Part shown: positions 1 through 64,000 of the stretch, piece by piece | How the letters are laid out: each line of letters begins with the position of its first letter | Numbering within the stretch: position 1 is the stretch's first letter | Source: an uncultured Chloroflexia bacterium | GTDB lineage: Bacteria; Chloroflexota; Anaerolineae; JAAYZQ01 | Direction of reading: 5' to 3' | DNA length: 64,000 bases | NCBI GenBank assembly: GCA_963700285.1 | Contig: CAVOXA010000007.1 | Coordinates: 32,001 to 96,000, forward strand | Notes under the pieces: generated by a model | Database searches by the model: none | What the model was told of the DNA's origin: nothing | What the model saw: the letters and a program-made list of their open reading frames with translations, nothing else | Translations under genes and position numbers: made by a program

Positions 1-2484
1 GATCCGGCGGTCTATGGGGCTGGCGGATCCTACCCCGGAACCCTGGCCGAGGTGGTGAGCGACGGCTGGGTGCGCGGACAACGGGTCGTTGGCATCGCGC
101 TCTATCCGGTTCAGTACGAGCCTGCCACGGGTGGGCTGACGGTCTATGAGAACCTGGAGGTGCAGGTGCGCTTCGAGGGGGCTGCTGCGGCAGGACGCCC
201 CGGCGGGGCCCAGGGCCCCGCGCACGAGGCGCTGTTCGAGAGCGAGTTGCTGAACTATGAGGCAGCGCGGAACTGGGCCAGCGCCACAGAGGCGGCGGGT
301 CCCGAAGCCGTGCCCTGGATGCCGCCGGACCCAGGCTTCCGGGTGTACGTGGAAGAAGAAGGGATTTACAGGCTGTCCTATGGCGAGCTGCAGGCGGCCG
401 GTGTGCTGGCCGGCAACCCCGATCCGGGGACATTCCGCATGTACAACATGGGCCAGGAGGTGGCCATCCACGTCGAGCTGGGCGGTGACGGGAACTTTGG
501 CGCGGGGGACTATATACTCTTTTACGGGCAAGCTATCGCGTCCAAGTACAGCCGCTACAACGTGTACTGGCTGACCCACGGTCAGGGTACAACCAAGCCG
601 ATGGGCAGCCGCGATGGGTCGCCATCGGGAGGGACGGCGCCCGCGACTTTTGATGACCTGCTCCATCTGGAGCAAAACCAGTACTATGTCACGAGTCTGG
701 TGGGTGATGAAAACCTGGAACGGTTCGTGTGGGACTATTTGTATCCGCCGGAGCGGAACAGTTGGGCGACCAGCCTTTCGCTGACGGCCCCGGCCCATGG
801 GTCAGAGAAGGCAACGCTCAAGATCCTGGTTCATGGCGGCGATCTGCCGGACAACGCCTCCGATCCTCACCGCGTGCAGGTCTATCTCAACGGTGGTGAG
901 GTGAAGGACGAATCGTGGAACGGCATCGGCCAGCACGAGATCATCATTGGCAATCTGAGCCAGACCCTGCTCAACGCGGGCAGCAACAACGTGGAGCTAC
1001 GAGCTCCCAGGGCCGAGGACCTGGTGTACGTGGACTGGCTGGACCTAGCCTTTGCCAACACTTTTGTGGCTGGTGCCGACTCGCTGGCCTTCAACCAGGC
1101 CAATCCTGGCAAGTGGCAGTTCGGCATCGACGCCTTTAGCCAGTCCGGCGTGGCGGTCTTTGACGTAACCGACCCGGCCTCGGTGGCACGCATCCTTAAC
1201 GGCAGCGTGACTCCCTCGGGCCCGAGTTTCTCCCTTGCCTTCACGGATCAGATCGCCGCTCCCACCCGCTATCTGGCTCTGGCCAGCACCGCGTTCCTGC
1301 CGGCGGCCAAGATCGAGCGCGACACAGCCTCCAATCTGCAGTCGGCAGCCAATGGCGCGGACTATGTCCTGGTAACGCACCGGGATTTCGCCGCCGCGGT
1401 GGCGCCTCTGGCGGCCTACCGGGCCGGGCAGGGGCTGCGGGTCGTGCAGGTGGATGTGCAGGACGCCTACGACGAGTTCGGCTATGGCCTGCCTAGCGCG
1501 CAGGCCCTGCGCGCGTTCCTGACCTATGCCTACGACAGATGGGTCGATCCTGCCCCCGAGTACGTGCTGCTGGTGGGCGACGGGCATTACGATCCAAAGG
1601 ACTATGGGGGCCATGGGCTGGCGAGCTATATCCCGCCCTACCTGGCGCCTGTGGATCCCTATATCAACGAGACGGCGGCGGACAACCGCTATGTGTCCTT
1701 CACCGCCGGGGACGAAATCCCGGATATGATGCTGGGTCGGATGGCGGTGAATTCGGCCGCGGAGGCCACCGTCGTCGTTAACAAGACCCTGGACTATGAG
1801 AAGGCGCCCGCGCCCGGAAGCTGGAACAACCGCGTGCTCTTTGTGGCTGACGATCCTGAGGCGGGCGCCAACTACCCCAAGATGTCGGACGATCTGATCG
1901 CTTGCTGCCTGCCGGGCAGTTATGGGTCGCCGAAAGTCTACTATACGGTGACCCATCCCACACCCGCTGGGGCCAGGGCCGCCATCCTTTCGGCCATCAG
2001 CGCCGGACAGTTGATCGTACACTATAACGGCCACGCGCTGACGTTCCGGTGGGCGGACGAGTCGCTGTTCAGGTCGAGTGACATCCCGTCCCTGGCCAAC
2101 GGAAACCGCCTGCCCATCATGCTGCCGATGACGCGCTACGATGGCTACTTCCACCAGCCGGTCCCCTCCTCCCAGGGCTCCATGGGCGAAGGCATCGTTC
2201 GCGCTGACGGGAAGGGGGCCGTGGCCAGTTGGTCGCCGGCGGGCGTCAACCTGTCGACAGGGCAGGCGGAGCTCGACAGCGGCTTCTTTGATACGGTCTT
2301 CAAGGCCGGCAGTAGAGTCGCAGGTCAGGCCGCTACGGCCGGCAAGGTGCGTCTGTGGGCGACCGGCAAGAACCAGGACCTGGTGGACACCTTCATATTC
2401 TTGGGCGATCCAGCGCTGGCGATCCATCCGCTCTGGGATGGGGCGTCTATCTTTCTTCCGGTGATCCAGAGGACTGCTCACTAG
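1..2484 (+). CDS. C25 (gingipain-like) peptidase family protein, 5'-truncated by the window edge; catalytic Cys position reads Arg
   Basis: Propeptide-like N-part; C25 core motifs ADYVLVTH, YVLLVGDG, PDMMLGR, YNGHA; C-terminal IFLPVIQR; close paralogue of 2746..6774; frame is open upstream of 52. Confidence 0.85.
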   Translation, partial: DPAVYGAGGSYPGTLAEVVSDGWVRGQRVVGIALYPVQYEPATGGLTVYENLEVQVRFEGAAAAGRPGGAQGPAHEALFESELLNYEAARNWASATEAAGPEAVPWMPPDPGFRVYVEEEGIYRLSYGELQAAGVLAGNPDPGTFRMYNMGQEVAIHVELGGDGNFGAGDYILFYGQAIASKYSRYNVYWLTHGQGTTKPMGSRDGSPSGGTAPATFDDLLHLEQNQYYVTSLVGDENLERFVWDYLYPPERNSWATSLSLTAPAHGSEKATLKILVHGGDLPDNASDPHRVQVYLNGGEVKDESWNGIGQHEIIIGNLSQTLLNAGSNNVELRAPRAEDLVYVDWLDLAFANTFVAGADSLAFNQANPGKWQFGIDAFSQSGVAVFDVTDPASVARILNGSVTPSGPSFSLAFTDQIAAPTRYLALASTAFLPAAKIERDTASNLQSAANGADYVLVTHRDFAAAVAPLAAYRAGQGLRVVQVDVQDAYDEFGYGLPSAQALRAFLTYAYDRWVDPAPEYVLLVGDGHYDPKDYGGHGLASYIPPYLAPVDPYINETAADNRYVSFTAGDEIPDMMLGRMAVNSAAEATVVVNKTLDYEKAPAPGSWNNRVLFVADDPEAGANYPKMSDDLIACCLPGSYGSPKVYYTVTHPTPAGARAAILSAISAGQLIVHYNGHALTFRWADESLFRSSDIPSLANGNRLPIMLPMTRYDGYFHQPVPSSQGSMGEGIVRADGKGAVASWSPAGVNLSTGQAELDSGFFDTVFKAGSRVAGQAATAGKVRLWATGKNQDLVDTFIFLGDPALAIHPLWDGASIFLPVIQRTAH

Positions 2485-2745
2485 ATCTGCCAGTGCCATG
2501 TCGCGGCTGTGCTGAGACCAGTCCCCCAGTTCGCAATGGGTGGGCTGGTCTCTGTTCATCGGTCGCAAGATCCCGAGGTTGCCGTTCCAGGCACATCAAG
2601 CACGCCCTGCCGGTCCGCTACGGCGACGTGCCTCCGGATCATCTGCTGTAATGCAGCTAACGGAGAAAAACCGAAATTCAGGTTGTAATGGGATGGTGGT
2701 ATAATCATTGAGGAACTCCGTATTCGGGCAAGCTCGGGGCAAGTC

Positions 2746-5700
2746 GTGATGGGAGATAGGCACATGGGACGAAATGCGCGGTGGTTTGGAAGAACTGGAT
2801 TGCTGGTGACCGCACTGGTGCTGGGCGCCATGCTGCTGATGCTCACTGTCGCCCTGGCCGCCGAGGCGCCGAGCGCTGTCCAGACGCAAGAGGGGGATGG
2901 ACTGCGTCTGGTTTCTGCATCTGAGGCGGAGGTGGTATTCCGCGTCTCTCTGCCCCCAGATCTGTTGGATCTTGAGCCACTCTCCATCGATGGCCAAGCG
3001 TACGTGCAGCCGCGGATCACGGGCTGGGCGACCAGTGGGAGCCCGGGTGCGCCGGAGCTGCCCTATGTGCTGGGCGCCATCGGGGCGCCCCCTGGCACCC
3101 AGGTGCGGGTAGAGATAGAGCCGGGCACGGCGTACAGGTTCGAGCTCTCGGCGCCCGTGGCGCCGGTGGCAACCATCACGGCCGGGATGGACTGGGAAGC
3201 CCTCGGAAATGGAGAGCTGGCCCTCCCACGGCCGGCCCGGGATCTTGAAATGGATGCGGCGGTTTATGGCGCGGGTGGCTCCTACCCGGGAGCGCTGGCC
3301 GAGGTCGTGAGTGATGCCCAGGTACGGGGCCAGCGCGTGGTGGGCATCGCCGCCTATCCAGTGCAGTACGAACCCACGACTGGCGTGCTGACGGTCTATG
3401 AGAATCTTGAGGTACGGGTGCGCTTCGAGGGGGCTGGCGCCGTTGGGCGCCCTGGGGCTGTAGTTGCGGCCGAGTCCCCGGTTTTTGAATCGCTGTTCGA
3501 AGGCGGGTTGTTGAACTACGATCAAGCCCGGGCGTGGCGCCGAGGGCAAGAGCCAGCGGTTCCTGACGTCGCGCCGTGGACGCCTCCGGAGCCTGGATAC
3601 CGCGTCTATGTGGAGAAGGAGGGGTTCTACAGGCTAACGCATGGAGAGCTACAGGCGGCCGGTGTATTGGCTGGAGACCCCGATCCGGGGACCTTCCGCA
3701 TGTACCACCAGGGCCAGGAGGTGGCGATTCACGTCGAGTTGGGTGGCGACGGCAGCTTTGATTCAGGCGATTATCTGCTCTTTTACGGGGAGGCGGTAGC
3801 ATCCAAGTACACGCGGTACAATGTGTACTGGCTGACCCACGGCCAGGGCTCGACCAAAGCGATGGGCGATCGGGATGGGACTCCGGCAGGAGGAACGACA
3901 CCGGCCACCTTTGTCGACCACGTCCATCTGGAGACAGACAAGTACTATATCACCAGCCTCATCGGCGATGAGAACCTGGACCGGTTCGTCTGGGACTACC
4001 TTTACCCCCCTTCCAAGCCGCAGTGGTCGCACACGTTTCCGCTGGCGGAACCTGTGACCGCCGGGCCGTACACGGCAACGCTGACCCTGGCGATGTTTGG
4101 CTCCCTGAAAAGCCCCATCACGCCAGATCACCACACAAAGATCTTTGTAAATGGTACACCTGTGGAGGATGCCACCTGGGACGGCACGGCCTGGCGCATC
4201 TCGACGCCCAAAGTCAAGCAGTCGTTGTTGGTATCCGGGCCAAATACGATAGCCGTTCAGGCCCCCAACGACTTGGGTGTGGGATACGATCTGGTGTACA
4301 TTGATGAGGCGGACCTAGTGTACACCAGCACATTTACAGTCGCCGGCGATGCCCTGTCCTTTGCCTACGACGTGACGGGTACCCTGGACTATGTGCTGGA
4401 GGGCTTTACGACTTCTGACATTGTCGCCTTTGACGTGACGGACCCCACCTCGGTCAAGACCATCTCCGGCGGGAGCACCGCCGCCTCCGGGCCGGGCTAT
4501 GCCTTCACCTTTTCCGATGCGGTGTTGGGTCTGAAGGACTACAGGGTGCTGGCGCCGGCCAACTACCGGTCTGTGGTACGGATCGAGCAGGATACGCCAT
4601 CCCACCTGCAATCCGCGGCCAACGGGGCGGACTATATTGTGGTCACCCATCCGGACTTTGCTGCGGCGGTCGCGCCGCTGGCTGCCCACCGGGCAGCGCA
4701 GGGGCTGCGCGTGGTCCAGGTGGAGGTACAGGACGTCTACGACGAATTTGGCTATGGCATGGCCGGGGCGCAGGCCATCCAAGCCTTTCTCAAGTATGCC
4801 TACAGCACCTGGAAAACTCCCGCTCCATCCTACGCGCTACTGGTGGGTGATGGGCACTATGACCCCAAGAATAACGGCGGGCACGGGCTGCCCAGCTATA
4901 TGCCTCCCTACCTGGCGCCGGTGGATCCGTGGATAACTGAGACGACGGCGGACAACCGTTATGTGTCTTTCACGGGAGGGGATCAGGTTCCAGACATGAT
5001 GTTGGGCCGCCTGGCGGTGAACTCGGCCGCCGAGACGACCGTGGTCGTAAACAAGATCCTGAACTATGAGCAGAATTCGCCCCCTGGGGATTGGCGCCAG
5101 GAGGTACTCTTGGTGGCGGACAATGAGGACCTTGGCGGGAAATTCGACAAACTCTCGGACGATCTGATCGCCTGCTGCCTGCCGAGCCCCTACTTGCCCC
5201 AAAAGGTCTATTACAAGGTAACGCATGCCACGGTCGGCGAGACCAACACGGCCATCCGCTCCCGCATCAGCGACGGCAAGCTGCTGGTGAACTATATTGG
5301 GCACGCTTCCATCACCAATTGGGCCGGCGAACCCCTGTTCAGGTCCACGGAAGTCCCCTCGCTGACCAATGGCGAGAAACTGCCGATCATGCTCGGCATG
5401 ACCTGCTACGAGGGTTACCACCACCGCCCTCTGCCGCCCAAGGACGACGCGCTGGCCGAGGTCATTGTGCGCGCGGCAGGCAAGGGCGCGGTCGCCAGTT
5501 GGTCCCCGACCGGCCTCGGCGTGGCGACGGGGCACGACCAATTGAACCGCGGCTTTTACAAAGCAGTCTTCCAGGGGGGGAGCCGCATCCTGGGCGAGGC
5601 GGTGATGGCCGGCAAGCTCCAGCTTGCCGCCTCTGGCCAGAGCCCCGATCTGTTGGACACCTTTACCCTCTTTGGCGACCCGGCCCTCCAGATCAATGCC

Positions 5701-6774
5701 CTGGACGCGGATCTTCAGCTTGACAAGGCCGTCGAGCCGGCGGGCCTGGTCGAGCAGGGCCAGGTATTGACCTATACCCTGACCTTCAGCAATGCCGGTC
5801 CGTCCATGGCTCACGGCGTCGTGCTGACCGACGTGGTTCCCGCCGAGCTGGTGGGCGCCACGGTGGTGTATTCCAGTCCCAACGTCCTTGGCCAGAGACC
5901 TGGCACTCCCTTTGCCTGGGAGATCGCTGACCTGAGTTCCGGGGAGGGTGGCGAGATCCAATTCGCCGGTACAGTGCCGATCGCTTCGCTGCCCGGTCCG
6001 TACACAATCAAGAACGAGGCCGAGATCACCATGGCCGAGCCGGATAGCGATCCGTCGAGCAATACGGCCTTCACCAACACGCCGGTAGCCGGCCAGATCT
6101 ATGGTCTCTACCTGCCCTTGGTAGCGAAGCGCTTCGATCCGCAGTTGTACGACGATTTTGAGAACCCCAGGTACGACATTTCCTTCAACCCCAATCTGTG
6201 GGACCGGGCCGGGCATCCAGCCTATGGGATCCGGCAGTGGGCGGGTACCCTGGCCTTTGAGGGCGATACAGCGCCTGCCAATACGGGCGCTGAAATGTAC
6301 TTGAAACAACCCCAGCAGCGCAGCCTGAGCGAGGTTCAGGAGTTCGAAGCGGAACTCAAGTTCGACTCAGGACAGGTCGGGGGCTATGCCTCGGTCAAGA
6401 TCCAGACCGTAGCCGGCCTGGGCAGCGGCCAGGGTTGGTGGACGCAGTGCACGCTGGCCGCTGCGGACAGCGTGGCGCCCTCGATCGTCTGCGACGTGTC
6501 CACCTACGATGGCACGGGTGACGCCAGAGAATACCGGTCTCCCGTGGTACCCACCCAATTCGATACCTGGTATACCGTCCGGATCGAGACAGATCCTGAT
6601 ACCGCCCGACTGAGTTTCTATGTGGACGGTGTCCTCATCGGCACGCATCTTCCCCAGGACGCTGCCGCGCTCAAGACCGCCAAACTGAGCCCCAAAGTCG
6701 GGGTCTGGAACGGGGCGGCAGGGACAACCGCTACCCGCCACGTAGACGAGGTACGCATCACGCCAGCAAGGTGA
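2746..6774 (+). CDS. Secreted C25 (gingipain-like) cysteine peptidase with propeptide, DUF11-like Ig domain and C-terminal beta-sandwich domain
   Basis: Hydrophobic signal peptide; YIGHA (His) and GMTCY (Cys) dyad; ADLQLDKAV...YTLTFSNAGPS DUF11 signature; internal LYLPLVAKR motif; exact start among the ATGs at 2746-2764 uncertain. Confidence 0.88.
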   Translation: MMGDRHMGRNARWFGRTGLLVTALVLGAMLLMLTVALAAEAPSAVQTQEGDGLRLVSASEAEVVFRVSLPPDLLDLEPLSIDGQAYVQPRITGWATSGSPGAPELPYVLGAIGAPPGTQVRVEIEPGTAYRFELSAPVAPVATITAGMDWEALGNGELALPRPARDLEMDAAVYGAGGSYPGALAEVVSDAQVRGQRVVGIAAYPVQYEPTTGVLTVYENLEVRVRFEGAGAVGRPGAVVAAESPVFESLFEGGLLNYDQARAWRRGQEPAVPDVAPWTPPEPGYRVYVEKEGFYRLTHGELQAAGVLAGDPDPGTFRMYHQGQEVAIHVELGGDGSFDSGDYLLFYGEAVASKYTRYNVYWLTHGQGSTKAMGDRDGTPAGGTTPATFVDHVHLETDKYYITSLIGDENLDRFVWDYLYPPSKPQWSHTFPLAEPVTAGPYTATLTLAMFGSLKSPITPDHHTKIFVNGTPVEDATWDGTAWRISTPKVKQSLLVSGPNTIAVQAPNDLGVGYDLVYIDEADLVYTSTFTVAGDALSFAYDVTGTLDYVLEGFTTSDIVAFDVTDPTSVKTISGGSTAASGPGYAFTFSDAVLGLKDYRVLAPANYRSVVRIEQDTPSHLQSAANGADYIVVTHPDFAAAVAPLAAHRAAQGLRVVQVEVQDVYDEFGYGMAGAQAIQAFLKYAYSTWKTPAPSYALLVGDGHYDPKNNGGHGLPSYMPPYLAPVDPWITETTADNRYVSFTGGDQVPDMMLGRLAVNSAAETTVVVNKILNYEQNSPPGDWRQEVLLVADNEDLGGKFDKLSDDLIACCLPSPYLPQKVYYKVTHATVGETNTAIRSRISDGKLLVNYIGHASITNWAGEPLFRSTEVPSLTNGEKLPIMLGMTCYEGYHHRPLPPKDDALAEVIVRAAGKGAVASWSPTGLGVATGHDQLNRGFYKAVFQGGSRILGEAVMAGKLQLAASGQSPDLLDTFTLFGDPALQINALDADLQLDKAVEPAGLVEQGQVLTYTLTFSNAGPSMAHGVVLTDVVPAELVGATVVYSSPNVLGQRPGTPFAWEIADLSSGEGGEIQFAGTVPIASLPGPYTIKNEAEITMAEPDSDPSSNTAFTNTPVAGQIYGLYLPLVAKRFDPQLYDDFENPRYDISFNPNLWDRAGHPAYGIRQWAGTLAFEGDTAPANTGAEMYLKQPQQRSLSEVQEFEAELKFDSGQVGGYASVKIQTVAGLGSGQGWWTQCTLAAADSVAPSIVCDVSTYDGTGDAREYRSPVVPTQFDTWYTVRIETDPDTARLSFYVDGVLIGTHLPQDAAALKTAKLSPKVGVWNGAAGTTATRHVDEVRITPAR

Positions 6775-6814
6775 CAGGGGCGGCTGCAAACCTGACGGAT
6801 ACTGATTCGTAGCT

Positions 6815-6848
6815 AGACCTCGGAGGTTTTCTTCAACCTCCGAGGTCT
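6815..6848. repeat. Palindromic REP-like hairpin, possible terminator
   Basis: agacctcggaggtt-ttcttc-aacctccgaggtct, perfect 14-bp inverted repeat just after the C25 stop. Confidence 0.7.
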
Positions 6849-7051
6849 TTTGGATCGGCAGCAACGGGATCGATCTCTGTACTTGGGTGTGCCTGTCGAG
6901 ATGGATCCATGCCGAAAGCCGTCATAAGATTCGGACCCATCCGTCGTCGCAAGCTCCCTTTCCCTTTTTTGGGGGAAACGCTACCCCGAGGGCACACGCC
7001 GGGACAGTGGCACAGTGGCACAGTAGAACCCTCACCCATGGAAGCGAGACC

Positions 7052-7150
7052 AGACCTGACAGGTTTCTTGGCAATAGTTGCAGGATTTGCGCCGCCCAAG
7101 GACGACGCATACGCATGATGCTGCCGATCTGACGCAAACCTGTCAGGTCT
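7052..7150. repeat. REP-like inverted pair
   Basis: agacctgacaggttt (7052-7066) and aaacctgtcaggtct (7136-7150) are perfect reverse complements. Confidence 0.6.
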
Positions 7151-7175
7151 TTGTTGATACCCAGATCTGCCAGCG

Positions 7176-7204
7176 TTGACAAATGAGCAGGGGCGTGATA
7201 TGAT
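7176..7204 (+). promoter_or_regulatory. Sigma70-type promoter for the mttB cluster
   Basis: TTGACA-17bp-TATGAT with extended TG. Confidence 0.7.
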
Positions 7205-7429
7205 GTCGGGGCCCTTTGGGCCTCAGACTGATTGTGGGAGGTTGAGCGATGTGGACCCTATGCCCGCGTCCGCTCCTTGAAGCTGGTCTCTGACTCCATA
7301 CACCTCGCTAATGGTGGCAGTCTGCCGCTGCCCTTGACGTTCCTTGCTTGTACCAAACCCACTTTGAGACTGACGTTCCAACGTTGAAACGTTCCAACGT
7401 GAAACTGTAACCTTTGAGGAGGATGACCC

Positions 7430-8908
7430 ATGATCAGACCGAAACTGGAATTCCTGTCGCCGGAAGGCGTGGGGCGTGCCATTGACGAGGCCTACGAATT
7501 GCTGTGGGATCCTGGGGTACGCGTCCACTATGACGAAGCGCTGAAATTGCTGGCCGAGGCCGGCGCTACCGTGGATATGGAGTCGCGTGTGGCCCAGATC
7601 CCCCGTGACCTGGCCGAGCGATGCGTCGCGACGGCACCCAGTTCTTTCCATCTCTACGACTTTTACGGGGAGCCGCTCGTCCACTATGGCGGCGACGATA
7701 TTCACTACGATCCCGGATCGGCGGCCATCGAGATCGCCGACTATGACGCCAAAGAGTCGCGTGTGCCCGTGACGGCCGACCTCGAGAATTTCGTGCGCCT
7801 GGCCGACACGCTGCCCCAGATCGACGCCCTGGCCACCAGCATCGTCTGCGGCGACGTGCCCCAGAACATGGCCGATTGGTACCGCCTGTACCTGGTCCTG
7901 CTCTACGGCAGCAAGCCGATCGTGACCGGTACCTTTGCCATCGAGAGCTTTGCCATCATGCACGAGCTGCTCATCGCCGTATCAGGCAGCGCGGAGGCCT
8001 TGGCCGAAAAGCCGCGGGCGGTCTTTGACGTCTGCCCCTCGCCACCACTGCTGTGGAGTGACATCACCTGCGCCAACCTCATCGACTGCGCCCGCGCGGG
8101 CGTGCCTGCCGAGCTGGTCTCCATGCCTCTGACCGGCGCCACCGGCCCGCAAACCGTCATTGGCTCGGCCGTACAGCACGCCGCCGAGTGCCTGAGCGGT
8201 ATCACCATCCACCAGTTGGCCAAGGCTGGCAGCCCCATCGTCTGGGGCGGCTCACCGGCTTCCTTTGACATGCGCACCGGCACCACGCCCATGGGCGCCA
8301 TGGCCACCATGATGCTGGACTGCACCTATACCCAGATTGGCAAGAACATCAAGCCCGGCGGCGGCCTGCCAACGCACGCCTACCTGGGCATGGCCGACAC
8401 CAAGATCGTGGACGCCCAGACCGGGCTGGAGACGGCCTCGGGCGCCATTCTGGGCGCGCTGGCCGGTGTCAATATGATGTCCGGGCCGGGCATGATGGAC
8501 TTTGAGAGCTGCTTCAGCCTGGAGAAGCTGGTCATCGACGCCGAGATTGTAGGCATGGCCAAGCGGCTGGTGCGCGGTGTGGACGACACGGCCGATCCGC
8601 TGGCGCTGGACGTGATGCGCGAGATCGGCCACGCCGGCAATTTTCTCAAGAGCAAGCACACCCGCCGGTACTTTCGCAAAGAGGACTATATCCCCACCGA
8701 GGTCATCGACCGCGACTTCCGGCAGACCTGGTTCGACAAGGGAGCGCTGGACATCAACGCCCGCGCCCACCGTCGCGTTCAGGACCTGATCGCGGCCTAC
8801 GAGCTGCTGCCGCTGCCCGATGACATCGTTCGCGATCTGGAGTCGATTGCCAGCCGCCACGCCAGAGAAGCGGGGCTGGACAAGCTGCCAGCGCGCACGG
8901 TGCGCTAA
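7430..8908 (+). CDS. mttB: Trimethylamine/quaternary-amine:corrinoid methyltransferase (MttB superfamily, non-pyrrolysine)
   Basis: MttB motifs SPPLLW, GATGPQT, DMRTGTTPMG, FSLEKLVIDAEI; no internal amber codon; corrinoid protein gene adjacent. Confidence 0.9.
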   Translation: MIRPKLEFLSPEGVGRAIDEAYELLWDPGVRVHYDEALKLLAEAGATVDMESRVAQIPRDLAERCVATAPSSFHLYDFYGEPLVHYGGDDIHYDPGSAAIEIADYDAKESRVPVTADLENFVRLADTLPQIDALATSIVCGDVPQNMADWYRLYLVLLYGSKPIVTGTFAIESFAIMHELLIAVSGSAEALAEKPRAVFDVCPSPPLLWSDITCANLIDCARAGVPAELVSMPLTGATGPQTVIGSAVQHAAECLSGITIHQLAKAGSPIVWGGSPASFDMRTGTTPMGAMATMMLDCTYTQIGKNIKPGGGLPTHAYLGMADTKIVDAQTGLETASGAILGALAGVNMMSGPGMMDFESCFSLEKLVIDAEIVGMAKRLVRGVDDTADPLALDVMREIGHAGNFLKSKHTRRYFRKEDYIPTEVIDRDFRQTWFDKGALDINARAHRRVQDLIAAYELLPLPDDIVRDLESIASRHAREAGLDKLPARTVR

Positions 8909-8999
8909 CCTAGCCCAAGCTCCAGCAATACGCAACACGCAACACGTGTTACGTGCTACGTCTTGCTGCTACATGTCACGTGCATCAAAGGAGACAACC

Positions 9000-9647
9000 A
9001 TGTCTGAAGAACTGTACAAGGCAATGGCCCAGGCGGTCATTGAGGGAGACGACGAAGAGGCGGAGGCCCTGGCCCGGCAGGCGTTGGACCAGGGCGTCGA
9101 CGCGCTGGCCTGTATCAACCTGGGCTACACGGTTGGCATGGATGAGGTCGGTGAGCTGTTCTCGACCGGCGAGTACTTTTTGCCTGATCTGATTCTGGGC
9201 GGCGAGGCCATGAAGGCCGCCCTGGCTGTCCTGGAGCCGGCGCTGAAGGCGGCGGGCCAGGAGCGGGCGGTGCTGGGCCGCGTGGTCCTGGGCACGGTCA
9301 AGAGCGACATCCACGAGATCGGCAAATCGCTGGTGGGTACGATGCTTTCGGCCAACGGCTTTGAGGTCTATGACCTGGGGATCGACATCGAGTCCTCCGA
9401 GTTCGTGGCCAAGGCCCGCGAATACAATGCCGACATCGTGGCCCTGTCGGCCCTGCTGACGACGACCATGCTGCACCAGCGAGAGGTGATCGAGCACCTG
9501 GCCGAGGCGGGACTGCGCGACCAGGTGAAGGTGATGGTCGGCGGCTCACCCGTAACGCGGGGTTGGGCGGACCAGATCGGGGCCGACGGCTTTGCCGAGG
9601 ACGCGGCGTCCTCTGTGCCCGAAGCCAAACGTTTGATGGGTATCTAG
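9000..9647 (+). CDS. Methyltransferase-cognate corrinoid protein (MttC-like)
   Basis: B12-binding motif SDIHEIGK...LSALLTTT...VMVGG; SD AAGGAG before ATG 9000. Confidence 0.92.
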   Translation: MSEELYKAMAQAVIEGDDEEAEALARQALDQGVDALACINLGYTVGMDEVGELFSTGEYFLPDLILGGEAMKAALAVLEPALKAAGQERAVLGRVVLGTVKSDIHEIGKSLVGTMLSANGFEVYDLGIDIESSEFVAKAREYNADIVALSALLTTTMLHQREVIEHLAEAGLRDQVKVMVGGSPVTRGWADQIGADGFAEDAASSVPEAKRLMGI

Positions 9648-9749
9648 GAAAAATCACCGCGGAGAGGCAGAGTTCGCAGAGAAAACATAGACATAATGTT
9701 TCACTCTGTGTTCTCCGCGTCTCCGCGGTAAACGCTCACTGGAGGATTC

Positions 9750-10667
9750 GTGGAACTGACCGGTACCATCGTCCCGTTGGTGACGCCCTTTGAGGCTGAA
9801 GAGTTTGATGCGCAGGCCATGGGCCAGCTCATCGCCTGGGTGCTGGAGCAGGGGGCTGACGCCCTGATGCCCACGGCGCTGACGGGTGAGGGCCCCTTGC
9901 TGTCGGCAGAAGAGACCGTGGCGGTGTGGGCCGCGGTCTTTGAGCTGGTCGATGGCCGCGCGCCAGTTCTTCCAGCCATTATCTCGGCGACGACGCGCGA
10001 GTCCAGCTACCTGGTTCGTATCGCCGAGGGGATGGGCGCGGCGGCGGTCATGGTCGCGCCTGTTCTGCCCGAGCTTTACGCCGGGCGCTCGCATGACGAC
10101 GTCTGGGCCTTCTATGCCGACGTCGCAGCCGTCACGGCGCTGCCCATCATCCTGTTCAACTACCCGTCGCTGACCGGCGTAGATTTCACGCCGCCGCTGG
10201 TCGCCCGCCTCGTCGAGATCGACAACATCCGCTACATCAAGGAGAGTTCGGGCGACACCAGGCGGGTGCACGGCCTGCAACGCGCCCTCGGCGACCGGCT
10301 TTCGGTGATCTGCGGGACGCCCAATACGGCGCTGGAATCGCTGGCCCTGGGCTGCAGGATCTGGATCACGGGTGTCATGAACGCGGTGCCCAGGTCGGCG
10401 CAACAGTTGATGGCGGCTGTGGACCGGGGGGATCTGCCCCTGGCTCGCCGCATCTACCACGGGCAGATCTTGCCGGTGGTAGACGTACTGGCCGGAAACT
10501 ATAATCCCACGGGCACCATCAAGGCTGCCGTCCGCGCTCGTGGCGTCGATGTGGGCGTGCCCCGGCGGCCGGGCGGTGATGTGTCGCCGGAAGATTGGCT
10601 GCACTTGAAGGCGCTGATGGCCGGGATAGCGCGGGCCGAGGCGCGGACGGCCCAGATTCTTGAGTAG
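9750..10667 (+). CDS. Dihydrodipicolinate synthase/N-acetylneuraminate lyase family aldolase
   Basis: VPLVTPF, TGEG, LFNYP, YIKESSGD (Schiff-base Lys). Confidence 0.88.
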   Translation: MELTGTIVPLVTPFEAEEFDAQAMGQLIAWVLEQGADALMPTALTGEGPLLSAEETVAVWAAVFELVDGRAPVLPAIISATTRESSYLVRIAEGMGAAAVMVAPVLPELYAGRSHDDVWAFYADVAAVTALPIILFNYPSLTGVDFTPPLVARLVEIDNIRYIKESSGDTRRVHGLQRALGDRLSVICGTPNTALESLALGCRIWITGVMNAVPRSAQQLMAAVDRGDLPLARRIYHGQILPVVDVLAGNYNPTGTIKAAVRARGVDVGVPRRPGGDVSPEDWLHLKALMAGIARAEARTAQILE

Positions 10668-10873
10668 CCGCGACGCAGCCAAGGCGAATGCCTATCCCGA
10701 GGGACAAAGGAGATCTGCGTCGGCTCAACCGAGATCCTTCGCTGGTGCTACTAATGACACCGGTCCTGTCACTGCGAGGCCCGTCGTTTGGGCCGAAGCA
10801 CCGCCACGAGGCCTCGCGGTGGCAGTCCCCGACTCTGTCGCAAGTGGGGATTGCTTCGTCGGCCTACGGCCTC

Positions 10874-10960
10874 CTCGCAATGACCTGGTCAAGGGGGTGT
10901 CACTCGCAATGACCTGGTCAAGGGGGTGTCACTCGCAATGACCTGGTCAAGGGGGTGTCA
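10874..10960. repeat. Three exact 29-bp tandem repeats at the end of a REP-like element
   Basis: ctcgcaatgacctggtcaagggggtgtca x3; upstream gtcactgcgagg...cctcgcaatgac inverted arms (from about 10768). Confidence 0.85.
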
Positions 10961-11065
10961 CTCCATTTGGAGTGGCGCCCTGCGCCATGGAACACTCAGG
11001 ATGACGGCCTCTGAGCCGCAGCACCAGGAGCCTATTCTGGCGTAGCATGCGCCTGGTGGTTCGAA

Positions 11066-12250
11066 ATGGAGGGTAAAATGGGCTTCAAGTATGCAGTATT
11101 GGGTGCGGGCCGGCAGGGGACCGCCTGCGCCTACGACATGATCCGGTTTGGCGAGGCTGACAGTGTCGTGCTGGCCGACCAATCGCTGGCACTGGCCCGG
11201 GATGCAGCGGCCCGAGTCAACCGGCTCCTGGAGACAGACAAGGCCGTCGGGATTCAACTGGACGTAACAAATTCTCCTGCCCTGGTGGCGGCCCTGACCG
11301 GCATCGACGCCTTTCTCAGCGCGGTGCCCTACTACTTGAATCTGGAGATCACCCGGGCCGCCATAGAGGCTGGGGCGAGTATGTGCGACCTGGGCGGCAA
11401 CACCGATCTGGTCCGCGAGCAACTCAAGCTGTCTCCCCAGGCCGGGGCTGCCGGCATCAGCATTGTGCCCGACTGCGGCCAGGTGCCGGGCATGGGCACG
11501 ACGCTGATGGTCTATGCCATGGGCCTGCTGGACGAGGCGGAGGAGGTGTTCATGTGGGATGGTGGCCTGCCGCAGGACCCACGGCCGCCTTTTGACTACC
11601 TGCTCACCTTCAACGTCGCCGGGTTGACCAACGAGTATGCTGAGCCGCCCATTTTTTTGCGGGACGGCAAGCCAACCCTGGTACCGACGATGGACGAGCT
11701 GGAAGAGATCGAGTTTCCAGCACCGGTGGGGCGCCTGGAGGCTTTTACCACAGGCGGCGGCGTGTCGACCATGCCCTGGACCTTTGAGGGTAAGCTCAAG
11801 ACGATCCAGAACAAGACGGTTCGTTACCCGGGGCACTTTGCCCAACTGCGGGCCTTCTACGATCTGGGCCTGTGGGATACCGAGCCGGTGCAGGTGGGGA
11901 ACCAGAGGGTGGCGCCCAGGGACCTGTTCCACAAACTCTTTGAGCCGATGGTTACTTTCCCGGAGGACAAGGACGTGGTGGTCATCCGCATCCAGGCCAC
12001 GGGAACCAAGGATGGGCGGCCCGCGGAGGCGATCCTGGACTTGACGGACTCTTACGATGACGAGACCGGCTTTACGGCCATGGAGCGGACGACGGGCTGG
12101 GATGGAGCCATCGTGGCCGGCATGATGGCCCGGGGGCAGACCCCCCGAGGCGCGGCGCCGGTGGAGGTTGCCGTGCCGCCTGTGCTGTTCGTGGAGGAAT
12201 TGGCCAAGCGCGGAATCAGGGTAGAGGCCAGGGTACGACGCGCGAGCTAG
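11066..12250 (+). CDS. Saccharopine dehydrogenase / lysine 6-dehydrogenase family oxidoreductase
   Basis: Rossmann VLGAGRQG; CDLGG; DCGQVPG; NKTVRYPGH; TAMERTTG; start may be 11078. Confidence 0.88.
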   Translation: MEGKMGFKYAVLGAGRQGTACAYDMIRFGEADSVVLADQSLALARDAAARVNRLLETDKAVGIQLDVTNSPALVAALTGIDAFLSAVPYYLNLEITRAAIEAGASMCDLGGNTDLVREQLKLSPQAGAAGISIVPDCGQVPGMGTTLMVYAMGLLDEAEEVFMWDGGLPQDPRPPFDYLLTFNVAGLTNEYAEPPIFLRDGKPTLVPTMDELEEIEFPAPVGRLEAFTTGGGVSTMPWTFEGKLKTIQNKTVRYPGHFAQLRAFYDLGLWDTEPVQVGNQRVAPRDLFHKLFEPMVTFPEDKDVVVIRIQATGTKDGRPAEAILDLTDSYDDETGFTAMERTTGWDGAIVAGMMARGQTPRGAAPVEVAVPPVLFVEELAKRGIRVEARVRRAS

Positions 12251-12494
12251 CCAGGGCTAGGGAGCCAGAAGGCTCGTTGCGGGCCGCGGCCAACCGGCAG
12301 CGTTCTTTGCCGACGTCAGAACTGAGGCGAGATGGGCTCCCACCATCAGGTGGGAGCCTGTTTGGTTCAGACGGCGCGAGGCGCCAGAGACGGATCTGTA
12401 GCTGGGCCCGGTTGCGCAAGAGCCAGGCACACCCTGAAATCGAGCCTTGCAGCGTATCGTACCCAGGGCTGAGGCAAAGCCTCTTGGCCAGGTC

Positions 12495-12592
12495 AACCTC
12501 CCGCAGGTTTTCGCCTCTTCAGGCGCCTGCGCACGGGTGAACCCAGGCCACTTCCGCTGGTATCTGCTCAGCGGACAAACCTGCGGGAGGTT
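12495..12592. repeat. REP-like inverted pair
   Basis: aacctcccgcaggttt ... aaacctgcgggaggtt inverted arms. Confidence 0.55.
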
Positions 12593-12635
12593 TGTCTCCG
12601 ACAATGCAACAGCCGTAGTATCGTACCTGAACATG

Positions 12636-12664
12636 TTGCATTTAGAGCCGAATTGAGTTATGCT
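12636..12664 (+). promoter_or_regulatory. Putative sigma70 promoter
   Basis: TTGCAT-17bp-TATGCT upstream of the cyclase gene. Confidence 0.45.
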
Positions 12665-12959
12665 TGTCGCATGAGCGATAGGTACAGATGACAGCCTGTG
12701 CCGGGCTGCGTCAGGCTCAGGAGCGCTGGTTACGGAAGCCAGTCCGGCCGCCGATCCCTCCTCAATGAGCGCGCTGGCGGTCACGGGTGGAGGCACTGCC
12801 AGTCCAAAGACGGCGCCATCGCTTTGCGGTGCGGGTTGGTGATGACGCCGGGTGGCGCAGGTTATGGCAGGCTCATCGCCAACAGAGGACGCCTTGGTCC
12901 AACCACCGCGCTAGAACAGTGCCAATAGGGTCGCCATGCCAGAAGAGGAGGTGGCCAGT

Positions 12960-15900
12960 ATGTTCTGCCCAAACTGCAGTGCCGACAATCGAGACGACGC
13001 TACCTATTGTCTGCAGTGTGGCTCACCCCTCGCGCCAGTCTGTCCCCTCTGCGGCCGGGAGCTGCAGCCAGAGGCGCAGTTCTGTGACGGATGCGGTGCG
13101 CGCCGGGGCGCTTTGAAATCTGACACCTTGGTGGGGCCTGAGGCCGCTGCTGCGGAGGCGCTCCGGCGATTGGCTCCCAAGGCCTACGCCGACCGGTTGC
13201 TGGCCGCGGGCGGCGAGATGGTGGGTGAGCGCAGGATGGTGACCATCCTCATGTCCGACGTCAAGGGCTCCAGTGCCCTGTCCCGAGACCTGGACCCAGA
13301 GGAGTGGTTGGAGATCATGGGTGGGGCCTTTGATGTGCTCATCGAACCCATCGCCCGCTACGAGGGCACGGTGGCGCGGCTGGAAGGCGACGCCATCATG
13401 GCCTTTTTCGGCGCGCCCATCGCCCACGAGGATGATCCCGAGCGGGCCTGCCGGGCAGGATTGGAGATCGTCGCAGGGGGCCAGGGCATACGGAGCGCGC
13501 CTGGAAAAAGAGCGCGGTATCAGGGGCTTTGACGTGCGGGTGGGCATCCACACCGGATTGGTGGTCGTCGGCGAGGTGGGCACCGACCTGCGGATGGAGT
13601 ACACGGCAATGGGGGAGGCGCCAAACCTGACAGCACGGCTGGAGGCTGCGGCGGAGCCAGGCACGGTGCTCATCAGCGAGGCGACGCTAAAGTTCGTCGC
13701 GCCGCTGTTTGAGACGGTGCCGCTTGGGCCCATCCAGGCCAAGGGTTGGCAGGAGCCGGTTCCCGTGTTCCGTGTACTTGCCGCCCGACAAGTCCCCTCC
13801 AAGATACGGGGCATCGAGGGGCTGGAGTCGCCACTGGTAGGGCGAGAGGCAGAACTCGCCGCATTGCGGGGGGCCCTGGAGCGGCTGAGTGCCGGGGAGG
13901 GCGGCATTGTAACCGTCGTGGGGGAGGCCGGCATCGGCAAGTCGCGGTTGTTGGCCGAGTTGCGCAAGCAAGGGCCGGCCAAGCTGTCAGAGCCTTGGTC
14001 AGGCCGGGTGGACCTGCGATGGGTCGAGGGTCGTTGTCTTTCCTACGGCACGTCCATCGCCTACCTTCCGTGGCTGGGTGCATTGCGCAGTATCATGGGT
14101 ACAACGGCGGACGAAGCGCCGGCGTCTGTTGTCAGCGCGCTGAAGGAATTCGTTCGCTCCGTCTGCGCCGGGCGGTTCCACGAGGTCTATCCCTATCTGG
14201 CACAGATGATGTCATTGCCGCTTGAGGACGAACACCAGCAAGTCCTTGCCAGGTTGCAGGGCCAGGAGCTGAGGGCGCAGACCTTCATGGCGGTGCAGAT
14301 GGCCATCGCTTGCGCGGCTGAGCAGCGGCCGTTGGTCCTGGTGCTCGAGGACCTGCACTGGTCCGACACCACATCGCTGGCGCTGCTCGAGCACCTGTTT
14401 GCCGTGATGGAGGGCGCACCGCTCCTGATCATTGCCGTCTTCCGGCCGCACAGGGAGCACCGCTCATGGCGGCTCAGGCAGGTAGCTGTGGAGCAGTATG
14501 CTGAGCGCTACACCGATCTGTTGCTTGATCCGCTCACTTCCACCGATGGCCAAACGCTGGTCGACAACCTGCTGGGCGTTGGCGGTCTGCCCGAGGAGCT
14601 GACCCAGCGCATCCTCGCTCGTGCCGAAGGCAATCCCTTCTACGTGGAGGAGATCGTCCGCACGTTGCTGGATGAGGCCAGCATCGTGCAGGATAAGGCG
14701 ATGGGGGGCTGGCGGGTAGCTGGTGAGGTGGAGGAGATCGCCATCCCCGATACCTTGCAGGGTGTGCTCTTGGCTCGCATCGACCGCTTGCAGGAGGGTG
14801 CAAAGCGGGTGCTGCAGATGGCCTCAGTCATTGGACGCATCTTTGCGTTTAGGCTGTTGCAGGCGATTCTGACGGAGGAACGTGGGCTAGACGCACAGCT
14901 GCTGAGCCTGCAGCGGGAGGAGATGATCCGGGAGCGGGCGCGGCTGCCGGAGCTGGAGTACATCTTTAAGCATGAGTTGACGCGGGAGGCGGCCTACAAC
15001 GGGCTGTTGCGGAAGCAGCGGCGCGTCTTCCACCGGCAGGTGGCTCAGGGGCTGGAGCGGCTCTATCCTGACCGCGTGGAGGAGCAGCTTGGTCTGCTGG
15101 CCTACCACTGGGAGCTGGCAAGTGATGCGGAGAAGGCGGTGGGCTATCTGCTGCGAGCGGCCCAGAGGGACGTGCGGCAGTTCGCTAACGAGGAGGCCAT
15201 TGCCCATTTCAGCCGCGGGTTGGCGCTGCTCGAGTCCCTGCCGCATACCCCGGAGCGCACCCAGTTGGAGTTTGCCCTGCAGAGCGGGCTGGGCGCGCCA
15301 TTGATTGCCACCAGGGGTTATGGCGTGCCGGAGGTGGGCCGTGCCTGGGGCCGTGCCTTGGAACTGTCGCAGCAGATGGGCGATCCACCGGAGTTGTGGG
15401 GGGCACGGAGGCCAATCTATCAGTACTACCTCGCCCGCGCTGAGCACCAGAAGGCACTCCACATTGCCCAGCAGATGGCTGACGCGGGCGAACGTGCAGG
15501 GGGACTGCCACACTTCCCATTTCCCAGGGGCGCACTGGGGATCTCGCGCTTCTATCTCGGCGACCTTGAACCGGCAAGCGCCCACCTGGAGGCGACGGTT
15601 GCCTGCTACGACCCTGAGGTGCACCTCTCATTGGGCTTCATCTACGGCCAGGACCTGGGAGTGCTGTACCTTTCCTACCTGGCCTGGGCACTCTGGTTGT
15701 TGGGCCATGCTGACCGGTCCCTGGAGCGAAGCCACGAGGCCGTGGGCTTGGCTCAGGCCCTGGACCACCCCCTTACTCTGGCCCTCGCCCTATCGATGGC
15801 TGGCTGGCTCCGTTCGTCGTGCCGGGATGCCCGGGGGACAAAGGAGTGGGCCGAGGCCGCGAGTGAGGTCGCACGACCACGGCAACTTGTGTTCTACCAG

Positions 15901-16416
15901 GCTGGCGCCATGGGTCTGCGCGGCTGGGCCCTGGTAGCTCAGGGAGCAGCGGAGGAAGGAGAGGCAGAGATCCGCGGGGGTGTGGCTGCCTGGCAGGCCA
16001 CCGGTTCCGAGTTTCACAGGCCGCATTTCCTGACCTGGCTGGCCGAGGCCGCTGCGAAGAGGGGGCGGCTTGACGAGGGTCTTGACCTGCTCGCTGAGGC
16101 GCTGGCTTGGGTGGAAGAGACCGGCGAGCGTTACTACGAGGCGGAGATACGCCGGCTCAAGGGGGAGTTCCTGCTGGAGTTGGGCCATCCGGCCAGGGCT
16201 GAAGCCGCCTTTCAGCAGGCCATCGAGGTGGCCCGGCAGCAAAGCGCCAGGTCTCTGGAACTGCGGGCTGCAGTGAGCCTCAGCCGTCTGTGGCAGAGCC
16301 AGGGCAGGCGTGAAGACGCCCGGCAGCTGCTGGCGGAAATCTATGATTGGTTCACCGAGGGGTTTGATACGCTTGACCTGAAGGAAGCCAAGGGGCTGCT
16401 GGGGGAGTTGGCCTGA
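12960..16416 (+). CDS. Double zinc ribbon + class III adenylate/guanylate cyclase + AAA ATPase + TPR protein; +1 frameshift at G5 run 13476-13480
   Basis: CPNC/CLQC/CPLC/CDGC; ILMSDVKGS, EGDAIMAFFGAP; GEAGIGKS Walker A; LEDLHW Walker B; removing one G joins LEIVAG to ARAYGARLE. Confidence 0.85.
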
Positions 16417-16488
16417 GGCGGTGCTCAGCAATAGCAGGATGCGGAAGCTGCAGCCCCACCATGGGATCACCGTAGGGGGAGGCACGAG

Positions 16489-18021
16489 ATGAAGGTTGTT
16501 GTCATAGGTTCTGGTCTATCGGGGCTGACGGCCGGCGCAGCCCTGGCCCAGGCCGGGCAGGAGGTGACGGTATTCGAGCAGTATCACCGCCCGGGAGGCG
16601 TCACGGCGCCCTACGAACGCGGGGGCTACCGTTGGGATCTGGGGCAACTGGTCATCGAGGGCCTGGGCCCGGACGAGCCCCTGGGCGCCATCCTGGCGGA
16701 GCTGGGCCTGACCGGCCGCGTGCCGGTGCGCGTCGAGGACCGCGGCTATGTCTTTCCCGATTTTGAGCTGGAAAAGCCGGAGGAGTACGAGGGCCCGGCC
16801 TGGCGCATGGAGCGGCTCAAGGAGGTCTTTCCCCAGGAAGCCGGGGGACTGGACCGCTACTGGGCCGACTATCTGCGTTTCACCAGCGTGATGACCCTGG
16901 CCCGGCGCATGGAAGCGACCAGTGGCCTGAGCGCCCAGTACTGGAAACTGAGGCTCTACCTGAAGGCGCTGCCGCTGCTCAAAAAGCAGGGCTGGAACGC
17001 CCAGCAGTTGATGGATTCCTACTTTCAATCGGAGAAGCTCAAGCTGGTCTTTACCTCGATCTTGGCCGACTTTTTCACGCCGACCACCGAGTTCCCAGGC
17101 CTGGGCGTCTTTGCCGTGAACCCCGAGGCGTCCTTTGACAAGCGCATGCCCGCCGAGCTGGCCAAGGACACGGTGCAACTTTACCACTATAGCATTCTGG
17201 GCGGCATGGGGACGCTGGTCGATGCGCTGGTGGGCAAGATCGAGTCCCACGGCGGCGCGATCTTGACAGGACACGAGATCACCCGGATCCTGGTGGAGGG
17301 CGGGCGCGTGACCGGGGTCGAGGATGCGGCGGGAACGCGTGTCCCGGCGGATGCCGTCGTCGCCTCTGGCGGGGCCAGGGAGACCTTTTTTGGCCTGGTC
17401 GGCGAGGAGCACCTACCGCACGACTTCGCCGATCAAGTGCGGGCCGTGCCGCTGATGGACTCGGTCTTTATGGTGCACCTGGGCGTCGATTTTGACCCCT
17501 CGCCCTATGTCCACGGCGTCTGCACCTACTACTATGGTACTTATGAGCTGGACCGGGCGCTGGCTGAAAACAAGTCTGGCCTCTACCACGAGGGCAGGGA
17601 TGGATTTGTGGTCCATATTCCTTCCCTGCATTCGCCCGACATGGCGCCGCCGGGGCATCAGGCCATGACCATCTACACCATCTGCCCCGATACGCTCCAG
17701 GAAGGTGGTTGGGAAGAGCGCAAGGAAGAGTACGCCGACAAGCTGATCGACTATGCCGCCGAACAGATCCCGGGCCTGAGGGAGCATATCCAGACCTGCG
17801 AGATCCTGACCCCCGAGGATTGGCGGAGGCGGACACACCTGGACCACCACGCCTTTGGCGGCATCAAGCCGGTGCTGGACGCGTGGCGGGTGCCGCACGA
17901 GACGCCGGTCGAGGGCCTGTGGTTCGTGGGCGCTCAGTCAGAGAGCGGGGGTGGTGTGAACAATGTCATGCCGGGCGCTTTCAAGACAGCCAAGCGCATG
18001 GCGGGTGGGGCGACTGGCTAG
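16489..18021 (+). CDS. Phytoene desaturase-like FAD-dependent oxidoreductase
   Basis: VIGSGLSGL, FEQYHRPGG, ILTPEDW, TPVEGLWFVGA. Confidence 0.85.
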   Translation: MKVVVIGSGLSGLTAGAALAQAGQEVTVFEQYHRPGGVTAPYERGGYRWDLGQLVIEGLGPDEPLGAILAELGLTGRVPVRVEDRGYVFPDFELEKPEEYEGPAWRMERLKEVFPQEAGGLDRYWADYLRFTSVMTLARRMEATSGLSAQYWKLRLYLKALPLLKKQGWNAQQLMDSYFQSEKLKLVFTSILADFFTPTTEFPGLGVFAVNPEASFDKRMPAELAKDTVQLYHYSILGGMGTLVDALVGKIESHGGAILTGHEITRILVEGGRVTGVEDAAGTRVPADAVVASGGARETFFGLVGEEHLPHDFADQVRAVPLMDSVFMVHLGVDFDPSPYVHGVCTYYYGTYELDRALAENKSGLYHEGRDGFVVHIPSLHSPDMAPPGHQAMTIYTICPDTLQEGGWEERKEEYADKLIDYAAEQIPGLREHIQTCEILTPEDWRRRTHLDHHAFGGIKPVLDAWRVPHETPVEGLWFVGAQSESGGGVNNVMPGAFKTAKRMAGGATG

Positions 18022-18099
18022 AGGAGTGGCTGGCGCAGGACCCCAGTCCGCGCGGAGCCAGAAGGAGTCAAGCCGCATTGCCTCTTGGCCCCGTGACTG

Positions 18100-18500
18100 G
18101 TGTGGAGGCCCCGTCCGCAAGTGGACCTGTACCAACAGCATGATCAGCCGTTACCAGAGACGCATCCCTTCGACTCCGCTCAGGGCAAGCTCTGACCCCC
18201 TACTGGACCGCATCGACATCCATATCGAGGTTCCCCGCGTGGAAGCCGGCTCGGAAGCCGGACAAAAAGCTGTCCGACGACCGGCTGGGTGAACCCTCGG
18301 CCGCCATCCAGACGCGGGTAGAGGCTGCCCGGTGTCGCCAGCGCCAGCGCTTTGGCGACGGCAGCGGTATGCTGGCCAATGCCGGCGCGCTTGGCTTGCA
18401 AGCGTTGGCCCTGCCCAGGTACGCGAGTACTGCCCGGTGGATGGGGCAGGCCGGAACCTGCTGCGGGCGGCCATGCAGCAGGTTGGGGCGCCCGGGCGTA
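18100..18500 (+). pseudogene. Remnant of the C-terminal part of a ComM/YifB Mg-chelatase-like ATPase
   Basis: SRYQRRI..S(D)PLLDRIDIHIEVPRV and RVEAARCRQRQRF, VREYC..LLRAAM in shifting frames; no 5' half. Confidence 0.75.
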
Positions 18501-18629
18501 CCACGGGAAAAGGCTCTGCCTTTTCCTCAGGGATTCCAGGGGAATCCCCCGCATCCTCAACACGGGAACATTTACTAGTGAGTCAACGAATGCCGTTCGG
18601 TAACAACCTTAATCAGTCAATCTGAGGAC

Positions 18630-18658
18630 TTGACAGAACACAAAAGAGGCTGTACAAT
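18630..18658 (+). promoter_or_regulatory. Sigma70 promoter
   Basis: TTGACA-17bp-TACAAT. Confidence 0.7.
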
Positions 18659-18843
18659 ATGCAGGATAGTCGTAGATGCGCTGCCTTTGACAACGCTGCC
18701 CCGCCGTGCAAGGAAGGCAACGGCCTCCTTGCGTCTGTGGACGAGAAAGGAGGTGGTGTGTTTGCTAGAAATCCCCTGATGGTATGGTCGTTTCTGATCT
18801 AGCTCGCGTATGTGCCACATCTCACTGATGAGAGGAACGAGTC

Positions 18844-19899
18844 ATGAAGAGATCATCCCTGATCGTGGTGGTAGTTCTGTTTATGGTCCTGGCAGCGGCG
18901 CCCGTCACTGCCCGGGACGCCACTCCGCCGTGTGAGAAGGTGCGGTCGGCGCAGGAAAAGATGGAATGGAACAGCCGGCCCTGGGTGAGTCTGCTCGAAG
19001 TGCAAGGTCGCATGTGGTGCTGGCTGGGCGATTTTGACCTAAAAGGTGCCAACCTGGAAGGCGCCCGCCTGAAGGGGGCCAACCTGCGCGAAGCCGACCT
19101 GACCGGCGCCGACCTGACCGGCGCCGACCTGAGCTTTGCCAGCCTGCACAAAGTCACCCTGACCGGTGCCGACCTGACCGGCGCCAACTTGAGCGGCGCC
19201 AGCCTGACCCGCGCCAACCTGTCCGGGGCCAAACTTGGCGGGGCTGACCTGTCCTACGCCACCCTACTCGCCGCCAACCTGGGAGGCGCCAACCTGGAAG
19301 GCGCGAACCTGTCCCACGCCAGCCTGTTGCAAGCCAACCTGGAAGGCGCCGACCTGACCGGCGCCGACCTGACCGACGCCAACCTAAAGTTCGCCGGCCT
19401 TCAGTCGGCCATCCTGACCAACGCCACCCTGACCAACGCGGTCCTGGGAGGCGCCTGGCTGTACAAGGCCACCCTGACCAACGCCGACCTGACCAACGCC
19501 TACCTGGTCGGCGCCTGGCTCAGGCTCGCCGACCTGACCGGCGCCAACCTGACCGGCGCCGACCTGAGGTCTGCCAACCTGACCAACGCCAACCTGGAGT
19601 ACGCCGACCTGCTCGGCGCCGACCTGCATTACGCCATCCTGACCGACGCCGACCTGACCGGCGCCGACCTGACCGGCGCCAACCTGACCAGCGCCAACCT
19701 GATCTGCGCCAACCTGACCAGCGCCAACCTGACCGGCGCCAACCTGACCGGCGCCAACCTGGACAGCGCCAACCTGACCGGCGCCACCCTGACCAACGCC
19801 ACCCTGACCGGCGTAATCTGGCGGTACACGATTTGCCCTGACGGGACGAACAGCGGTCCCTACCCCACAGGCACCTGCATAGGGCACCTGCAGCCCTGA
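18844..19899 (+). CDS. Secreted pentapeptide-repeat protein
   Basis: Signal peptide, long A(D/N)L(T/S)x repeats, C-terminal cap WRYTICPDG. Confidence 0.92.
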   Translation: MKRSSLIVVVVLFMVLAAAPVTARDATPPCEKVRSAQEKMEWNSRPWVSLLEVQGRMWCWLGDFDLKGANLEGARLKGANLREADLTGADLTGADLSFASLHKVTLTGADLTGANLSGASLTRANLSGAKLGGADLSYATLLAANLGGANLEGANLSHASLLQANLEGADLTGADLTDANLKFAGLQSAILTNATLTNAVLGGAWLYKATLTNADLTNAYLVGAWLRLADLTGANLTGADLRSANLTNANLEYADLLGADLHYAILTDADLTGADLTGANLTSANLICANLTSANLTGANLTGANLDSANLTGATLTNATLTGVIWRYTICPDGTNSGPYPTGTCIGHLQP

Positions 19900-19918
19900 C
19901 GATCAGACTACCGAGACA

Positions 19919-19949
19919 CCCGGCCTTCAGCGATGAAGGCCGGGCTTTT
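19919..19949 (+). terminator. Rho-independent terminator
   Basis: cccggccttca-gcga-tgaaggccggg-ctttt. Confidence 0.8.
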
Positions 19950-20023
19950 GGCGTTTCTGGCGGTAGCACAAGACTTGCCCCAGGCGGCTGCGACCGAAAG
20001 AGACCCGGGTGCATGCGTAGGGG

Positions 20024-20052
20024 TTGACGCGGCGCACTTTGTCTGATATAAT
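20024..20052 (+). promoter_or_regulatory. Sigma70 promoter
   Basis: TTGACG-17bp-TATAAT with extended TG. Confidence 0.7.
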
Positions 20053-20127
20053 GGACGCGTAAACATCCACGCCACAACACTGCTGCTTCCCTGTAGCGGC
20101 GGAAATCACTGGAATCGCTAGTAAGCT

Positions 20128-20177
20128 GCCGAAGGCAACCTGGCATGGGCCAGGGGTTGGCTTTCGGCTTTCTGTTT
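20128..20177 (+). terminator. Terminator/attenuator-like hairpin
   Basis: gccgaaggcaacctggc-atgg-gccaggggttggctttcggc followed by tttctgttt. Confidence 0.5.
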
Positions 20178-20393
20178 GCTGAAAGGGCAAGGAGGTGATG
20201 CAGATAGGCTTTGGCTGCGTTGTTGGCTGAGGGCCTTTGTAGGGGTTGCAGGTTGCGCTACACGCCGGAGCGGCTGCAGGTGACATAACTAGACCATGGG
20301 GCCATGGCTCCTCTGAGGCTGGTGCTGGGGCCCATTCTGCTCGTGTCGCAAACTTCTCTGGCCCTCAAGCTACATGACACTGGGAGGTCAGTC

Positions 20394-21242
20394 ATGAAGA
20401 TTGAGAGTTGCTATCGTTTCCAAGTCGGGGAGTTCGAATGCGTATCCATCAGTGACGGCGGTCATCGCTATCCACTGAAAGACTTTTTTGCCAACGTTCC
20501 CATGGCGGAAATTGAGGAGCTTCTGCGCCAACGCAACCTGCCGACCGATCATATCTGGACGCCGTACACTTATTCGTTTGTCAACACTGGGGAACACCAG
20601 GTGCTCGTCGACGTGGGTGCGGGGTCTCTATTTGAAACCACGGGCAAACTGCTTCAAAACATGGAAGCCGCAGAGATTGAGCCTGCTTCCATTGATTCGG
20701 TCTTTATCACGCACGCGCATCCAGATCATATCGATGGGATGCTCGACGAGTCAGGAAATCCTGTGTATGCCAACGCTCAGTATTTCATCTGGAGAGAGGA
20801 ATGGCAGTTCTGGTTTTCAGAAACGGCGTCAGAGAAAGCCAATGAGGCATTTGTGACATTTGCGCGGAAGCACCTCGAACCGGTGCAAGACCGGGTGAGT
20901 TTCGTTACCGATGAATCTGACACCCTGCCTGGCATACATGTGCTTGCTGTGCCTGGGCATACACCGGGACATATGGTCGTGTCGTTTTCCTCCGGTGACG
21001 AAGAGCTTCTGTATATCGGCGATTCTGTGCTGCATCCCCTTCACCTGGAACATCCAAACTGGCTGCCGATCTATGACGTTCTGCCTGAGAAAGCGGCTGC
21101 CAGCAAACGTCGCATCTTTGACTACGCTGCGGATGAACAGGCATGGGTAATGGGACAGCATTTTCCACCTTTTCCGAGCCTAGGGCATATCATCAGGCAG
21201 GGCGAGGGGTGGCAATGGCAGCCGGTTGAGATAGACGAGTGA
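20394..21242 (+). CDS. MBL-fold metallo-hydrolase
   Basis: THAHPDHIDG, PGHTPGH, IGDSVLH, GQHFP; SD GGAGG before 20394. Confidence 0.9.
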   Translation: MKIESCYRFQVGEFECVSISDGGHRYPLKDFFANVPMAEIEELLRQRNLPTDHIWTPYTYSFVNTGEHQVLVDVGAGSLFETTGKLLQNMEAAEIEPASIDSVFITHAHPDHIDGMLDESGNPVYANAQYFIWREEWQFWFSETASEKANEAFVTFARKHLEPVQDRVSFVTDESDTLPGIHVLAVPGHTPGHMVVSFSSGDEELLYIGDSVLHPLHLEHPNWLPIYDVLPEKAAASKRRIFDYAADEQAWVMGQHFPPFPSLGHIIRQGEGWQWQPVEIDE

Positions 21243-21339
21243 CTTGAGGCTTCCGGGGGTTGTGCTGGCTATTTAACTCGCCCACTCGGGTTTCATGTAC
21301 TGAGATTGCCGAAATCAGGTATCAAGTGGAGGGAATCGC

Positions 21340-21813
21340 ATGCACTATATTGCTGGAGTACTGCTCCTCGTCCAATTCGCACTGATGTGGATCCTGGACA
21401 AGACCTTTGCCCTCAAAGGTCTCGACTATGTTGCCATGGCTACCTGGCTCGTCGCCATGGCCTTGATCTTTTTACCCATTCTCACGTTGCGTAGAAAGGG
21501 CCGGGTGCCGCCAGACCAAAGCTTTGTCAACACGGAAGCACTTGTGGAAACCGGCATCTATGCTGTCGTCCGGCATCCCCTGTACCTGGGCTGGATACTG
21601 ATGTACCTCGTCGTCTTTCTGTTCAATCCAAATTGGATACTCGCGGGCATAGGCCTCCTGGGCGCAGCCCTCGTCTATGGGTTCACAGTGCAGGAAGAGC
21701 AGCTCCTCATCGCCAAGTACGGTGAATCGTACGAGCGCTACATGCAGAGGGTGCCCAGGGTCAATCTCCTGGCAGGAATCATCCGGCTGCTTGCAGGTCG
21801 AAGAAGAAGCTGA
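21340..21813 (+). CDS. Isoprenylcysteine carboxyl methyltransferase (ICMT/PEMT) family membrane protein
   Basis: GIYAVVRHPLYLG, EEQLL..KYGESYERYMQRVPR. Confidence 0.88.
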   Translation: MHYIAGVLLLVQFALMWILDKTFALKGLDYVAMATWLVAMALIFLPILTLRRKGRVPPDQSFVNTEALVETGIYAVVRHPLYLGWILMYLVVFLFNPNWILAGIGLLGAALVYGFTVQEEQLLIAKYGESYERYMQRVPRVNLLAGIIRLLAGRRRS

Positions 21814-21822
21814 GAAGGTGAG

Positions 21823-22398
21823 GTGGGGCCACTCATGTGGGCGCCCATCATCTGTGCAGGGATCTGGTTTGGCTTCATCCTGTATTGGGTGACTGGCTCA
21901 ATTCCAAAGGACAGGATCTACGAAATCTACGCCGGCTCTGGCATAGGCATCTGTCTGACATTGCTGCTCTTCGGCCTCTTCGGGTGGTACCCGCCTCGCG
22001 ACGATAGACCGCTGCTGCAAGCTCTGCAGGTAGCTGGAACCGTGCTCTACTGGGCCAGTTCTGTCTTGGTTCTGCTCTCAATCCTTGCGCTTGCGCGCAG
22101 TGGCAAGCCTGAGGGCTTTTTCGAGCGCACCACCGTTCTCATCGACGGTGGTCTCTTTGGCGTGATCCGGCATCCCCTCTATCTGGGAGTGGCCCTTTGG
22201 AGTGTTGGACTGGTACTGCAGATACAACTGCTTCTGCCTGCGGCGCTGGGCATAGCCGCCTTCGGTTGTTCCTGGGTGGCCTCCAAGAAGGAGGATGAGT
22301 TCAACTTCGAGAAATTCGGAGAAGGCTACAAAGAGTACATGAACACGGTTCCTGCGTGGAACGTGCTGAAAGGGCTAGGTAGAAGACTCCTGGGCTAG
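21823..22398 (+). CDS. ICMT/PEMT family membrane protein
   Basis: GLFGVIRHPLYLG, EDEFN..KFGEGYKEYMNTVP. Confidence 0.85.
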   Translation: MGPLMWAPIICAGIWFGFILYWVTGSIPKDRIYEIYAGSGIGICLTLLLFGLFGWYPPRDDRPLLQALQVAGTVLYWASSVLVLLSILALARSGKPEGFFERTTVLIDGGLFGVIRHPLYLGVALWSVGLVLQIQLLLPAALGIAAFGCSWVASKKEDEFNFEKFGEGYKEYMNTVPAWNVLKGLGRRLLG

Positions 22399-22817
22399 CG
22401 GTACACGTACACGATCGTGTATTCGGCGTTCTCCGCCTCGACGGCTGTGACGCGATAGCTGGCTTCGCCAGAGCTGTCGACGGCCATGGACCCGCTGCCG
22501 CTGACCGCCTCGCCGTCGCGCGCCTCCAGCGTGAGCGTTACCTCGCCGTCCTCGCCCAGCAGCTCGATCTTGAAGCCGCCCTTCTCCACCGACAAGGTCA
22601 CGTCGGCGTCCAGCCAGCCGCCTGGATTGGGCAGGTCCTCGAGCTGCCGGGTCGCCGTCCCGTTCGCCTTCCTGGCGCCGGCCTGCTCCTGACCGCCGTT
22701 CATATCCCGGTGGCTGGACGTGCTGCTGCCGGTTTGGTTGTAGCTCTGGCAGGCGACCAGTGCCAGGAGCAGCAAGAGCAGGATACTCAGAGGGGCCAGT
22801 CTCTGGATCTTGTGCAT
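22395..22817 (-). CDS. Hypothetical lipoprotein
   Basis: Lipobox LALVAC; SD AAGGAGG. Confidence 0.75.
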   Translation of the reverse strand: MHKIQRLAPLSILLLLLLALVACQSYNQTGSSTSSHRDMNGGQEQAGARKANGTATRQLEDLPNPGGWLDADVTLSVEKGGFKIELLGEDGEVTLTLEARDGEAVSGSGSMAVDSSGEASYRVTAVEAENAEYTIVYVYR

Positions 22818-22864
22818 CGTTACCTCCTTGTGCGTGGAACCGGATGGAGCTTGTGGGTTCGTGG

Positions 22865-25030
22865 TTATGGGGAGCTACGTGACAGGAGCGGCAGGTAGGC
22901 CCGGTGTTGGGGCACTTGCTGGCTCACCGGCACGGCCTGCGCTGCGGTGGCGGTCAGCCCGCCGCTGTCGCGCACCTCTAAGCGCACCGTGTAGGTACCG
23001 GCGGTGGCGAAAGTGTTGCTGGCGGTTGTGGCCGTCGACCAGCTGACTTCAAAGATGCCGTCGTCGTCCCAGTCCCAGCGCACCTCGGCGGGTGTCCCGT
23101 CCTCGGCGTCGGTGGAGCCAGAGGCATCAAAGGCAAAGATGGTGCTGGTGTCGCCGCTGGGCGGCATCACGGTGAAGGAGGCGACGGGTGGCGTGTTGGC
23201 GCTGGCCGGCTCCACCGTGACCTGCCGGGTCGCCTCCGCCATTTGCTCAAAGCTGTCCTGGACCTGCAACCGGACCGTGTAGGTACCAGGCGCGGCAAAG
23301 GCGTGGGTGGCCGCGGCCTCAGCACTCCAGGCCGTGTCGTATGTGCCGTCATCCTGCCAGTCCCAGCGGACCTCCAGGGCGCCGCCTTCCGGATCGCTGC
23401 TGCTTGCGGCATTAAAGTGGAAAGGGGTGTTGGTGTCCCCGCCGGAAGGGTCGACGGAGAAGGCTGCGCTGGGTGGGGCGTTGCGGACCGTCACCTGCCC
23501 GGTTGTCTCGTCCGAGGCCCCATGCCCATCCGTCACCTGCAAGCGGACCAGAAAGATGCTCAGGCCCTGCCACGAGGCCAGGGCAAAGCGATGGCCGGCG
23601 GTGCGGTCGTGGCTCCACGTCGTGTCCCACGTGCCGTCGTTCTGCCAGTCCCAGCGGACCTGTAGCTGCGCAGGCGCGTCGGTCGCATCGCTGCTGGCTG
23701 AGGCGTCGAATTGGAACAGCGTGGTGCTGGGCCCGTCTGAAGGCGTGACGCCGAAAAGGGCCCGGGGCCGGGTGTTGCCCACGATGCGGGCGTGGACTTG
23801 TGCAGGACCGGACTCAAAGGCCACCAGGTGGTTGATGGCCCCGCCGGCCACTGCGACCGCTTGGGACGAGGTTGCGATCTCGACCGCGTCGCTCGTGGCG
23901 CCATTGGGCATGACCTCGCGAGCGTGAGCCGCGCTGTGGAAGAGTGGCTCCTTGGACCAAGAGACCAAGTAGTGGGGGTCCTCCAAGGGCAAGTTGGTCA
24001 CACCACAGGCCACATCGAGAGGGCGGTAGCCGGCCCACCAATCATAGTGCACGAGCTCCTTCACCTGGCCCGGGTTCCCGTCGCCATCGACGAACCGCGC
24101 ATAGAGGCCGTCCTTCAAGCCCTGGATCGAGTGCCAGGCCACCAGGTACTGGTCTGACGTATGGCAGGCCGCCACGGAGGCTTCCGCTTCCTCGTCAGGC
24201 CAGTTGGCGATGGGGAACTCGCCCCCGCCTAGCTTGGCGCCGCTGCCGGCCAGGCGCACGCCGTAGACGTTGTCGTTCACCTTGGGCTTGTCATCGCAGG
24301 TGACCAGGTACTCGTTGCGGTGCAGGTTATAGGCGACGTCGGGGTTCTGCCGGAAGTCGGTGTTGTGGGCGGTGACCACAAAGGCGCCGGCGGCAAAGCC
24401 GCTGCCGTCGGCTTCCACCCTGCGCCCGGCGATCACGGTGCGCGGGGGCTGGGCGCTTTCTGTGGCCCAGACGACCAGGTACTCATCGGCGGTGTAGCCG
24501 TAGGCCAGGGCATGGACCGAGGTGGCAGCCGGCTTGGTGGCGTCGATGGCAAAGGCGGCCAGCGCTGGGTTCGGGCCATCCCACTGGATGAAGCGTCCGT
24601 ATAGGTCAAAGACGGTGCCGCTGAGCCTGCCCCACAGGACCAGATAGCGGTTGCGCCGGGAGTCATAGGCGATCTTGGGCGGGCTGACGCCGTAGGTGGC
24701 GCTGGGCGCGATCTGGAATATGCCGCCCACCGGCTCACCGCGGCCTGTCACCCGCCTGCCCCAGATGCTCTTGGCGCCGCTCCAGACGACCAGGTACTCG
24801 TCGTACTGGGTGTTGTAGGCCGCGTCGGGCCGCTCGGCCTCGGCACTCTCGGCTGAAACCCGGACGTCGGGGCTAATCGGGGGGACCCAGCCAGGTGCGG
24901 CGGCTGCGGGGGGGTAGGTGGTGGTGCCAGCGACGGGAGCGGGGGCCAGGGCCTGGCCAGCGCCGCCGTTCAGGATCAGCACCAGAACGGTGGCCAAGAT
25001 AACGACGACCCACCTGTCTTTGGCGACCAT
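22865..25030 (-). CDS. Secreted protein with repeat-rich N-domain and three PKD domains
   Basis: Signal peptide; three FDASxSxD...VRWDWxDDG...VRLxV PKD units; C-terminal AYLPLLSR. Confidence 0.85.
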   Translation of the reverse strand: MVAKDRWVVVILATVLVLILNGGAGQALAPAPVAGTTTYPPAAAAPGWVPPISPDVRVSAESAEAERPDAAYNTQYDEYLVVWSGAKSIWGRRVTGRGEPVGGIFQIAPSATYGVSPPKIAYDSRRNRYLVLWGRLSGTVFDLYGRFIQWDGPNPALAAFAIDATKPAATSVHALAYGYTADEYLVVWATESAQPPRTVIAGRRVEADGSGFAAGAFVVTAHNTDFRQNPDVAYNLHRNEYLVTCDDKPKVNDNVYGVRLAGSGAKLGGGEFPIANWPDEEAEASVAACHTSDQYLVAWHSIQGLKDGLYARFVDGDGNPGQVKELVHYDWWAGYRPLDVACGVTNLPLEDPHYLVSWSKEPLFHSAAHAREVMPNGATSDAVEIATSSQAVAVAGGAINHLVAFESGPAQVHARIVGNTRPRALFGVTPSDGPSTTLFQFDASASSDATDAPAQLQVRWDWQNDGTWDTTWSHDRTAGHRFALASWQGLSIFLVRLQVTDGHGASDETTGQVTVRNAPPSAAFSVDPSGGDTNTPFHFNAASSSDPEGGALEVRWDWQDDGTYDTAWSAEAAATHAFAAPGTYTVRLQVQDSFEQMAEATRQVTVEPASANTPPVASFTVMPPSGDTSTIFAFDASGSTDAEDGTPAEVRWDWDDDGIFEVSWSTATTASNTFATAGTYTVRLEVRDSGGLTATAAQAVPVSQQVPQHRAYLPLLSRSSP

Positions 25031-25202
25031 GCTCCCCCTCCTCAGGTCAGACAACTGTGCCTGGGGCTATTATAGCAGAGTTTGTGGGAAGGTACAAGAC
25101 GCTGGCGTGGGAGGCAATCGGTGCAGAACCGAGGCCACGAACGGGGAAAAGTGACTCTGGCAGGCTCGCTTGCGCTTGAGCCACCCTGACAGTATGTAGG
25201 GC

Positions 25203-25985
25203 CTAGTCAAAGTCTGTCCCAGTGCTGCGGGACCCCGCTAGCTGCCTCAGCGTGAGTCCCAGCAGCTCGTTGTTCTTTCTCAACTCCTGCAGGACCTGCT
25301 CCTGCACGCCCAAAACCATATCCAGGCGCAGATCGGCGTCCCTTTCGTCATCGACAGCCAACCTTACAGTGGCAGCGTCCCCAGTCAAGAGGGCAAACGG
25401 TACCTGGGGTGATTGCTCGTCGAGTCGCGCCTGAACCGCTGCCTTTTCAGTGATTGTCAGGCCTGGGAGTTGGCTGATTGGCTTGCCTGCGTATGCGCCC
25501 TGCCGGTCAGCCGCCAGATCCGACAGACGAAGCCCGGCCTTGGCCATCAAACCCCAGCGTTTGGTCAGTCCCAAGTCAATGGCTGCGTAGTAGAAGGCGT
25601 TGATGATCTGCTGATTGGTGTATTGTGGCGGTTCCTCTCCGTCCAGGCGCTCGCAGAATGCTTTGAAGGCGTCGAAGGCTGGTTTCCGAGCCGTGAGGGT
25701 CGGGTCCCCAGGCCGGTACAGGCCATAGAACCAATCCCCTCCGGTGACCGAGAAATCTTGGGTGCAGAACCAGAACACCAAGCCAACCAACGGATCCTTG
25801 TAGATCGTCTCCAATCCGACCTGCAGGCTGCTGGCCTGGAACTCCTCACGGCGCTGCACCTCGCCGGGATCGATCCGGCTATTCCATCCCACTTCCGACA
25901 CGTAAAGGGGCTTGTCCTTTCCCTCCTCCTGGCGGATGACCTGGTGCATGGCGCTCAGATATTCGCCGCAGACCGTGCGGACCGC
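25203..25985 (-). pseudogene. 3' part of a clan-A glycoside hydrolase-like gene, cut by the IS3 element
   Basis: PLYVSEVGW nucleophile-like motif, VFWF, YGLY, RKPAFDAF; abuts the IS left end. Confidence 0.55.
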
Positions 25986-25991
25986 CCCGTA

Positions 25992-27378
25992 TGTGCTAAT
26001 GTGAGTGAGACAACTCCTCTCAAGAGTTTAGGGTATAATGGAACGAGCAGAGGAGAGTGAGTGATGTCTCGAAACGGAGATGAGCGAACAGAGATGCCGG
26101 ATCCGGAAGTGGTGCCGATGGCCGAGCGACGGCGGTTCACGGCCGAGGAGAAGCTGCGCATCGTGGAGGAAGCCGACGCCTGCACTGAGCCGGGCGAGAT
26201 CGGTGCCTTGCTGCGGCGTGAGGGGATATACTCGCTCGTACCTGAGCCGGTGGCGCCAGGCCCGAGACCGGGGCCAGTTGACGGCGCTGGGTCCGCAGCA
26301 GCGAGGGCCGAAGCCGGCGACAGATGCGGCACTGGCCAGGGAAGTGGCCAGGCTGCAGCGGGAGAACGAGCGGCTGCAGACGCGCCTGGACCAGGCGGAA
26401 ACAATCATCGAGGTCCAAAAAAAACTCTCGCAGCTACTTGGGCTGAGTCCCGAGGAGAACGAGAGCAACGGGAAGTGATGATCGGCATGGCGGAAGAGCT
26501 GGGGGAAACGGTGGGCGTGTCGGAGGCTTGTCGCGCTTGGGAGTTCCGACGGAGCAGCCTGTACCGAGCTCGGAAGCCCAAGCCAGCCTCCTCGCCGCGA
26601 CCGACGCCGCCGCGGGCCTTGGGCGCGGCGGAGAAGGCGGAGGTGCGTGCCGTGCTCAACAGCGAGCGGTTCTGGGACTGCGCACCGCGAGAGGTGTATG
26701 CCACCTTGTTGGACGAAGGCGAGTATCTGTGCCATTGGCGAACGATGTATCGCATCCTGGAAGAGCACGACGAGGTGCACGAGCGACGGAATCAGCGTCG
26801 CCATCCAGTCTCTGTCAAGCCGGAACTGCGTGCAACAGGGCCAAATCAGCTTTGGAGCTGGGATATCACCCAATTGAGAGGGCCCAAAGGCGTCCACTAC
26901 TATCTCTACGTGATTCTGGATGTGTTCAGCCGCTTCGTTCCGGGCTGGATGATCGCCGAGCGGGAATTGGCCAGGCTGGCTGAGCAGCTGATCGCTGAGA
27001 CGTGCGCCAAGCAGGGGATCCCGAGGGATCAACTGGTGCTGCACTCCGACCGAGGGAGCGCGATGCGGTCGAAGACGGTGGCCCAGTTGCTGATCGACCT
27101 GGGGGTGGCCAAGAGCCACTCTCGGCCCTACACGCCGACAGATAACCCCTACTCGGAATCGCAGTTCAAGACGATGAAGTACCGACCCGAGTATCCCGAG
27201 CGATTCGACGGGCAGGAAGAAGCACGAGGTTGGGCACGGAGGTTCTTCCACTGGTACAATCACGAACACCATCACAGTGGCTTGGGGCTGATGACCCCGG
27301 CGGCGGTGCACTACGGCCTGGCAGAAATGGTCTACGAGCAACGTCGCCAAGTCCTGGCGGCAGCCTACGCGGCTCATC
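25992..27378 (+). mobile_element. IS3-family insertion sequence (orfA/orfB), right end missing
   Basis: TG-starting end tgtgctaatgtgagtgagaca; orfA RRRFTAEEKLRIV..(shift near 26235)..IIEVQKKL with A8 run 26417-26424; orfB DDE motifs WSWDIT, LHSDRG, NPYSESQFKT; transposase homology stops at YAAH. Confidence 0.9.
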
Positions 27379-27791
27379 TTCTGCTATTGCTTCGCTGTGA
27401 ACCCGACTCGTGCTGCCATTGCTGCGGACGGGATTGTAGGGTGCCTCTGGGATTGCGGCCTGGACCTGACTGCAGCTGTCCTTGCGTTCATAGCCTGTGC
27501 TCATCGTATGCCTCCATCCTTCAGGCTAGGAATGGAACTGGCCATCGCGGATCGAGAAAGCCAAAAGCCGCCGGCTCACCCGCCCAGGCAGGTTGGCGCG
27601 AACGGCTTGTTTCTAAGAGGGTATCCTGAAAGCAGACCGGTCGCGTCGGTCTGATCACTGGCTGGGTTGACCCTGCATCACTGGGCCCTTCTCATCTTTA
27701 ACCATTATAACCGCAAACTGGTTGGAAATCAAGGTTCCCTGTCTGCCGTCAGTGCCCGTGCCGAGTTCGAGGCCAGCCTGCAAGTCACCAC

Positions 27792-28583
27792 ATCGTGGCC
27801 AAGCGACTGCCAACACCCTTGCCAAGCAACTGCAACCATCGCCCAGAACGGTACTGCGAGGGGTCGTTCGTGGACACTGTGCACATGAACCATCCAGCAA
27901 TAACCTCGTTCCTACGGTCAGCCGCCGCGCCGATTCTGGCCAATGGGCGAACTGAATCGGCTTGCGCCCTTGACAGGCCGTCCATCCTCGTGAGTACTGC
28001 AGGTGGACGTACAGCGACAGGGAGTGCATGGGGCACTTTGTAATGGCCCAATGGGTGAGGCGGTGTCAAGGTGAGAGGTCATCGCCGAGGGACAATCCCC
28101 CAAGGAGATGGAAATCGTTCTTCTTGCGTTTGACGGAGCGTTCGGCACAGGAGCGGGCGTCTTTGTGGAGGTTCCAGAGGACGCTATTAGGATCGTGGCC
28201 AAGCGACTGCCAACACCCTTGCCAAGCAACTGCAGCATCGCCCAGAACGGCACTGCGAGGGGTCGTTCGTGGACACTGTGCACATGAACCATCCAGCAAT
28301 AACCTCGTTCCTACGGTCGGCCGCCGCGCCGATTCTGGCCAATGGGCGAACTGAATCGGCTTGCGCCCTTGACAGGCCGTCCATCCTCGTGATACTGCAG
28401 GTGGACGTACAGCGACAGGGAGTGCATGGGGCACTTTGTAATGGCCCAATGGGTGAGGCGGTGTCAAGGTGAGAGGTCATCGCCGAGGGACAATCCCCCA
28501 AGGAGATGGAAATCGTTCTTCTTGCGTTTGACGGAGCGTTCGGCACAGGAGCGGGCGTCTTTGTGGAGGTTCCAGAGGACGCT
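27792..28583. repeat. Near-identical ~394-bp tandem duplication of a transposase 3' end
   Basis: 27792-28185 and 28192-28583 differ by only a few substitutions and indels. Confidence 0.9.
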
Positions 28584-28910
28584 TCTCGGGGATGAGAGTA
28601 TGGAGGCGATAGTTCTCCTTGGGATAGGTGTAGAGGACGCGGCCGTAGGCAGAGTCAGAACAGTCCTTGGCGAAGTGAGGACAAGAGGTGATGTCCGGGG
28701 CTTTCTTGGCGGCGGCCAAGGGGCAGCGCCATTTGAGACGCAAGCGGTCGGGGCAGAAGCTCCAGCGCTTCATGGACAAGCCGGCCGGGCAGATGGGGAT
28801 ACCTTTTTCGAGCCGCAAGGGACCGGCATAGGGCAGGTTGGGCTTGTTGCGTTCGTTGAGGGGTACAACAAAGGCCATATGCCAGCGCTGAGTAGCCAGG
28901 CGAAAGAGCC
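28477..28910 (-). pseudogene. DDE transposase C-terminal fragment
   Basis: PICPAGLSM..LKWRCP..YGRVLYT..(frameshift) LWNLHKDARSCAERSVKRKK, typical of IS4/IS5-like transposase C-termini. Confidence 0.65.
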
Positions 28911-29009
28911 CCAGGGCATCGAGGTAGTGCGTTTGCCAGAAATCCCCTGATGGTCATTTCTGATCTAGGGCACGTATGTGCCACATCCCAATGGTGAGAG
29001 GTGGAAGTC

Positions 29010-30070
29010 ATGAAGAGAGCATCCCTGATTCTGGTACTAAGTCTGCTCATGGTCCTGGCAGCGGTGCCTGTCGCTGCCCAAGACGCCAGTCCGGTGTGTG
29101 AGAAGGTCCGGTCAGCGCAGGACAGGATGGAATGGAACAGCCAGCCCTGGGTGAGCCTGCTCGAAGTGCAAGGTCGTGAAGGGTGTTGGCTGGGCGATAT
29201 TGATCTACAAGGTGCCAACCTGGAAGGCGTCAAGCTGCGCGGGGCCCACCTGATCGACGCCGACCTGACCGACGCCGACCTGACCGGCGCCAACCTTAGC
29301 GGTGCCAACCTGACCCGCGCCGACCTGACCGGCGCCGACCTGACCGGCGCCGACCTGTCCTTCGCCAGGCTGTACGGGGCCATACTTGGCGGCGCCGACC
29401 TGACCAACGCCAATCTGACCTGGGCCAACCTGAGGCAGGCCGAGCTGATGTGGGCCAACCTAGAAGGCGCCAACCTGTCCCACGCCTATCTGCGCAACGC
29501 CGACCTGAGGTTTGCCAACCTGACCTACGCCGACCTGACCAGCGCTGACCTTGTTCTCACCCAACTGATGGTGGCCAACCTGAGCAACGCCGTCCTGACC
29601 GGCGCCAACCTGACCGGCGCCGACCTGAGGTCTGCCAACCTGACCAACGCCAACCTGGAGTACGCCGACCTGCTCGGCGCCGACCTGCATTACGCCATCC
29701 TGACCGGCGCCGACCTGTCCTTCGCCAGGCTGTACGGGGCCATACTGGCGGCGCCGACCTGACCAACGCCATCCTGACCGGCGCCAACCTGACCGGCGCC
29801 AACCTGGGGTACGCCGACCTGACCGGCGCCAACCTGACCGGCGCCAACCTGAGGTACGCCGACCTGACCGGCGCCAACCTGACCGGCGCCGACCTGCTCG
29901 GCGCCGACCTGCGCGGCGCCCACCTGACCAACGCCAACCTGACCAACGCCAACCTGGAGTGGGCCGACCTGCGCGGCGCCGACCTTGACAACGCTAACCT
30001 GACCGGCGCCCGACCCTGGACACGCCAACCTGAAGCCAGCGTTATCTGGAACAACACGATTGCCCTGACG
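29010..30070 (+). pseudogene. Secreted pentapeptide-repeat protein, paralogue of 18844..19899, frameshifted near 29747 and noisy at the 3' end
   Basis: N-terminus nearly identical to the paralogue; catactggcg vs the earlier repeat catacttggcg (missing T); remnant C-cap atctggaacaacacgattgccctgacg. Confidence 0.8.
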
Positions 30071-30342
30071 CTGGGCACGAGAGCGACGGCACGAGGGCAG
30101 GCAGCTGACAGGGTAGCCTGAGCCACAACCGCCAAACAGCCAGACGCAACTCGGGGCGGAACTGCGCAGCTGGGCGAGCTGGCCGCGGCATCAACCAGCC
30201 GACCTGGAGCGAAGAACCGAGACAGCCACGGCCCTGGGAGAGAGAGGGGGAGAAGGAGCACAAAGCAGGCGCCAACGTGGGCAGCACCTCGAGGCGCCTG
30301 CAACTAGCGCCACTCAAAGAACCAGACGCGGCCCTTGGGCAC

Positions 30343-30711
30343 GAAGTGACGGCATTCTGGGCAGTACCACTGCCCGGGGGACGTCACGGACCAGCGACCG
30401 CTACGTGGGCAACGCGGGGGCTGACGAGGGACGCTCGAGCTTGCGGATCTGGCAGGAACCAAGCTGGCCGTCGAGGGCCTGACGGGCCCGGCACGAGCAG
30501 CTCTCGGGGGCCGATCCTGGCGGAGCTGGGCCTGACGGTGGGCGAGGCCGCGTGCCGGCTGGGCCGGAGTCGAGGACATCCGCGTGCTCTGTCGGTTTGG
30601 CCCGTCCAGGCTATCTTTCTCCGAGTTGGGCTAAGGAAAGCCGGAGGAATACGAGGGCCCGGCCTGGCGCATGGAGCGGCTCAAGGAGGTCTTTCCCCAG
30701 GAAGCCGGGGG
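30343..30711 (+). other. Noisy duplicate of the 5' part of the FAD oxidoreductase gene (about 16561-16847)
   Basis: 30650-30711 is identical to 16786-16847; upstream part aligns with many insertions. Confidence 0.8.
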
Positions 30712-30822
30712 CCTACAAGACGGCCAGAGCGATAGCGGACGCCAAGCAGGCCGAGTGGAGAGCAGACGAAGGGCAATCATCACTCGCTCGCGCTGGACCA
30801 GTCTTGTTTCCAGGTCTGGTGC

Positions 30823-31473
30823 TCAGTCCGTGAGACGGCTGTAGTAGGAGTGGCTGGTGTACAAGGCGGCGACGGGATTGTGGCCCAGGACCCGGTCCTT
30901 GGCGACCAGGACTGTCACCGGCGCCTTGGAGTGCATGAAGAACAGGCTGTCGTGGCCCACGCAGAGGCCGATGACGACGTTGAGCTGGCAGCCGGCCTTG
31001 TCCAGCAGCGCCGCCTGGCCCACGGGGCTGCACAGGCCCTCAAACTGCCCCGGGCGGATCTTGTCCTCATCCTTTAGGCCGATGGCTTCTTTGGGGATCG
31101 TGCCGACCTTACAGCAGGCGGTGTAAACCTCAAAACCCCCAGCCATAAAAATCTCGCGTGCCGCGCGGGCTTCACGCATGAGTCCCACGCAATGGGCGAT
31201 GCCCAGCCTGGTGGCACCGATGCGCCGGGCAAAATCCATGATCTCCTCGACGCGGGTACTCTCGCAGTAGCCGGCGGCTTCGGTACGGGCAGACTCGACT
31301 GCCAATTTCCTGACCTTCTCATCCTGGAGATAGACCTGCTCAACCCCGGCCAGCAACTCTTCCTCGTGCGGCACGGGGCAGAAGTCTGGGTGCTGCTTCT
31401 CGCCTGGCTCTGCGCTGCAGGCGCGCACGCCGCAGATGGCGCAGACAGGTCCGGTGTACTTGTCTTTGCTCAT
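30823..31473 (-). CDS. DUF1847 family Cys-rich metal-binding protein
   Basis: TRVEEIMDFA, AHCVGL, CCKVG, CSPVGQA, GLCVGHDSLF, KDRVLGHNP; SD AGGAGG. Confidence 0.9.
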   Translation of the reverse strand: MSKDKYTGPVCAICGVRACSAEPGEKQHPDFCPVPHEEELLAGVEQVYLQDEKVRKLAVESARTEAAGYCESTRVEEIMDFARRIGATRLGIAHCVGLMREARAAREIFMAGGFEVYTACCKVGTIPKEAIGLKDEDKIRPGQFEGLCSPVGQAALLDKAGCQLNVVIGLCVGHDSLFFMHSKAPVTVLVAKDRVLGHNPVAALYTSHSYYSRLTD

Positions 31474-31524
31474 GCTGTCCTCCTTGACGGTCCTTGTTTG
31501 GTGCTTCAGGGCATAGGCAAACCC

Positions 31525-31554
31525 ACTATAGCACCACCAGGCGCCTCTTGTCAA
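31525..31554 (-). promoter_or_regulatory. Sigma70 promoter for DUF1847 gene
   Basis: TTGACA-18bp-TATAGT on the minus strand. Confidence 0.55.
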
Positions 31555-31625
31555 TTGCTGGGCTCGATGTCTCAGCGCAGTCGCATGTCGCGTGATCATC
31601 CTCAGCCGGTCTTTTTGTGCTTTTT

Positions 31626-31653
31626 GTCACAGCTTTGTAACAGCCCGGTCACA
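31626..31653 (+). promoter_or_regulatory. OmpR/PhoB-type triple direct repeat (PHO-box-like)
   Basis: GTCACA 31626, GTAACA 31637, GTCACA 31648; 11-bp period. Confidence 0.7.
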
Positions 31654-31931
31654 GTGCCTGTTATCTTTTGCCAGTAAGCTGTGGGTAAAGCGCGATAGTC
31701 AGCAGGGCTGACACGGATTCGCAATGCCTGTCGCAGCTAATGCGGGTGTGTGATCGGCTGCTGGGCTCTTGTCGAATCCCGTCGGGCAAGCATGACCGCA
31801 TGTTGCGCCTAGGACATAGAAGTCATCGCCGTCAAGATCGGAGAGCTGAGGGGATTGACGGCGGCTTATCCCGAGGCTGGGCTCATCGTGATAGAGGGTA
31901 GCCCGACTACGGCGTCGGAACGAGGGAAGAC

Positions 31932-32822
31932 ATGACAGCTCGAATTCTGGTTCCGCTGGATGGTTCGGCTCTAGCCGAGCAGGCGCTCTCCTGCGCTGTG
32001 ACGTTGAGTAGGAGCCTGCTGGCGGATCTCGTGCTGTTCCGCGCCGTATCGGTTTCATCTGATACTCAGGAACTTCTGGACAAAGCAGGGCTGGACTCTG
32101 ACGTGCTGATGAGGCACCTCGAAACCGAAGCCGATGAGTACTTGCAGGCGACTGCCCATTTGCTGCTGCAAAAAACCGGTGCGAGGGCCGACCACATCGT
32201 CCAGCGTGGTCTCGCGGCGGATGCCATCGTCGACTATGTCGACGAGAAAGACTTCCACCTGATCGTCATGGCCTCCCATGGATACAGCGGGCTGGAATTG
32301 TGGACACACGGCAGCGTGGCCGAGCGAGTCATGCAAGCGGCCAGCGTGCCGGTACTCCTCGTGCGCGCTCAAGCGACGGCCCCGCACGATCTGAAGCCCA
32401 AGCCGTGCCGCGGCATCCTGGTGCCGCTGGATGGTTCGGCCCTGGCTGAGCAGGCTCTGCCCCAGGCTACGACGGTTGCTCGGGCCTTGGGCTGCGAGAT
32501 GACCCTCTTTCATGTGTCAGTTGCCTTTCTCTTTGAGTTTGCCTCTCAGGCTGCGGATAGAATGGCCGTGGCTTACCTGAACAAGGTTGCCAACCGCCTC
32601 AGAGAGCAGGATATTCGGGTGTCTGTGGCCATAGGCACGGGTCTGGTGGCGGAATCCATCCTTTCCTATGCCAACACCCACTCCGTAGACCTGATCGCCC
32701 TATGCACGCACGGCCGGACGGGGCTGGTACGTTGGACTCTGGGCAGTGTAGCCGACCGAGTCTTTCGCGCCGGCACCATTCCGATCCTCATGGTGCGCGC
32801 CAAGAAAACTAGACACAAGTGA
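31932..32822 (+). CDS. Tandem-domain universal stress protein
   Basis: Two ILVPLDGSALAEQAL...GSVAxRV units. Confidence 0.92.
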   Translation: MTARILVPLDGSALAEQALSCAVTLSRSLLADLVLFRAVSVSSDTQELLDKAGLDSDVLMRHLETEADEYLQATAHLLLQKTGARADHIVQRGLAADAIVDYVDEKDFHLIVMASHGYSGLELWTHGSVAERVMQAASVPVLLVRAQATAPHDLKPKPCRGILVPLDGSALAEQALPQATTVARALGCEMTLFHVSVAFLFEFASQAADRMAVAYLNKVANRLREQDIRVSVAIGTGLVAESILSYANTHSVDLIALCTHGRTGLVRWTLGSVADRVFRAGTIPILMVRAKKTRHK

Positions 32823-32843
32823 GCCAGTTGTTGTGTGCCTTCT

Positions 32844-32871
32844 GTCACAAGGCTGATACAGATTCGTCACA
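32844..32871 (+). promoter_or_regulatory. OmpR/PhoB-type triple direct repeat (PHO-box-like)
   Basis: GTCACA 32844, GATACA 32855, GTCACA 32866; 11-bp period. Confidence 0.65.
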
Positions 32872-32960
32872 AGGTCTGTGATCACAGACGTCCAACGTGG
32901 AGATTGCGCGCCAGATGAACCTTTCATCGAGCGGCGCCTGACCATCCAGGGCGAACTAGG

Positions 32961-33935
32961 GTGGAATTACGGTGGAGCCTGAAGAATAGCATGAAACTGC
33001 AGACAAAGCTTCGCCTGGGCCTGATCGCCCTCCTTGCCCTGCTCGCTGCCCCAATAGCCGCCATTGGCTGCAATTATCTGGGTAAGAGGGCTTCGGGCGA
33101 GGTCGTCATCCTGTCCCTCGGAGTCATCCTGGGAAGCGCAGCAGGTGTCCTCCTGATCTCCCGTTCTGTACTGCAAGCGATGCAGTGCAGACAGCACGAC
33201 CTGGAGGCTCTAAACAACGAACTGTGGGCCACTAACCGCAACTACATGGAGATGCTGGGTTTCGTGGCCCATGAACTCAAGAACCCACTGGCCTCAGCCG
33301 TGATCAGCCTCTACACCGTCAAGGACGGCTACCTGGGAGAGATCACGCCCGGACAGAAGAAAAGCCTGGAGTCGGTAGCTCGCAACCTGGAAGATTTCCA
33401 GGACATGATCCGCAACTACCTGGACCTGTCCCGTCTGGAGAAAGGGGAACTTGCCGTAGCCAAGACCTACTTTCCCCTGCAAACCCGCGTGATCCGGCCG
33501 GTACTGGAAGAGCTGGAAGGCGAACTGCAAAGGCGGCAGATGAGGGTAGAGAATCACATTCCAGAGGGCAGGGTGGTGTATGCCGACGCCAGCCTGCTCA
33601 AGATCGTCTACTGTAATCTGTTGTCAAACGCTGTCAAGTATGGCCTGGAAGCGGGGACAATCCTGCTCGAGTCGCAAGACGGTGACAGCACCCTGATGTT
33701 CAGCGTGCGGAACGACAGTGCCGGTATTCCACAGGACCAGATCCCGCTGCTCTTCCGAAAGTTCAGCCGGTTGTTCAATCCCGAATACGAAGGCAAGCGG
33801 GGCACCGGCCTGGGCTTGTACATTTGCCGGGACATCGTGGAAAAGCATGGAGGCACGATTTGGGTAGATTCTCAGATGGGACAGTGGGTGCAATTCAGTT
33901 TCACCCTGCCAAAGCAGGACGAGGCACAAACGTGA
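32961..33935 (+). CDS. Membrane sensor histidine kinase
   Basis: Two TM helices; AHELKNPL H-box; NLLSNAVKY; GTGLGL; start may be 32991. Confidence 0.9.
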   Translation: MELRWSLKNSMKLQTKLRLGLIALLALLAAPIAAIGCNYLGKRASGEVVILSLGVILGSAAGVLLISRSVLQAMQCRQHDLEALNNELWATNRNYMEMLGFVAHELKNPLASAVISLYTVKDGYLGEITPGQKKSLESVARNLEDFQDMIRNYLDLSRLEKGELAVAKTYFPLQTRVIRPVLEELEGELQRRQMRVENHIPEGRVVYADASLLKIVYCNLLSNAVKYGLEAGTILLESQDGDSTLMFSVRNDSAGIPQDQIPLLFRKFSRLFNPEYEGKRGTGLGLYICRDIVEKHGGTIWVDSQMGQWVQFSFTLPKQDEAQT

Positions 33936-33948
33936 GAGAGGTGGATCG

Positions 33949-34743
33949 ATGAGCGAAAAGAGACAGATTCTGGTAATTGACGACGACGCCCAGTTGGTGG
34001 CTGGGGTCAAGACTCTGTTGGAAAGTGTCGGCTACCAGGTCTACTGCGCCTACCGGCCCAAAGATGGGTTGGCGCTGGCCAGGGAGACGCGGCCGGATCT
34101 GATCGTCATGGACATCCTGTTCGCGGGACCGCCGGGGCCAGACGGTGTGGCAGTCTCGCGGCAGCTTGCCCAGGACCCCGAGCTGAAAGATACGCCGGTG
34201 ATCATCCTGTCTGGGGTGAAGAAGGTGCTGGACATGCCGGTAAAGCTCGGCCCGGATGAGACCTACATGCCGGTGCAAGCGTTTGTGGAAAAGCCCTTCA
34301 AGCCAGAGGAGTTGCTGTCAAAGATCCAGCAAGTGCTGGCCCTTCGAGAATCGGTGAAGGAGGAAGGAAAGGGAAGAATCCTGGTTGTCGACGACGATCC
34401 GGACTTTCTGGCGATCACCACCCGCATTCTGACTGCCGCCGGCTACGAACCTGTGACCGCGGCCAACGGAGCGCAAGCTATGGCTGCCATGCGGCGGCGA
34501 AAGCCGGACCTGGTGTTGCTGGATATCATGATGAGCACCGTGCTGGATGGGCTGGGTGTCAGCGAGGACATGCAAGCCGATGAAGAACTGAAGGATCTAC
34601 CTGTCATCATGGTGTCCTCTATCGCGGAAACAGAGTATGCCGCGGTCTTTCCCACGGATGGCTATGTCCACATGGATGCCTGGATCTCGAAACCGGTCCG
34701 GCCCGATGAACTGCTGCAAAAGATCAGCAGATGTCTGGGATAG
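33949..34743 (+). CDS. Response regulator with two receiver domains and no output domain
   Basis: ILVIDDD..PDLIVMD..KPF and ILVVDDD..PDLVLLDIMM..KPV. Confidence 0.9.
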   Translation: MSEKRQILVIDDDAQLVAGVKTLLESVGYQVYCAYRPKDGLALARETRPDLIVMDILFAGPPGPDGVAVSRQLAQDPELKDTPVIILSGVKKVLDMPVKLGPDETYMPVQAFVEKPFKPEELLSKIQQVLALRESVKEEGKGRILVVDDDPDFLAITTRILTAAGYEPVTAANGAQAMAAMRRRKPDLVLLDIMMSTVLDGLGVSEDMQADEELKDLPVIMVSSIAETEYAAVFPTDGYVHMDAWISKPVRPDELLQKISRCLG

Positions 34744-34791
34744 TTGTGGGCCAGAGGGAAACATATTCACTGCGGCTGGGAGGCGATGACG

Positions 34792-35367
34792 ATGAACCAT
34801 GACCGAGTTGATCTGACCGGGCCGGCACTCGAGCGCGACTTTGTGGCTACGCTGAGCCCGGCAGGGGAGACCCTACGTACATGCATGCAGTGTGGCTCGT
34901 GCACGGCCACCTGCGCCAGCGCCTACGCCATGGACTATACGCCCAGACAGATCTGGCACATGGCCCGGCTGGGCATGAAAGACGAGGTGCTCAACAGCAA
35001 GACGTTGTGGCTGTGCAGCACCTGCTACTCCTGTACGCTGCGCTGTCCCCGCGATCTGCCTCTGACCGAGACCATCGGCACTCTGAAGCGAATGGCGGAG
35101 CGGGAGGGCATCCGGGGCTATAAGGAGAGCCGCTACTTCTACCGGGCCTTCATGGAAACGGTGCGGCGCTACGGGCGCACCAACGAAGTGGAGATCATGG
35201 TCCGCTACTTTCTGACCACGAACCCGTTTCTGGCCGTCGAGTACGTGCCATTGGCGCTGGCCATGCTCCGTCACAGCAAGGTGCCCCTCAGCCTGCCCAA
35301 GGTCGCCGGCCCGGGCAAGCTGGACCGGCTGTTCGCCCGGGTCGAGGAATTGGAGGGTGAGCGATGA
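34792..35367 (+). CDS. hdrC: Heterodisulfide reductase subunit C
   Basis: CMQCGSCTATC and LWLCSTCYSCTLRCPR; precedes hdrB. Confidence 0.9.
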   Translation: MNHDRVDLTGPALERDFVATLSPAGETLRTCMQCGSCTATCASAYAMDYTPRQIWHMARLGMKDEVLNSKTLWLCSTCYSCTLRCPRDLPLTETIGTLKRMAEREGIRGYKESRYFYRAFMETVRRYGRTNEVEIMVRYFLTTNPFLAVEYVPLALAMLRHSKVPLSLPKVAGPGKLDRLFARVEELEGER

Positions 35368-36224
35368 AGGAATACGCCTACTTTCCCGGCTGCTCCCTGG
35401 AGAGCACGGCCAAGGAGTATGACCTCTCCGCCCGGCTGGTGATGCGCGAGCTGGGAGTGGAGCTGTTAGAACTTGAGGATTGGAACTGCTGTGGAGCCAG
35501 CGCCGCCGAGATCAGGAGCCACCTGCTCGCCTTGGTGCTGCCTGCTCGCAACCTGGCTCTGGCCGAACAGATGAACGGCAACGGTCAGCTTGTAGCCAGT
35601 TGCAGCGCCTGCTATGTCAATTTGCGCAAGGTGGAGGAGACGGCCAGGGCGAACGCAGCCATGCTGGGCACCATCAACCAGGCGCTGGAGGTGGATGGTC
35701 TGACCTACGCCGGCAGGATGCATGTGCGTCACCTGCTGGACGTCATCGCCAACGATGTAGGCCCGGAGGCCATCGCCGCGCGGGTGAGGAGGCCGCTGCA
35801 GGGACTGCGCGCGGCGCCCTACTATGGCTGCCAGACGGTCCGTCCCTACAGCCCCTTCGACGTCCCCTATTTCCCCGAGACGATGGACAGGGTGCTGGCC
35901 GCCATGGGCGTGCAGGTTCACCCCAACCCCCTGAAAGCGGCTTGCTGTGGGGGCACCCTATCGACCACCAAACGCGAGGTAGGGCTCAAGCTGGTGAGTG
36001 ACCTGTTCCGCGCCGTGGAAGGGGCGGACTGTATTGTCACCGTCTGTCCCCTGTGCCAGATGAACCTGGAGTCGTACCAGGGGCAGGTGTCGAAACAGCT
36101 CGACCAGCCGCTAAACATGCCGGTCGTGTACCTGACCCAGCTCTTGGGGCTGGCCTTTGGCTTGCCGGAGCAGGAGTTGGGGCTAAAGCACAACATCGTG
36201 CCCCTCAAGCTGACGGAGGTTTGA
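35364..36224 (+). CDS. hdrB: Heterodisulfide reductase subunit B
   Basis: YFPGCSL, DWNCCG, CSAC, PYYGCQ, CCGG, CPLCQMNL (two CCG domains). Confidence 0.93.
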   Translation: MKEYAYFPGCSLESTAKEYDLSARLVMRELGVELLELEDWNCCGASAAEIRSHLLALVLPARNLALAEQMNGNGQLVASCSACYVNLRKVEETARANAAMLGTINQALEVDGLTYAGRMHVRHLLDVIANDVGPEAIAARVRRPLQGLRAAPYYGCQTVRPYSPFDVPYFPETMDRVLAAMGVQVHPNPLKAACCGGTLSTTKREVGLKLVSDLFRAVEGADCIVTVCPLCQMNLESYQGQVSKQLDQPLNMPVVYLTQLLGLAFGLPEQELGLKHNIVPLKLTEV

Positions 36225-36226
36225 GC

Positions 36227-37072
36227 ATGGATGACATCAAGATCGGAGTCTACATCTGCCAGTGTGGAGTGAATATCGCCAGCGTGGTGGACGTGGCCGA
36301 CGTGGCCCGCTTTGCCAGTGGGTTGCCCCACGTGGCGGTTGCCCGAGACAGCAAATACACCTGTGCCGAGCCAGGACAAAAGATGATCAGACAGGACATC
36401 CAGGAGTTGGGCATCAACCGCGTGGTCGTGGCCTCGTGCACACCGCGGATGCACGAACTCACGTTTCAGGGTGTGCTGGAGGAAGCGGGTCTGAACCCCT
36501 ACTTCTTTGAGATGGCCAACATTCGCGAGCACGTTGCCTGGATCAGCAAGGACACAGCCAAGGCCACGGCCAAGGCCAAGCGCCTGGTCAGTGCCGCAGT
36601 GGCCCGCGTGGCTCTGCAGCAGCCGCTCCAGGCCCGGCGCGTGCCGGTCGCCGACAAAACGCTGGTGGTCGGGGGCGGCATTGCCGGCATTCAGGCCGCG
36701 CTGACCATCGCCAACGCTGGCTACCACGTCTACTTGGTGGAGCGAGAGCCGGCCATCGGCGGCTACATGGCCCAACTGGACAAAACCTTCCCCACCCTGG
36801 ACTGTGCCACCTGAATTCTGGGCCCCAAGATGATGGATGCCGGTCGGCATCCCAACATTGAGCTCTTGACCTGGAGTGAGGTGGAGGAGGTTTCCGGCTA
36901 CGTGGGCAATTTCAAGGTGCGGGTCCGCAAGAAGGCCCGCTACGTGGACGAGAGCAAGTGCACCGGCTGCGGCGTGTGCTGGACCGAGTGCCTGACGCGG
37001 CGCATCCCGCAGTTCAAGCAGATTGAGAAAGGTGCGTTGCGCTTTGGGGAGAGGAGGCCAGGCGAGCGATGA
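36227..37072 (+). CDS. hdrA: HdrA N-terminal half, probable selenoprotein (in-frame TGA 36812-36814)
   Basis: IGVYICQCG, VVASCTPR, MANIREH, VVGGGIAG, QLDKTFPTLDCAT*ILGPKM; frame continues to GNFKVRVRKKARYVD..CTGCGVC; SECIS-like hairpin downstream of the TGA. Confidence 0.9.
36835..36852 (+). promoter_or_regulatory. Bacterial SECIS-like hairpin
   Basis: ggatgcc-ggtc-ggcatcc, G-containing apical loop starting 28 nt after the UGA. Confidence 0.75.
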
Positions 37073-37548
37073 ACGCGCAGCGTGTGGACGAGATCATCGA
37101 CAACTATGAGGCCGACCGGACCTGTACCCTGGCCATCCTGCAGGACGTGCAAGCTGAATACAAGTACCTGCCCCGCGAGGCTATCATCCAGACGGCCAAC
37201 CGGCTGGGCGTCACGCTGGGCGAGGTCTACCAGATGGCGACCTTCTTCCGGGCCTTTAGCCTGGAGCCCAAGGGCGACTATACCATCAGGGTGTGCATGG
37301 GCACAGCTTGCCACGTACGCGGCGCGGTCCAGATCCTGGAGCAGTTCGAGCGCGATCTGGGCATCAGGGCTGGCGAGACGTCACGCGACCGCAGGTTCTC
37401 TCTGGAAGTGGTCATGTGCTTGGGCGCCTGCGCCCTCGGCCCGGTGGTGGTCGTCAACGAGGAAACGCACGGCGAGATGTCGCCCGACAAGGCGCACGCG
37501 CTCGTGGCCGAGTTGACGGATGGGGGCGACGGGAGGGAAGGGTCATGA
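37069..37548 (+). CDS. NuoE/HydC-like [2Fe-2S] subunit
   Basis: [33 protein letters not shown]. Confidence 0.92.
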
Positions 37549-39326
37549 GCGAAACAAGGACCATAACTGTCTGTCAGGGGACCGGTTGCGAGTCGCACCG
37601 CTCCGGGCAGCTGCGGATGATGCTGGAGGCGGAGGTGGCCCGGTTGGATCTGCCGTGCCAGGTTAAACGTACTGGCTGTCATGGCTTGTGCGAGCGTGGC
37701 CCCATCGTCACGGTGGAGCCAGATGGCATCCTCTACCTCAAAGTGCAGCCCAAGGATGTGCCCGACATCGCCAAGTCGCTGGAGAACGGCGACCTGGTGA
37801 AACGGCTGCTGTACCGCGACCCGGTGACCAAAAAGCCGGTGCCCTACTACAAGGACGTGGACTTTTACAGCAAGCAGACGCGGCTGGTGCTGCGCCACAA
37901 CGGGCATATCGACCCTGAGTCGATCGATGATTATGTGGCTGTGGGCGGCTACCAGGCGCTGCGCAAGGCCCTGCAGGAGATGACGCCACAGCAGGTCGTC
38001 GCCGAGGTCAGGGATTCCGGCCTCAGGGGGCGGGGCGGGGCCGGGTTCGTCACCGGACTGAAGTGGGAGTTCACCCGCAAGGCCCCCGGCGAGATCAAGT
38101 ACATCATCGCCAACGGCGACGAGGGCGACCCCGGCGCTTTCATGGATCGCAGCATCATGGAGGGAAACCCCCACAGTGTCATCGAGGGGATGCTCATCGG
38201 CGCCTACGCGGTGGGTGCTCAGGAAGGTTATATCTATGTCCGCAACGAGTACCCGATGGCTGTCCAACGCCTGCGCCTGGCCATCGAGAAGGCGCAGGAG
38301 CGTGGCCTTCTGGGCGAAAACATCCTGGGCTCTGGTTTTGCCTTTTCCGTCAAAATCGTGCGCGGGGCAGGGGCCTTTGTCTGCGGCGAGTCGAGCGCGC
38401 TGATGGCCTCGGTGGAAGGCCGCGTCGGCGAGCCGCGCCCCAAGCACGTCCACGCCACCCACAAGGGCCTGTGGGACCAGCCCACGGCGTTGAACAACGT
38501 CGAGACCTGGGCCAACGTGCCGGCGATCATTGACCGCGGCTCCGACTGGTACGCGAGCTATGGCACCGCCCGCAGCAAGGGCACCAAGGTCTTTTCGCTG
38601 GTGGGTAAGATCAAAAACACCGGCCTCATCGAGGTGCCGATGGGCACGCCGCTGCGCGAGATCATCTATGACGTCGGCGGCGGCCTCCTCAAGGATCGGG
38701 CGTTCAAAGCGGTGCAAACCGGCGGGCCATCGGGCGGCTGCCTTCCGGCCGGCCTGCTGGATCTGCCGGTGGACTTTGAGCGGTTGGCCGACGCCGGTTC
38801 GATGATGGGTTCCGGCGGCATGATCGTCATGGACGAGCGCAATTGCATGGTCGATGTGGCCCGGTACTTTGTGGATTTTCTCAAGGAGGAGTCGTGCGGC
38901 AAGTGCACGGCCTGCCGCGAGGGCATCAAACAGATGCTCGAGATCCTGACCGCCATCACCAAGGGTGAGGGACAGGAAGGGGACGTCGAGCTGTTGGAGG
39001 AGTTGGGTGCGGTCGTGCAGCAGACCTCGCTGTGCGGACTGGGCAAGTCGGCGCCCAACCCGGTCCTGTCTACCATCCGCTACTTCCGGGATGAGTACGA
39101 TGCCCACATTCGCGAGCAGCGGTGCCCGGCCGGTGTCTGCCGGGCGCTGATCACCTTTGCCATCGACCCTGACCTGTGCAAGGGCTGCACGATCTGCGCC
39201 CAGAAGTGCCCGCAGGAAGCGATCTCCGGCGAGCTAAAGCAGATCCACGTTATCGACGATGCCAAGTGCATCCGCTGTGGAGTCTGCCGCGAAGTCTGCC
39301 CGTCGGATGCGGTGCTGGTGCACTGA
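37545..39326 (+). CDS. NuoF/HydB-like FMN/NADH-binding subunit with N-terminal [2Fe-2S] and C-terminal 2x[4Fe-4S]
   Basis: CQGTGC..GCHGLC; [10 protein letters not shown]; [13 protein letters not shown]; [12 protein letters not shown]; [12 protein letters not shown]; two CxxCxxCxxxCP. Confidence 0.93.
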
Positions 39327-39341
39327 TGCGGAGGAAAGAAC

Positions 39342-41138
39342 ATGATCAACTTGACGATAGACGGCCAACCTTTCAAAGCTGACGAAGGGCAGACTATCCT
39401 GGAGGTCGCCCGGCGGGCAGGCGTCAAGATCCCGACGCTGTGCTACCATCCCGCCCTGGAGCCCTATGGCGCCTGCCGCCTGTGCACGGTCGAGATCCGC
39501 TGGGGCCGGCGCTCATCGTTGGAAACGGCCTGTACCTATCCCGTGCGCGAGGGGATTGAGGTGCTGACCAAGTCCGAGGCCGTACGGGCGACAAGGCGCA
39601 TGATCCTGGAGCTGATGCTAGCCCGCTGTCCCAATGTGCCGGTGATCCAGGACCTGGCCCGCGAGTATGGCATCGAGAAATCCCGCTTCAAGACCGAGGA
39701 CCCGGACGAGGACTGCATCCTGTGCGGCCTGTGCGTGCGGGTCTGCAACGAGCTGGTGGGTGCAGGGGCCATCAACTTTTCGGAGCGAGGCATCAGCCGC
39801 GTCATTGGCCCGCCATTCCTGGAGACGAGCGACGCCTGCATCGGCTGTGGGGCGTGCGCCCTGGTCTGTCCGACCGGCGCAATCCGCATCCTGGACGAGG
39901 CGGCAGCCATCTACGAGGCGCTGCCGCTGGGGCCAACCTCGGCCATCCACGTGCCATCGCTGCAGGCGGTACCACGGGTGCCGGTCATCGACACCGATGC
40001 CTGCATCCACTTCCGCACGAGGGATCTGGGTATGGTCGATGGCTGTGGGGTGTGCCAGACGCTCTGCGAGGTGGAGGCCATCAATTTTGACGTGGAAGAC
40101 GAGTTCCTGGATCTGGAGGTGGGCGCCATCATTCTGGCCACCGGCTTTGCTAACTTTGATCCCGGCAAACTCGACCAGTATGCCTACGGTCGCTCGCCCA
40201 ATGTCATCAGCGGCATCGAGTTTGAGCGGATGTCCAACTCGGCCGGGCCGACGGGCGGCGAGATCCTGACCGCCGACGGCAAGCGGCCGGAGCGGGTGGC
40301 CATCATCCACTGCGTGGGCAGCCGCGACAAGGCCGGCGCGGCCGCCGGAAACAGCAACGAGTACTGCTCGCGTGTATGCTGTATGTACGCCTTGAAACAG
40401 GCCCACCTGGTGCGTGACAAGACCGACGCCGAGGTATTCGAGTTCTACATGGACATGCGTACTTTTGGCAAGGGCTACGAAGAGTTCTACGAGCGCATCC
40501 AGGAGGAGGGCGTGATCTTTGTTCGAGGCCGGGGCACGGAGGTCATGGTCGAGAAGGATGGCCGGCTGACCGTCAAAGCCGAGGACACCAACCTGGGGCA
40601 GCCTGTATCGGCCACTGTGGACATGGTCATCCTGGGTGCGGGCATCGTACCCCAGGCCGATACCGCCGACGTGGCCCAGACCTTTGGCATCAGCCGCAGC
40701 CCCGATGGCTTTTTCATGGAGGCCCACCCCAAGCTGCGGCCCTTCCACACCAACACCGATGGTGTGTTCCTGGCCGGTGCTTGTCAGGCCCCGCGCGATA
40801 TACCCGACACGGTGGCTCACGCCAATGCCGCGGCCGCGGAGGCCCTGGCCCTGATGTCCGCTGGCGAGGTGACCATTGCCCCGACGACCGCCTGGGTCGA
40901 CGAGAACCTATGCTCAGGCTGCAAGACCTGCCTGGATCTGTGTCCCTACAAGGCCATTTCGTACATCTCTCGAAACGGTACCGGCGTGGCCGAGGTGAAT
41001 GAGGCACTGTGCAAGGGCTGTGGCACCTGTGCCGCTGCCTGCCCGGCTGGGGCTATCACTGCCCAGCACTTTACGGGTGCCCAGATCCTGGCCCAGATCG
41101 AGGGGCTGTTCCGGGTAGGACAAGGAGTGACGATATGA
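39342..41138 (+). CDS. Fusion: HydA/NuoG-like N-terminal Fe-S module + HdrA C-terminal half
   Basis: IPTLCYH..GACRLC..TAC; CILCGLCVRVC; CIGCGACALVCP; then QAVP, VGAIILATG, IHCVGSRD, YCSRVCCMY, EAHPKLRP, GACQAPRDI and C-terminal ferredoxin. Confidence 0.92.
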   Translation: MINLTIDGQPFKADEGQTILEVARRAGVKIPTLCYHPALEPYGACRLCTVEIRWGRRSSLETACTYPVREGIEVLTKSEAVRATRRMILELMLARCPNVPVIQDLAREYGIEKSRFKTEDPDEDCILCGLCVRVCNELVGAGAINFSERGISRVIGPPFLETSDACIGCGACALVCPTGAIRILDEAAAIYEALPLGPTSAIHVPSLQAVPRVPVIDTDACIHFRTRDLGMVDGCGVCQTLCEVEAINFDVEDEFLDLEVGAIILATGFANFDPGKLDQYAYGRSPNVISGIEFERMSNSAGPTGGEILTADGKRPERVAIIHCVGSRDKAGAAAGNSNEYCSRVCCMYALKQAHLVRDKTDAEVFEFYMDMRTFGKGYEEFYERIQEEGVIFVRGRGTEVMVEKDGRLTVKAEDTNLGQPVSATVDMVILGAGIVPQADTADVAQTFGISRSPDGFFMEAHPKLRPFHTNTDGVFLAGACQAPRDIPDTVAHANAAAAEALALMSAGEVTIAPTTAWVDENLCSGCKTCLDLCPYKAISYISRNGTGVAEVNEALCKGCGTCAAACPAGAITAQHFTGAQILAQIEGLFRVGQGVTI

Positions 41139-41575
41139 TCGACAACGGCTTCGAACCAAGAATCGTCGGGTTCCTATGCAACTGGTGCACGTACGCGGCC
41201 TCCGATGGGGCGGGCGTAGCCCGCATGCAGCAGCCGCTGAACGTGGACATTATCCGGGTGATGTGCTCTGGCCGGATCGAGCCCGCTTTTATCCTGAAGG
41301 CCTTTGCCGAGGGGGCCGACGGCGTCATCGTCTCGGGCTGCCATCCGCCGGGCGACTGTCACTACACCGACGGCAACTACAAGACCTTCCGCCGCATGCC
41401 GCTGGTCGAGGCGTTGCTGGCGCAGTCTGGCATCGAGCCCGGCCGCTTTCACTGGGGCTGGATCTCGGGGGCGGAGGCGCCCAAGTGGGCCGGGCTGGTG
41501 CGTGATTTCACCGCGCAGGTGCGCGCCTTGGGGCCGCTGAATTGGCAGCACGAGCTGGCGAGCAAGGAGGACTAG
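41135..41575 (+). CDS. mvhD: MvhD/FlpD [2Fe-2S] subunit
   Basis: GFLCNWCTY, RVMCSGR, GCHPPGDCHY, WISGAE. Confidence 0.93.
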   Translation: MIDNGFEPRIVGFLCNWCTYAASDGAGVARMQQPLNVDIIRVMCSGRIEPAFILKAFAEGADGVIVSGCHPPGDCHYTDGNYKTFRRMPLVEALLAQSGIEPGRFHWGWISGAEAPKWAGLVRDFTAQVRALGPLNWQHELASKED

Positions 41576-41577
41576 CC

Positions 41578-42552
41578 ATGACCACCAACGGAAAGCTGAA
41601 GCTGGGTCTCTACTGGGCAGCCTCGTGTGGCGGTTGCGACATCGCCATCGTCGAGCTCCGGGAAAAGATCCTGGATCTGGACGCAGCGGCCGATATCCTG
41701 TTCTGGCCGTGCGCCATGGATTTCAAATACAAGGACGTCAGGGCCATGGTCGAGGGGCAGATGGACGTCTGCCTGTTCAATGGCTCCATCCGCAGCACCG
41801 AGAACGAAGAGATGGCACACCTGCTCCGGGAGAAAGCCAAGGTTTTGGTCGCCTTTGGCTCCTGCGCCCACGAGGGTTGCATTCCCGGGCTGGCCAATCT
41901 CTTTGACCGGCAGTCGATCTTGGCGCGAGTCTACCTGGAGACACCCTCGACCGAGAACCCGCAGGGCATTTTGCCGCAGACGAGCTACCGGATGCCCGAG
42001 GGCGAGGTGCACATCCCCAAGTTGTTTACTACGGTCAAGACGCTGGACCAGGTGACAGAGGTGGATTACTATGTGCCCGGCTGCCCACCGCAAGCGCCGC
42101 AGATCTGGGCCGTACTCGAGGCGATCCTGGGGGGCAACCTGCCGCCCAAGGGCAGCGTGGTGGGCGCCACTGAAAAGACGGTTTGCGACGAGTGCAAACA
42201 CGTCCGCGAGGAGAAGCGCATCACCCGCTTCTACCGGCCCCACGAGATCATTCCCGACCCGGAGCGCTGCTTGCTTGACCAGGGCATCATCTGCGCCGGG
42301 CCGGCAACGCGGGGCGGCTGCGGGGCGCTCTGTCCCACGGTAAACATGCCCTGCCGGGGTTGCTACGGCCCGCCGCCAAACATCGTTGACCAGGGCGCGG
42401 CATTGCTCTCGGCTGTGTCTTCGGTGGTGGCCGCCGACACGGAGGAGGAAGCAGCCCGCATCGTGGGGCAGATTGTGGACCCGGTGGGGACGTTTTACCG
42501 CTTTGGGCTGCCGGCATCGCTGCTCCACCGTGCAAAGCTTGTGGATTCGTAG
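41578..42552 (+). CDS. mvhG: [NiFe]-hydrogenase small subunit (group 3c, MvhG-like)
   Basis: WAASCGGCD, FGSCA, PGCPP, GPATRGGCGALCP..PCRGCYG. Confidence 0.92.
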   Translation: MTTNGKLKLGLYWAASCGGCDIAIVELREKILDLDAAADILFWPCAMDFKYKDVRAMVEGQMDVCLFNGSIRSTENEEMAHLLREKAKVLVAFGSCAHEGCIPGLANLFDRQSILARVYLETPSTENPQGILPQTSYRMPEGEVHIPKLFTTVKTLDQVTEVDYYVPGCPPQAPQIWAVLEAILGGNLPPKGSVVGATEKTVCDECKHVREEKRITRFYRPHEIIPDPERCLLDQGIICAGPATRGGCGALCPTVNMPCRGCYGPPPNIVDQGAALLSAVSSVVAADTEEEAARIVGQIVDPVGTFYRFGLPASLLHRAKLVDS

Positions 42553-42613
42553 ATCTGGAGAACCGGCTGGATGAATCTCGGATCACGAATCTACCTACCC
42601 GCAGGAGGATACT

Positions 42614-44086
42614 ATGCAAAAGATTAGCATTGACCCGATCACCCGCCTGGAGGGGCACGGCAAGATCGACATCTTTCTCGACGAGGAAGGCAACGTGGCC
42701 AACGCCTACCTGATCATCCCCGAGCTTCGCGGCTTTGAGAAATTCGCCGAGGGCCGGCCAGTAGAAGAGATGCCGCGTATCACACCGCGCATCTGTGGCG
42801 TCTGCCCCGAGGCGCACCACATGGCCTCGGCCAAGGCTTGCGACGCCGTCTACCACGTCGAGGTGCCGCCGGCGGGCAAAAAGCTGCGCGAGCTGCTTTA
42901 CTCGGCCTTCTACGTGGCCGACCACACCGTCCACTTTTACATCTTGGCCGCGCCCGATTTTGTGCTGGGGCCAGACGCCCCACCTGCCGAGCGCAACATC
43001 CTGGGCTTGATCCACAAGGTCGGCGTGGACGTCGGCAAGCAGGTTATCGAGAGCCGCGGAAAGGCCATGGACATCATCGGTCTGTTGGGCGGCAAGACTA
43101 TCCATCCTGTGGGCGCGCTGCCCGGCGGGGTGAGCAAATCGATCAACGAGGAGGAGCGGGCCGGGATCGAGAGCTGGGGCCACGATTTGGTGGGCTTTGG
43201 ACTGTTCAGCCTCCAACTCTTCAGGGATGTGGTGCTGGGCAACAAGGCCTATCTGGACCTGATCCTGTCCGACGCTTACACGACGCCGATGTATTATATG
43301 GGTCTGGTGGACGGGGACAACAAGGTCAACTTTTACGATGGGAAGGTGCGCGTCGTGGACCCTGAGGGCAAAGAACTGGTCAAGTATGGCCCAGAGGAGT
43401 ACCTGGAGGTCGTCGCCGAGCACGTCGAGCCTTGGACCTATCTCAAGTTCCCCTACCTCAAGCAGGTAGGCTGGAAGGGGTTTGTCACCGGCAAGGACAG
43501 CGGGGTCTACCAGGCGACGCCCCTGTCGCGGCTCAATGCCGCCGATGGCATGGCCACGCCCGAAGCCCAGGCGGCCTACGAAGAGTTCTACACGACGATG
43601 GGCGGCAAGCCGGTCCACGGCACGCTGGCCACCCACTGGGCGCGCCTCATCGAGCTGCTCTACGCCGCCGAGCGCCTGGTCGAACTGGCCACCGATCCTG
43701 GCATCACCGACCCGCACGTGCGCAACATCCCCACCGCCATACCGACCGAGGGCGTGGGCATCGTCGAAGCGCCGCGCGGCACGCTGACGCACCACTTTGT
43801 CACCGACGAGCGGGGCATTGTCCAGAAATGCAACCTCATTGTCGGCACGACCAACAACTATGCGCCCATCTCCATCTCGATCAAGAAAGCGGCCGAGGCC
43901 TTTATCCACAAGGGCCAGGTCCTGACCGAGGGCATGCTGAACCGGGTGGAGATGGCCTTCCGCGCCTACGACCCCTGTTTCGGTTGCGCCACCCACACGC
44001 TGCCGGGCCAGATGCCGCTGGAGGTGCGGGTGTGCGACGCGGAGGGGTGCGTGGTCGAGGTGCTATGTCAGCATCTGGGCAAGTAG
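42614..44086 (+). CDS. mvhA: [NiFe]-hydrogenase large subunit (group 3c, MvhA-like)
   Basis: [16 protein letters not shown] (L1), [17 protein letters not shown] (L2) plus C-terminal extension. Confidence 0.94.
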
Positions 44087-44143
44087 GGTGACGGGGGATT
44101 GGGAGATCCAGATCTCCCGATCCCCCAGATAGGTGAGTTCCCC

Positions 44144-44674
44144 ATGAAGAAGCTGGTCCTCGGCCTGGGAAATCCAATCCTGACGGATGACGGCGCCGGC
44201 ATCCACGTGGTGCGGGCTGCGGCCGCCCGCTGCGCGCCGGCGGACGGCGCGACCTTTGCCGAGGCGAGCCTGGGTGGCCTGCGGCTCCTGGATTTGCTGG
44301 CCGGCTACGACCGGGCCATCGTGGTGGATGCAATCCAGACGCGCGGCGGGCAGCCAGGCGCCCTCTACCGGCTGGGCCCCGGCGACCTGCGAGCCTCCCT
44401 GCACTCCGGCTCCAGCCACGACCTGTCGCTGCCGGCCGCCCTGGACCTGGGCCGGCGGCTGGGCATGGCGCTGCCCGGCGAGGAAAACCTGATCCTCCTT
44501 GCCATTGAGGTCGAGGATGTGCTGACCTTTGGCGAGACCTGTACCCCCGCCGTGACGGGGGCCATCCCCCAGGCTGTGGAGGCGGTACTGGCGGAACTGG
44601 CGGTTCAGCCGTGGGCCGCTGAGGTGCGGCCGGACTGGCAATGTTTCCCGCGGGCAGGGCATAACTCGACATAA
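44144..44674 (+). CDS. Hydrogenase maturation protease
   Basis: VLGLGNPILTDDGAG, VVDA, SSHD. Confidence 0.92.
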   Translation: MKKLVLGLGNPILTDDGAGIHVVRAAAARCAPADGATFAEASLGGLRLLDLLAGYDRAIVVDAIQTRGGQPGALYRLGPGDLRASLHSGSSHDLSLPAALDLGRRLGMALPGEENLILLAIEVEDVLTFGETCTPAVTGAIPQAVEAVLAELAVQPWAAEVRPDWQCFPRAGHNST

Positions 44675-44979
44675 AGTATTCTTCGCCCTAACCTCTGCGT
44701 TCTTTGTGTCCCTCTTCGATGACTGCCCACAAGTCTCTCCCGGCCAGGGGAATGGGGCAGCACGCTCAGCTTGTCCGCTGGGCGGTATGATGGTATACTG
44801 CTCCCGGCCGCAAGATGGTTGGAGTCTATTGACGTCGTAAGGGCGGGGCATTCCCAGCGTCCGTTTGCCATGCAGAAGCGCCTCCGCTGTGCATGGACCC
44901 CTGGGGTAACCAAGAGACCTCGTGGAATGCCTCACCGCTGCTTTGGCGAAGTGCCAGGACGAAAGGAGTACACGACCCC

Positions 44980-45813
44980 ATGGAGAAGGAAGTCTATCCG
45001 TTCAGCCTTGGCGATCTGGCGTGCGCGGTGATCCGCGATTTCTCCCGCGAGCGGGAGGTGCGCGAAGTGATCGCCAATCCCCAAGAGGAGGTGCCCGCGG
45101 AGGTCCCGGCGGGCGAAGGAACCAGCGACTACAACTGCCTGCTCGTCAGGATCGGCCAGCACAATGTCCTTTTTGACGCCGGTCTGGGGGACCGTGTTGA
45201 CTATGCCCAGGGGAGGCTGTTGGCGAACCTGGGCTCGATGGGCGTAGGCCCGGGCGATGTCGACCGGTTGGTCATCACCCACGCCGATGGCGATCACATC
45301 GGCGGCACCCTGGACAAAGGGGGCGAGCCGGTCTTTTTCAATGCGCGTTACGTACTATGGCAGGGGGCCTGGGAGTACTGGGCATCCTCCGGCGCGTCCG
45401 CTGACTGGCCCGAGGACCGGGTGGCGTTCGTCCGGGGCACCTACGCGGCGATCGAGGATCGGTTGGATGTGGTGGACGCCGAGTCGGACTTTCTGCCGGG
45501 CTTCCGGCTGGTCCCAGCCGTGGGGCACAAGTCTGACCATGTGGCGGTTCGCATCACTTCCGGGGGCGCGCGCCTGCTGCACATTGCAGATAGCGCGGCC
45601 CATCCTGTCTTTCTGGAGTACCCGGACCTGTACTCTGTGTTTGACTTGAGGCCGGAGCAGGCCCTGGCCAGCAAGCGGCGGCTTTTGGACTGGGCTGCCG
45701 CTGAGGGAGCCCTGGTCTTTGCCCCCCACTTTCCATTTCCGGGACTGGGCCAGGTCCACAAAGAGGGGAGCGGCTGGCAGTGGCAGCCAGCAGGCAGGCT
45801 TGCACCGCCGTGA
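44980..45813 (+). CDS. MBL-fold metallo-hydrolase (paralogue of 20394..21242)
   Basis: THADGDHIGG, VGHKSDH, HFPFPGLG..WQWQP; SD AAGGAG. Confidence 0.88.
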   Translation: MEKEVYPFSLGDLACAVIRDFSREREVREVIANPQEEVPAEVPAGEGTSDYNCLLVRIGQHNVLFDAGLGDRVDYAQGRLLANLGSMGVGPGDVDRLVITHADGDHIGGTLDKGGEPVFFNARYVLWQGAWEYWASSGASADWPEDRVAFVRGTYAAIEDRLDVVDAESDFLPGFRLVPAVGHKSDHVAVRITSGGARLLHIADSAAHPVFLEYPDLYSVFDLRPEQALASKRRLLDWAAAEGALVFAPHFPFPGLGQVHKEGSGWQWQPAGRLAPP

Positions 45814-45870
45814 ACAGGCGGTGCTGGGCAGATCCCTGAACAGGCGGTGTTGGGCAAGTCTCTGTCGATT

Positions 45871-46248
45871 TCAGTGTCCAGCACCGGCTCTTCCAGGCCG
45901 GTGCTGGACATATTCCCTCATCCGTTCAAACAGCTTCCTGTAGATCGTGATTTCCCCCACCTGGGGGTCGCCTACCGTCATGCGCACCCCCTGCAGCCAA
46001 TAGAGCCTGGCTTCCTGAACCTCTCTGATCTCATCCCAGGGGATTAGCAGCTTCCCTGCCCTACCCAGCGGTGGACGCACCCAGAGGTACAACCCCTCTG
46101 GGCTGATCGTCACGGTCACGCACCTGCGGTACTGCACAACTCCGATCTTGGCCGTTTGTTTGGTCTGGCGAACCCCGCTGGGCTCGTAGGTCGCAGGATA
46201 GCGCTCAGCCAGTCTGTTCAGGCCGCTCATTCTGGCAAATACTCCCAT
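45871..46248 (-). CDS. Hypothetical protein
   Basis: Coherent ORF (LAERYPA..EGLYLW..LLIPWDEI); start uncertain. Confidence 0.5.
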   Translation of the reverse strand: MGVFARMSGLNRLAERYPATYEPSGVRQTKQTAKIGVVQYRRCVTVTISPEGLYLWVRPPLGRAGKLLIPWDEIREVQEARLYWLQGVRMTVGDPQVGEITIYRKLFERMREYVQHRPGRAGAGH

Positions 46249-46495
46249 ATCATGCACCTCGCTTTCAGCAAGCACGGCTGCGTGCGTCTGTTGAGCAGAG
46301 CAAACGATGCCAGCCCCTCCACCGGGGCTGCAACACTGGACAGGGCCAGCACTGCAACCGCGGCAGGTTGGACGATCCCGGATTCTGGCTGTCGTAGAAG
46401 CCCGGTGATGGGGATATCATGCACCCGAAATCCTGTTTTGTCAAACGGCGTCTGAACCGGTCAGACAATTGGACTTTGCCCGGCGCCGGATCCGC

Positions 46496-46760
46496 CTACG
46501 CCAGGCCGAATGCCTGCTTCAGCTCTTCCAGCGCGGCTTCTTCCTGCTCGCTGACCCGCACCGAGCCGATGCCCAGGAAGCCGCCTTCGCGGCCGGCCTC
46601 GGCTGTGGCCTGGGCAACCTGCAGCAGCCATTCGCAGAACCCGGCTTTTTCGGCGGGGCTGCTCTTGGCGTCCAGTACGGTGAGGGCCTCCTGGATCTGT
46701 TCCAGGACCTGGGCCCTGGGATCCCGGCTCTTGTCGATCTGGGGCTCCTCCATCTTTTCC
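46496..46760 (-). pseudogene. C-terminal fragment of a conserved hypothetical protein
   Basis: AEAGREGGFLGIGSVRVSEQEEAAL; fused to an unrelated 5' fragment near 46785. Confidence 0.45.
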
Positions 46761-46784
46761 TTTCGCTGGGCCCTGGCCATCGTA

Positions 46785-47390
46785 CCTTCGAAAGACCACG
46801 ACGGCGATTAGAGCCGCCGCACTGCCGATGAAGTAGAGCAGTCGCCAGGCTGGATCTGGGCCATTGGGATCACCAGCTCGACCGGCTGGCTGTGGCATCT
46901 AGGGGCGCTCCTTCTGCGGGCCGCGCCAGCCCATCCGGAAAAGCTTACGGGCGATCAGGATGTACCAGATCAAGTAGCCCAGGACGGACAGTAGGGAGAG
47001 GTAGACGCCGATCCCGGGTACGTAGAGACCAAAGACGACGATGTTGGTCACGATGCCGACATAGGCCGTGGCCCTGCTGAACGTAGCGCTGCGCAGCATG
47101 AGGAACGAGCTGATTAGCAGCGAGGCAGAACCGAGGAGATAGTGGGCATGGTAGGCCATCCCATGAAAGTGGGTCAGCACGGCCTCTCCAGCCGCCTGGT
47201 AGCTGGCTCTCTCGGCCTCCGTGGTCGCGGCCGCCCACCGGTCGCTGAGAGCGAACATCTCGGGGATCGGTCTGGAGGGGACGAGGCAAGCCAGCCCTGT
47301 GAGCCCCAGGACCAGGGCGATGAGCGCCCAGCCCTCATCGACCTCCTTTAGCATGACATAAAGGACCAGAAAGAAGGGATTGACTCTTTC
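46785..47390 (-). pseudogene. Fragments of tandem DUF4386-like membrane proteins
   Basis: 3' half at 46899-47390 (MLRSATFSRATAYVGI, no 5' part) followed by a 5' stub WRLLYFIGSAAALIAVVVFRR at 46785-46898. Confidence 0.55.
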
Positions 47391-47491
47391 ACCGAAACAC
47401 TGCGAACGATCTTGGACCGCACGGTCCCGCCCCTTGCCTTCCAGCACTGCTAGGAGCATACTGTAGCTACCTAGATCCAGAGAGGGCTGCC

Positions 47492-47806
47492 GTGAAACGT
47501 GGGGTTCCAGGCTTGCGAAGTCTGTCGGTACAGATGATCCTGAGCTCTGTCGCGGTGGTGCTGCTGACGGCGGCGGCCGTGGAGCGCTGGGTCGAGGAAC
47601 AGCCCGACCTGATCGTGCTGGATGTCAACATGCCCCGGCTCGACGGCTTTGCCGTCTGCCGCCGCATCCGGAAGCAGGCGGACACGCCCATCATTCTGCT
47701 CACTGTGCGCGGCGAGGAAGACGACATTGTGCACGGCCTGAAACTGGGCGCCGACGATTACATCACCAAGCCCTTTAGCCCCCGCCAACTTCGTAACGTG
47801 TACTGA
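47492..47806 (+). pseudogene. Chimeric fragment: kinase-like TM start fused to a partial OmpR-type receiver domain
   Basis: [20 protein letters not shown] joined to [32 protein letters not shown], then stop; no DNA-binding domain. Confidence 0.7.
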
Positions 47807-47839
47807 CTCCCCTCTGCCTATCCGGCTGATTCACCATTT

Positions 47840-47867
47840 GTCACAGCTTTATCACAGACTTATCACG
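47840..47867 (+). promoter_or_regulatory. PHO-box-like triple direct repeat upstream of the usp-pst operon
   Basis: GTCACA 47840, ATCACA 47851, ATCACG 47862; 11-bp period; TATGAT -10 near 47889. Confidence 0.75.
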
Positions 47868-47922
47868 GCGTTTGGAACGCCCTCAGGCTATGATCCTGGC
47901 ATAGCCTGGGGAGGTAGCACGT

Positions 47923-48963
47923 TTGGGTGGAACCAGTCAGCGCAAAACTGCATACCTGACGCTTGAAGAATTGACTGCGGACCGAGAGCTGGCACGGCGT
48001 CTTCCGCTTGATCTGGCCTGGAGTTGCCATGCCCTGCCGTTGGCGGAGGATAATGGACGTGTCACAGTCGTCATGGCCGACCCGGATGATGACAGGGCGC
48101 GTGAGGCGGTGGTTGCCGCGTTGGGACCCAGGTTGTGTGTGGTCAAGGGATCACCGTTGAGTATTGAGGCGCGACTCGCCGAAATCTGGGGGGATGAAGC
48201 TTGTCGTCGTCCAAGACTAGAAGTCTGTGCTTTTCCTGATCCCCTTCCTGGCGAGCTGTGGGACTATGCCCAGGCTCTTGGGGTCTTGCTGGGTGCGCAC
48301 CTGGGCCGCATGAGTACGGCAGGAGAGGTGAACGCACTGGCCAAGGAAGGGGGTCGCGCCAACTCCGACCTGGTCATTTTGGGGGAGTATTGTCATCCTC
48401 TGCTCCGGTGTTTGCTCTCCCGATCGACTGAGGACGGTGATTTGCCGATACTGCAGAGCGCTGTTCCTTTTGGCATCCTGGTAGCTCAGCGGCCGCGCTG
48501 GCCGCTCGAACGCATCCTCCTGGTCATCTGTGGTGAAAGCGCAGACAACGGGGCGGTGGATTGGGCCTTGCGCCTGGCCAGCCCAAGCACCGCTGCTGTC
48601 ACCGTGCTGGCGGTGATACCACCGGTGCCGATCATGGTGCACGGACCTGCCCGCCGGGAACAGGGTATGGCTGCCTTCCTGACCAGCAACACGATTCTGG
48701 GAAGGCAAATGCACCAAGTAGCCCGGCGTTTGGCAGAGTGCCAAGTCGACGGCACCTTGCGCTTGCGCCAGGGAGCACCCGACCAGCAGATCTGTCGACA
48801 GGTGGTTGAGGGCGACCACGATCTGATCATTATGGCCGCCAGGCCCCGCAAATGGTGGTTGCGCCAACTGAAGGGAGACCCAATCTGCTCACTGCTGAGC
48901 CAGGTCGACCGGCCCGTGCTCTTTGCGGAACCAGACAAGGCGGGGAAGTCCGACCCGACATGA
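47923..48963 (+). CDS. Universal stress protein with N-terminal T2SSE_N (GspE/PilB N)-like domain
   Basis: ARRLPLDLAWSCHALPL..VTVVMADP; C-terminal Usp RILLVI..DLIIMA..RPVLF. Confidence 0.75.
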   Translation: MGGTSQRKTAYLTLEELTADRELARRLPLDLAWSCHALPLAEDNGRVTVVMADPDDDRAREAVVAALGPRLCVVKGSPLSIEARLAEIWGDEACRRPRLEVCAFPDPLPGELWDYAQALGVLLGAHLGRMSTAGEVNALAKEGGRANSDLVILGEYCHPLLRCLLSRSTEDGDLPILQSAVPFGILVAQRPRWPLERILLVICGESADNGAVDWALRLASPSTAAVTVLAVIPPVPIMVHGPARREQGMAAFLTSNTILGRQMHQVARRLAECQVDGTLRLRQGAPDQQICRQVVEGDHDLIIMAARPRKWWLRQLKGDPICSLLSQVDRPVLFAEPDKAGKSDPT

Positions 48964-49047
48964 CTTCCGCGCCAGCACTGTCGTCTAAAAGGGAGCCGCA
49001 GAGCAGTGTCTGCGGCCCTTCTGTCACTTGACAATGGGGAGATAACC

Positions 49048-50031
49048 ATGCAGATGCAAAGCAGAATCAAAAAAGTCCTGCTCACCCTGCTGACCGTTGG
49101 CTTGGTGATACTTGCTGCCGGCTGCGGTGGATCCACCGGTGAGTCAATGGCCTCGTCAGAGGGTGGACTACAGGGCACCATCACTGTTTCCGGCGCCTGG
49201 GCGCTCTACCCTCTGATGGTTCGATGGGGCGAAGAGTTTCAGAAGCTGCACCCTGACGTTCGCTTTGACATCTCGGCCGGCGGGGCAGGCAAGGGAATGG
49301 CCGATGTCCTGGCAAACGCAGTGGACATTGGGATGGTTTCCCGCGAAATCCACCCCGAAGAGGTCGCAAAGGGCGCCTTCTGGGTGTCGGTCACCAAAGA
49401 CGCCGTATTTCCCACGATCAATGCAGAGAATCCCGTACGGGAGGAGTTGTACGGCAAAGGGTTGAGCCAAGAGATCTTGATCGGCATCTTTATCACAGGC
49501 GAGATCACAACCTGGGGGCAGGTGATAGACAGGCCAGAGGTGACAGACCCCATCCACGTCTTTACCCGCTCAGATGCCTGCGGGGCAGCAGACACCTGGG
49601 CCGATTACTTGGGCAAGGCACAGGAGGATCTCCTGGGCATTGCTGTTTACGGCGACCCCGGTCTCCTGGGCGCGGTGATCAAAGATCCTCTGGGAATTGG
49701 CTTCAACAACCTGAACTATGCCTTCGACGCCGAGACAGGAATCCCGGTGGCTGGCGCAGGGGTCGCGCCGATCGATGTTGACGGCAACGGCTCGGCCGAA
49801 GCGAAAGAGGTTTTTGATACCAAAGACCAGGCGGTGAAGGGCGTCGCTGTGGGGGATTATCCCTCGCCGCCAGCGCGCGACCTCAACCTGGTCAGTCAGG
49901 GCAAACCGGAAGGACTGGTCAAAGCCTTCATCACCTGGGTCCTCACCGATGGGCAGGATTATGTAGCCGAGGCAGGGTACATCACCCTGCCCCAGGACAG
50001 ATTGCAGGCAGAGCTGGAAAAGCTGGACTGA
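49048..50031 (+). CDS. pstS: Phosphate ABC transporter substrate-binding lipoprotein
   Basis: Lipobox LAAGC; SGAWALYP, GGAGKG, DIGMVSR; precedes pstCAB. Confidence 0.88.
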   Translation: MQMQSRIKKVLLTLLTVGLVILAAGCGGSTGESMASSEGGLQGTITVSGAWALYPLMVRWGEEFQKLHPDVRFDISAGGAGKGMADVLANAVDIGMVSREIHPEEVAKGAFWVSVTKDAVFPTINAENPVREELYGKGLSQEILIGIFITGEITTWGQVIDRPEVTDPIHVFTRSDACGAADTWADYLGKAQEDLLGIAVYGDPGLLGAVIKDPLGIGFNNLNYAFDAETGIPVAGAGVAPIDVDGNGSAEAKEVFDTKDQAVKGVAVGDYPSPPARDLNLVSQGKPEGLVKAFITWVLTDGQDYVAEAGYITLPQDRLQAELEKLD

Positions 50032-50052
50032 ATCGGTGCCGAGGCCCACAAA

Positions 50053-51066
50053 GTGAGAGCGATGCACAGCATGAATGAGATTCTGACGTCCCTGGTTCAA
50101 TACCGGCCACAGGCTTCGAGCCAGGTTGTCTCCCACAGGCACGCTCGGCGGAGGAAGGATCGACTGTCGGCGCGGTTGATGGGTTTGCTGACGCTGGCGA
50201 CCATGCTGATGGTGCCCCTTCTGGCCGTGGCGCTCTTTATGCGCGCCCGGCCGATCCTGCTGGCCAAACCGCTGGGGGAGTTGTTGTTGTCCACGGACTG
50301 GCACCCGCTGAGGGGGGAATTTGGCTTTTTGCCCTTCATCATGGGCACCCTCTGGGTAACGGGCGTGGCCATGGCCATCGCTGTCCCCCCTGCCCTGCTG
50401 GTCGCCATCTACCTGGCCGAATACGCCCCAGCGCGGTTCCGCACGCTGGTCAAGCCGTTCATTGACCTGCTGGCAGGCATACCATCCGTGGTCTTTGGCG
50501 TCTGGGGGATGCTGACCATTGTGCCCTTTGTGGAACATACCGTCGCCCCCACCCTGAATCGGTGGCTGGGTGTTCTCGGTCTGTTCCGCACCGACAACCC
50601 CACCGGCTATGGCGTGCTGGCGGCGGGGCTGGTACTGGCCGTGATGATCTTGCCCATTATCATCGCCGTGGGCGACGAGGTGATCAGGGCCGTACCCCAG
50701 GGGTTTCGTGAGGCATCGTGGGCCTTGGGCGCGACCCGCTGGCAGACGATCATAAAGGTGGTGCTGCGGCGGGCCTGGCCCGGCGTGATGGCGGCCGTAG
50801 TCCTGGGCTTTTCCCGAGCCTTTGGCGAAACAATGGCCGTGTTGATGGTCGTGGGCAACGTACCCCAGATGCCTCACTCCCTCTTTGATGCGGCCTACCC
50901 CTTGACCGCCCTGATCGCCAACAACTATGGGGAGATGATGTCCATCCCCCTCTATGATGCAGCGCTGCTGGGTGGGGCCTTGATCTTGTTGTTGATCGTG
51001 TTGGTCTTTAACACCGCCTCGCGGCTGGTGCTTGTGCGGTTCGTGCAAACTGGACAAGAGAGATGA
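50053..51066 (+). CDS. pstC: Phosphate ABC transporter permease
   Basis: LAGIPSVVFG, EASWALGATRWQT, SRAFGETMAVLMVVGN. Confidence 0.92.
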   Translation: MRAMHSMNEILTSLVQYRPQASSQVVSHRHARRRKDRLSARLMGLLTLATMLMVPLLAVALFMRARPILLAKPLGELLLSTDWHPLRGEFGFLPFIMGTLWVTGVAMAIAVPPALLVAIYLAEYAPARFRTLVKPFIDLLAGIPSVVFGVWGMLTIVPFVEHTVAPTLNRWLGVLGLFRTDNPTGYGVLAAGLVLAVMILPIIIAVGDEVIRAVPQGFREASWALGATRWQTIIKVVLRRAWPGVMAAVVLGFSRAFGETMAVLMVVGNVPQMPHSLFDAAYPLTALIANNYGEMMSIPLYDAALLGGALILLLIVLVFNTASRLVLVRFVQTGQER

Positions 51067-51936
51067 AGAGCCGAAAAGCAAAGGCTTTCTCCCGCAGAAA
51101 GATAGAGGAAGGTTTCTTCAAAGTGCTGATGATCGGTTCGGCCGTCGCCGTGATGGGCAGCCTGATCCTCATCCTGGCCACCGTGGTCTGGCGAGGTCTA
51201 CCCGCCCTGAACCTGGCTATGCTGACCCAGACCCCCAAAGGGGGGTACTATCTGGGCAAAGAGGGCGGTATCCTCAACGCCATTGTTGGCTCTATCTACC
51301 TGGCCGGTGGGGCGACGGTCCTGGCCTTGCTCACCGGCTTGCCCATTGCCATTTACTTGCAGGTCTACGCGGCCCACTCCCGTAGTGCCGAGCTAGCCCG
51401 TCTGGCTCTGGATGTCCTGTGGGGGGTACCCAGTATTGTCTATGGAGCTTTTGGCTTCATCATCATGCTTGGGCTGGGAATGCGGGCTTCGCTGCTGGGG
51501 GGCATCATCACCCTCGCCCTATTGGAATTACCCATCATGGTCAGGGGCATGGACGAGGCCATCGCCATGGTTCCACCTGCGCTGAAAGAAGCCTCCTATG
51601 CCCTGGGCGCCAACCGGCTGGAGACGGCGACCAAGGTGGTGATACGGCAGACGGCGCCGGCATTGCTCACGGCGATCTTGCTGGCCTTTGGCCGGGGCAT
51701 CGGTGACGCGGCGGCGGTCATGTTCACGGCCGGCTACACCGACCGCCTGCCCGACTCTCTCTTCGAGCCCGGCTGCCTCGCTGCCGTTGGCCGTCTTTTT
51801 CCAGCTCGGCACTCCCTTTCCAGCCGTACAGGAGCGGGCCTACGCCTCTGCACTGGTACTGACCTGTATCGTCCTGGGACTCAGCCTGATCTCGCGGCGG
51901 CTGGCCGGGCGGCTAACCAAGCATGTGGTCCGGTAG
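51063..51936 (+). CDS. pstA: Phosphate ABC transporter permease, +1 frameshift at 51768-51770
   Basis: [29 protein letters not shown]; removing one C restores [22 protein letters not shown]. Confidence 0.88.
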
Positions 51937-51948
51937 GAGGTGCGAAGC

Positions 51949-52725
51949 GTGTCGGAGCCCCAGATTCGGATTGAAGACCTGAACGCCTGGTACGGAAGCG
52001 AGCAAGCTCTGAAAGACATCACCGTCGGCATTCCGGCCCGGCAGATCACGGCCATTTTTGGTCCCTCGGGTTGTGGCAAGACAACGCTTCTCCGGAGTCT
52101 CAACCGGCTCCTGGAGGAGGCCGACGGGACCCGGGTGACGGGTCAGGTTTGGCTGGATGGCATGGCCATTTATGGCCGTGGCGTTGACCTAACCGAGGTT
52201 CGCACCCGGATTGGCATGCTGGCCCCCAAGCCCTTTCCCCTGCCGATGTCCATCTATGACAACGTGGCCTATGGGCGGCGCATCCGCGGCCTGCAGGGAC
52301 ACTTGGACAAAGGAAACGGCCGCAACCTGGACCGGATCGTGAAACACTACCTGCAGGCGGCTGGATTGTGGGAGGAAGTGAAGGACCGGCTGCGCGCACC
52401 CGCCTCGGGACTGTCCACCGGGCAGCAGCAGCGCCTGTGCCTGGCGCGTGCTTTGGCCGTGGAGCCGGAGGTGCTGCTATGCGACGAGCCAACATCCGCC
52501 CTGGACCCGATCTCGGCGCAACGGATCGAAGAGCAGCTCGTGACCCTCAAGGAGCAGATGACGATTGTCGTGGTCACACACTCGCTGCAGCAAGCGCGCC
52601 GCCTGGCCGACCACGTGATCTTTCTCTGGATGGGGGAGCTGGTGGAATCCGGACCTGGTACGCAGGTATTTCACGCCCCAAGGGATGAGCGCACCCAGGC
52701 TTATCTGGCGGGCGACGTCGGTTGA
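51949..52725 (+). CDS. pstB: Phosphate ABC transporter ATP-binding protein
   Basis: [43 protein letters not shown]. Confidence 0.93.
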
Positions 52726-52795
52726 CGCGTGAGGCAAGAATGCCAAACTGTCGGATGCAACAGAGGGTTCTGGTGAGGGTATTAGGAGGTGTGGT

Positions 52796-53854
52796 ATGAG
52801 GCACTTGGTCATGCGGTGTATTAGGGATGGGGATTGGCGCTGCCGGGCGGCCAGAGCCCTGGGCTTGGCATTGCTGGTTGTGACAGTCATCTACGGGCGG
52901 ATCATCATGGCCAACTCGCCCGCAAGGGCGCAATTGAGGGTATATGCCTTCAGCACGCAGGAAGAGTTGATGACGCAGCGTATCTTTCCCGACTTTGAAA
53001 AGCTGTGGAAGGCCGAGACGGGACAGGACCTGACTATCGAGGGTATGTTCGGCCCGTCGGGGACGCTGGCGGGGCAGATCAACCTGGGAGCGCCAGCAGA
53101 CGTGGCCTTGTTCAGCAATGCCCAGGATGTGATGCATCTCAAGATCGGCCGGCGCGTGTGGGTGAACAACCAGCCGGTTGTGTTCGGCCACACGCCCATG
53201 GTGCTCGTCACGCGTGCAGGCAACCCACACGCGATCGCGGGGTTCTCCGATCTGGCCCAGCCCGGCTTGTTTCTGCTCCACGCTGACCCCAGCACCTCTG
53301 GTGCCGGCCAGTGGGCCGTTCTGGCAGAGTATGGCAGTGCCTTGCCAAAGGCAGGAGACCAGGCAGCAGCCGAGGCGCAACTCCAGGCCATCTGGCGCAA
53401 CGTCCGGCTGCTGGGTGAGTCTGCCCGGGCGACGATGACCCTGTTCGAATTGGGGGCCGGCGACGCTTTCGTGACCTACGAGAACGATGCCCTTCTGGCC
53501 AGGGAGCGGGGCGCGGCGCTAGAGGTCGTGGTGCCTCCGCGCACCATCGTCGCCCAGCACGTCGCCGTGGTTGTGGACGACAACGTGACGCCCAGCGAAC
53601 GGCCGGTAGCCCAGGCATTTCTGGACTATCTCCTGAGCGAGGCCGGCCAGTCAGCATTGAGACGCTATCACCTTCGACCGGCGGATCTGGAAGCTCGGGA
53701 GTTTCCGAAAATAACGCAGCCCTTTACAGTGGAGGACCTGGGTGGCTGGCCAAAGGCCTACAACGAGGTGGTGGAGGGCTTGTGGAAGAGAGTGATTGGG
53801 CCACATCTCAATCTGGAGCCGATGCCCAGGGCGTTGGGTACAGGAGAGCTCTGA
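52796..53854 (+). CDS. Sulfate/oxyanion-binding protein (Sbp/CysP-like)
   Basis: FGPSGT, DPSTSGAGQW, GDAFVTYENDA, FTVEDLGGW. Confidence 0.8.
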   Translation: MRHLVMRCIRDGDWRCRAARALGLALLVVTVIYGRIIMANSPARAQLRVYAFSTQEELMTQRIFPDFEKLWKAETGQDLTIEGMFGPSGTLAGQINLGAPADVALFSNAQDVMHLKIGRRVWVNNQPVVFGHTPMVLVTRAGNPHAIAGFSDLAQPGLFLLHADPSTSGAGQWAVLAEYGSALPKAGDQAAAEAQLQAIWRNVRLLGESARATMTLFELGAGDAFVTYENDALLARERGAALEVVVPPRTIVAQHVAVVVDDNVTPSERPVAQAFLDYLLSEAGQSALRRYHLRPADLEAREFPKITQPFTVEDLGGWPKAYNEVVEGLWKRVIGPHLNLEPMPRALGTGEL

Positions 53855-55011
53855 TGCCAGAGATGCACAATCCGAATACGACGGCTTCGGGCCCGCCGCC
53901 AGGAACGCACGCTGTTCCCCTGGTACGAGCCGAGGTAGTCAGGCCAACCACCGTCAGGCGCGCCTGGTGGGCACGGGTTCGCGCAGACAAGATCGGGCTG
54001 TTTCTCTCCAGCCTGTACTTGTTTATGCTGGCCATCACGCTGATGAAAGATGGTTCGCGCGCGGTTACGCCGCTGGTGAACACGCTGCTGGACGTCAACA
54101 GCGCGGCCAACGCCCTTGGTTTCGGCTGGCTGTTTGCCTACGCGATCATGAGCGGCTCGCCGGTCGCCGCTGCGGCCTTGACCTTCTTTGACGCAGGCGT
54201 AGTGGACAAGTTGGGTACCTTTGCCATGATCACAGGCAGCCGGCTGGGAGCAAGCTTTATCGTGCTCTTGATCGGCTTCCTGTACGTGCTGCGCGGCCGG
54301 GACCGAGGCACGAGCTTGAGCATGGGGCTGCTATCCTTGGTGGTCACGGCAACGACCTATCTGCCGAGTCTGCTGCTTGGCGCTGTCTTCCTCCGAATGG
54401 GGACGTTCGACGGGCTTCAACTGCGTTCCGGTGCACTTCTCAACTCGCTGGTTGATCGGTTGGTGCAACCAGTGGCAGGCGTGGTGGTCGCGCTATTGCC
54501 TAGCTGGGGCGTCTTTCTGGTCGGGCTGGGCATTGTCTGGTTCAGCTTTAGTCTGTTTGACAAGTGTCTGCCCCAGATGACACTGAAGGAGAGCCAACTG
54601 GGCTGGATGTCGCGCCTGGTGTACCGGCCGTGGGTGATGTTCCTCCTGGGAGCGCTGATCACAATGATCTCCATGTCGGTCACTCTGTCCCTGGCCATCC
54701 TGGTCCCCCTGAGTGCCCGGGGCTTTGTGCGGCGCGAGAACGTGATCCCCTACATCATGGGAGCCAACATCACCACCTTCATCGATACGCTGTTTGCGGC
54801 CGTTTTGCTCAACAATCCGACCGCCTTTACCATCGTCCTGGTCGGGATGCTCAGTATCGCAGGTGTCTCCATGGTCATACTCGCCTCCGTCTACTTCCGC
54901 TACCAAAGGGGGATGCTGAGCCTTGTAGCCTGGGTGACCGCCCGCAACCGCAATCTAGCCCTGTTCCTGGCTATCATCTTTATCGTGCCCATCGCCCTGA
55001 TGTTGGTCTAG
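53854..55011 (+). CDS. Na+/phosphate cotransporter (PNaS)-like membrane protein
   Basis: Multi-TM; GSRLGASF, PYIMGANITT repeat motifs. Confidence 0.72.
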   Translation: MPEMHNPNTTASGPPPGTHAVPLVRAEVVRPTTVRRAWWARVRADKIGLFLSSLYLFMLAITLMKDGSRAVTPLVNTLLDVNSAANALGFGWLFAYAIMSGSPVAAAALTFFDAGVVDKLGTFAMITGSRLGASFIVLLIGFLYVLRGRDRGTSLSMGLLSLVVTATTYLPSLLLGAVFLRMGTFDGLQLRSGALLNSLVDRLVQPVAGVVVALLPSWGVFLVGLGIVWFSFSLFDKCLPQMTLKESQLGWMSRLVYRPWVMFLLGALITMISMSVTLSLAILVPLSARGFVRRENVIPYIMGANITTFIDTLFAAVLLNNPTAFTIVLVGMLSIAGVSMVILASVYFRYQRGMLSLVAWVTARNRNLALFLAIIFIVPIALMLV

Positions 55012-55023
55012 GAGGACCCGGCC

Positions 55024-55917
55024 ATGCCTATCTTGGTAGCTGTTAATGGTTCGTGGCACACGGAGGCGGCGCTGCGCCTCGCCGCGCAGATTGCGCGGCA
55101 AGGCCATGAGCCGCTGACCATTCTGACTGTGATCAAGCAAGAGGCGGATCGGTCCCAAGCCCCGGTAGACACGATCCTGGCCCGAGCCTGCGAGATCGTA
55201 CGGCCCCAGCCCGAGGAAGTGCAGACCAGGGTCCGGATTGGGCATCCGGCAACAGAGATCGTCCGCGAGGCTGAGGCAGGCAACTATGACCTGGTCATCC
55301 TCGGCCAGGGGCAGACCAGAAATCTGGTGGCGCGTTTTCTCTTTGGTTCGACGGCAGTCCGTGTTGTGGAGCATGCGCCGTGCCCGGTTATCGTGGCCAA
55401 GGGCAAGGTCGGACCCATCCGGCGCATCCTGCTCTGCGACAGTGGCAGCCAGGATCCTTCGGTTGGCCTTACGTCGACTTTGCTTTCTCCGGCCACAATC
55501 GAGGCAGGCGGCGCGGGCCCTTCGGTCCTCTGCCGTTTCGCAGAACTCCTGGTTTGTCTGCTTGTTGGCGTCGAGGAGATCGTTGTTCTGCACGTGATGT
55601 CCCAGATGAGCGCCGGCCCGGGGGTCAAAGGCAAGCAGTTGCGCAGCAGCGTCGATGAACTACTCGAGGAGTGGGCGCCCGAAGGCGGACTACTCGAACG
55701 GGACATCCAGGCATTGGAGCACTTGGGCCTTCGTGCCCGTGCCAAGGTGCGCCACGGTTTGGTCGTGGAGGAAATCCTGGAAGAGGTGCAGGGTGAGGAC
55801 TATGATCTGGTGGTTATCGGTGCCTATCGTGGGGAAGGCTGGCAGCGCATTCTGCTTGATGATTTGGCCCACAGGATCGTGGTCGAGCTGGACCGGCCGG
55901 TGCTTGTGGTGCGATAG
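55024..55917 (+). CDS. Tandem-domain universal stress protein
   Basis: ILVAVNGS, GHPATEI, FGSTAVRVVEHAPCPV, YDLVVIGA. Confidence 0.9.
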   Translation: MPILVAVNGSWHTEAALRLAAQIARQGHEPLTILTVIKQEADRSQAPVDTILARACEIVRPQPEEVQTRVRIGHPATEIVREAEAGNYDLVILGQGQTRNLVARFLFGSTAVRVVEHAPCPVIVAKGKVGPIRRILLCDSGSQDPSVGLTSTLLSPATIEAGGAGPSVLCRFAELLVCLLVGVEEIVVLHVMSQMSAGPGVKGKQLRSSVDELLEEWAPEGGLLERDIQALEHLGLRARAKVRHGLVVEEILEEVQGEDYDLVVIGAYRGEGWQRILLDDLAHRIVVELDRPVLVVR

Positions 55918-55934
55918 AGCGCCGGTCTGGCCAG

Positions 55935-57929
55935 ATGACTGCTGGAGACAGTAGCATGCACAAGGTTCTGGCACGTCTAAGCGGCCGATGGCTGCTGCGT
56001 GTCCTTGTCGCTGGCTTTGCCTTGACAGCAGCCATCACCGTCACCGTTGCGACCTTGGGCACCTACAAGGTCATCAACGATTACCTGTTGGAGGCTCAGG
56101 ATAAGCGCGTCGGCCGGGACATGGACCTGGCCGAGGCCTTCTACCAGCTCAAGTTGGACGAGACGGCTGCCATCAGCATGCGGATGGCGCGAGACGAGCG
56201 TGTGATCCAGCACTTGCTGGCCGCCTCGCAGGGCCAGCCTGAGGCCACTCAGATCATCGATGAGCAGACCATCCACAAAATCACGGTGCCGACTGTCGGT
56301 GGAACCTACCTTCTCGCCGTCCTGGACACCCAAGGCAACATGGTAGCAGGCCGTACTCTGCGCACCAATGGCGATCTGTCACCGGTTTTCACCAAGGGCG
56401 GATGGGGAGACCTGCCGATTGTCCAGGACGTGCTCTCGTCTGGCGTGGGGGAAGCGGCGACCGAACTCATCCCGGCCGAGTTCCTGGCGCAGGTCCAGCT
56501 GGATGGGCAGGCGCGCGTCGACCTGATGGATACGCCCCTAGCCGCACCTGAACCGTTCGATCCCCGTGAGGGCACCGCCGGTCTGGCGCTGACGGCCGTC
56601 CACCCGATCCAAGGCGAGGATGGAACGGTCGCTGGGGCCGTGCTGACAGCGTATCTGTTCAACAACGACTTTACCCTGGTGGATCGCATCCAGGAGGTCG
56701 CCGGCGTGGATACGGTGACCATTTTTTTCGGTGACCTGCGCGTCTCCACCAACGTGCTGAACGAGGCCGGCAAACGGGCCATCGGCACGCGCGTCTCGCA
56801 GGAGGTCTTTGACCAGGTGCTGGTGGACGGCTCAGGATTCACAGGGCCAGCCTTTGTGGTCGACCAGTGGTACATCACTCGCTATGAGCCGCTCTTGGAC
56901 CATCAGGGGCAAGTGGTTGGCAGCCTATATGTGGGCGCCAAGAAGGCTTCCTTCCAAAGATTGGTGGACTCGTTCCGGGATCAGGTTCTTCTCATCGCCG
57001 GGACCACGGTTCTCCTGGCCATGCTTGTTGCCATTCCGCTGGCCTGGTCTATCTCCCGTCCCCTGACGGACCTGGCCATAGCGACCGAAACGGTGACCCA
57101 GGGCGATTGGACAGTGCGGGTACCAGCCAACGGGCGAGGAGAAATGGGCGTGCTGGCCAGGTCGTTCAACACCATGGTCGAGAGGCTGCAGGTCACCCAG
57201 GAACGCCTGGTTCAAAAAGAGAAACTTGCCTCGGTGGGGCAACTGGCCGCCGGCGTGGCCCACGAAATCAACAATCCCCTGGGCACGGTGCTGCTCTACG
57301 CCGACATCCTTCTCAAAGAGACGCCGGCAGACAATGGACAACAGCGCGAGGACTTGAAGATGATCGTCCGGGAAGCTACTCGCTGCAAGGCCATTGTCAA
57401 CGATCTGCTGAATTTCTCCCGGCAGAATGAGGTGTTGGCTCAGGAGACCGATCTCAACGACTTGCTGCGGGAAATGGCCGAGGAAATGCGCCACAAGGAT
57501 CTCTACCAGCAGATCGAAATGGTGGTCGATCTGGAGCCCGATCTGCCGCTCATCCAGGCCGATCCTCTCCAGCTTCGCCAGGTTTTCCTGAACTTGATGA
57601 GCAACGCTGCCGAGGCGATGCCCGCTGGTGGCCGGCTGATCCTGCGCACGCGGAAGGGGTCGGCAGCTGGGTTCGTGACCATCCAGGTGCAGGACACCGG
57701 TGTAGGGATCTCTGAAGGGAACATGAAAAAGCTCTTTACGCCTTTCTTCACGACCAAACCCATCGGCAAAGGGACCGGGCTGGGGCTGGCGATCATCTAT
57801 GGCATTGTCAAGATGCACATGGGGCAGATCAGCGTTCAGAGCCAGGTGGGAGAGGGCACGACGTTCACCGTCATGTTGCGAGAGCGACTGCCAACCCAGA
57901 CTGACAAGGGGTCGGTCATCCTGCAATAG
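55935..57929 (+). CDS. Cache/HAMP NtrB-type sensor histidine kinase
   Basis: VDTVTIFFGDLRVSTNV cache motif; EKLASVGQLAAGVAHEINNPL; PFFTTK..GTGLGL. Confidence 0.92.
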   Translation: MTAGDSSMHKVLARLSGRWLLRVLVAGFALTAAITVTVATLGTYKVINDYLLEAQDKRVGRDMDLAEAFYQLKLDETAAISMRMARDERVIQHLLAASQGQPEATQIIDEQTIHKITVPTVGGTYLLAVLDTQGNMVAGRTLRTNGDLSPVFTKGGWGDLPIVQDVLSSGVGEAATELIPAEFLAQVQLDGQARVDLMDTPLAAPEPFDPREGTAGLALTAVHPIQGEDGTVAGAVLTAYLFNNDFTLVDRIQEVAGVDTVTIFFGDLRVSTNVLNEAGKRAIGTRVSQEVFDQVLVDGSGFTGPAFVVDQWYITRYEPLLDHQGQVVGSLYVGAKKASFQRLVDSFRDQVLLIAGTTVLLAMLVAIPLAWSISRPLTDLAIATETVTQGDWTVRVPANGRGEMGVLARSFNTMVERLQVTQERLVQKEKLASVGQLAAGVAHEINNPLGTVLLYADILLKETPADNGQQREDLKMIVREATRCKAIVNDLLNFSRQNEVLAQETDLNDLLREMAEEMRHKDLYQQIEMVVDLEPDLPLIQADPLQLRQVFLNLMSNAAEAMPAGGRLILRTRKGSAAGFVTIQVQDTGVGISEGNMKKLFTPFFTTKPIGKGTGLGLAIIYGIVKMHMGQISVQSQVGEGTTFTVMLRERLPTQTDKGSVILQ

Positions 57930-58215
57930 TCATCGGGCGCATGGAGGGAGCCAGCGATATGTATGAACCGGGATTGCTGCCTGACCTGTAGGGGAGCATC
58001 ACCTTCGGCAAACGGCAACTGGCCCAGTACCTGAGGGTGAGATGTCCCATTATCCCATGAGATGGCTCAGCCGCGGAGCTCGAGGCCGAAAAACTTGTTG
58101 ATAGCGGGCTTGAGTTCTGCTTCGAAAGCCCTGCCCGAGCCCAAGTTGCAGCCGAGGACTGGGTGTGATACAATGCTGCCGAGAATGAAACGTCTGACCG
58201 CGAGCTCGACAGCCC

Positions 58216-60099
58216 ATGGAAACAGCATCCAACATCACGCCGCAGCCTGCAATGATTGCCAAAGCGACCCGCCTGCACTCCCTACGGCGCCAGATCGACC
58301 GCGTCGAGCTGCGTCTGGACCGCCTCCGCAGCGTCAGCTACCGCTACTCCTGGCTGCGGATCGTCGCCTTCCTCCTGACTCTGTTGGCCACTGGTCTGGC
58401 ATTCTACCTGGCTGGTTGGCAGGCCGCCGCCATCTGCCTCGCCGCCGGGCTGGTCCTCTTTGGCCTGGCGGTCTATGCCCACCGCAGGTTGGAGGCAGCG
58501 ATCCGGCGTCACCGGGCCTGGATCCAGGTCCAGTCGGCACACCTGGCCCGGGCAGACCTCGATTGGGACCAGATGCCGGCCGGATTCCGCCAGCGGCCCA
58601 GGCCCGACCACCCCTTTGAGGCGGACCTGGACATCGTGGGCCGCCGTTCGTTGTTGCGCTTGCTGGACACAGCCGTGTCTGCCGAGGGCAGCCAGCGTCT
58701 GAGGGACTGGCTTGCCGCGCTGGTTCCTGACGGGGAGGCCGTCGCCCGCCGCCAGCCGCTGGTGCGCGAGCTGGCCTCTCGCAGCCTGTTCCGTGACAAG
58801 TTAACGCTGAACGCCATGGCGGCTGCTGGCGGTAGCAAGACCTGGGATGCGGATTCCTTGCTGGACTGGCTGGCCAAGGGCACCGTCCAAGCTGCGCAGG
58901 GCCGCTGGTTGCTTCTTCTGGCCGGGCTGGCGGCTTTGAATGCCCTGCTTTTCGTGGGCAACCGCCTGGGGATGCTGCCGCCCTGGTGGCAGTTCTCGCT
59001 GGTGCTTTACCTGGGCTTGATGCTGGTCCGATCGCGGAACACGGCTGCCGCCTGGGACGAGGCGCTGGCCCTGGGCGATGCCCTGCGCCAGTTGCGCGCC
59101 GTTTTTCAACAGCTCGAGTCTTTCGGCTACCACGGTACGCCGCGCCTGAAGGCGTTGTGCGCTCCTTTTCTCGACCCGGCCCACCGCCCTTCCCGCTACC
59201 TGGCCCGCATCACGCACGTCGTGGCCGCCATGGGCATCCGCGGCAACCCTCTCCTCTGGTTTGCCGTGAATGCCGTGCTGCCCTGGGACGCCTACTTTGC
59301 CTGGCGTTTGACTCGGACCAAGGCCGGCCTGGCCGCGCACGCCCCGGCCTGGATGGAGGTCTGGTTCAAGCTGGAGGCGCTGGGCTCGCTGGCCAATTTC
59401 GCCTATCTGAATCCGGGATACGCCTTCCCCAGGATCCTGGAGAACGATGGCCGGGAGCAGCCCACTGTCTTTCAGGCGCAGGCTTTGGGCCACCCCTTGA
59501 TCCCCAGGATGGAACGGGTATGCAACGACCTTGCCGTGCCCGGCCTGGGCCAGGTGGCCATCGTCACCGGGTCGAACATGGCCGGCAAGAGCGTCTTTCT
59601 CAAGACCGTGGGCCTGAACCTGGCGCTGGCCTACGCCGGCGGGCCGGTGTGCGCCCAACGCCTCGAGGTGGACCTCTTCCGCCTCTTTACCTGCCTGGAG
59701 GTGGCCGACTCGGTGGTCGACGGCATCTCTTATTTCTACGCCGAGGTCCGGCGCTTGAAGGCGCTGTTGGCCGAACTGGACCGCCAGGGCGCCCTGCCCC
59801 TCTTTTTCTGCATCGACGAGATCTTTCGCGGCACCAACAACCGCGAGCGCCTGGCCGGCAGCCGGGCCTACATCCGCGCCCTGGCCGGCAAACGCGGCGT
59901 GGGACTCATCGCCACCCACGACCTGGCCCTCACCGAACTCGCCGCTGAGGTACCGCAGGTGGTCAACTATCACTTCCGCGACCACGTCGCTGATGGCCGC
60001 ATGGCCTTTGACTACACCCTGCGCCCCGGCCCCTGCCCGACGACCAACGCGCTGACGATCATGCGCCTGGAAGGGCTGCCTGTTTCCACCAGCGAGTAA
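58216..60099 (+). CDS. Membrane-anchored MutS-family (domain V) ATPase
   Basis: TM helices; GHPLI, TGSNMAGKS, DEIFRGTN, ATHDL. Confidence 0.88.
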   Translation: METASNITPQPAMIAKATRLHSLRRQIDRVELRLDRLRSVSYRYSWLRIVAFLLTLLATGLAFYLAGWQAAAICLAAGLVLFGLAVYAHRRLEAAIRRHRAWIQVQSAHLARADLDWDQMPAGFRQRPRPDHPFEADLDIVGRRSLLRLLDTAVSAEGSQRLRDWLAALVPDGEAVARRQPLVRELASRSLFRDKLTLNAMAAAGGSKTWDADSLLDWLAKGTVQAAQGRWLLLLAGLAALNALLFVGNRLGMLPPWWQFSLVLYLGLMLVRSRNTAAAWDEALALGDALRQLRAVFQQLESFGYHGTPRLKALCAPFLDPAHRPSRYLARITHVVAAMGIRGNPLLWFAVNAVLPWDAYFAWRLTRTKAGLAAHAPAWMEVWFKLEALGSLANFAYLNPGYAFPRILENDGREQPTVFQAQALGHPLIPRMERVCNDLAVPGLGQVAIVTGSNMAGKSVFLKTVGLNLALAYAGGPVCAQRLEVDLFRLFTCLEVADSVVDGISYFYAEVRRLKALLAELDRQGALPLFFCIDEIFRGTNNRERLAGSRAYIRALAGKRGVGLIATHDLALTELAAEVPQVVNYHFRDHVADGRMAFDYTLRPGPCPTTNALTIMRLEGLPVSTSE

Positions 60100-60392
60100 T
60101 GGGTCTCAATCAGGGCAGGTTTTTGTGATCTGCTTGTTGCGTGCTCAAGCTTTCACCGCCAAGACGCTAGGATCTTGGGCCACTTGATCCTCCTTGGCCT
60201 TCGTTGTGCCTTTGCAGTCGGGTCACGTGCCACGCCTCCCAAAACCTGACGGGAAACCGCTTTTCCTGTATAATGCTCATATAGATCAGACCTCGGGAAT
60301 TTTCAACAAACCGACGGTTTCGTCCCCCTGAGGTCTAGAGCGAGCATCATCACGGACTCCAACCTGCCCCAACCCGGGCGGAAAGGCACCAT

Positions 60393-61160
60393 ATGCACAC
60401 GGTCAAGAACTTTATCACCGACATGGACGGTGTACTCGTCAAGGGCAAGCAGCTCATTCCAGGAGCCGATCGCTTCCTTCATCGCCTGGAGGAGTTGGGC
60501 AAGCCTTACCTGGTCCTGACCAACAACCCCCTCTACACGCCCCGGGATCTGGCCCACCGCCTGCGCAACATCGGCCTGGAGATCCCACCCGAGCGCCTCT
60601 TTACCTCGGCCATGGCCACGGCCAGTTTTCTGCACAGCCAGAGGCCCAGGGGCACGGCCTTTGTCATTGGCGAGAGCGGCCTGACCCAGGCCGTCCACGA
60701 GATCGGCTATGTCATCACTGACACCGAACCCGACTATGTCGTCCTGGGCGAGACCGAGACCTACAACTATGAGGTCATTACCAAGGCGGTGCGCCTCATC
60801 GAGGACGGCGCGCAGTTCATCGCCACCAACCCCGACGTCAGCGGCCCCACCGAGTCCGGCACCGTACCCGGATGCGGGGCCATGGCCGCCCTGATCGAAA
60901 AAGCCAGCGGCAAGGCGCCCTTTTTCGTGGGCAAGCCCAACCCGCTGATGATGCGCTCGGCGCTGAACTACCTGGACGTCCACTCTGAAGACTCGGCCAT
61001 GATCGGTGACCGCATGGAGACCGACATCGTCGCCGGGGTAGAGAGCGGCATGCGCACGATCCTGGTCCTGACCGGCGTGACCCGCCGCGAGGATATTGAG
61101 CGCTACCCCTACCGCCCTACGTGGGTGGTTGAGTCGGTGGCGGAAATAGAGCTATCTTGA
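60393..61160 (+). CDS. nagD: HAD-IIA hydrolase (NagD-like)
   Basis: [28 protein letters not shown]. Confidence 0.88.
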
Positions 61161-61241
61161 ACCGGGGCAGAGAGGACTGTGAGTGGGGTCCCCTATCCGG
61201 CCGCAAGAGCTAGCTACATCGCAGATTCATGAATGGGTGTC

Positions 61242-61270
61242 TTGCTCGCCGGGCCCAAGTGTGCTATAAT
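61242..61270 (+). promoter_or_regulatory. Sigma70 promoter of the TA pair
   Basis: TTGCTC-17bp-TATAAT with extended TG. Confidence 0.55.
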
Positions 61271-61321
61271 CCCCATGTTCGAGGTTTCCGCGTTCCAGTA
61301 TTCAGGAAAGCAGGTGATCCT

Positions 61322-61576
61322 ATGGATGAGGCTTTGACCATACACCTCCCAGGCCAAATTAGGCAGATGCTCAATCGCACGCCGGAGGAGTTGGCCCGCG
61401 ACTTGCGATTGTACTCGGCGCTGATGCTGTTTCGCGTCGGCAAGCTTTCGTCTGGAGCGGCTGCAGAAATGGCCGGTTTGCCACGCGTCATGTTCCTTGA
61501 CCTGTGTGCCGAGTATGATATCCCGGTGTCTCAGATCACCGGCGACGATCTGCGCCGGGAGTTGGACGGTGCCTGA
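61322..61576 (+). CDS. UPF0175 family putative antitoxin
   Basis: ALMLFRVGKLSSGAAAEMAGLPRVMF; overlaps the PIN gene. Confidence 0.88.
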   Translation: MDEALTIHLPGQIRQMLNRTPEELARDLRLYSALMLFRVGKLSSGAAAEMAGLPRVMFLDLCAEYDIPVSQITGDDLRRELDGA

Positions 61577-62066
61577 AAGGTCTATCATATGTGACACCAC
61601 AGTGCTTTTGTACTTGGGCCGCATCGGGCAAAGTGGGTTGCTCCCCGCGCTGTTTTCCACGATTTGTGTTCCAGAAGCTGTCTTGCTAGAATTGGACATG
61701 GGCAGAGTGCTGCGGCCCGATACGTTTGACCCGCGCAGCCTGAGCTGGGTCACACCGGTTTCGGTATCTCGAGCTATGGTCGATGATCTGCCAAGCAACC
61801 GTCTGGGGACGGGTGAACGTGCTGTCATTGCCTACGCACAAGCTCGAGGCGGGTTCCCGGCAGGGCTAGACGATCTTCGGGCTCGCCAATTGGCTGAGAG
61901 CGTGGGAGTGAAGGTAATTGGTACGTTGGGCATCCTGTTGCGCGCCAAGCAGACTGGTCTGATTGGGACTGTGGTACCCCTTGTAGAAGATGTCGTTAAC
62001 CAGGGCTTCCGTATTGGTCCTGATCTGTATCAAGCAGTACTAGCGCTGGCGGGCGAAGGCCCCTAG
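61569..62066 (+). CDS. DUF3368 family PIN-domain putative toxin
   Basis: ICDTTVL, VPEAVLLEL, LGTGERAVI, DDLRARQLA, IGTLGILLRAK. Confidence 0.88.
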   Translation: MPERSIICDTTVLLYLGRIGQSGLLPALFSTICVPEAVLLELDMGRVLRPDTFDPRSLSWVTPVSVSRAMVDDLPSNRLGTGERAVIAYAQARGGFPAGLDDLRARQLAESVGVKVIGTLGILLRAKQTGLIGTVVPLVEDVVNQGFRIGPDLYQAVLALAGEGP

Positions 62067-62125
62067 TCGTTCTGCCCGAACCATCGAAGAACGCGGAGAG
62101 TCTGGGGAAGGCGGGAGACGGCTGA

Positions 62126-62821
62126 ATGCCTTTCATCTCAAAGCAGGGCAGCCCGGCTGTAGCCAACGCCCTCAAACGCGAGATCCGCAGGGCGCTGCCC
62201 ACCACCAAGCAGCGCAGGCATTCCGCCCTGTTGATGCTCTCCGGCGGCCTGGACAGCGTCGCGCTGCTGGCCAACGTCCTCTCCGAGACTGACCAGCAGC
62301 TGCACGTCCACCACATCGAGATCCAGAATTTCGAGAACCGGCGGCAGGTGGAGAACGAGGCTGTGGAGCAGGTCTTGGCCTACCTCCGGCAGCGCTACCG
62401 GCCCTTTTCCTACTCTAGCTCCAGGAGCGAGTTTCCGCTGGGCAAGGGGGGCGGCTTTGATCTGACCCTCGTGCTCTTTATGGCGGCGCGCGTCCACACG
62501 GCGCTGGCCAGCGTCGTAGACATTGTCTACACCGGTCACATCGCGCCCAACCGGCCCGAGATCCTGGAGGGGTCGGCGGTGTTCAATGCTTGCTACATCA
62601 ACAAGCGCTTCAAACCGGTCTGGCTCTGGCCCCTGGCTCGCCTGAAAAAGATCGAGATCTACGAGTCGATCCCGCGGGAGCTGGCCGAACTGACCTGGTC
62701 CTGCCGCAAACCGGTGCGCGACGGAGATCTCTTCCGGCCCTGCGGCCAGTGCCACGCGTGCCAGAGCCGCGACGAGGTGGGTCGGCTGCTGGCAGCCAGG
62801 AGCAAGGGCTCCGGTTCGTAG
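62126..62821 (+). CDS. Atypical QueC-like PP-loop ATP pyrophosphatase
   Basis: SGGLDS PP-loop; TWSCRKP..PCGQCHAC zinc site. Confidence 0.8.
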   Translation: MPFISKQGSPAVANALKREIRRALPTTKQRRHSALLMLSGGLDSVALLANVLSETDQQLHVHHIEIQNFENRRQVENEAVEQVLAYLRQRYRPFSYSSSRSEFPLGKGGGFDLTLVLFMAARVHTALASVVDIVYTGHIAPNRPEILEGSAVFNACYINKRFKPVWLWPLARLKKIEIYESIPRELAELTWSCRKPVRDGDLFRPCGQCHACQSRDEVGRLLAARSKGSGS

Positions 62822-63453
62822 TGCGCGCTTCAGCGCGCCTAAACGGCGCTGAAGCGCCTACTACAAACCTCTGAGCGCTGCCAGACCGAAATATTGATTT
62901 GTGCTGAAATGACGGCTCCGGTTTGTAGTGCGCGCTTCAGCGCGCCTAAACGGCGCTGAAGCGCCTACTACAAACCTCTGAGCGCTGCCAGACCGAAATA
63001 TTGATTTGTGCTGAAGTGACGGCTCAGGTTTGTAGTGCGCGCTTCAGCGCGCCTGAACGGCGCTGAAGCGCCTACTACAAACCTCTGAGCGCTGCCAGGC
63101 CGGAATATTGATTTGTGCTGAAGTGACGGCTCAGGTTTGTAGTGCGCGCTTCAGCGCGCCTAAACGGCGCTGAAGCGCCTACTACAAACCTCTGAGCGCT
63201 GCCAGGCCGAAATATTGATTTGTGCTGAAGTGACGGCTCCGGTTTGTAGTGCGCGCTTCAGCGCGCCTAAACGGCGCTGAAGCGCCTACTACAAACCTCT
63301 GAGCGCTGCCAGGCCGGAATATTGATTTGTGCTGAAATGACGGCTCAGGTTTGTAGTGCGCGCTTCAGCGCGCCTAAACGGCGCTGAAGCGCCTACTACA
63401 AACCTCTGAGCGCTGCAAGCGAGGGCTCGGTTTGTGTGCGCGCTTCAGCGCGC
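62807..63453. repeat. 107-bp tandem array of GTAG-type REP doublets (BIME/REPIN-like): six 57-bp palindromes plus a half copy
   Basis: gtgcgcgc begins at 62821, 62928, 63035, 63142, 63249, 63356; unit ggtttgtagtgcgcgcttcagcgcgcctaaacggcgctgaagcgcctactacaaacc with near-identical linkers. Confidence 0.92.
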
Positions 63454-63590
63454 TTCTTTCGCGAGAGCCACGAGGGCCGCGTCCTTTGCCACGGACTCGG
63501 AACCTGCTTCTCCCTGCTCGCACTGGTCCGCGAGCAGTGGCACAGGTACTGCGAGTACGGCCCTCGCCACCGAAGGCCGGCGCCAGCTTT

Positions 63591-64000
63591 CTATGACCTG
63601 TGTTCTTGGCCGTCCGTCGCATAGGGCTCTTGTCTCAGCGACTTTTACGTGCCCCAGCGCTTGGCCTGCTGTCTCCAGCTCATCCCACCCACGAGCCGGT
63701 ACACCCAGTAGGGGACGACCGGCTTGGCCATCAGCGTTTGCGCCTCTTCCGGAATGGCCTGCCCCTGCCCAAGCGCTTCGGCGGCCAACTCCAGTGGTTT
63801 CTTGACGAGGTTGGCACGCCCATCTGCCTGTGCCAGTGGGGCGCCGGTGTTCATGGCCGGCAGGTTCGCCGGACCAGACGCCAGGCCGTTGTCCAGCTCA
63901 CCCAACCAGGCCCGCATCACCTCGACCGACTGGCCGTCCAGGACCACCCCGCTGGCGGATTTTTGGGCGAAGAAGTTGATGGCGTTGCGCTGGACGAGAT
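63591..64000 (-). pseudogene. 3' end of a flavodoxin/NADPH-FMN reductase-like gene, with premature stop
   Basis: LVQRNAINFF..LELAAEALGQGQAIP..WRQQAKRWGT*KSLRQEPY; runs off the window. Confidence 0.4.

Follow-up and report, generated by a model that had tools for sequence, protein, structure and literature searches.

The window, a 64,000-nucleotide stretch of DNA from an uncultured Chloroflexia bacterium, carries ten genes in the order hdrC-hdrB-hdrA(N)-bfuC-bfuB-[bfuA::hdrA(C)]-mvhD-mvhG-mvhA-protease. The order and coordinates given in a preliminary description of this DNA hold, all on the + strand, as does the overlapping or tight spacing, four of the nine junctions being 4-nt overlaps and the others gaps of 2, 15, 2, 61 and 57 nt. 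The features are:

34792-35367, + strand: hdrC, 191 aa, two [4Fe-4S] motifs (8 Cys)
35364-36224, + strand: hdrB, 286 aa, two CCG domains with five Cys apiece
36227-37072, + strand: hdrA(N), 281 aa including the likely Sec196
36835-36852, + strand: SECIS-like hairpin, 7-bp stem and 4-nt loop starting with G
36959-36991, + strand: motif 1 of the inserted ferredoxin (C245, C248, C251, C255), the last conserved element of the N-piece
37069-37548, + strand: bfuC (HydC/NuoE-like), 159 aa, [2Fe-2S] ligands C76, C81, C117, C121
37545-39326, + strand: bfuB (HydB-like), 593 aa, FMN/NAD site and ligands of clusters B1-B5
39342-41138, + strand: bfuA::hdrA(C) fusion
39342-39872, + strand: BfuA module of the fusion, residues 1-177, [2Fe-2S] A1 and two [4Fe-4S]
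39930-41138, + strand: HdrA C-half of the fusion, residues 197-598
41135-41575, + strand: mvhD, 146 aa, [2Fe-2S] adaptor
41578-42552, + strand: mvhG, 324 aa, hydrogenase small subunit
42614-44086, + strand: mvhA, 490 aa, [NiFe] large subunit with RICGVC and DPCFGCATH motifs and a C-terminal extension
44144-44674, + strand: hydrogenase maturation protease, TIGR00072 above cut-off

Annotation pipelines name the pieces hdrA fragments and nuoEFG, which makes the family easy to miss. HdrC reached 88 bits against TIGR03290 (cut-off 160) and HdrB 165 bits against TIGR03288 (cut-off 345), both thus scoring below the methanogen family cut-offs, and the best NCBIfam matches of the Mvh genes were VhuA, VhuG and VhuD, all below the exception cut-offs. 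To our knowledge a CoM/CoB role is not expected in Anaerolineae. The Ni-binding motifs of MvhA together with MvhG, MvhD and the adjoining hdrA are features of group 3c hydrogenases, and we take MvhAG to be a Group 3c [NiFe]-hydrogenase.

When translated with table 11, hdrA is broken by two stops, the first an in-frame TGA at 36812-36814 (+) in hdrA(N) with the context DKTFPTLDCAT*ILGPK. Since this TGA lies in frame, hdrA(N) is one protein only if the codon is read as selenocysteine. The site aligns with Cys197 of 5ODC_A, many relatives have Cys in its place, and U197 has been reported in methanogen HdrA (PMC13518236). With selA, selB and tRNA-Sec present, the codon likely encodes selenocysteine (Sec196). 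The stem of the SECIS-like hairpin is the same in 14 of the 16 distinct related TGA sites listed, with two-sided base changes in the loci L012, L013 and L047, and the two Desulfobacterota sites fold otherwise than the common stem. The split HdrA proposed in the preliminary description stands as an architecture, but the selenocysteine had been overlooked there.

Alignment of both halves to methanogen HdrA mapped the breakpoint where it had been placed, soon after the first Cys cluster of the inserted ferredoxin. HdrA(N) matches residues 1-257 of 5ODC_A, contains the N-terminal cluster domain, the GxGxxG FAD strand and the first Cys motif, and ends 26 residues past CTGCGVCWTEC, all four Cys of this motif being kept in 47/47 N-pieces seen. 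The fusion consists, also as described, of BfuA (the HydA-like Fe-S module) followed by HdrA from the second ferredoxin motif (C221, C235, C238, C242; kept in 125/125 aligned fusions) through the C-terminus, and the break falls between the two Cys motifs of the inserted ferredoxin. The C-half holds the FAD domain with E295 and K352, which we take to correspond to E356 and K409 of 5ODC, and the cluster Cys 324/342/346/347, all invariant in the 125 aligned fusions, followed by a C-terminal 2x[4Fe-4S] part whose Cys are found in 122 of these and are missing from three shorter forms. The TrxR-like FAD domain, the Lys and the adjacent four-Cys cluster place the protein among HdrA, and the further features of the HdrA bifurcator (N-terminal cluster domain, Cys197/Sec, inserted and C-terminal ferredoxins) are all found, distributed over two genes. 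In HdrA-type FAD domains the Lys sits at the flavin N5 (bioRxiv 10.64898/2026.04.10.717634). According to published papers, low-potential electrons in solved Hdr complexes leave through the inserted ferredoxin, in line with its earlier placing on the low-potential path. Spacing between the last BfuA Cys and QAVP amounts to 31 residues in 107/125 fusions and to 37-40 in 5, with 13 unmatched. When the fusion alone was modelled with AlphaFold2, BfuA was predicted with high confidence and residues 188-214 (the half-ferredoxin loop) had a pLDDT below 50, as expected if the partner of the half-ferredoxin is absent. We infer that the two pieces come together to complete the FAD domain and to build a 2x[4Fe-4S] ferredoxin from two chains, with motif 1 from the N-piece and motif 2 from the fusion; sharing such a ferredoxin across two chains would be structurally unusual.

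BfuB found its best PDB matches in 9MQX_B (822 bits) and 7T2R_B (811), complex I Nqo1 reaching 400. Its cluster ligands are C10/15/45/49, C451/454/457/497 and C545-C585, and alignment to 7T2R_B mapped the B2 ligands to C434, T472, H521, C527 and C532; among split-locus BfuB, C434, H521, C527 and C532 are found in 52/52 and the B3/B4 Cys fully aligned in 48/52. The FMN site and B1-B5 assign BfuB to the Bfu family, including the His/Cys B2 site that is missing from non-bifurcating homologs, as PF01257 and the [2Fe-2S] cluster C1 assign BfuC. Residues 2-187 of the fusion match WorA (9MQX_A), to which the BfuA model fits with an rmsd of 1.5 A over 182 columns; A1, A2 and A4 are present, with 12 Cys invariant in 125 fusions, and no His-ligated A3 motif was found in BfuA of the fusion. 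In L159 and L160, BfuB has a GltD-like domain instead of the ferredoxin-binding C-terminal clusters (B3/B4), and not every member should therefore be able to reduce ferredoxin at BfuB. For the window, the residues support signatures of bifurcation being intact in both modules, HdrA and Bfu.

The search for synteny and for the fusion revealed the arrangement in other genomes, the split layout being kept in 50 of them from three phyla, bacterial and archaeal. BfuA::HdrA(C) fusions were found in 22/301 Anaerolineae, 7/301 Desulfobacterota and 12/151 Thermoplasmatota genomes, i.e. 7-8% of the sampled Anaerolineae and Thermoplasmatota. The same gene order occurs elsewhere at 69-91% identity (L012), and at least 120 proteins match over 99-100% of the junction region with 64-92% identity, which argues against an assembly artefact. 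An N-piece with all four Cys directly precedes bfuC in 47/54 loci and in 17 of these 47 is fused to it (HdrA(N)::BfuC), tying the cassette covalently at both ends. In L154 the fusion is present and bfuC and the N-piece are absent from the 20 kb examined, while nine loci have a C-half that lacks the C-terminal ferredoxin, with the junction unchanged. The donor arm varies, with Mvh, Fdh, Flx and MetVF each beside the same split core: mvhD-G follow it in 13/54 other loci, Flx-like NADH-oxidising genes stand beside it in 4/23 single-FAD loci and four other loci, metVF in L152, and hdrD/etf-linked versions exist. Of the candidate HdrABC-MvhDGA complex with Bfu described earlier, the split core is borne out as a gene arrangement, but the donor arm is not fixed across loci.

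The same six subunit types form HdrABC-MvhAGD (also Hdr-Vhu-Fwd and Elp-Hdr) of hydrogenotrophic methanogens (PDB 5ODC, 8RVU), to whose HdrA the halves align over the whole length with the FAD Lys/Glu and the Cys197/Sec197 position kept, and whose MvhD input arm is likewise present. Methanogen HdrA is, however, one chain whose inserted ferredoxin passes electrons to free ferredoxin or a polyferredoxin, whereas in the window, where the single-chain form with a free inserted ferredoxin is not found, there are two chains and a fusion to BfuA. WorABCSL (9MQX) and NiFe-BfuABCSL (7T2R) share the BfuBC core with all clusters and a WorA-like BfuA of the A1/A2/A4 kind, but there the third-substrate side is a catalytic subunit and here it would be the exit of a second bifurcating flavin. 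HdrL and HdrA-NfnB(GltD) fusions (PMC2702500, PMC9012536) carry an NAD(P)H module between the two motifs of the same ferredoxin, in ANME-1 HdrA9-11 an NfnB-like insert for which two possible bifurcation sites were suggested (PMC9012536). The HdrL insert is an unrelated single-chain module of ~500 aa entering after the QAVP...IDK strand; in the window a Bfu cassette of three genes begins about five residues past motif 1 and turns HdrA into two polypeptides. In-frame GltD/NfnB domains (PF14691 and PF07992) within one HdrA chain were seen in L045, L048 and L071, and Pfam gave none in the fusion of the window.

Class II benzoyl-CoA reductase (BCRII), Bam[(BC)2DEFGHI]2, combines HdrA-type and Bfu-type modules in series in one complex (PMC9304861, bioRxiv 10.64898/2026.04.10.717634). 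A double-bifurcating Bfu and HdrA complex was proposed earlier (PMC9304861) and has since been solved as BCRII, with Bfu at the input port (bioRxiv 10.64898/2026.04.10.717634), and its BfuA also lacks A3. In BCRII, which has the tungsten subunit BamB with BamC, BamGHI feeds the input via BamF and the C-terminal ferredoxin of the double-unit BamE, and output to BamC/BamB runs through the inserted ferredoxin. In the window, by contrast, HdrA is split, the fusion to Bfu lies at the inserted ferredoxin and the MvhD side is taken by a hydrogenase. No tungsten (AOR-type) subunit was among the Pfam matches of the operon, HdrA is single-FAD and MvhD of normal length, which sets the locus apart from Bam. 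Among the functions listed in the passages of PMC9304861 consulted there is no Hdr-Mvh-linked Bfu type, and a literature search, with one key review outside its reach, gave no paper on the split layout. The preliminary description could not confirm that the architecture is undescribed; the concept of double bifurcation is known (PMC9304861, BCRII, PMC9012536) and less new than first implied.

The operon products likely form one hydrogenase complex with two bifurcation steps in series, and position and fusion suggest that Bfu is wired to the low-potential exit of HdrA. H2 would be oxidised at MvhAG and electrons pass via MvhD to the HdrA FAD, from where the high-potential electron would go via HdrC to a disulfide or carrier at HdrB. 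By way of the two-chain ferredoxin, the low-potential electron would pass into A4 of the fused BfuA, the putative mid-potential port of Bfu, and BfuBC would divide the flow between NAD+ and ferredoxin. The net reaction would be 4 H2 + 2 RSSR + NAD+ + 2 Fd(ox) -> 4 RSH + NADH + 2 Fd(red), presumably reversible, with HdrA as a booster that may raise weak donors to the ~-400 mV required by Bfu. We give this route, with low-potential electrons split again at Bfu, a somewhat better than even chance. It is favoured by the break between the motifs of the low-potential-exit ferredoxin, with both motifs kept on separate chains, and by the HdrA half standing behind BfuA where type 1 Bfu enzymes have the catalytic domains that feed A4, with A3 absent; an acetyl-CoA synthase gene and hypF in the genome make a demand for NADH and reduced ferredoxin plausible. 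The covalent ties at both ends of the cassette in 17 loci, the mostly constant junction spacing, the low-confidence half-ferredoxin loop in the model, the invariant Lys352/Glu295, the B2 ligands, the mvhD-G genes in other loci and the low H2 balance calculated at -140 mV also count for it. Counted against it are the single C-terminal Cys of the DsrC-family gene in genome G000, where dsrA gave no match, the L154 locus with its fusion lacking bfuC and the N-piece in the 20 kb examined, and the L159 and L160 BfuB without the ferredoxin-binding clusters. Against the cascade stand the Flx-like or metVF (L152) neighbours, where returning NADH electrons to NAD+ would be partly circular and Bfu could instead be the input, and BCRII, the only solved complex of HdrA and Bfu, in which Bfu is the input.

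Equilibrium H2 was calculated from potentials in PMC9304861 with an assumed HdrB potential. At -140 mV the cascade would balance at ~1-2 Pa H2, where Hdr-Mvh by itself would need 67 Pa and NiFe-Bfu by itself 1.5e4-7e4 Pa, a threshold ~30- to 70-fold and four orders lower, respectively; at -290 mV it would be 300-700 Pa, which counts against the cascade.

The same complex and wiring might run in the opposite direction, Bfu merging NADH and reduced ferredoxin and HdrA adding the high-potential electrons released when a thiol or carrier is oxidised at HdrB, so that H2 or formate is made as in a fermenter or syntroph. The literature calls both modules reversible or confurcating, BCRII has a confurcating Bfu as its input, and the Flx-, metVF- and hdrD/etf-linked cores would suit such a direction, yet with HdrB at -140 mV it would be feasible only under ~1-2 Pa H2 by the same calculation, and the acetyl-CoA synthase gene fits H2 uptake, though that pathway is reversible too; we consider this unlikely. 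Rather improbable as well is a single working bifurcation site, with Bfu serving HdrA simply as an NAD(H) port (a multi-gene counterpart of the HdrL NfnB/GltD insert) or HdrA as a plain wire from hydrogenase to Bfu. The HdrL-type module sits in the same inter-motif linker, ~30 residues further (PMC9012536, PMC2702500), NADH alone reduced BamGHI to 68%, short circuits made coupled turnover of BCRII not measurable, and B3/B4 are missing in L159/L160; in the window, however, all BfuB clusters lost in non-bifurcating homologs are present, with B3/B4 aligned in most split-locus BfuB, and Lys352 and both HdrB CCG sites are intact.

That the fusion is a tether and not a wire, BfuA meeting HdrA at the C-terminal ferredoxin or MvhD or the four Cys motifs pairing swapped, with Bfu and hydrogenase as alternative inputs, seems very unlikely. 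BamI of BCRII does pass electrons to BamF and, at its C-terminal ferredoxin, to BamE, HdrA motif 1 aligns in sequence with the second motif of BfuA, and the ~20-residue linker is modelled with low confidence, but BfuA is predicted to have a complete WorA-like fold in which its two motifs pair with each other, the covalent link is at the inserted ferredoxin and not at the input arm, and the nine loci without the C-terminal ferredoxin keep the junction. A broken hdrA, or a misassembly joining two operons, would explain the two stops under table 11 but is hardly credible and is refuted by conservation: the layout recurs in three phyla, the ligands are invariant, and the first stop has a SECIS-like element and Cys in many relatives.

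Sediments typically hold only a few pascals of H2, and if the cascade is true, anaerobic cells would gain both NADH and reduced ferredoxin from such traces. Tentatively, and at less than even confidence, we propose that two unrelated bifurcating sites are hard-wired in cascade by gene insertion, a two-polypeptide ferredoxin plugging into Bfu, that this booster core arose more than once and, in bacteria as in archaea, came to bear arms for H2, formate, NADH or methyl-THF, and that sediment microbes can thereby produce NADH and reduced ferredoxin with H2 as low as about 1 Pa. The system would be the mirror image of BCRII and a simpler test of coupled bifurcation, since H2, NAD+ and ferredoxin are easy to assay.

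The operon at window 34792-44674 (forward strand), in which HdrA is split around a HydABC-type bifurcating module (Bfu), is a real and conserved arrangement of two known bifurcating modules, and apparently an undescribed one. The ten-gene order and the positions given in the preliminary description (hdrC-hdrB-hdrA(N)-bfuC-bfuB-bfuA::hdrA(C)-mvhD-mvhG-mvhA-protease) were confirmed, all genes lying on a single strand, with neighbours either overlapping by 4 nt or standing 2-61 nt apart. Searches with Pfam and NCBIfam revealed HdrC, HdrB, the N-terminal piece of HdrA (N-piece), a NuoE-like and a NuoF-like protein, a fusion of Fer2_4 and Fer4 domains with HdrA (BfuA::HdrA(C), from here on the fusion), MvhD, MvhG, MvhA and a maturation protease. 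A scan for promoters and terminators gave results at chance level only. Genes for a histidine kinase and for a double response regulator are located directly upstream (window 32961-34743), 48 nt before hdrC, and response-regulator genes are found upstream in two loci of other genomes as well (L012 and L024). A search of sequencing runs gave word shares of 0.37 and 0.25 for the best two of the 20 runs listed, both from one study.

The cut in HdrA is situated inside the inserted ferredoxin, as had been proposed; the N-piece aligns to HdrA 1-257 and stops after the first CxxCxxCxxxC motif, and HdrA resumes behind BfuA (fusion residues 1-177), starting in the loop that precedes QAVP and motif 2. 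Since the fusions of the L015 type and of L063 retain the HdrA loop sequence right up to the break, the break can be placed ~5 residues past the last of the four Cys in motif 1. In 2x[4Fe-4S] ferredoxins each motif supplies three Cys to one cluster and a single Cys to the second, and both clusters of the inserted ferredoxin would therefore be common to two chains. When the fusion alone was modelled with AlphaFold2 (125 rows) the mean pLDDT was 76.8 and the pTM 0.45, BfuA and the FAD domain being confident and residues 188–214 falling below 50, and Foldseek matched the model to HdrA chains and to WorA, a known Bfu-family chain (rmsd 1.5 Å, 182 columns).

The gene hdrA(N) contains an in-frame TGA at window 36812, aligned with Cys197 of the methanogen HdrA 5ODC_A; the same position is Sec197 in HdrA of M. 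maripaludis according to excerpts of PMC13518236. A 7-bp hairpin 20 nt after the TGA recurs at 14 of 16 distinct related sites, with two-sided change in three, and selA, selB and tRNA-Sec are all encoded in the source genome (G000). Taken together, the position of the TGA, the recurring hairpin and this machinery suggest that the N-piece is a single selenoprotein of 281 aa; many relatives carry Cys at the position. HdrA matches of 460 aa were considered as a second split type and ruled out, these being intact Sec-HdrA.

Judged from their sequences, both bifurcating modules look intact. Lys352 and Glu295 (fusion numbering) and the four flavin-side cluster Cys of HdrA are invariant (125/125 fusions). 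The AFM/GAGAF/GGPSG motifs are markers of bifurcating HydB, and they are present in BfuB of the window but are given no weight here, position 199 being Tyr in 21 of 52 relatives. The score of BfuB against the bifurcating chains WorB and NiFe-BfuB is twice that against Nqo1 of complex I, and every B1-B5 ligand is present, among them those of the His/Cys B2 site (covered part of PMC9304861). A3 is absent from BfuA of the fusion, as it likewise is from BfuA forms that feed through A4 (PMC9304861 and PMC12318220, both in extract). In two split-HdrA operons (L159:6432-9596 and L160:5033-8197) BfuB (1055 aa) is without the C-terminal 2x[4Fe-4S] domain and has a GltD/NfnB-like FAD/NAD(P) domain (PF14691 and PF07992) instead, which would be a third flavin site of the complex.

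The preliminary description had left conserved synteny to be checked, and a profile search with the junction, scoring 5–14 candidates per genome (centre genomes counted, kin not independent), found it: full-length matches occur in 22 of 301 Anaerolineae genomes. They also occur in 4 of 401 genomes when Chloroflexota was sampled evenly, in 7 of 301 genomes in the phylum of G042 (Thermodesulfobacteriota) and in 12 of 151 in the phylum to which G041, a Thermoplasmata genome, belongs. The fusion was found in 0 of 251 genomes in the phylum of G043 (Clostridia) and 0 of 151 in the class of G044 (Bathyarchaeota), where 8–14 candidates were scored per genome. Altogether 54 loci from 50 genomes were mapped, a further match at a contig start in G1376 being left out. 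The N-piece is located directly 5' of bfuC in 47 loci, with the four Cys in every one, while six loci are cut by contig ends and one (L154) is without N-piece and bfuC within 20 kb. Among the 47 are 17 loci, every one from Desulfobacterota or Thermoplasmatota, that encode the N-piece and BfuC as an in-frame fusion, and here the cassette is thus tied to HdrA at both ends. The genes beside the split core vary.

Partner genes beside the split core in the 54 mapped loci
Form of the window, with mvhD-mvhG: 13/54
mvhD-fdh: 3/54
mvhD and flx-like genes: 4/54
Single-FAD, partner out of view: 3/54
Short C-half followed by hdrD-hdrA(-etf): 9/54
Continuing into a further HdrA unit: 20/54
Cut loci: 2/54

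Genes for metVF adjoin the split core in one locus, L152 (5353-13502, minus strand), where a split double-unit HdrA with Bfu is followed by mvhD, metV and metF; compared with Hdr-MvhD-MetVF, Bfu occupies the place expected of the NADH module. L024, from the family of the source genome, holds a sister operon in which hdrA is unsplit and the mvh genes are near-identical (MvhG 77%, MvhA 80%). A second form in this family (L015-L023, L191 and L192) has both HdrA pieces shortened, with neither the N-terminal cluster domain nor the C-terminal ferredoxin, and continues with hdrD, an unbroken hdrA and, in many cases, etfBA; it resembles the first unit of BamE, and ETF is a possible high-potential partner. 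At several loci (L156:11429-14035, L158:5480-8671) DRTGG, CBS/HATPase and PHP genes lie within or just 5' of the Bfu cassette, in L156 between bfuB and the bfuA fusion.

According to the covered sections of the literature, electrons leave methanogen Hdr complexes through the inserted ferredoxin (PMC12350162, PMC9012536, PMC13518236), as they likewise leave BamE (preprint on class II benzoyl-CoA reductase, BCRII; bioRxiv 10.64898/2026.04.10.717634). In the window this ferredoxin is fused to the cluster end of BfuA at which electrons of the third substrate enter. The simplest reading, which we place just on the probable side, is a two-step bifurcation cascade: electrons from H2 would pass via MvhAGD to the HdrA FAD, from which the high electron would go to HdrCB and the low one to BfuA, and a second split at Bfu would supply NAD+ and ferredoxin. 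Using tabulated potentials and -140 mV at HdrB, the calculated equilibrium of the cascade lies at 1–2 Pa H2; for Hdr-Mvh the same calculation gives 67 Pa, and for NiFe-Bfu 1.5e4-7e4 Pa. At an illustrative HdrB potential of -290 mV the cascade equilibrates at 300–700 Pa H2. Given the BCRII precedent and the existence of versions linked to Flx and MetVF, the complex may also run in the reverse direction, or a single bifurcating site may be in use.

For HdrB in the cascade, lipoyl-GcvH is a candidate disulfide acceptor. The source genome (89% completeness) encodes acetyl-CoA synthase, hypF, two GcvH and a one-Cys DsrC-like protein; at this completeness it gave no match to dsrA and no intact rnfC over the cut-off. 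On its contig C1 (864255-865580) rnfC-like fragments occur as several short frames with one stop, either a broken gene or sequencing errors. In L024 (5553-9008) a gene for GcvH, a lipoyl carrier, is flanked by hdrD-like genes immediately 5' of the unsplit hdrA-mvh operon, and another is found just 5' of the other bfuCBA cluster of the source genome (C1:62096-69900), where the N-termini of the preceding ORFs resemble, by eye, the hdrD-like proteins of L024. Several more hdrA clusters are present on contigs C10, C15 and C22; C10:1001876-1006848 and C15:240049-245213 score almost the same with every query and appear to be duplicates.

According to the covered parts of these sources, Bfu feeding HdrA was proposed for Bam-Bfu by Schut et al. 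(PMC9304861), and the 2026 BCRII preprint, in which the complex was solved and Bfu placed at the input, states that no complex containing two FBEB modules had been reported until then. The layout in the window would be wired opposite to BCRII. The Bam layout of sulfate reducers was rejected, the covered Bam literature having no split BamE and those neighbours in split loci that were scanned with Pfam including no tungsten subunit. In extracts of PMC2702500 (HdrL, an HdrA with an NfnB/GltD insert) and PMC9012536 (ANME-1 HdrA-NfnB) an unrelated NAD(P)H module sits in the same ferredoxin, but in the HdrL-type examples L045, L048 and L071 the insert enters ~30 residues further on than the Bfu cassette. 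In D. phosphitoxidans nuoEFG adjoins hdrA-mvhD with no split (PMC4046663, in part). The covered portions of PMC5736913, PMC7325909, PMC5109826, PMC12142623 and PMC11201294 contain no split layout, and the literature searched, as far as its text was covered, holds no description of hdrA split around bfuCBA, a mention in the review by Appel et al. 2021 or the gene table of PMC9304861 being possible.

A single origin of split HdrA was not supported, at least six changes falling on the starred branches of the 155-row tree, and one clade was rejected by the AU test (p-AU 2e-8) on a hand-chosen subset of 56 rows (24 split, 27 intact, 5 HdrL). Nor do BfuB plus BfuA of split loci group in one clade (52 split, 29 other), at least three changes being needed. 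With neither split HdrA nor split Bfu grouping in the trees and one clade rejected for HdrA on the subset, the split would reflect either recombination that exchanged the cassette or several origins by repeated insertion. The idea of a secondary loss in L034, which is nested among split rows in the 155-row tree but not in the 56-row analysis, was dropped.

Elsewhere in the window, a near-perfect tandem duplication of ~400 bp with single-base offsets (27792-28583) holds pieces of an ORF without Pfam match and could be what is left of a mobile element, or else a misassembly. A pentapeptide-repeat protein with a signal-like N-terminus is encoded at 29001-30030; its 15-nt repeats run on beyond the stop in another frame, which suggests that the gene is frameshifted.

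What the first reader, a model, noticed from the sequence alone, without database searches (positions are those of the whole stretch)
36227..37072. Hidden selenoprotein: in-frame UGA in HdrA(N) with SECIS-like hairpin
Seen: the two ORF-track pieces (ending 36814 and starting 36830) are one frame reading DKTFPTLDCAT-TGA-ILGPKM. The hairpin ggatgcc-GGTC-ggcatcc has its loop 28 nt after the UGA. Established: HdrA has the motif TLDCxxCIL, this Cys is Sec in some HdrA, and bacterial SECIS elements lie just 3' of the UGA with an apical G. Inference: Sec is inserted here, and automated annotation would wrongly split the gene. MvhD and MvhA in this operon are Cys forms.
Basis: partly seen in the sequence, partly recalled or inferred. 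Interest (0 to 1): 0.8.

Follow-up and report, generated by a model that had tools for sequence, protein, structure and literature searches.

The report
Selenocysteine HdrA split around Bfu module
The apparent stop codon in this hdrA gene is very likely read as selenocysteine, a known trait of HdrA proteins, and the gene is separately cut in two around an NADH/ferredoxin-type (Bfu) module, which is predicted to join two electron-bifurcating machines in one enzyme.

Summary
Observation confirmed. TGA at 36812-36814 is in frame at the Cys197 position of solved HdrA structures. All 80 best genome homologs carry TGA there. The hairpin codons are almost free of synonymous change (0.985 major-codon share against 0.67 elsewhere), with one compensatory pair; it is in 16 of 18 TGA and 0 of 9 Cys paralogs. 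It meets the four bacterial SECIS criteria. The genome has tRNA-Sec and intact selA; selB and selD are present but frameshifted in this assembly, probably through insertion errors (not checked in reads). Sec-HdrA is known in bacteria since 2006, so this part is ordinary.

Less ordinary: even with Sec the protein ends at 281 aa. hdrA is naturally split inside its inserted ferredoxin domain around bfuC-bfuB-bfuA (NuoEFG/HydCBA-like), with BfuA fused to the C-half. This holds in 38 of 80 homolog loci and in Cys-form metagenome loci. Bifurcation residues of both modules are kept. The partner after mvhD varies (hydrogenase, formate dehydrogenase, Flx-like). I found no paper describing it. This scan noted both the Sec-HdrA and the split architecture before, on other genomes.

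The parts
36227..37072 (+). hdrA N-half, 281 aa with Sec196: N-terminal Fe-S domain, first half of the FAD domain (GGGIAG at 149), CxxU at 193-196, one ferredoxin motif (C245-C255), then a true stop
   Evidence: (HdrA2 model E 6e-112 over 5-258)
36812..36814 (+). in-frame UGA, inferred selenocysteine codon, aligned with Cys197 of 5ODC chain A
36835..36852 (+). SECIS-like hairpin in the coding region: 7-bp stem, 4-nt loop starting GG, 27 nt after the UGA
34786..35367 (+). hdrC-like gene (start codon uncertain)
35364..36224 (+). hdrB-like gene (CCG domains)
37069..37548 (+). bfuC / NuoE / HydC-like [2Fe-2S] subunit; its start overlaps the hdrA-N stop
37545..39326 (+). bfuB / NuoF / HydB-like FMN subunit, 593 aa, with B2 ligands C434, T472, H521, C527, C532 and two C-terminal [4Fe-4S] motifs
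39342..41138 (+). fusion of a short BfuA/NuoG-like domain (one [2Fe-2S] and two [4Fe-4S] motifs, no His-ligated motif) to the hdrA C-half (second inserted-ferredoxin motif, E295 and K352, C-terminal ferredoxin)
41135..41575 (+). mvhD, Cys form
41578..42552 (+). mvhG-like hydrogenase small subunit
42614..44086 (+). mvhA-like [NiFe] large subunit, Cys form
44144..44674 (+). hydrogenase maturation protease
32961..34743 (+). histidine kinase and double-receiver response regulator directly upstream; similar genes lie in 8 and 7 of the 27 split loci with enough upstream DNA

Best explanation
The in-frame UGA at 36812 is very likely decoded as selenocysteine with the help of the hairpin 27 nt downstream, giving a 281-aa selenoprotein that is the N-half of an HdrA whose gene is split around a Bfu (HydCBA/NuoEFG-like) module and that is predicted to reassemble with its C-half into one Hdr-Bfu-Mvh complex. 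Shown: codon, frame, hairpin conservation, sel genes, gene order, fusion, cofactor motifs. Inferred (about 0.93): SelB-tRNA-Sec binds the GG loop and inserts Sec at the Cys197 position, making a CxxU pair that by analogy either ligates the partner's N-terminal cluster or forms a selenylsulfide relay. Inferred (about 0.9): the two halves rebuild the FAD domain and the inserted 2x[4Fe-4S] ferredoxin, each chain giving one motif. Inferred (about 0.5): H2 enters through MvhAG-MvhD, the HdrA FAD bifurcates, the high-potential electrons go to HdrCB and an unknown disulfide, and the low-potential electrons leave through the inserted ferredoxin straight into BfuA and on to BfuBC, which reduces NAD+ and ferredoxin.
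For: TGA in 80 of 80 best homologs. The five codons between the UGA and the next ATG keep their amino acids (I 80, L 79, G 80, P 80, K 80 of 80) while varying at wobble positions, so they are translated. The six hairpin codons have a mean major-codon share of 0.985 against 0.67 for 81 other conserved codons (maximum 0.96); 75 of 80 hairpins are identical, 3 have a compensatory C-G to U-A change and 2 have one mismatch (on 19 chosen loci: 100% of cells paired, slid controls 15-57%). In an independent set from 20 relatives plus this genome, the hairpin is in 16 of 18 TGA, 0 of 9 TGC and 0 of 3 Ala-codon loci. All four criteria of the bacterial SECIS model are met (PMC13188914 passages). tRNA-Sec scores 67.5 bits against a cut-off of 47; selA is intact; selB and selD score over their cut-offs. 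Six further in-frame TGA sites sit in redox proteins of the same genome (second HdrA, MvhD, NiFe large subunit, SelD, two Fdh-like), and both Fdh-like sites have a GGUCU loop. Split form: 38 of 80 loci end at 281 aa, all 38 with nuoE directly after; BfuA and HdrA-C are one ORF in 27 of 28; the E356/K409 equivalents are kept in 28 of 28; the four Cys/His B2 ligands are kept in 32 of 32. Natural HdrA-N/NuoE fusions occur in 3 of 78 metagenome loci. The gene after mvhD is a hydrogenase in 6, FdhA in 8, an Flx-like set in 3 and undetermined in 1 of 18 loci, like the exchangeable inputs of methanogen Hdr (PMC13518236 passages).
Against: selB carries two single-base indels and selD eight extra bases at six places in this assembly. 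The flanks of selD are much cleaner than the gene (0 frame switches in 4.1 kb upstream and 2 in 9.5 kb downstream, against 4 in 1 kb), so real loss is not excluded by local context. The fifth B2 position is Thr or Cys in only 22 of 32 loci. Two TGA paralogs lack this hairpin (L109, L126), as do the 2 TGA loci among the 78 metagenome loci. Only one stem pair covaries, and related sequences are not independent. The hydrogenase follows in only 6 of 18 loci, so H2 is not the general donor. No structure, binding, direction or substrate was tested.
Confidence: 0.88

Rival explanations
1. Same Sec protein and same complex, but electrons run the other way or Bfu does not bifurcate: NADH (with or without reduced ferredoxin) enters through Bfu as the donor, as proposed for HdrL/type III HdrA, and the MvhD side releases H2 or formate.
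For: Type III HdrA has an NAD(P)H-binding GltD domain inserted at the same ferredoxin domain and is proposed to use NADH as donor (PMC12054007 passages). BamGHI acts as a confurcating input to the HdrA-like BamE (bioRxiv 10.64898/2026.04.10.717634 passages). Direction cannot be read from sequence.
Against: MvhD is followed by the usual donor modules (hydrogenase, FdhA, Flx-like), and an Flx-like NAD(P)H site next to Bfu would be redundant if Bfu were only an NADH inlet. B2-B5 motifs are present, unlike non-bifurcating homologs.
Confidence: 0.3
2. The codon is an ancestral Sec codon, but this strain has recently lost a working Sec pathway (selB and selD truly broken), so translation stops at residue 195 and the operon is dead.
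For: Frameshifts in both selB and selD; selD breaks are denser than in its flanks; no selD was found in the same-genus genome G001, about 90% complete.
Against: The 19.5 kb around selB show 48 isolated 1-nt indels against G001, across unrelated genes, and 237 such indels lie in 216 kb compared; 52 of 213 G001 ORFs (real and spurious) map to more than one frame. selD has 8 inserted and 0 deleted bases, no extra stop, and fewer lineage-unique amino-acid changes (10) than two intact relatives (34, 21), a pattern of insertion-type sequencing error and not of decay. G001 lacks the whole selD stretch with its neighbours. selB is present in 16 of 20 relatives.
Confidence: 0.05
3. The TGA is a real stop or a sequencing error; the gene is a pseudogene, or two genes with re-initiation at ATG 36830.
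For: A code-11 gene call gives two ORFs; the assembly has many indel errors elsewhere.
Against: 80 of 80 homologs have TGA; the intervening codons are conserved as amino acids; no Shine-Dalgarno-like sequence precedes 36830; the operon itself is error-poor.
Confidence: 0.02
4. UGA is read through as another residue (Trp or Gly by a changed genetic code, or Cys on a special tRNA).
For: Cys is the residue in all 110 of the 120 listed database homologs that continue past the site.
Against: TGA is the true stop of hdrB (36222-36224) and of hdrA-N itself (37070-37072). The only tRNA with a UCA anticodon among 49 found is the Sec type. No SepCysS over the cut-off.
Confidence: 0.02

Closest known systems
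Sec-containing HdrA of bacteria and archaea (16 bacterial members in Zhang et al. 2006, PMC1794560; hdrA1/A2 and hdrL1/L3 of Desulfobacterium autotrophicum, PMC2702500; Sec197 of Methanococcus maripaludis HdrA, PMC13518236; passages read)
   Same: Same family and, against the methanogen structures, the same position (second Cys of DCxxC, residue 197); UGA with a coding-region SECIS; gene callers truncate it (also stated for archaea in PMC12054007).
   Different: Here in a likely Anaerolineae genome (79 of 80 best hits are titled as Chloroflexota lineages), and in an N-terminal half protein. Zhang 2006 mentions 'hdrA_N-unknown-hdrA_C' in Deltaproteobacteria, with one gene of unknown function between the halves.
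MvhAGD-HdrABC of methanogens (PDB 5ODC, 8RVU)
   Same: hdrC, hdrB, hdrA, mvhD, mvhG and mvhA are all present; the E356/K409 and Cys197 positions are kept.
   Different: HdrA is on two chains, and a three-gene Bfu module sits in the inserted ferredoxin domain. The HdrB substrate is unknown. All Hdr and Mvh NCBIfam scores are below the curated cut-offs.
Bfu family (HydABC-like; Schut et al. 2022, PMC9304861), closest structures 9MQX and 7T2R
   Same: BfuC, BfuB with B1-B5 motifs, and a short BfuA without the His-ligated cluster.
   Different: BfuA is fused to half of HdrA. No Hdr-Bfu class appears in the parts I read (section 4 part 1 of 2, section 5 part 1 of 3, passages) or in the one supplement held as text (0 hits for 'Hdr').
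Class II benzoyl-CoA reductase BamB-I (bioRxiv 10.64898/2026.04.10.717634, passages)
   Same: One complex holding both a Bfu module and an HdrA-type bifurcating module.
   Different: In Bam, BamGHI feeds HdrA-like BamE through the C-terminal ferredoxin/MvhD-like side and the genes are separate. Here Bfu is fused at the inserted ferredoxin, the MvhD side has its own partner, and no tungsten reductase is in the operon.
HdrL / type III HdrA (PMC2702500, PMC12054007, passages)
   Same: An NAD(P)H-linked unit inserted at the inserted-ferredoxin position of HdrA; some members contain Sec.
   Different: The insert is a GltD domain within one chain, not a three-gene FMN/Fe-S Bfu module that cuts the gene.

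Membership tests
Bacterial selenoprotein gene | In-frame UGA aligned with a conserved Cys of homologs | tested here: met
   (Cys in 110 of 120 listed homologs; the other 10 end at the site)
Bacterial selenoprotein gene | bSECIS model: loop 3-9 nt, upper stem 4-16 bp, G in the first two loop positions, 16-37 nt from UGA, MFE at most -7.5 kcal/mol | tested here: met
   loop 4, stem 7, GG, 27 nt, -13.4 kcal/mol (criteria from PMC13188914). bSECISearch itself was not run.
Bacterial selenoprotein gene | Hairpin tied to the UGA form | tested here: met
   16 of 18 TGA against 0 of 9 TGC loci; synonymous constraint
Bacterial selenoprotein gene | selA and selC in the genome | tested here: met
Bacterial selenoprotein gene | Intact selB and selD | tested here: inconclusive
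   present but frameshifted in the assembly; the pattern favours sequencing error
Bacterial selenoprotein gene | Selenium in the protein | not testable with these tools
   needs mass spectrometry or 75Se
Type I (single-chain, about 650 aa) HdrA | All five domains on one polypeptide | tested here: not met
   split into 281-aa and 598-aa chains
Bifurcating HdrA module | K409 and E356 equivalents at the FAD | tested here: met
   E295 and K352 of the fusion; kept in 28 of 28 loci
Bifurcating HdrA module | Bifurcation activity and heterodisulfide substrate | not testable with these tools
   no biochemistry
Bfu family | BfuB with FMN domain, SLBB, B1, C-terminal B3/B4 and N-terminal B5; BfuC present | tested here: met
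   (the N-terminal [2Fe-2S] Pfam hit is below the gathering score, but the Cys residues align with 7T2R_B)
Bfu family | B2 ligands (C438, C/T476, H525, C531, C536 in 7T2R numbering) | tested here: met
   C434, T472, H521, C527, C532 in the window; four of the five kept in 32 of 32 loci, the fifth Thr/Cys in 22
Bfu family | Coupled NAD+ and ferredoxin reduction | not testable with these tools
   no biochemistry
Bam (BCRII) complex | Tungsten BamBC genes and fused-dimer BamE in the cluster | tested here: not met
   no such gene between 34786 and 44674; the rest of the genome was not searched

The most novel reading that the evidence does not exclude
A widespread, undescribed enzyme class in which a bfuCBA operon inserted into hdrA hard-wires a Bfu bifurcating module onto the low-potential ferredoxin exit of a (seleno)HdrA, so two unrelated electron-bifurcation machines run in series, with an interchangeable H2, formate or NAD(P)H input docked at MvhD.
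Probability: 0.45. Interest if true: 0.7.

Novelty: new variant of a known kind. Interest (0 to 1): 0.45.

Why it matters
For the Sec codon: a correct annotation fix. The nearest database proteins are truncated at 195-197 aa, so HdrA selenoproteins of Anaerolineae are under-counted and the operon can be misread as broken. The near-invariant 18-nt hairpin is a ready marker for them, and natural Sec and Cys versions of the same architecture offer a test of what Sec197 does, which PMC13518236 calls unresolved. For the architecture: the only coupling of Bfu and HdrA bifurcation I found in print is BCRII, wired differently. A soluble Hdr-Bfu-Mvh/Fdh complex would be a second design for chaining bifurcation steps and would bear on how sediment and digester Anaerolineae balance H2, formate, NADH and ferredoxin.

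Tried and rejected
Rfam scan of 36600-37100: 0 matches at E up to 10; this says nothing against a bacterial SECIS. Shuffle z-scores and a loose genome-wide hairpin screen: not discriminating. Sequencing runs: 20 listed, none with half the words, no RNA holder listed. Laying four runs on selB gave only contigs of relatives (about 90% alike or less in the listed pieces); one contig lacked a base at the first break, which is too weak to count. No read-level check of the TGA or of selD was obtained. Comparison of selD with the same-genus genome failed because the stretch was not found there. Global UGA reassignment and SepCysS rejected. A phylum-wide sample found the BfuA-HdrA-C fusion in only 2 of 300 other genomes at E 1e-90, so it is patchy and not typical of the phylum. 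No structure or complex prediction was run. Literature searches that did not turn up the split Hdr-Bfu arrangement: (0 papers); passages of PMC5736913, PMC7325909, PMC5947623, PMC5424206 and bioRxiv 10.1101/2024.09.26.615249 held nothing on it. Appel et al. 2021 (review of HdrA modules) was seen only as a citation and could describe it; bioRxiv supplements were not available.

Full report
Observation. The stretch 36227-37072 (+) is one frame of 281 codons with a single internal stop, TGA at 36812-36814, in ...DKTFPTLDCAT*ILGPKMMDAGRHP.... A 7-bp hairpin with a 4-nt loop lies at 36835-36852, 27 nt after the UGA. On its own it is unremarkable: z-scores of -0.5 to -1.9, and 458 loose look-alikes genome-wide. 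Read through, the protein matches HdrA models over residues 5-258, and residue 196 aligns with the second Cys of DCxxC, residue 197 of 5ODC. Cys197 ligates the N-terminal cluster of the partner HdrA (PMC9012536 passages); in M. maripaludis it is Sec197 in a Cys-Sec pair proposed as a relay (PMC13518236 passages).

Is the UGA real and translated? The five codons between it and the next ATG keep their amino acids in 79-80 of 80 while wobble positions vary, so they are translated. The six hairpin codons are nearly frozen: mean major-codon share 0.985, against 0.67 for 81 other conserved codons; 75 hairpins are identical, 3 compensatory and 2 mismatched. One of the six search seeds overlapped this peptide, but seeds are codon-degenerate, and a separate search of 20 relatives plus this genome gave the same picture: of the 30 loci fetched (of 50 matches), the hairpin is in 16 of 18 TGA, 0 of 9 TGC and 0 of 3 Ala-codon loci. 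On 19 chosen loci all stem cells pair, with one covarying pair. The four criteria of the bacterial SECIS model are met (PMC13188914 passages). The 10 closest database proteins among the 120 listed stop exactly at the site.

Sec machinery. tRNA-Sec and an intact selA are present. selB and selD score over their cut-offs but are frameshifted in this assembly. For selB this is a local error patch: 48 isolated single-base indels in 19.5 kb against the same-genus genome G001, whose selB is one 640-aa ORF. For selD the flanks are clean, which counts against me; but the gene has 8 inserted and no deleted bases, no extra stop, and fewer unique amino-acid changes than two intact relatives (10 against 34 and 21), which fits insertion errors better than decay. 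I have no read-level proof. Six other in-frame TGA sites occur in redox proteins of this genome. UGA is also an ordinary stop in the operon, and there is no SepCysS.

What is known. Sec-HdrA is an established bacterial selenoprotein family (16 members in PMC1794560, passages; four Sec HdrA/HdrL proteins in PMC2702500, passages). The finding as given is therefore right but ordinary. An earlier report of this scan said the same for another Anaerolineae genome (e1-3395267).

The surroundings. Even with Sec the protein ends after the first motif of the inserted ferredoxin domain. The order is hdrC, hdrB, hdrA-N, bfuC (NuoE-like), bfuB (593 aa), bfuA fused to hdrA-C, mvhD, mvhG, mvhA, protease. BfuB is closest to bifurcating Bfu structures (9MQX_B, 7T2R_B) and has the B2 ligands named in PMC9304861. 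The C-half keeps the Glu and Lys that mark bifurcating HdrA (PMC12054007 passages). The fusion carries the BfuA pair of [4Fe-4S] motifs and then the second inserted-ferredoxin motif, so I infer that the HdrA ferredoxin is rebuilt from two chains with BfuA attached. The split is conserved: 38 of 80 loci, nuoE directly after in 38 of 38, fusion in 27 of 28, E/K in 28 of 28, four B2 ligands in 32 of 32. At least 120 fusion proteins cover the whole junction at 63-92% identity (best 120 of 1520 listed). With a Cys-form query, 16 of 78 metagenome loci have nuoE starting within 600 nt of the codon (3 as HdrA-N/NuoE fusions; 3 more loci have it further off), all Cys forms, at 33-69% GC. Sources name similar short HdrA-N proteins from KSB1, Aminicenantes and Bacteroidota, but their gene context was not checked. 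The arrangement is patchy: 2 of 300 other genomes of the phylum, 2 of 20 relatives, and the 13-kb block is absent at the matching place in G001. After mvhD come a hydrogenase (6), FdhA (8; four confirmed by HMM, four by sequence likeness), an Flx-like set (3; two confirmed; the name Flx is recalled) or an undetermined gene (1), in 18 loci with enough DNA.

Mechanism. Shown: codon, hairpin constraint, gene order, motifs. Inferred: Sec insertion (0.93); reassembly of the halves (0.9); donor entry at MvhD, bifurcation at the HdrA FAD, high-potential exit to HdrCB and low-potential exit into BfuA-BfuBC for NAD+ and ferredoxin reduction (0.5; the reverse or a non-bifurcating Bfu 0.3). The HdrB substrate is unknown.

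Novelty. The nearest published cases are BCRII (Bfu plus HdrA, wired through the MvhD side; bioRxiv passages), HdrL/type III HdrA (GltD inserted at the same place) and a brief 'hdrA_N-unknown-hdrA_C' in PMC1794560. Seven searches and the parts of PMC9304861 that I read showed no Hdr-Bfu of this form; Appel et al. 2021 was not read. This scan reported the same architecture from another genome (e1-3399781); I had noted it before that look-up, and it is not independent evidence. Verdict: a real Sec codon of a known family, inside a new variant of Hdr architecture; interest 0.45.

Noticed in passing
G000:C9:235892-237560 (loci L240, L241): [NiFe] hydrogenase large subunit with an in-frame TGA in the N-terminal motif (RICGV*T, CxxU) and frameshifts further on. 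PMC13582414 (passages) calls N-terminal CxxU an exception outside group 4; the group of this enzyme was not determined.
   Followed up: partly
L153:10956-12419 and L154:202-1665 (G045, G057): In these two genomes the same split operon has Cys HdrA-N but an MvhA-like subunit with TGA in the N-terminal motif (RICGV*P), the reverse of the window.
   Followed up: no
G000 assembly, e.g. C10:2118000-2138000 and C10:1797000-1816000: Patches with many single-base indels against G001 (48 in 19.5 kb; 45 in 18 kb), so 'pseudogenes' called in this assembly need care.
   Followed up: yes
G000:C10:849616-850305, C22:53846-54229, C1:68252, C1:1379605: Other likely selenoproteins: a second HdrA with the compensatory form of the same hairpin, an MvhD-like protein, and two FdhA-like proteins with GGUCU loops.
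   Followed up: partly
window 31600-44940: The block from the Usp gene through the protease (about 13 kb) is missing between the flanking DUF1847 and metallo-beta-lactamase-fold genes in same-genus G001: a gained or lost island.
   Followed up: partly
window 26061-28950: An rve-integrase transposase followed by a near-exact direct duplication of about 400 bp at 27792-28583; IS debris or an assembly artefact.
   Followed up: no
window 29001-30028: Pentapeptide-repeat gene whose 15-nt repeats continue past the ORF end at 29762, probably frameshifted.
   Followed up: no
L228: Short Cys HdrA-N followed by a BfuA-like/HdrA-C match with no nuoE or nuoF hit in between: a possible reduced version of the split.
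   Followed up: no
P0124: A 281-aa database protein 94% identical to the TGA locus L025 with C at residue 196: either a recent Sec-to-Cys change or an annotated Sec shown as C; not resolved.
   Followed up: no
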